Part shown: piece by piece, positions 1 through 27,984 of the stretch | Position numbering within the stretch: position 1 is the first letter of the stretch | Layout: every line of letters begins with the position of its first letter | Source: Cystobasidiomycetes sp. EMM_F5 | Lineage: Eukaryota | Assembly: GCA_051047955.1 (NCBI GenBank) | Contig: JBPGPT010000051.1 | Location: 62,001 to 89,984, forward strand | Reading direction: 5' to 3' | DNA length: 27,984 nt | Translations under genes and position numbers: made by a program | Notes under the pieces: model-generated | Database searches by the model: none | Seen by the model: the letters and a program-made list of their open reading frames with translations, nothing else | What the model was told of the DNA's origin: nothing

Positions 1-1146
1 GGATACCTAAGTTATGTGTTAATTCGACGACCAGTATGATCTCGCGGCGGTCCAAGGCCCATCTGTGCGCCTTATTTGGGGGCCCAATCGCGAAGGATTT
101 GAGGCGTACCTGCACGGCATCGATAGCATGTACGACTCTACGAAAGCTTTTACGCAGGCTGGCTACCTGATGATGTTGGATGGGCTGCCCACTAAGTGAC
201 TCGTCTGACGACGCTGGCACATTTGATCGCAATATTGCAGGATCGATGTCGGTCACCCGAGACAGATGGTCGATACCGCTGAGAACTGACGAGGCGGCTG
301 ATGCGACGGGCAAGTACGCCGAGGATTTACCTCGGATCGGAGGTTCCCGAAATGACACGTCGTTGCTTGCTAATTCATCTCGCCCTGCTGCGCGCAGCGT
401 TACATCCGACCGCTCTGATGTCTCACTGGCAGCATAGTGTGTCAGGGTACAAGTGATCGCAAGCGGCATAGAGACAAAAATTGATTGACGCCAACCTGTA
501 AGTTCGGTTCAGATTGAGGATGCACAGCTCTCGATATAAGCAACGTACCCAGCGCTTTTATTCTCAAAGAGTATACGCAATGCACGAGATTGTCTGTTCC
601 TGCCTGAGCTTGCATCCAGCGCCGGTCGTCTCCATGACTGCCGAAAGTTACATCTGCCAAGATTGTACTTGGAACCAGATTTACATAAGGGTCTACTGTT
701 TCTTCGGATGGACGTGACGGTAGGGGCGTGGGTGTGTGAGGGAATCCGGGCGTCTGTGCCCCTGGACCGTCACGATTCGCAAGTATCGGCGAAGCTGTTC
801 CACTCTCCCTTGTCGAGATAGCAAGGTATGGTTTGCGGTATGCCAGCGGTATGTCAGCAACGTTTGAGTTGTCGCTTTCAAGACAGCGCAATTCTGCTGT
901 AACAGAAGTCGTTCCTTGGTCGAATAAGCGGACGGCTTCATTCAGAGTCACCTCAGATGTAAGAGAAATAGACACTTGAACGTATATTTCCACATCTTCG
1001 TCGAAGACAAGCGTTTGCCGCTGTTCGCCATGCAGTCGTGCCAGCAGAGCCTTTATATCTAGACTTCTTCGCTCAACATCGGTCAGTCGGTGCAAGGGGA
1101 GCAGTATGTCTATGCGGCATGATTTGAAGGCCTGCTCCAGCGTCAT
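1..1146 (-). CDS. TRS65: TRAPP II complex subunit Trs65-like protein, 5' part (3' end runs off the window)
   Basis: ATG at 1146 (MTLEQAFKSCRIDILLP...). An intron GTACGT...TACAG lies near 498-548, after which an open frame continues to the window edge: ...LRKSFRRVVHAIDAVQVRLKSFAIG...RREIILVVELTHN. This resembles my recollection of the basidiomycete Trs65 'RKSFRK...RVRMRT...VVLCVEVEN' block. Confidence 0.6.
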
Positions 1147-1326
1147 ACATTCATGCACAGCGTGGTGAATGAGACAAGGTGGACTGAGACAAAGGTCTTC
1201 AACCAGGACGAGCGATGGCCACACGAGTGATCAAATGACAGCAGCAACGACTGCTAGTTCACATTTACTCGGCCCTTAGTCTGCTTTGATACAACAACAT
1301 GTCAACAGCTTTTGTGAGACAAGCTG

Positions 1327-2158
1327 TCAGTAGCTCATGTGATCACTACTGCCTTCGCCGTGAAACATATAGTCGTATTTGTGGGAGTAGATTACGACAG
1401 CCTCAACCATAGCGAAATCTGCACAGGATCGCTGACGTGAGATCCAGTCCAGCGTGATAGTTTAGGAAATCCACCGACCAATATTATCTCCCAAATTGTG
1501 GCTCGTGAGCTCGGCCATTGTGGTGTCGCCCGTGACGCGTCCGATAACCTACAGACCAGCCAAGTCAGTCATCATTTGACGCGACGATCTAAGAGAAAAC
1601 ATTAAAAACAGACCTCAACGTATGCGTCCGAGAAATTGGAGTCCTGGAGAAACGCAAATCAGACAGGATGTCTGTGCCCATTACATGAGAAGTATGCTAG
1701 ACGGACGCGGTTCAGCTTGACAATAACCTTTGTGGAAGGACAAGTCAGCTCCTGCCATTTGAACCTCTCAGTTTGCGTTGTCCCACCTGTCCGGCGTCAG
1801 ATGTTTCAACAATTGCAGATTCGCCTTCGAGCTGAGGACAGCAGCGTAGCCATGCATCAATTCGTGGCAGATCAGCCACTGAAGTTGAGGCTCACTTTGA
1901 GGACTTTCCCTATCAGTCGGACTGTTCTGCCATCTGTGGGGTGATTGTGAATACAATCAGCTGAATATCAACGAGACCGTCAGAGAACAGTCTGTGCGAA
2001 GCAGCCAGCGAGTCCATAACATAGTAAGCTTGACCTCGCATGCCAGGCGCACCGTTATGGTGGAGTGCTGCATCGACGGGCAAATACCGTAGGAAGATGT
2101 ATGACCCACGATAGTTAGGCAACAGTGCCGAGTTTACGCGCGGCATCTTTATGCTCAT
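1327..2158 (-). CDS. RFA3: Replication protein A 14 kDa subunit (RPA3/Ssb3), 6 exons
   Basis: Manual splicing gives MSIKMPRVNSALLPNYH|GRTVRLIGKVLK|LEGESAIVETSDAGQ|VIVKLNR|DSNFSDAYVE|VIGRVTGDTTMAELTSHNLGDNI|DFAMVEAVVIYSHKYDYMFHGEGSSDHMSY*, with the PRVN, TVRLIGKV and YVEVIG motifs of the RPA14 OB fold. The reconstruction has 7 coding segments, all joined by GT-AG introns; TGA at 1329-1327. Confidence 0.9.
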
Positions 2159-2287
2159 TGTATAGCCTGTTATCGGACGTCCCTCGGACAGACACTCGTT
2201 TATTCTTGTTTGGATAGTTGGTTAATCGAAATCAGAAGGCGCACCTCATCGACGCGCATACAGCATATACCGCAAAAGAGGTGCCTA

Positions 2288-3734
2288 TCATGGTAGAATT
2301 GTACGCAGTAGACTAGCAACAACAGCTCCCACCATCGCGCAACCTGCGCCAATGTATAACATATCGCGCTGACTATACGTATCTCCCGCAGGCGAGGCTA
2401 GGTCAGGGTCGACAGCGCTCGCTATGGGTTTAGCAGGACCGGGAACCGGTGCGGCCGGAGCGACGGCCTGTTTCGATACATCCAACCAGGATGTATCCAA
2501 TACGAATTTGGCGTTTTCGACGCTCCTCGCTTGCGTCGCAGGGTCCACGGCCTTATGACTGCCAACGTTCAGCACAGCCAGCTGTAGCTGATCCATGTGC
2601 GACTTAAGCAGTGTGTCTCTGCCATCATCTCTTGCGGTTATTCTCGCTTCCACCTCTCGCACAATCTTCCTTCTCTTGTATGGCTCAAACAAAAGCAAAG
2701 CCACCAGAAAGACAAGCACATTTGCAGCCGTAATCGCCAGTGATCCATAGGTTGAAAGCGACCGAATCTTATCCGACCATACCTGCTCTTCGTGGTATCT
2801 GGCCAATATCGTCCTCATGAGCGCGTTCATGCACTTCTCCACAGTCTCTTCAGCCGCAAAGACCGCAGCTTTTGCATCCTTCTCTCGTTGCTCGTTCGCG
2901 TGATCAGATCGTACAAGAATTGTGAAGCGTGCGACATCGGCCTCGGTCCATGATGCTTTGCGGGATAGCAAATCGTTTACCTCGCGCTAAGTGCCACATC
3001 GTAGACATTGTTTAGGAGGCAAGTCAGCAGAGGTATAGGAGCACAAGCAGTGTCATACATACACTCGAATTCATTCTCTCCGCGAGGGCAAGCGCGTGAT
3101 CATCTTTTGCGAGCTTTGCTTTGCTTCTAGAAAGGTGTAGTTCCTCCTCGCGGTCCGCAACTTGCTTCTTCAGCCCCTCAATTTGGCCATAGCCAGTCAC
3201 TTCGTTCAGCTTTGCTCCAGCAGCGGCTAGGCGAGCATTCAGTCCCGAAGAAGAGAAGAGAACGGTTTGTGATGTTAATCCGATATTTGATAATTGTGCT
3301 AAAAGGGACCGCGCTTGGATTCTCATTGCCGTGAGTGATGATTGAATAGACTTTGTGCTGGTGGTGAAGGATCTGAGCACCGGTCTTGCATCCATGCCCG
3401 CTGGAATGGTCGCTCGGGTTCCCACATAATGCGGCCGGCAGTTGTTTGGCTTGTATAATATACCCGTTTCCATCGGGTTTGGCCGCAGTTCCTTGACAGA
3501 ACGTATTCGTGAGGTTTTGAAACGCGAAGGATGAGGAACTTCGTGACCATGTGGCTCTTCCAGTCTGAGAACCGGCGACTGTGAGCATGATGGTCGGATC
3601 AAGTTCAGCGGCCTCCTGATACGGCTACACTCTGCATGCCATGATGTACTGTGAGCAATGCGGACCGAGCGCGCAGAGGTGGAAGCAGTTTGCATATGCA
3701 GGTGAAACGAAGACGAAGCCCAGGTTGACCTCAT
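2288..3734 (-). CDS. SHE9: She9/Mdm33 mitochondrial inner-membrane coiled-coil protein
   Basis: Motifs KLNEVTGYGQIEGLK, REVNDLLSRKASW and RYHEEQVWSDKIRSLSTYGS...LLFEPYKRRK, plus a C-terminal hydrophobic segment. One intron GTATGT...CTTAG at about 2987-3062. Start codon uncertain (3734 or a downstream ATG). Confidence 0.9.
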
Positions 3735-3885
3735 TACCGCGACACACATACGCGATCACGAACACGAGAGGAGAGTCACAGGCTGAGTGCTAGCTGCGTC
3801 GACAATCAAACACTAAACAGCTGAGTACGAGAACGCGGCCCTCTTGCAATTTCGTCCACATCTACGAGCCGTGCGCACTCATATC

Positions 3886-5478
3886 ATGAAACTCGATGCC
3901 GAAGTCCCTGCGTCGTTCCCGAGAAAGTCAGCACAGCTTAGCAATGGTCACAAGTACGAATACATCGATGCCTGGCCAGACCATACTCGCCAATCGTCAC
4001 CCGTCAATACCGTGCTTTTACTGCATGGCTTTCCCGATTCTGCGAAAGTGATGCAACAAGGTGGACAGGATCCTAGGCTAATGCCGACTTTCTCATCCAG
4101 ATATGGGTATCGTTATGCTATCGTCGCGTTGGTTGCTGCTGGATTCCGATGCATCGCTCCATGGCAGCTCGGCTATTGGCCGTCGTCACAGCCGGATGCG
4201 ATAGAAGCTTATGGGTTCCGCAGTCTGAGCAGTGATATCGACGAGCTACTGACAATGGCGAATGTGAAGCGCAAGATTCTCTTGGTTGGCCATGACTGGT
4301 GTGTACGGGCGAACTAAAAGGTGCAAACCACTCTCCTGCAACTCTTGTTTGTGTGAAGGGGTGGACATCATGCATGGCGATTCGCAGCCTACTTTCCACA
4401 CAGAGTAGAGGCAATTGCAGTGTTAGTAACAAGCTTCCTGGTTGTCGACCCATGAGAATCCCTCGGATCAGTATAATGCATTGCAGATTCTGCACTCCGT
4501 ACACTCCTCCCGCTGCCGCCGGGACAGTCTTCATGGACACGAAGACTCTCGTAGACAATGGATTGAAGAACTTTGGTTACCAAGTAAGTCTTTTGCGCAG
4601 AATCGATACTGCATTGTGCATCTCATCGACACTCTTACTTTCTCAGCTGTTCTTCGGTTCGGATAGCGGAAGCGAACTCCTCTACAACAACGTGAGTTCC
4701 GTGACTTATCGAGTTGGTCCTGAGATGCTCAGAGTGTCCGTCAGCTGGATGTCTTCCTGGTCACATCGTTTGCAAAACGCAGGTCTGTTCCGTCAAGTAC
4801 CGACGGTGACGACAAGGATCTGATACAGCCGTCTGAGAGCAATCGACCTGCGATGGAACCGTGGTCGTATCCCGGCGTTCTCGAGGCCAAGTATCGTCAA
4901 TTTGAGAAAATGAGGAAGGCCGGGAAAATCGCGGTTCACATCCCGTCTGAAATCGAAGATCCAGTAGGCTGTGTATTATGTGTCTCGCTTGAATGCATCA
5001 AGCTTACGCGGTACGCAGGAACTTCACGTCTACCTCGACAGTTTCCGGCGGGGTGGTATAAAACACCCTCTGAATTATTATCGCAATCGTCGGGTCTGCT
5101 ACGATGAGGAGATTGGTAGCTTCGTCACCCTGCAATCATGGCAAGCAGTAGTGTTGATATTTGCTTCGACTGATAGACGCAGACCTGTCGCCGCAATTCC
5201 CTGCCTCAATTCCGGCGCTCTTTGTTACTGGAACGAATGATGCTGCTTTACCAACTTCCATGTCGGATCGATGTGGCCGCTTCTTCCAAAAAAATCAATA
5301 CACCCGTGTGATACTGCAAGATGCTACGCACTGGCTGCTGCAAGTGAGTCATGACAAATCGCTTCTCGCAAGCACTCCATCCTTACTGATGCGGTTGCAG
5401 GATTCGTCGCATCGCGACAAAGTATCTGCCATACTGAGTGCATGGGCGTGGGATAACAGCAGAAGCGCAAGGTTATAG
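3886..5478 (+). CDS. Alpha/beta-hydrolase, soluble epoxide hydrolase-like, multi-exon; C-terminal ARL (PTS1-like)
   Basis: HGFP oxyanion motif; spliced nucleophile motif GHDW|GG; FGYQ and PLNYYRN tyrosines; DAAL acid; ATHWLLQ histidine. Ends ...NSRSARL* at 5478. Confidence 0.85.
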
Positions 5479-5642
5479 GTCACTACCCGTATCACCGAGC
5501 AGTGATATGAAGAACTCCAGCGGCATACTCGTAGCAACAACAGTGGAGACTGCTATAAAGCGCGATTGACGAAATTGAAACACTGGCTTTTGGAACACGA
5601 CTGAGAAAAGCACTATATAGCGGCAGAGATAGGGAGCGCAAC

Positions 5643-8043
5643 TCAACACCTCGTATCTCCCCAAGCGCTGTCAACAGTGGTGGCACTACTGATTGTTGTA
5701 GCACTGCTGGCAGTTCTTGACCCCCAAGAACTTGTCCCTGCAGATGAATAACTGTTTTGACTTGGAGCCAGTGATGGGCGCGGTCGAAAACTTGGCTTAG
5801 CACCTGCTTTCGTTGACTGTAGCAGAGTCAAACTTGGCAGAGGAGGTGCAAACAGTGTCTGTCCCGCTGATGTTTGATTTGCCAATGAATTTGCTGACCG
5901 CCCAAACCCGAAATGGTTTACAGTCGGTGCGGGACCTGTCATTTGAGCTCGCAAAGGGGCGATGTTAATGCCTTGAGAGTCCGGGCCAGCTAAGCGGGGG
6001 ATCGAAGAGTGGGGATGACCTTGTGCCGACTGCACCAACATCAAATTGCGCACTCGAGAGGCTTGGGAAAATGAAATGGGACACGGTGTCATCGGTAACG
6101 CGGAGGCATGAGATATTGCGGAAGATCCCGTAAGCGTAGGTTGTTGAAAGGGGGCTGGCATAGCTGACTGTGTCGAGTTCGTTCGAGGCCGTTTAATTGT
6201 CGATGAAGCGGGGTCGGCTGCGGGGCCTCCGCACACACCTAGCGGACGTTTCGCTGACAGCGGTAGCGGACGACTACCTGGTAAATTGGTGACACTGCCG
6301 TGCCGGGTTCTCGACTGTGAGGAACGCATCAGACAAATTCGGACGCGTATCTGTATAAACAAGCAAGACAGCACTGACTTTGTTCACAGACGCCTTTGCA
6401 TCTTCGACATTCAGGCGAGCAGTCAAGTCTTCGATAAATCGCGAGCCGTTCACCATGAAAGCCTGGTTGTGCTGAGCCTCCCACGCTGGTATCAGCGCCA
6501 ACAACTCTTGCTCTAACTGTGGAGAGGATTAGTCATCTCTCCATGCTCAAATCGAACAAACTACCTACTTTCGGTTTGTCCTTTGCTACACGCTTGCGAG
6601 TCTTCTCTTCACGCAGTAAGCGACCAGGATCCCGCCTCTGTCCCTTAGCGGTCAGCCGTGACGGGTCGTTGGCATTCGCTTCCAACTGCTGCATCTCATC
6701 TAGAAGCTCAAAATAGCGAGACAAGTGCCTGAGTATGGGTTCCTTGGATTGCTTTTCCTCCACGAGACGTTTTCTCTCCAGTTCGTGCGCGATGAGTATA
6801 TCTTCGCTTGCAGATTCGGCTTGCATGAGGGGAAACCGAGCTCGATCGGTGTCCGCATAGAAGAGTTCTTCCCACAAAGCGATTATTTCTTGCTGCTCGT
6901 TTTGTATGAAAATACCCATGTGTTCGGCCTTGACGTCGAGCATTCGGCACAGCTCGGCGCGGTACTGCTCGTTCACGCAAAGAATGTCAGCTCAGCTGCC
7001 TTGATACAGCTGTGTGATAGGGAGCCGCGTACAGCATCAATGCACTTCTGCTCAGTACCCTTCCACATCTCGACGAACTCGTCAGCATCATCCTCAGAAA
7101 CACCTAGACGTGTCCAGAGTAGGTAGAGCTCGTCGTATATCGTCTGTATCTGCAGCATGCGCTTATCTCGCTCTGCTTCCAGCTCCGATTTGTAATTTTC
7201 CAGGCGATCTGTGTCTGCGCGACTTGCTGTCAATTTCGGCGTACTACTTTCACAGCCTGGCATGCCGAGACCAAGAGCAATGAGTATTTGATGGTCAAGG
7301 TCATCCGCTCGACTCGCGGTAGCGGTCACTAGCACGGGCCCGTTCGAAGTGGATTGAGATGAGCGCGAGCTGGGGACAAGTCCTAGCTCGTTCCACAGGT
7401 CGAGAATTTCCCGCAGCAAAGACTGCAACAACTCCTCTCGATGTCGCTGAACGAACAATGCAGGAGTCAACATCGACAACATTATTGGATGTAGATACGG
7501 AGAACTCACTACCTCATTCTCGCATTTCGTAATAGCCTTCTCCAGATTAGCTAGAGTCTGTAGATCGAGAGGCTGCTCGCTTCCTGGAAGTATGGCTTGG
7601 GCATTGGTAGGCGTGTCATGCGCATAACTTGCTCCTCCAAAGCCTTGTCCCACGACGGCTTCAAGAGCCAATAAGCGATCTGAAAGGGCTGCTATAGCCT
7701 TTTGCCGTTTCTGCACAACCTTCTCCGTAACTTGTGCCTCCTTTTCTAACCGGACTCGTGTTTGCAGCAGTGTTTCACCATCTGTTGCACAGCTCGCGCG
7801 TCCTTCGCCTAGCCTGCGTCGATTCCGCTCAATGTCGGACCGCAGCTCCTCCACTCGTCTCTGAACATCGGCAACTTCTTGTTCGGCTGCAGTTCGCTGG
7901 CGCTGTATCGTCCCTATAAGCGCCTGGTGTAGTTCGTCCAGCTTGACCGTGACTACAGCGCGATCGGCTCCCAACGAGCGGTACAATCCTTCTAAAGCCA
8001 GAGCATGGTTTTCCAGCAGCGAGCTGAGCGTAGACAGATCCAT
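5643..8043 (-). CDS. ASE1: Ase1/PRC1/MAP65 spindle midzone microtubule-bundling protein
   Basis: Coiled-coil N-terminus; EIIALWEELFY; LEANANDPSRLTAKGQRRDPGRLLREEKTRKRV signature; WEAQHNQAFMVNGSRF; disordered S/P-rich tail. Several introns; exact 3' end uncertain. Confidence 0.88.
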
Positions 8044-8433
8044 GTGCAATGTCAGCCTGCGGCGGAGCTGTTGATGCCCGCATCCGACTCTGTCGGCATC
8101 CAGGCGAGAGTGATGCGAGAGAAGCGCTTGTACCTGCTGGGCTGGGGGGAAAAGTAAACATTGATCACGTGTTCCGCAATTCCGGCGCGAGACTTAAGTT
8201 AAGTAAGCTGCGCTGGCCATGAGCTGTCGTGCGCCTTTATACGTGCACGTCACAGTCATGCATATACGCGATACATACTTGCATTCGTGTCAGGTCCTAC
8301 CTGCAGGTTACACTGCACAGTCTCCATCTAAACAAGCTCAACAACATCCTTATGCAGGTACGGATTAGCAATGCTTATCGATTGTTAACTGCTACCAGGT
8401 CGGCTCAACGACTTCTCCGCCCAGATGTCTGCA

Positions 8434-9369
8434 TCATGCTGTCTTCTTGAATGGCGACGATTTTCTGTACTCCGTCCATGTTAATGGAGGATCAATTATG
8501 CCCAACTCTGCGCGCAGTTCAGCAACCTGCATATCCCATCTGTCTTCCCAACGAATGCCTATAACGGGCTTTGCAGCGCTGCCGCATCGCAACGCCCAGG
8601 GCAGGTACGTGTTGACGAGGCGTCGACGAGGACCGCTCCTCAATCGAAGAGGACCGAAAATGGAGGACAGCATAGCGACTGGCATGCCCATGTTTGCCAA
8701 CTCGAACCACTTGACAACCAATTCCGCGCTGACGCTGACTGGGAAGCCTAAAATTACGTGGTAAAAATCGTGACACTCGCGATAGCGTTGCATAATGTAC
8801 GCCAGTTCGGGATCGTCAATGTATCGCACCTAAAGACAGTCCGATCAGCATGTTTCTACGATGCTGGTACAGAGGCAGCTCACAGGATCCCTTGTATCAG
8901 GGCTTACTCCGCATTTGTCGAGCCAGTCTACATATGCTCTTCCGAATGTACCGTCTGCCAAATTCCGCAGCTTTGCAACGTCGATGGTTTCGCTTCGTAA
9001 GCGGGGTCGTTCAATTAGTAGCCTGCGACCTTCTTCGTCTCCTTTCAGCAATGTCTCGCGTATAGCAGGCAGTCGGCGACCGGCGGTCGTTTCCCCCAAT
9101 ACAGCCACCATGTCGTGACGATGTGGATCTACTAACGAGGTGACGGCAGATCCTATGGCAAGGAGACCGCGTTGAAATGCGTTAATTGAGACATGCCCTG
9201 GGTAAGCTGGCGCATGGACGGTGCTTGAACCGTAGCTTCGCGACCGAAGGCTGGATGCCGATTCAGGTCTCGTATGTGTGGACTGCATAGAGCTGGCGAG
9301 AGGACGTATAAAGAGTAGCCGGTTGATGTGAGAACAATTGCATAATGTTTTGGCTGCGTTTGTTGGCAT
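8434..9369 (-). CDS. COQ4: Ubiquinone biosynthesis protein Coq4
   Basis: DPHRHDMVAVLGETT, TFGRAY...VSPDTRDP|VRYIDDPELAYIMQRYRECHDFYH (HDxxH metal motif) and KWFE. One intron at about 8830-8885. Start codon uncertain. Confidence 0.93.
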
Positions 9370-9994
9370 GATGATCCGGACGGAGCAGGTTGCTCCAGAG
9401 GCAAGCGGTTGCGATTTCAAGCTCGCGGAAAATCAACACGTCAAGGTCGATACCTTCCCCAAAATATGCTGTAGTCATCTATGTGCACTTTGTTCATACA
9501 CACGACCTTTTGTCATTTGACTACACTACGTACATTCGCTTACTTTGCCCATACCCGCCAAACGCATACATTCGAACTGCGTTCCAAGTGTCACAATAGT
9601 CGAACAGTATTTCGAAACTCGAGCGATCTAACACATTCCACCAATCTTGCTGCCGAAAGAATCGATCTGTACTTCCTCAATCGAATAAGTATCCTTCTCG
9701 AGAGTGAGCAGGAGCGTCTTCCCGGACGAGGCAAGCGTGGTGGATGATGATCGAGTGCCGCGGAGCGTAATCCGGCCTGATGCTGTTGAATCGGTTAAAC
9801 AAGTGCTCCGCTGCCTGTCCTGTCGCGAACGATCAGCAGATCCAAACCGACAGCCAATGTACATTACCCACTGGATATCTCCAGCCACGATATGGTCATC
9901 AGCCGGAATATTGAGCAAGCTCGCTTTGGGATGCGAGCATCCCGGTTTCGATGAGTGATCTCTGCCGCCAGCTTCTGCCACTTTGGAGACTCAG

Positions 9995-12270
9995 CTATCG
10001 AAAGCCCAGACGCGGCAGGTTATGCCCTGTCAGTAGCTTCAATTCCAGCTCTGCAAGACAGACTTGAAGCTGGTTCTCCTTGACAGCTGCCCAGCCCTTC
10101 CGTCCTAATGACCATTCTGCCTGAAAGCCATTGGTTCTTTCTGTTATGTTTCTCGACAAATCCAGTATGACTCCGCCCGAGGGGCATGCAGCGGCGTGCC
10201 ACAACACTTGTCGATCGATTTTGCTTGCTTTTGAATCTTCTAAGACCATGGCGATTATGACGGTGAGATTTGATGTTGATAACCCGTTGCGTCCGTCCCA
10301 TTCCTCTATGGTTAGACCGTGACAATCCGGGTTGTTTTCCACATCGCCAAAACTGCAATTATGTATGTAGATGTGACCAAAGCCCAGTAAGTGCAGAGCC
10401 CAGATGGCTTCCCGCACCATATGACCGTGCAGCCTGAAAAGTAAAGCTCTGCTCATGACATTAGGCGCATTGACGGGTGACAGGTTTGCTGAAATTGCGT
10501 TGGCCATTGCCGCAGGAAGTAGGTTGTCATATAGCTTAGGATCGGCCCTGCAAATAGTATATCGACCCACGTACGACGCGGCTGGAGATACTTGACGCGG
10601 TTGGATGCCTGTAGTGCCTCCGCTGATCAGAGCTCCGCACGACAGCGAGTCCGACAGCCAGGACTCGTCATCAAGTGCACTATAGCTAATTGGCAAGTCT
10701 AGGGTGGATAACGCTTCTTGGATGTAACGCGGATCACGAAAAATCGTCTCGTTGTCATTGGTAGAAGTAATCGCTGGAAGTATGATGTTCCGTTGGACAT
10801 TAATGCCGGATGAATATAGTATGGCTTGGGCTTCGCGATACGAAATATGAGAGTGGGTCAAAACATCTGACAGAGCCCCGTGAGAAATGGGGGTGAAGTT
10901 CCAGTTTACGAGTACCGACATCCGACTGTGAAGCCCGCCGGCCAGTATAGATAAAGGCTTGTCGGCCTGGCCAAGTTGTAGGAGCACACTACTTAGTGAC
11001 ATGTAGGAAGCAGGCTGTGCGTGCTCAATCTCAATCCTGACCATGTCTGCGCCGCTCTCCACAGCACTGGCGTATAAGCGGGAGATAGTATTGGGTGTGC
11101 ACGTCGAGTCGTCCAGATACAGGCAGTAAAGTAGACGAAGACTTTTCGGCTTGGCAGCACGTATGAAAGCCAGACTATCAGGCGATATGTTCGCATCAAT
11201 GGCCAGATAATCTACTCCAAAGCGAAAGGCATCGAGAATCCGATTGACGTATGCGGCTTCCCTGTTTTCATCGTAATACGTCGTTCTTCCGAAAAGGGAC
11301 GACTTCAGGTTGCAGATCAACGGCAGACGAGAATGTCGACGAAGATAGGCAACGCCCAGAGCTGCAGTCAGATGATCTGCGGCAGTGGTACTTAGACCCG
11401 GAGTGGGTGGCGGTGAAAATCCAGAGAAACCGGCGAGACAGTCGAGGTATAACTCGATGACACTGGCGCCTGTGGTAGCGTCGGCTAGGACCTCTGGCGG
11501 CAACAAGTACGGCCGGGGCAGCTGGATCATTGTAGCATACGATCGGTGACGATGATCGATGCAGTGTTCAGGTAAATGCCCCAGCACATGTCGCAGAAAG
11601 CAAAGAAAGTCCCGCTCCACCGGCTTTAGCACCAATTGGCTGGGCGGGTACGCATGTCCGTCTTGACCGTCAGCACCATCAACGGAGATATTGATGTATG
11701 TATGACTGGCGACCTCGTTGTAATATGGCGTTCTGATATGCCAAACTACACAATGCATAGTGTTGATGTGTGGAATGCGTCAGCTCTGATAGACGTAAAG
11801 TGTAAAGCAGGCTCACGCTCTCGCACTCTCGATTCATCCATCCCGAAGACGATGCTAGTCGATGCTCGAAGTTCTGGAACGACGGTCTGTTTATCGCGGT
11901 GAATGTGAATGACCTTCCCGCCAGACTGGGAAAAGGCCTTAATGAGTTGACGGTTGTCCTCACGGTCGCATATTCCACCACCACATGCCACCACATATCT
12001 TTGCGCAGAGCGCGCCGCTGCATCATCCTTCGGAGGAATTGGCGATATCACGTTTACTAGTAAGTCATGTTCCAGTCGGTGAAAATCTTCCGCACCATGC
12101 AGCCGAATATAGTCAACGACAGACATGTTGAAACGGCGCGCAAGAGTCCGGTCAAGATCAAGTAGAGGCCATCCCAGTGCAGTCGCCGCGATGACAGCTA
12201 GAGTCGATTTGCCCACACCTGGCATGCCAATAATCAGAATGCTGTGGTTCATGTCGCTTTCCCACATCAT
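9995..12270 (-). CDS. qutR: Quinate-pathway repressor QutR/QA-1S-like: shikimate kinase-like + type I dehydroquinase-like + shikimate dehydrogenase-like domains (degenerate AROM C-terminal half)
   Basis: SILIIGMPGVGKSTLAVIAATALG P-loop and VVACGGG. Intron 11816-11746 (GTGAGC...GCTGAC...TGTAG) joins RVREL|WHIRTPYY. QutR-type blocks LKPVERDFLCFL, LRRHSRLPLI, EAQAILYSS, LSPVNA and ELKLLTG. Catalytic motifs of the last two domains are lost. Confidence 0.85.
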
Positions 12271-12767
12271 TCATGACGGCCAGCTTAGTCGCCGTAAAGG
12301 TCAATTGCAGCCAGACAGGGTCGAATGCGTGAAACGAGTACCGCCTATAGCCTCATAATCGCAGCATCTCGTATTTTGCCATAGGTTGTCTCGACAGTCG
12401 ACAATTGCTGTTGGTGTATGTGAGAGACAACATTGACCCGCCAACATATGTATGAATGGTATACAATTGCAGTGAATGTTACGACAAAGCAGGCCTCCGT
12501 GCAGTTCACTCAATGTTTATACATTGCTGGTCTACTATTGAGTCTGCGAAGCAGCGCTGAAAGATGCGCCTTGCCACCAAGCATCAATCATGTTGCTGAG
12601 GTTTTCTGTCGAGACTGCGTATGGCTCGCTTTGCGGCTGCAAAAGCGGGTCATCAAGATACCCGAGGGATGTGAGTACGTCAATCTCCTGCCTATGAATG
12701 CATAAATAAACATATTCGTCAGTCATTTGTGCTTTCTATTGGTAACGGTAGATTAGTTCTAGTCCGC

Positions 12768-15253
12768 TCACCACTCTTTTCCAATGACAGCTGGTGGACC
12801 GTCTAGAGGCTCGGAAAGTAACGCATCCCATGCGCGTGAGTCTGTCTGTGGTGTGATAGTAGTTGACGGTGCTGTGAAGTGCCGTAATGTGAGTGCTAAG
12901 GGATCGATTTGTTCTCCGGCAGCAGTAACACGATCGTCAGAAGATGGAAGACCCGAAGAATAAGATGTCGCGGGTATGGGAAAACTTTGCGGACTCAGCG
13001 TCAGATTGGGTGACAATCTGCCAGCGCACAGCATGTCCAGCTGATCGATGTGGCGCGGCAAAAGCTGATTATATTGCCTGAGAGACTCTCTGGCCAGCGC
13101 GACGAGAGTAGCTGGCGGCGCAACGTCATCCGTCATGGCGTTGATAAGTATCCCAAGCGGCAGCATTGATGCCCACGCATAGGATCTGAAGCAAGTGAAT
13201 AGGCGTAAGCGTGTATCGAGAAGTGTGGATGCATTGTGATAGACTGCTTGTCGCAAATCATCCAAATGTCGTCTGCGGTGCACAAGAGTCATCAGAGAGC
13301 GTCTCGTGTAGGCCATACAACTTACACTTCTCGACAAGTCAGAAGAACTAAGTAGAGTCGTATTGCATGTGCATCCAGCACGTGTGGAGGGGCGTCGACG
13401 TAGAGAGCAGGCGTGACATTCTCCATGCTCCGCTCCGCTGCGGCTGAAGCTCTTTGGATATCATTGTGACGTAACGAAGTCAGAATATCCATGCCCAGGC
13501 AGCTTATACTGCTCAAAAAATCGAGATTGATTAACGCTCGAGACGAGCAGATTAAGCTCGCATCGGAAGGCGAGTGCCAATTTCCCGCATAGTGAGATGC
13601 TAGGCTTCTTGCAGACTCGCACTGCCAAATCTCGGAGTCCTCCCGTCCATCATTAATCCGGAAAACGCTTCTCTTGCCATCGGGGATTAGGCACTTGAGG
13701 CCATACTGCGTGGCAAGCAAAAAATCTACGATGCATATGCAATGCCATGCACGGGAGCGAGCTTCAACATGTGATGATGCCACCGACAGTGGATCTTCAT
13801 CAATATTGATGTCAACAGCTCCCGCAATGCAGCAAGCTATTGAGGAGATGTCAGGCCGATTCAGTGGTGGAAGGGTCTGATGCCTACCTAGATAATCTCT
13901 TGCTCGGGATTTGAGGCCTGCTCCCCAAGCCCAGACGGTTAAGAGAAGCAGGGCTTGAATGCTTTCAAGAGAGACGCTGCAGGATGAGGCCAGAAGTACT
14001 TGGACAGCCGCATTTGCATATTGTACAGCTACGCCGTTTTCGATTTGCATGTAAGGTGCCGTAACGACGGTCATCGCATTCGTCAGCGCAGGGTGCATGT
14101 CTCCTTCCGTTCCAGCTTTGGAGAATGACCATCTTAGAACAGTCTGCCTATCCAACAATGGGAGAAATGGATGGAAGTAGGTAAGGAAGAAATTGGCGAC
14201 CTTGGTGCGATTTTGCGGATTCTTGTTCGGCAGTGTATTTGTAACAGGGCAGAAAAGGGTGAGTTCAGATGACTGAATGGTAGTTGATTTGTGAAATCGG
14301 TGAAATCCGCTGGAAATTTCGTACGATCGTGGTTGTGTTGTAGGATGTAGCGGCTTTGCTACGTTGCTGGTCGATACAGTTCCAGACAACGAAGCGGCCG
14401 AAGCATCGGAAGTGCCAGCAGGCCTGGACTGCAAGAAAGGGACTGTTACCGGAATCTGCTTTGCTTCAGATTGGGCGTCCGTCAAAGGATCTGACGTGCT
14501 GACTCCGGAAGTAGACAGCAAATCGTCTGGGAAGAAAAGATCGTCTGGGAGACCAACATTCTCGCTAGGAAGGAAAGCTTTGGGCAAAGGAACGGATGAG
14601 TGCACTTGGCCTGATCTACCGGAATTGATCATGGGGGGCTCATTCGTGACTTGCATTGAATTCTCATAGTCGAGATCGTAAACGGTGTCCCCGAAGATTT
14701 GAGAGACCAACAGACGTCTAAAGCGTTGCTGTTTCTCCGCGCTCACACCAACAGTGATGCCGGCTTGTTCTGTAAAGATGTTGATGGCTGTAGGTAAGCC
14801 TGCTGGCGGGGCGCTCAGGGCGCCGTCAGCATGACAGCGAAGTATGGAATCGCTCGCGATAAGTAGAGTGGGGTACAGTCTCCATATATCGTATAAGTGG
14901 CATTCCAGCCTCGCCGTCCGGGCAGCTAATTGCTTGAATGGTGGTGGTCCACGCCGCTTGCTTTCAGACCAGGCGCATTCAGCATCGACAGCTCTGCAAG
15001 TTCCGCAATGTGGTACGACACCGTCGCATCTGATGCGCTGTGTGGATTTATGAATGTCAGGACTACAGATTCAACGTTTCCGTGGTGTGGCTTTGACGGA
15101 GTGTGACACCGATGCGAAGGGCGAGAAAGCCTTTGACGCCGTCAAATACAAGCAGCCCACCTTTGTTCGGCATCGCTGGCAAGATTGGCGCACCCGCTTC
15201 CGCTTGGTACTGCCAACGCTGGTACTCGTGGCCGAATCCACTGGCGTATCCAT
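12768..15253 (-). CDS. Zn(II)2Cys6 fungal transcription factor, probable QutA/QA-1F-like cluster activator
   Basis: KRKRVRQSCQRCRTK|RIRCDGVVPHCGTCRAVDAECAW (six Cys; intron 15160-15038), followed by KRRGPP. Fungal TF middle homology region FFLTYFHPFLPLLDR ... RSRAWHCICIVDFLLA. Two further introns near 13838-13888 and 13273-13325. The qutA assignment rests mainly on adjacency to qutR. Confidence 0.85.
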
Positions 15254-15891
15254 ACTGCTACAGAAACGTTTGAGATGGTTTCACGGCGCCATTTCGCTTA
15301 TTGACAGCTTCAGCCGGTTGGATACCTCCATACGGTCGCTGTATTCGGTTGTCGCGAGATCATCATATCTTTACTAATAACCATTGAAGTCGGTGTACTG
15401 TACAACTAATATACAAGATGACGACTCCTGAATCGTACATCGAGATTCGCCAGCACAAATGCACGACAAACATCCACGACGAGCAGCAGCAGCTCACCAA
15501 ATGCTGACAACGGCTCTGATATTGACTACAATCACCAGCCCGCAAATGACCCATTCAGGTTTCCGCACAGCCATATATATTTTCATTAATGTCCGAGCAC
15601 AGCTGAAGGATGCGAGAGATATTGCTTTCGAACGACATGGTTCAAAGTCACTAAGTACCCGGCTCGCGACCCTTGTACGTTCTGGGGCATCTGAGTTATT
15701 TGCCGCACGCGCGACTACATTTGCACGTCGAATAATGCAGCTTCTTACACGTGACTGTGGACGGATAAAAGGCAACCGCGCGGACAGCACGAATTGGGTG
15801 TTGGAAATCCGGCAGTACTTACGGCTTGCGTTCATATCACTCATTTATCGAAGCTTCAACCCTGTCGACAATACCCTCTTCGGCCTACAAT

Positions 15892-17331
15892 ATGACATCC
15901 TTCTGCGAGAGGCGACCGGAGGCTGGCCCCGAACAAGAGCGGACTCAAACTGCTATCTATGGTGTAAGCAGACAGCGCTTGATAGTGCAGATCACTATCC
16001 TGATATGCTGTCGCCAATGCGGGCCGCTGCGTGCAAATGACAGAGCCCGATCTCCCACACGGTTGCCCCAAAGCTTTTCGACATAATATTTCCGGCATTG
16101 GGATTACCGAGATTCAAATATACATGGCATGACTGCCCTACCCTAAACGACCCCAATGCAACGTGGATAGTCGATATGAAGAAACCGCAAACACTTGGTA
16201 GTTGTGTTACTATGCCATTAAAGGTAAGTCAAGCAACGCTGGACGATTGTGAACGCAGCCATTCTCATTATACTCTTAGTTTGATGTCGTACCATTTATG
16301 GATGAGATTACACAACAGGCCAGAACTGTCGGCAGCGTGAACACGACTTATTTTAGGGAGAATGTGGACGGTACTGTCGTTCATGTGGGAACGAATCTGG
16401 ATGTGGCGGGTGTCGGCAACTCGTTACACGCCGCACTCGTAGGACACCCAACGCCCATGCCCGCGGGTACACCATCGAGATTCGCTTCCGGGAAGGCGGC
16501 ATCCTTGATGATTGGCGGCGGTGGGGCCACACGCGTAAGCTACGATTTTGTATTCACTCGTTCGTGGCTGATGAATTTGCGCAACAATTTTGCCGACAAT
16601 ATCCGTGACTGGTGTGAATCATTACGTCTCATGTCCCGCGGGTCCTGACAACAGGCTGCAATTTTTGCAATGAACAAGCTTGGTTTATCACCTATCCTTC
16701 TTCTCAATAGAGATGCCGGTGAAACGTGGGTTCGCCATAGAATTGGCACTCGTGATGCCGCTGCTAAAGTGATAGTTGCCGAAATAGGGAAAGGACAGTC
16801 GCCCAATTCCCTGAACTGGACTTGAGACCTTTGGCTACGGTTGCAGACGCCGAGCAAGTCCTTCAAGAGCTTAACAGCAGAGGTATCAAGCTGTGCGCCG
16901 GTGTCGGAGCAATTCCAAGCATAGAGCCTCAGTCAGCTGCAGAAAAAACAGTCTATGAGATCGCGAAGACCTTGTTCTCTTTCCCTTACAGCCCACATCC
17001 AAGTGACGGTACAAGTGAAGGTGCAAGTGAAGATGATTCCATGGGTCTGCCTCCTCAGCCTTGCTTCCTGGAGATGGCATACAAGCCAAGAATGACAATT
17101 ATGCGCAAGATTGCTGAAGGCTTGAATTGGCGTACCATCTGCGGTGTCGAAGTAGTGCTTGAGGGCTGCGTGAGTCATTATGCGTTACTCTCCGTACACT
17201 TTAATGCTGATGTTACCGACCGTAACAACGATGTTTGGACCACTCAGTTCGAACAAGCATACCTGTGGACCGGAAAAGAAGTAGATTTCCAGACGCGGGA
17301 AAAAGGACGAGCGCTGCTGAGAGCGGAGTAG
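15892..17331 (+). CDS. qutB: Shikimate/quinate 5-dehydrogenase 1 (QutB/QA-3-like, predicted NAD+-type)
   Basis: Spliced TAIYG|SPISHTVAP (intron 15964-16043), VTMPLK (catalytic Lys), VGSVNT, GTNLD (catalytic Asp), IGGGGATR, LLNRD, FLEMAYKP and FEQAYLWTG. Confidence 0.8.
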
Positions 17332-17552
17332 GATTTTGTTTGATACTTGTATTGTTGCCCGTACGTTGAATGCTTAGTGGCATGATGAATATTACACAAC
17401 ATCGCAAGCAGGATATAATCAACGCTTGGCAGTCTTCTGCTATGGCATTACAGCTGCACACACGGCAACAAGTACAGTAGGCGGCACCCGGGCATCATGA
17501 GAGGCTATCGCGCAATGATGAAAACAGGAGCTACATATATAACAGTACATGC

Positions 17553-18827
17553 TCACAGTTGTAGGGCTTTCCTCAACGTCAACCAGCTCTGCCAGCCGCG
17601 CTTAGCGTGCTTCTCAGGGATGTTATCGTTGCTGACATGGCAGAATCGGTTAAACAATTCAAAACTTTGCAATATGTCAGTTACAGCTGCTGTCCACTGC
17701 GGCATCACTGTCCTGACCTGATGAACCCAGTGAAGCCCATGTCAACGAAGGCTTTCGCAACCCGCTCAATTGGCATGTATGCACCCTTGTCCGTCTCGTA
17801 AGGGAACAAACGGCAATTGCGGGACCAGCTCATGTAGGGTTGCTGCCCTTCCACGTGATAAGGACTACTGCTCCCAGATCCAAGTGGAATGCTCAGTCGT
17901 TCTGCATCGACAAGCTGCACATAGAAGATCTTATTGGCTGGAATGCTTGTAACAAGTTCGCTCAACGATCTTGCAAGTCGTTGCTCGCCATCCTCGCGAA
18001 CACCACCTTCGACTGTGGGGTCGGCATATTCGTAGGCCGCAATATGGAAAGCATCCAAGACCACGCCGAAGTTTGGGCGATCCACCGCTTTGACCACTTC
18101 CCAGCCCTGTTGCCAAGTGTAGTTGAATGTCGACCAACACATCGCTTCGTAAACGAAACGAATTGGAGGCGCATGACGCGCTCCGATATCCTAATTATTT
18201 TCGAAGCGGTAAGAATGTCTGAGGGATGCTGCGGAGATCGGGATGGAAACCCTTCGGACCTACCGCAATTTCCTGCAAGTCGCGCACAATGTCGGCTTGA
18301 TTGCCAGTGATTCCAGCATCCAAACGGAAGTTTGCAGGGATCTGCATCATATCGGTCCCTAAACAATTGCAGAGCTGTGGATAAACAAAAATCAGAAAGT
18401 ATCAACCCACACGCCGAGTCAGCACGGCAACTCCATACCTCCATTCTGAATGAGATCTCTTCGACCCTGGCTCCATGGTCCGCACTGTCCCTTATACCAT
18501 CGTAGTTCAAGATGGGCTGTAGTACAACGATAGTTAAGCCATATTTGGTTGCCAATTCCTTCACTTCTGTAGCCGCTTTCTTCAGATTATCCCTAGTGGC
18601 TACATCTGTCCCTCGTTTGGCCATGTGCTCCAGATCCATATAGAACACCTGTTCATCAAACATTGAAGAATCCAGTCTTCACACCGTAGCCGCAGACCAA
18701 TATACTCAGTGCTCACCTCAATCGCAGTGAAGCCAGCGGCAGCAGCTGCGGCTAGCTTTTCTGCCATAGTATAGCCAGCCGAATTAAATCCGAGGGACAT
18801 CGTGGGTATGCAGGGTATGTAGCTCAT
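17553..18827 (-). CDS. qutC: 3-dehydroshikimate dehydratase (QutC/QA-4-like; xylose-isomerase-like TIM barrel)
   Basis: MSYIPCIPTMSLG...KLAAAAAAGFTAIE|VFYMDL, IVVLQP, FVYEAMCWST, VDRPNFGVVLDAFHIA, IFYVQLVDA, WSRNCRLFPYE and FIS|FELFN. Predicted E/D/Q/E metal ligands are present; last exon ends ...RKALQL* (TGA 17555-17553). Confidence 0.9.
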
Positions 18828-19186
18828 TGTCAAGGACTTGTGACAGTTTGAAAGCGAGCTTCAAGTCCAGTGAAAAGACAACCGATGCGGGACAAGCACA
18901 AGGATGAGCAGCGTGTGGGATATGTTGGACGATATTGACGTTGATGCGGAACCATGGGAGATTGGCAAACAGATTTTGGGCTGCGGCTGCGTTTGTGATT
19001 CTCCTGCGACGGTTCATCATGTCACGTGTTTCAACGGCAAATCTGGAGGTTTATCCGGTTCTTCCAGCGGTGTGTGGATTCGAAAGGCGGAGTGAACAAC
19101 GAGAGCAACACGCGAAGAAGGCTACAGTACGGTATGCCATTCCTTTTGCGCCTTTCACCTAAGCCATTCAGGTAAAAACCGCCATA

Positions 19187-20363
19187 ATGCCAGATACCAC
19201 GGACGCAAATCCAGGCAAGACAGTCATCGTTTCGCAGTTTCAGGGCTGGTCTCACCATGACGCGAATGCTCTTCAGTATTCAACGACTCTGCGAAACAAT
19301 TTTGGGTTATTGGCTTTCCTATCAAGCAGTCGAAGTCCCCGTTGATCCACAACACGGGCTACACTGCAGCTGGCCTGCCGCACAAATTCGACATTCATGA
19401 AGTGAGATCGCTTGGTCCGGAGATTGGCAGAATGTTTGCAGATCCGTAGGCATTGTCAAGATTACATTCGACGTCATGGCTGACTATGCATGTACAGAAT
19501 CTTTGGTGGCGCTGCTATCACAATGCCATTCAAGGTCGATGTTATGCAATTCATAGACGAAAAGACGGCATCTGCAAGCGTCCTCGGTGCCTGCAACACC
19601 ATTATACCGTCGACAAAGCATGGGTCTCCCATTCTGATTGGGGACAATACCGACTGGGTGAGCCATCTGAGCAGATTGCCGGACGGAAGAGCTAAAGCCG
19701 AGTGTTTAGCTTGGAATGCATACCGTCTTGCAGAAGGGTTTACTCGCAGCGCATCGCCGACAAATCGATGATCCAGCATTGATAATTGGCGCTGGAGGTG
19801 CCGCCAGGGCTGGCAGTGAGAAGACACGGCCCGACCAGACTGGAGAGTTCCGGAGTGACTGATACAATCTTCCGACAGTTTACGCACTCGGGCAGCTTGG
19901 CGTCAAGTATGTATACTTGTATAATCGTACCCACAGTAAGATCGGGGAAATCATTCGAGATTTTGCAAACTACCCTATCGAAATAATTCCGATTTATAGT
20001 CTTGTGAATGTCGAATTTGCCAAAGGAGATCCAATTTTTGTCGTAGGGACAGTGCCAGCAAAGGGAACAAGCATCACTGGAGATGGACAGCCGTCCGACA
20101 ATACTATACAATTGTCAGCCGAGATCTTCAAACGTCACGATGGCGGTGTAATGCTCGACATGGCGTACCTCCCGAAACGCACACCTCTGATCAAGCTGGC
20201 TGAACAAAACTCTTCGTGGGTTACAAATCCTGGCATCGACGTTCTTCTCGGTCAAGGGTTTGCGCAGTTCAAGATCTGGACAGGCGTTGATCCAGCAACA
20301 GAATTGATTACCGAGGCGGTTCTCGCCCAGTATGAAAAAGAACAAGCGGCGATTAGTGCTTAA
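19187..20363 (+). CDS. Shikimate 5-dehydrogenase 2, stand-alone, AroE/AROM-domain-like (predicted NADP-type)
   Basis: FWVIGFPIKQSKSPLIHNTG, FGGAAITMPFK, LGACNTIIP, IGDNTDW, LIIGAGGAARA, YLYNRTHSK, GGVMLDMAYLPKRTPL and PGIDVLLGQGFAQFKIWTG. The first exon (ATG 19187) is inferred via a GC-AG intron. Confidence 0.85.
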
Positions 20364-20926
20364 TCACAAGGAGAAGTGCTGTGCGTCCACGAAAAGTGTA
20401 GTCGGTGTCCGCTATCGAGCAGAGTTTCATCTCCGCATGTACCACTCAATCTAAGAAGGCACTTGCTCTAGATTGCTTGCGAACATAATCATCAGAACAC
20501 GGTTTTGTAGCCTGTCACCTATCCTAGGTATTGACGGCCTAACGTAACTTGCAATTTTGGACAGTGATAATTCGGTTAACACCACACCAAGCTGGTTGGC
20601 TAGAAACGACCCAATTAGCGGTACTCTTTCATCTCGGGCGTCGCGTCAAGGCACCTGACCCGTGTGTAGCGGAAGCTATCAGCTGGCGTACCGCGATTTA
20701 ATTCTGTTGACAGTTAGAGATTTGGGATCGGATATGAGTGGAAACCGAGCTAGAGCGTGTGTCGCTGACCCGCTTGATCTGTCCAGACAAAAAGGACAAC
20801 GTCAGAACGTCAACCACGCCGCTCAAACTGCCTGCGACTGTTGTAAGGCTATGTTCAGAGACTCTCAGGCCCTCTTTGTGTGCAATCAACGCTCGCTGAA
20901 TCAGTGTGTTCAGAGCTGTCTGTCTG

Positions 20927-21116
20927 TGAGTCAGATGCTTTGGTCCGGTCCAAACGCAGCATGTCCGCGAACATTCGGGAAGCGGTACCGACGACATATA
21001 TGGTAGCCTGATGCAAGGCAAACATCAATGATTAATGACTTAGCCAAAGTTAAGCCTGGCTTAGTAGAGTAAGTGTGAGATTTGGAGAGTCACGGTGTGG
21101 GAAACCGTATGACTAA
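20927..21116. promoter_or_regulatory. Candidate Gcn4/CpcA-type elements upstream of ARG1
   Basis: TGAGTCA at 20927-20933, GAGTCA at 21087-21092 and ATGACTAA at 21109-21116, all 380-570 bp upstream of the ARG1 ATG. ARG1 is a classical general-amino-acid-control target in ascomycetes. Confidence 0.35.
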
Positions 21117-21494
21117 CAACAACCTACTAGCATACTTGCACCATACAGGAGTCGATGAATGTCCTAAATGAGGTTCACACTTGTTGTAGACTGCACATTT
21201 AGCGTGTTATCATGCTAGAGAGAAAAATTAGATGTGCACAGCGATTCGCACAATTAACAGGCGAAGGCGTTCGATTCAAGTGAGGCTGCAGCAGCATCTT
21301 CATTGCCGGTGTTGGCGGGCCAGCAGCAGTATGCAGCGGAGTCGAGAAGACTCTTCTGCTAAGTTACAATGCCGTCCCCTAATTTTGCAAAAATTTCGAT
21401 CCCCAGTTCCGACTGAAGCGTACTAACTCTTTGCTGTCGCCAATCGCATTGCTGGGACATTTTGATCATACCGCATTGCTCATTGAGTTCTATC

Positions 21495-23056
21495 ATGTCG
21501 CTATCCAAAGGCCGTGTCCTTCTGGCCTATTCTGGCGGACTGGGTAGGCACAACACTTGAATCGAGATACTTGTTTATCGCTTGAAATTGCAAGCAACCT
21601 GCTCTCCCATCCCGCTCACTGATTCACCTGTTCACTGTTTTATGCAGACACATCGTGTATTCTTGCATGGCTCATCGAATTGGGATACGAGGGTCAGGGA
21701 TCAGATTCGTTGAGCCGGCGAGGCCTGTGCTGACTGCAAAATCTCCGCAGTCGTCGCTTTCAGTCAGTCAGCCAACGCACTGTATATGGCACAAGCTAAC
21801 ACTGGTCCCATGTTATGTGTGTGTCCTGCCAGTGGCTGACCTTGGCCAGGAAGAGGATTTCGATGCCGCTCGCGAAAAGGCACTCAAGGTTGGAGCGAAA
21901 AAGTTCTTCCTTGAAGATCTCAAGCGAGAATTCGTCGAGCATCTCATTTACCCTGCTGTCCAAGCCAATGCTATTTACGAGGGCGTCTACCTCTTGGGAA
22001 CATCGCTAGCTCGACCTGTGATAGCGCGAGCGATGATTGCGGTTGCAGAACGTGAGGGCTGCCAGTAAGGACTGTAGTACCGCTTTCGTCATAGGTATAG
22101 GTTGCTGACTCATCGTGATGAGATTTGTGTCGCATGGCTGCACGGGCAAGGGAAATGATCAGGTCCGTTTCGAGCTAGCTTTCTATGCCTTGAAACCAGA
22201 CATCCAGGTCATTGCTCCGTGGCGAATGCCGGAGTTCTTCGATCGGTTCGCTGGACGTCAAGCTCTCCTTGACTTCGCCGCAGCAAAAGGCATTCCCGTG
22301 TTTCAGACTGCTGCGAAACCCTGGTCGACCGATGAGAACCTCTTCCATATAAGCTACGAAGCAGGAATCCTGGAGGATCCAGACACTACGCCCCCCGCAG
22401 ATATGTGGAAATTGACAAAGTCAATCGAGAATGCTCCCGAAACTCCAGAGCGTATTTCACTACATTGGTCGAAAGGGGTTCCCACCAAATTGGATCTCGA
22501 AAGCAAGAAATCTATTACCGATCCTGTGGAAATATTCCTCGAACTTAATGCCATTGCCCGTAAGCACGGTGTGGGTCGCATCGATATTGTCGAAAATCGC
22601 TTCATCGGAGTTAAATCCCGAGGCTGCTATGAATCACCCGGTGCAACAATTCTTCGTAAAGCTCATATGGATCTGGAAGGGCTAGTTTTGGATCGTAACG
22701 TCCGTGCGCTGCGCGACAACTTCGTAACTATCGAGCTGTCCAGGATTCTTTATAACGGTTACTGGTTCTCACCGGAGCGTGAATTTGTGCAATCGTGCCT
22801 TGCAGCTTCGCAAAAGGTGGTGAATGGTACCGTTCGTCTTGCTCTATTCAAGGGCAACGTCATTGTTGAAGGTCGCTCCTCGGAAACCGCCGCGTTGTAC
22901 GATGCGAAGCAGTCTTCCATGGATGAGCTGGGTGGCTTTCAACCCACTGACACCTCTGGATTCATCAAAATTGAGGCCATTCGTTTACGCAAATGGGGCG
23001 AAGCTAGAGAGAAGGGTGGCCTCTCAACGGAGCCTAAGGATGTATACCAACAGTGA
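21495..23056 (+). CDS. ARG1: Argininosuccinate synthase
   Basis: MSLSKGRVLLAYSGGL|DTSCIL, YLLGTSLARPVIA, SHGCTGKGNDQVRFE and VENRFIGVKSRGCYESP. Four introns, including two flanking a 12-nt exon at 21751-21762. Confidence 0.97.
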
Positions 23057-23696
23057 GGACAAAATGTCGTCTAAGTATCTCCATCGTCCACCATGGACTA
23101 CTATCATGTTGTCGAGCTTCTTATGGAGCCGCGTATACTGCTACGGAATTGTGGGCGTGGTACTTCAAACGCGTCAAGCGGTATCAATCTGCGCAGTCCC
23201 GCATAAAACTCGTACTGGCGAAAGCCATCGATTGAAGTCCCTTTAGCATCTGCTTGTTCGTACGTGATTACGGGGCCGTTGGATCGTGCCAGTCCGAGTC
23301 GCCTTATAGTAAAGCGTGACTTTTCATCGAATCTATATAGCAATTGCAAGCTACAGACAGAAGGCTGAGATGACCTATCGCAATCGTGACTCCCACAACA
23401 TATCTGGATTTATGAACACGTCCCGTGCGCACGCGGTCCTTCGGTGGTCGTGAACGACTGGCAGACACTGCAGCTGTCACTGCCCGGAAAATGCTGCCGC
23501 AGACTCCCGATTTCGCATAATATATATCTGGGCGACATATAACCGATGAAAGAGTTTTCCGCCGGTAATTGGCTCTCAGGATTCCACGACGTAAATCACT
23601 CGCCACCTGCACCGACGGGCAATACCAAATTGCTGTCAGCTTTGGACTTCTCGAATTGAGCGCCTGCTGAGCATAAAAGTTTCAGGCATCGATATC

Positions 23697-25148
23697 ATGT
23701 CTTTCCGTATATTCCTCATCGGAGCTACAGGATACATCGTAGGTCATCAATATTGCTTCGGCATTCAATGCGATCGTTCGCACGACGTGACTCTAGCATG
23801 TCCAAGCAGTGCAATACGCTGACGTCGTCGTCGTATTCAACCAAGGTAGGGAGGCAGCGTTCTGTATAGACTGCTGCAACGAGAAGATGCTTCTGAATAC
23901 AAGATTGTAGGCGTAACAACATCTTGCGACTTGCTAATTGCACACAGCTGAGTCTGTCACGTCGGAATCTACTATGCTGCTCCTCTAGGTGGTTCTTATA
24001 CGGGATGTCAAGAAAGCACCGGGCTTCAACGAAATCGGCGTCGAGACCGTGATTGGCGACTTCTCAGCTCTAGATCTCATACGTCAAGAGTCCGCAAAGG
24101 CCGATATGGTCATATCCATCGGGGACTGTGATGATCTCAATAGCGTTACAGCCATGTTGGAGGGTCTCAAGCAGAAGAAGGATCGCACCGGGAGATTATA
24201 TCCCCTTCTCCACACAGTGGGCGTTTTCATTTACGTCTGCACCGCCGTCATAGACTGACGACCCGCGGGCAGAGCGGAACAGGCGTCTTCACCACGCTGT
24301 CAGGAGGGTCAGGACCTACACCTAGCGATCCAATCTACGACGATAGCGACGCCGACCAGCTCGAAAGTTTGCCGAAGTCGGCTTGGCACCGTGAAGTCGA
24401 CTTGGCCATAGTCGAGGCACACGTACGGTCGGAATGCATCTCCTACATCATCCTGCCATCGACAATATACGGTCAAGCGACCGGCGATTTGGGCAAGGGG
24501 CAGTGGAAAGGTAAATTGATGAATCGCCAGAGCCGGCAGATCCCTATTGCCTGTCAATTGGCTCTGCAGCGCGGCCAACCAGGAGTCGTCGGAGAAGGAA
24601 AAAACGTATGGCCCGAAGTTCAGCTTGACGATCTGCTGGAACTTTACATGATCCTGTTCGATTTGGCGAAAGAAGGCAAAGGAGATACTGGCAGGGACGG
24701 CTATTACGTTGCAGAGAACGGCCAGTGAGCAGGTGTCTTTGGCGCTCGCGCGGTCATTCACGTAGGCTAATCATGCAATCACTCAGCTACGAAAACCTGC
24801 AAGTAGCGGAACAAATTGGCATCGCAATGAAGAAAATGGGCCTGTCGGAAGCGTCGGACGTTAAGCCATACACTCCGCAAGAACTTGAAGAGGTGGTAGG
24901 GAGCGCCATGGTCAGTACTTGACAGATCCCTACTATATTTGCTCTAAACTGAATAATATTTACAACCCAATTGTATGTAGGTCCCAGTTGTCGGTTCCAG
25001 CTGTCGTTGCGTATCTACGAGATCTCGTAAATTTGGATGGAAGCCCAAGCACGGCATCAAGCACTTTTACGACTCAATTGACGACGAGCTGCGTGCTGCA
25101 CATGACCAGCTTCGCGAGACTGGCGGAAAAGGTACCCGGAAATGGTAG
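23697..25148 (+). CDS. NAD(P)-binding Rossmann-fold protein, NAD-dependent epimerase/dehydratase (atypical SDR) family
   Basis: MSFRIFLIGATGYI|GGSVLYRLL, LLHT|SGTG, HREVDLAIV, IILPSTIYG, GEGKNVWPEVQLDDLLELY and GYYVAENG. Last exon VGSSCRCVSTRSRKFGWKP...KW* (TAG 25146-25148). Confidence 0.85.
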
Positions 25149-25887
25149 ATTGACTGTAGATATTAGACCGTCATATGAAGGTACGGCTTGCGTCATATAA
25201 TCCTGTATGCAGCAAGTCAATAAGCATCTCCTTTTGCGCGACTTCCCTGCGCCTTCAAGCACACATTGAAGCGAGTAAAGTAAGCATGTTGCGATCATCA
25301 CCGGGACCATCTTGTTGCGCCCTTCGAAGGTAATGAAGCTTCGTGCGTATGCTTGAAAACCGTGTCACATTCGAAGTATGTCGCAATCAGTCGCGCGACC
25401 CACCGTCTAGCATATCAGGCTACACTCAGTTAAACTTCAGCTTTTCTCAGCTCAGTCAGTCTAAGGGTGAGCAAGAGCCTCGCCCTCTTGCCAAAAGCAA
25501 GCTGTAGGCCGTCGTTCAGAAGCTACATCCAACCGCAAAGTTGAACCGGCGAATCTACGTATACGGATGTATACCGTGACGGCAGAAAAGTCGTTGCAGT
25601 GATGAAGGAAAGACGCTCAAAGAGAGCCATCGGTGTGCATAGTTGCACGAAATATTAGCTTCCCCGTGGCTACAGCGATAATCGGAGTGCACAGTAGATG
25701 GAGGCCGAGGCATGGCTTTTAATGGTTTCTGAAGACTGAAGACAGTAGGGCATCAAATGCGGAAGTTTTTCCGAGAACGCAAGCAATTCCAATCTAGCTC
25801 CAAACCACGCTGACTAAAGGACCCGCTCTTTAGGCTCACATAACTAGATGGCGAGGTGGCGGAGTGTCGCACCCGCCGTGCACTCCG

Positions 25888-27421
25888 TCAATAGCGAGAA
25901 GTGTTGAAAAGTTCAGCCTCATCGAATGGCAAGCTCTCGCGCCGAGCACGACCTGCGGCATATCCACCAAAGTCGTTCACTCCCGAAGCGCTAAGCTCGT
26001 CAATACTGCCGTATCCACCGAGTCCACCACGTACAGACGCCTGACTCCCGCGACGACTCCTGGCGTAATCACCGAGACTTCCACTGCTGTGATGATTGTT
26101 GTCGCCATCTCCCAAACCTACATTATAGTCGGTGGGGAAAATCCGCATGTATGAACTCCCATGGCTCGCACTGCCAATACCGAGCGCGGCGGCTTCCGCC
26201 AGCATTGCGTCTTCTCCAAGAAGATCTGAACCCAAGGCTCCGCCCGAAAGAAAGGGACTAGGATTTCCGACGCTGCGAGACCTGGCGTGTGTATAGGGGA
26301 GAGCTAAAGAGTCCGAGAGCATGGGCGAATGTCCGCTGCGACCATGCAGTGACATCGATGGACTGCTTATGACCCCGCTCGGCTGCAATTGCACAAGAGA
26401 TGAGCACGTAGATCTTGGGGTCTCGCTTATCACACTTACCGTCATACTGAGCTTTCGCAGGCGTTGTTCTAACTCCGCGTCATACCCTTCTTGTCGTTCA
26501 CGCTCTCTAATAACTTGTTCTGCGCGACTCAACGCGTTGTCCCGCGCAAGGAGCCGTGATCTATCGTCTAGCTCGCGTTCCCGAGCCCTGATTTGTCGGT
26601 CTTGGGCTGATAATTCCAAAGCTGATGCGCGCTGTCGTAGTGCGTTTTCCTTTGAGATCTGTAGGGCAGCTTCTCTGTTCAACAGGGCCGCCTTACGTTC
26701 GGCCAAACGAATCTTCTCCAGTGCCAACGCGGAGTCCGGGATGGCATGATGTCCGACATTGGATATTGCGCGCACACGCGGTGTTGCTCCGGCTGCAGCA
26801 AACATACGAGCTTCTCGATCACGTTGCTGCAAGGCCATTGCTGTAGACTGATTCATGCCAGCAATGCCCGCCATGCCTGGATGACCGACACCAAGCCCAT
26901 AACCTGCTCCGAGCATTGCTCCATGCGATGACACTGCTCGAATTCTCGGAGTTGCAATGCTCATTGCTGGACTTAGAGAACCAAAAGACGACCCGTGTGA
27001 ATCGACAAGACGTGCGTTACGCTCCGCCTCAAGAAGCGCCAGGCGTTCGTGGTCTCGGGCGCCGGATAAAGCTCTACTGTGGCTTTGCGCATGCAGCAGT
27101 GCTTGATTAGCGTGCATGTTACTGCGTTCGATTTCTTCGACCTTGTGTAGCCGTTCCAATTCGTGATGTAGTTCCCGTTTCTGTAGCAGACCGTAGTAGC
27201 GATGGGAGCCACTCTTAGCAGCAGTCTCAAAGCGTAGAAATGTACGACTACCCACTTTGGTACGCTCAAGATCCTCCAACCTGTGCAGCTCATGCTTTTG
27301 CACCTGTTCAGCACGGCTTGGGGCGGTCCACCCGCGTGCGCTAACGTCCAGGAGTCCTAGAATGCTGTATCATCAGCAGCACCTCGTGTATGAAGCGTGC
27401 AGGAGTATTGTGCGCACCCAT
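25888..27421 (-). CDS. Uncharacterised protein with charged coiled-coil segments and G/S-rich disordered regions
   Basis: Long 471-codon open frame containing two in-frame intron-like stretches (GTGGGT...TACAG after ERTK; GTAAGT...TGCAG after KLSMT). Inferred first exon MGAHNTPARFIHE starts at ATG 27421. No family recognised. Confidence 0.7.
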
Positions 27422-27984
27422 CTCGACAACTTGCAATTTTCGCTGGAGCGGGTTCAACTGCCGCGTCGTGAGGCAAAAAGCAGTGTTGAGATGACGGATA
27501 GCCGTTTGTGAAATGCGAATGCTGCCACAGTAGAGGAAAGTGTCAGGCAGGGATGTGTGTGTTTGTCTCTCTGTGTGTATGTGCGTATAGCTCAATGAAA
27601 GGTAAAAATTTCAGGACCCGTCGCAAAGGGCGAGTTCAGCATGTTTCGGAACGACGGGACCCGTTGAACGAAGATGGAGTTTGTCTGTCCGCATCAGCAG
27701 CATATACATTCAGTCGACTGAGACCATTGAGGGGCTCCGACAGGACCCTGGAGTAGATTAAAGGTATAGAGACGTTCCCCGGGTTATCGTAAACGGTTTC
27801 TGCAAAAATTCTGCTTCATAATGCTGTTGCAGAAGCTTTATAACTCGATTTATTCATTATCAATAATAAATAAATATAAACATAAACCCAATCTTCAGAA
27901 CCGGGCTTTTAGAAACAATAATATGAAGATGTCACGCCCAGCAGCCCTAGAAGTGGTGCTGGGCCGTAATTCCGGCTGGGGTTT

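Follow-up and report, generated by a model that had tools for sequence, protein, structure and literature searches.

Modules that pair a transcriptional activator with a repressor have been placed in the filamentous ascomycetes, and their evolution has been called an open question (PMC10512348, PMC6528562). The qa cluster of Neurospora crassa and the qut cluster of Aspergillus nidulans each hold an AROM-derived repressor-like gene beside a gene for a Zn2Cys6 factor (gene table of PMC12610400), together with a linked shikimate/quinate dehydrogenase and a 3-dehydroshikimate (DHS) dehydratase of the qa-4 family. An adjacent Zn2Cys6 gene and AROM-derived repressor also make up the pairs GaaR/GaaX, TanR/TanX and NRRL3_07604/07605 of A. 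niger, which are described from the Pezizomycotina; there the same type of module serves galacturonate and gallate (PMC12610400), and the target genes of the Gaa and Tan pairs are unlinked. The biochemistry and the regulatory logic are themselves already textbook matter.

We describe here a 27,984-nucleotide stretch of the Cystobasidiomycetes sp. EMM_F5 assembly (contig JBPGPT010000051.1, positions 62,001 to 89,984; hereafter the window), in which five genes lie in the order COQ4 - REP(-), TF(-), DH1(+), DSD(-), DH2(+) - ARG1 (Table 1). The original prediction was of a five-gene, qa/qut-type set with these spans and strands, served by two divergent promoter intervals in a basidiomycete host, and in these respects it holds: all five models are intact with one terminal stop each, both intervals are present, the set comprises a repressor-like protein, a Zn2Cys6 factor, two dehydrogenases and a qa-4-family dehydratase, and a 100% identical protein carries the NCBI label Cystobasidiomycetes sp. 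EMM_F5. The spliced models were built by script from the sequence and their introns, among them a GC-AG first intron in DH2, are predictions. No Pfam match was found for the open reading frames in the COQ4-REP and DH2-ARG1 gaps, nor did a repeat scan detect terminal repeats at the ends of the cluster. We consider it rather probable, from the sequence and by analogy with the ascomycete systems, that the cluster is an inducible quinate/shikimate-to-protocatechuate regulon under a QutR-like sensor, inherited within the Pucciniomycotina.

Table 1. Features of the cluster and its flanks, in window coordinates
Feature	Description	Position	Strand	Length; structure	Remarks
COQ4	Flanking gene, outside the cluster	8434..9369	-		Pfam Coq4, E 4e-37 and 2e-50
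REP	QutR/Qa-1S-like pseudo-enzyme (predicted)	9995..12270	-	734 aa; 1 intron	Exons 12270-11817, 11745-9995; N-terminus uncertain
TF	Zn2Cys6 + fungal-specific domain, putative activator	12768..15253	-	769 aa; 2 introns	Exons 15253-15161, 15037-13326, 13272-12768
TF/DH1 interval	Divergent promoter interval	15254..15891	.	638 bp	CGGATAA at 15762-15768
DH1	Shikimate/quinate dehydrogenase fold; putative NAD-type catabolic (quinate) dehydrogenase	15892..17331	+	347 aa; six exons, 5 introns	
DSD	3-Dehydroshikimate dehydratase (qa-4/QutC family)	17553..18827	-	338 aa; five exons, 4 introns	Pfam AP_endonuc_2
DSD/DH2 interval	Divergent promoter interval	18828..19186	.	359 bp	CGGATAA on minus strand, 19051-19057
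DH2	Stand-alone shikimate dehydrogenase, AROM-domain type	19187..20363	+	315 aa; five exons, 4 introns	
ARG1	Argininosuccinate synthase, flanking gene, outside the cluster	21495..23056	+		Pfam Arginosuc_synth + Arginosuc_syn_C; start taken from sequence

REP consists, in order, of shikimate-kinase-like, type I dehydroquinase-like and shikimate-dehydrogenase (SDH)-like domains (Pfam SKI, E 8e-20; DHquinase_I, E 5e-13), the same three and in the same order as in the C-terminal half of AROM, and differs from AROM in having neither its first two domains nor its catalytic residues. BLAST alignments to AROM cover residues ~10-730 at only 22-26% identity. Folding REP from its sequence alone gave a poor model (pLDDT 38.8), and an alignment-based AlphaFold model was used instead, in which exon 2 (pLDDT 85.8) matches the SK/DHQase/SDH part of C. 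albicans Aro1 with a TM score of 0.74-0.75. By alignment, the catalytic His and Lys of the dehydroquinase site are replaced by L362 and R388 and the SDH catalytic set is gone, the replaced residues being invariant in 11 of 11 AROM rows; the kinase part retains the P-loop K21 and the Mg-binding D40. The catalytic roles of these aligned residues are those we take them to have in AROM. With its dehydroquinase and SDH catalytic residues lost, REP is a predicted pseudo-enzyme, and the claim that an AROM-derived, catalytically degenerate, repressor-like protein adjoins a Zn2Cys6 gene is upheld by the fold match, the lost residues and the spacing of the two genes, which lie head-to-tail and 497 bp apart.

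The relatives of REP were drawn from a full HMMER scan with 49 matches. The SDH Lys, Asn and Asp are absent across the whole REP clade and kept in the presumed ascomycete clade, while REP itself also lacks kinase- and dehydroquinase-pocket Arg residues still present in most members of its clade. Two motifs missing from nearly all AROM rows recur among the repressor-like proteins: L[STA]P[AIVS]NA occurs in REP, in 13 of the 16 rows of its clade, in 7/8 rows of the clade presumed to hold Pezizomycotina repressors and in 0/81 AROM-length rows, and the corresponding counts for the second are 7/16, 6/8 and 1/81. The EMM_F5 genome encodes a second repressor paralogue, EMMF5_001986. The 505-aa NCBI model of REP was rejected, as the kinase exon is missing from it and its C-terminus is spliced differently; the read-through end that we adopt aligns to the end of AROM. 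A complex of REP exon 2 with the last exon of TF, folded without alignments, scored 0.00.

TF, in which an alternative in-frame acceptor is possible at 13185, matches Pfam Zn_clus and Fungal_trans (PF04082), a common and non-diagnostic architecture; its six-cysteine spacing is whole once spliced. Each divergent interval contains one copy of CGGATAA, which fits the pattern CGGRTAA that we take to be the Qa-1F consensus. That pattern has four occurrences in the window, where 3.46 would be expected, two of the four inside the divergent intervals, and does not occur in four metagenome loci with a fungal-type DSD (L001-L004). CGGATAA is a weak lead as a candidate binding half-site.

The largest exon of DSD is 50% identical to the N. 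crassa DHS dehydratase and 54-69% identical to named Microbotryomycetes proteins, it has five conserved motifs in common with the N. crassa protein, and it belongs to the qa-4/QutC family. DH2 matches both Shikimate_dh_N and SDH_C in Pfam, with all catalytic and substrate residues intact and the NADP-type loop NRT; TIGR01809 is the top NCBIfam match for each of the 3 exons scanned (3/3), and identity to the SDH domains of AROM is 37-44%. In its tree DH2 joins cluster-linked Rhodosporidiobolus proteins, with a support of only 88 and a long-branch warning. DH1 matches Shikimate_dh_N in one exon, under the curated cut-off, and retains the catalytic Thr-x-x-x-Lys, Asn and Asp with the loop NRD, but its substrate pocket has the second Ser changed to Ala and a Gln to Gly. 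Since these changes at two substrate-binding positions are family-wide, being common to most of its close relatives, the substrate of DH1 may differ. Our reading of its cofactor and substrate presumes the family knowledge that we bring to it. The best 13 DH1 matches are 54-62% identical and 12 of the 13 are named Microbotryomycetes proteins; for one relative, P0205, the nearest Atlas clusters are fungal stand-alone SDH-like, and none of the 120 matches listed is a named qa-3/QutB.

Under the proposed quinate/shikimate regulon, which would act on hydroaromatic acids from plants, DH1 would convert quinate to dehydroquinate, probably with NAD, and either AROM or a type II dehydroquinase, encoded outside the cluster, would carry this to dehydroshikimate, which DH2 would also form directly from shikimate, probably with NADP, to judge in both cases from family and residues. 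DSD would then yield protocatechuate, with uptake through an unlinked permease. By analogy with QutR/QutA, REP, as a catalytically dead version of the three C-terminal AROM domains, would hold back the adjoining Zn2Cys6 factor, and binding of a pathway intermediate to REP would free the factor to drive both divergent promoters; such control would prevent DSD from taking dehydroshikimate away from the synthesis of aromatic amino acids. Against a quinate regulon, a scan of 33 of the 110 open reading frames of the window gave no type II dehydroquinase (qa-2/qutE), permease (qa-y/qutD) or qa-x/qutG, and to call the cluster self-contained, as had been done, was an overstatement. There is no room for a linked type II dehydroquinase, because the largest gap left by the five models between COQ4 and ARG1 is ~1.1 kb; its absence is not fatal, as A. 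niger without the enzyme grows unimpaired on quinate (PMC12610400).

A counterpart by annotation is found in Rhodotorula toruloides, where on scaffold_4 the Zn2Cys6 gene RTO4_13705 lies 484 bp from RTO4_13706, annotated as a kinase plus dehydroquinase I, non-essential and separate from AROM; beyond it come an inositol monophosphatase and two dehydrogenases and, ~40 kb further on, two qa-y-like permeases that are 55% identical (PMC7873862 supplement). RTO4_13705-13710 thus resembles our locus in pairing a Zn2Cys6 gene with a kinase/dehydroquinase gene near two dehydrogenases, and differs in adding the inositol monophosphatase and NOP16 and in having its DSD candidates (9106, 13728) and permeases elsewhere. 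It is annotated but not described as a cluster and is absent from the main text of that paper, whose model treats 13706 as an enzyme. From the annotation, we infer that RTO4_13706 is a member of the REP-type family. The strain with this locus is Biolog positive on quinic acid; Cystobasidium iriomotense, of the same class as EMM_F5, does not assimilate it (PMC6135397).

The same regulatory logic might instead serve another substrate, either a further cyclitol or hydroaromatic acid taken by the altered DH1 pocket or shikimate only. The Ser-to-Ala and Gln-to-Gly changes favour this, and the catalytic residues that DH1 retains and the N. crassa motifs that DSD retains oppose it. The cluster, having no dehydroquinase, would be sufficient for shikimate through DH2 and DSD. 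Quinate might in truth be sensed by EMMF5_001986, two to three DSD paralogues are present in Rhodosporidiobolus species, and the fourth A. niger module, NRRL3_07604/07605, which adjoins a DSD paralogue by gene number, is a case in point, NRRL3_07603-07605 not being induced by quinate (PMC12610400). In R. toruloides, however, the regulator-like pair stands beside a qa-x-like gene and a dehydrogenase BLAST-labelled QA-3, and we regard a different substrate as unlikely.

A further reading accepts the catabolic trio but not REP and TF as its repressor/activator pair, REP being a scaffold, a residual kinase or a regulator of other genes and TF an unrelated neighbour. The retained P-loop Lys and Mg-binding Asp would suit this, as would the enzyme role given to 13706 in the R. 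toruloides model, but the loss from REP of both dehydroquinase catalytic residues and the entire SDH set would not. TF falls only in generic Zn2Cys6 clusters of the Atlas, which do not link it to QutA/Qa-1F, and in L002/L004 and L003 the trio occurs with no regulator detected; on the other side, two classes, seen in the window and in R. toruloides, have an adjacent Zn2Cys6 gene, and A. niger qdhA is unlinked to its regulators yet under their control (PMC12610400). Insertion mutants in 13706 are less fit on coumarate (-1.80), ricinoleate (-1.72) and ferulate (-0.99), a loss that may also reflect diversion of dehydroshikimate by a derepressed DSD, given that fitness on coumarate is reduced in ARO3 mutants too (-1.09). 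On balance this reading seems quite improbable.

The original prediction was right that no characterised basidiomycete cluster of this kind was known, the literature searched having given no published description, but its suggestion of rarity does not stand, as several Microbotryomycetes have linked homologues. In 5/10 named species no more than three locus tags separate DSD from a gene of the DH1 or DH2 type, and all three types are together in 3/10. Among 33 metagenome loci, the four with a fungal-type DSD were examined and the 29 weaker matches checked by tblastn only; DH1 adjoins DSD in L004 and DSD adjoins DH2 in L003, and no repressor or TF match was found in L001-L004. In Leucosporidium two proteins of the DH1 type and one repressor-like protein are on contig(s) of the same size (90,476), and in Phenoliferia psychrophenolica and Meredithblackwellia the repressor-like matches are on contigs differing in size from those of DSD.

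Of the two origins that had been offered, ancient retention is favoured and recent acquisition disfavoured. DSD groups with the Pucciniomycotina (SH-aLRT 100), REP and DH1 likewise have their Pucciniomycotina relatives as tree neighbours, and a placement of REP inside the presumed Pezizomycotina clade is rejected by an AU test (p 1e-4). A single branch (SH-aLRT 100) separates the whole set of repressor-like rows from AROM, the named AROM rows being all Agaricomycetes; branches are long, and the trees are FastTree or quick LG+G4 searches with no mixture model. That an ascomycete qa/qut cluster was recently transferred into the host and then remodelled is extremely improbable and largely refuted, for although the gene content is ascomycete-like, DSD shares ~50% identity with Pezizomycotina proteins and no stand-alone Agaricomycete homologue is among the named matches, these groupings and the AU result oppose it, as does the GC3 of the cluster genes (0.50-0.56), which is like that of the flanking exons (0.47-0.58). 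Transfer at a much earlier date, into an ancestor of the Pucciniomycotina, is a separate matter and may still have occurred, since the trees have no reliable root. To judge from these comparisons, the cluster is neither peculiar to the EMM_F5 genome nor a recent transfer; we see in it an old branch of the known quinate system that had escaped notice. More tentatively, and with some doubt, we suggest that a sensor-repressor arose once from AROM, before the split of Ascomycota and Basidiomycota, and that the Pucciniomycotina branch was rewired, dropping the SDH-domain pocket kept by ascomycete repressors, taking a Zn2Cys6 partner that may be unrelated to QutA/QF, duplicating into several sensors and, here, governing a two-dehydrogenase cluster that would admit quinate and shikimate via separate enzymes. 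If so, it would stand as an independent 'Q-system' whose ligand site differs.

The spread of the repressor family across three Pucciniomycotina classes implies either an origin pushed far back or a very old transfer, and by comparing members of the family one could naturally ask which of the dead domains takes up the inducer. The present work further suggests that RTO4_13706 is a regulator and not an enzyme, which would correct the metabolic model and may explain the fitness defect on coumarate, and the cluster could be the source of a quinate-inducible switch to be used in basidiomycete yeasts.

The locus is thus set apart from qa/qut by its basidiomycete host, by the missing qa-2, qa-y and qa-x equivalents among the reading frames scanned, and by a repressor that has hardly any N-terminal extension ahead of its kinase domain, lacks the SDH-pocket residues retained by the presumed ascomycete repressors and falls outside the clade presumed to contain those of A. 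niger. Its regulators, unlike those of qa/qut, are in tandem; this had been put forward as a novelty, but gaaR/gaaX of A. niger are head-to-tail just as REP and TF are (PMC10512348). The cluster also differs from qa/qut in carrying, in DH2, a second dehydrogenase of the AROM type.

The spliced gene models and their Pfam domains bear out the order and orientation that had been predicted from the sequence for the five genes between COQ4 and ARG1, and the cluster is real. All five spliced translations are clean across predicted introns of 52-123 nt, one of which is GC-AG and all the others GT-AG, and the GC3 of the cluster genes is in line with that of the flanks. The proposed basidiomycete host is equally upheld, since the exon 2 product of REP, the QutR/Qa-1S-like gene, is 100% identical to EMMF5_006148, a protein labelled Cystobasidiomycetes sp. 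EMM_F5; the host is therefore a Pucciniomycotina basidiomycete, the class Cystobasidiomycetes belonging to that subphylum.

Features of the window, with the domains or properties assigned to each
Feature	Positions	Strand	Residues	Domains and remarks
Alpha/beta hydrolase gene	3817-5478			between SHE9 and ASE1; epoxide-hydrolase-like by eye
COQ4 (flank)				Coq4 (Pfam)
REP	 	-	734	SKI + DHquinase_I (Pfam)
NCBI model of the REP gene (P0001)	9995-12270	-	505	without the shikimate-kinase exon; tail spliced differently; probably mis-annotated
TF	 	-	769	Zn_clus + Fungal_trans (Pfam)
DH1	 	+	347	shikimate dehydrogenase domains (Pfam)
DSD	 	-	338	AP_endonuc_2 (Pfam)
DH2	 	+	315	shikimate dehydrogenase domains (Pfam)
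CGGATAA, divergent promoter interval	15762-15768			window total of 4, chance level
CGGATAA, other divergent promoter interval	19051-19057			as above
ARG1 (flank)				argininosuccinate synthase (Pfam)
Multi-exon gene	23900-25200	+		NAD-binding epimerase/NmrA-like by eye; two exons without Pfam match
493-codon ORF	25888-27369	-		low complexity; Ala-, Arg- and Glu-rich; without Pfam match

Residues ~10-730 of REP align with the C-terminal half of AROM at 22-26% identity, and the predicted structure of exon 2 (pLDDT 85.8, pTM 0.89) has C. albicans Aro1 as a fold match (TM 0.74). Alignment to 11 AROM rows, invariant at the sites compared, maps the dehydroquinase His to Leu362 and the Schiff-base Lys to Arg388; the shikimate dehydrogenase (SDH) Ser, Ser, Thr, Lys, Asn, Asp and Gln are all gone, and Lys21 of the kinase P-loop and Asp40 are retained, the roles given to all these residues being those usual for the enzyme families. 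At the sequence level REP has the features of the QutR family.

Over its largest exon DSD, the dehydroshikimate dehydratase, shows 54-69% identity to 14 named Microbotryomycetes proteins, which come from 10 species, and 50% to the N. crassa enzyme, and a 36-row tree places it on the Pucciniomycotina side with support 100. Identity between the dehydrogenase DH1 and its 13 best matches is 54-62%; most of these matches have in common with it an NRD loop and, at two positions that bind substrate, Ala and Gly. In the second dehydrogenase, DH2, no SDH residue has been lost and the loop reads NRT; this protein is equally near to AROM domains (37-44%) and to stand-alone Rhodosporidiobolus proteins, with which it groups weakly (support 88). 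In this family NRD suggests use of NAD, here by DH1, and NRT use of NADP, here by DH2. One DSD relative, P0015 (Pseudohyphozyma MNV49_001589), joins DSD and DyP-type peroxidase domains in a single 876-aa model, either a true fusion or a merged annotation. A DH1-side dehydrogenase, P0257 (Pseudozyma hubeiensis PHSY_001191), was found in the Ustilaginomycotina, so the DH1 family may extend outside the Pucciniomycotina.

Among the 33 of 110 listed window ORFs that were scanned, there was no type II dehydroquinase (qa-2), permease (qa-y) or qa-x-like gene, a departure from qa/qut content on two counts (qa-2; qa-y and qa-x); the description of the cluster as self-contained goes too far, and its qa/qut character holds for the repressor at the sequence level and not for these three equivalents. 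The reading that we judge most likely, with moderate confidence, is an inducible route from quinate and shikimate via dehydroshikimate to protocatechuate: quinate would reach dehydroshikimate through DH1 and an unlinked dehydroquinase, shikimate through DH2, and DSD would form protocatechuate. On quinate A. niger can do without its type II dehydroquinase (available text of PMC12610400). Against the quinate and shikimate reading stand the genes missing from the window, the altered pocket of DH1, the presence in this genome of another repressor paralogue, A. niger modules whose ligands are different or unknown (available text of PMC12610400) and the failure of one Cystobasidium species to use quinic acid (available text of PMC6135397). 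A different substrate is an unlikely alternative, though one of some weight. In the quinate and shikimate route REP would be a ligand-released inhibitor of the adjacent Zn2Cys6 factor, TF, by analogy with QutR/QutA and GaaX/GaaR, for which such inhibition of the activator has been proposed (excerpts of PMC12610400 and PMC6528562), and it seems improbable that REP and TF are not a regulatory pair.

A profile scan with REP gave 49 matches, REP itself included, among 1.84 billion representatives; of 20 looked up, six belong to organism-named clusters, all Pucciniomycotina (a same-organism paralogue, Leucosporidium, Phenoliferia, Rhodotorula araucariae, Atractiella and Meredithblackwellia), and two carry a function label only. 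REP and its Pucciniomycotina relatives form one group, which takes in 17 of the 42 rows of a first tree (support 99; rows that were short, redundant or repetitive, five in all, were omitted) and 10 of the 26 of a second (support 99), in trees with long branches and simple models whose named AROM rows are all Agaricomycetes. This group stands apart from one whose members, by their QutR features, are presumed to be repressors of Pezizomycotina, and recent horizontal transfer of the cluster is most improbable, since nesting of REP in the latter was rejected (AU p 1e-4). The two groups share two motifs, the first in 13/16 Pucciniomycotina, 7/8 presumed Pezizomycotina and 0/81 AROM-length rows and the second in 7/16, 6/8 and 1/81, which favours a single origin of all the repressors as judged from sequence; a very old transfer into a Pucciniomycotina ancestor and vertical descent would look alike in these unrooted trees. 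The SDH Lys, Asn and Asp are kept in 8/8 presumed ascomycete rows and lost in the Pucciniomycotina group, where the kinase and dehydroquinase arginines are mostly retained. The same-organism paralogue, P0170 (EMMF5_001986, 730 aa, on another contig), is a second AROM-derived repressor-like protein; of the two dehydroquinase residues it has the Lys but lacks the His. Three further repressor-side proteins (P0137, P0147 and P0154) retain much AROM sequence together with variant repressor motifs and are possible intermediates between enzyme and sensor.

Linkage in relatives was read from locus tags, as a proxy, among the 120 dehydrogenase matches listed, and by this measure DSD is linked to a dehydrogenase in five of 10 species. 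R. poonsookiae has the order of the window (000353, DH2 type; 000354, DSD; 000355, DH1 type), DSD and dehydrogenase genes lie close by in R. lusitaniae (120/121/123) and R. ruineniae (6237/6239/6240), and DH1 is close to DSD in P. psychrophenolica (5488/5489) and R. nylandii (566/569); Pseudohyphozyma is a sixth, judged by contigs of equal length, likewise a proxy. Two of the 10 have their DSD and dehydrogenase matches on different contigs, and two have no dehydrogenase among the 120 matches listed. Of the metagenome contigs, L004 carries DH1 and then DSD and overlaps L002 by 54 identical bases, L003 carries DSD facing DH2, and a regulator match is absent from both. The stretches L004:1-40 and L001:1-45 resemble sequencing-adapter read-through, and these contig ends are thus unreliable.

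According to the accessible portions of PMC7873862, scaffold_4 of R. toruloides carries a Zn2Cys6 gene (RTO4_13705) at 484 bp from a kinase/dehydroquinase I gene (13706), listed together with NOP16, a gene for an inositol monophosphatase and two for dehydrogenases. Further along, at ~40 kb, come a PF01261 gene and a pair of permeases that share 55% identity with qa-y, and a type II dehydroquinase is encoded on a different scaffold. The same portions have 13706 modelled as an enzyme, do not name it in the main text, and report that insertions in it carry a fitness cost on coumarate, ricinoleate and ferulate and none on glucose. RTO4_13705-13710 with 13727-13731 is, on these excerpts of PMC7873862, an apparently unrecognised qa-like locus, 13706 being placed by its annotation. 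The R. toruloides strain concerned scored positive on quinic acid, and the Pucciniomycotina branch of the qa/qut system is directly testable in this species.

Reportedly, Asch et al. in 2021 found qut genes absent from the basidiomycetes that they surveyed. The original prediction, which knew of no characterised basidiomycete cluster of this kind, agrees with the full-text literature searched, with few subscription journals covered, in which no basidiomycete qa-type cluster or repressor is described, nor is one in the available parts of 10.1101/184242, PMC11381361, 10.1101/2023.06.06.543907, 10.1101/675652, PMC4466345, PMC9027234 and PMC12891635. The cluster is part of a Pucciniomycotina branch of the qa/qut system that is lineage-wide and, apparently, undescribed; it would work as that system does, but without qa-2, qa-y and qa-x found in the window. 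Its tandem regulators, REP and TF, once put forward as a novelty of layout, are arranged in a way already known, that of gaaR and gaaX in A. niger (available text of PMC10512348).
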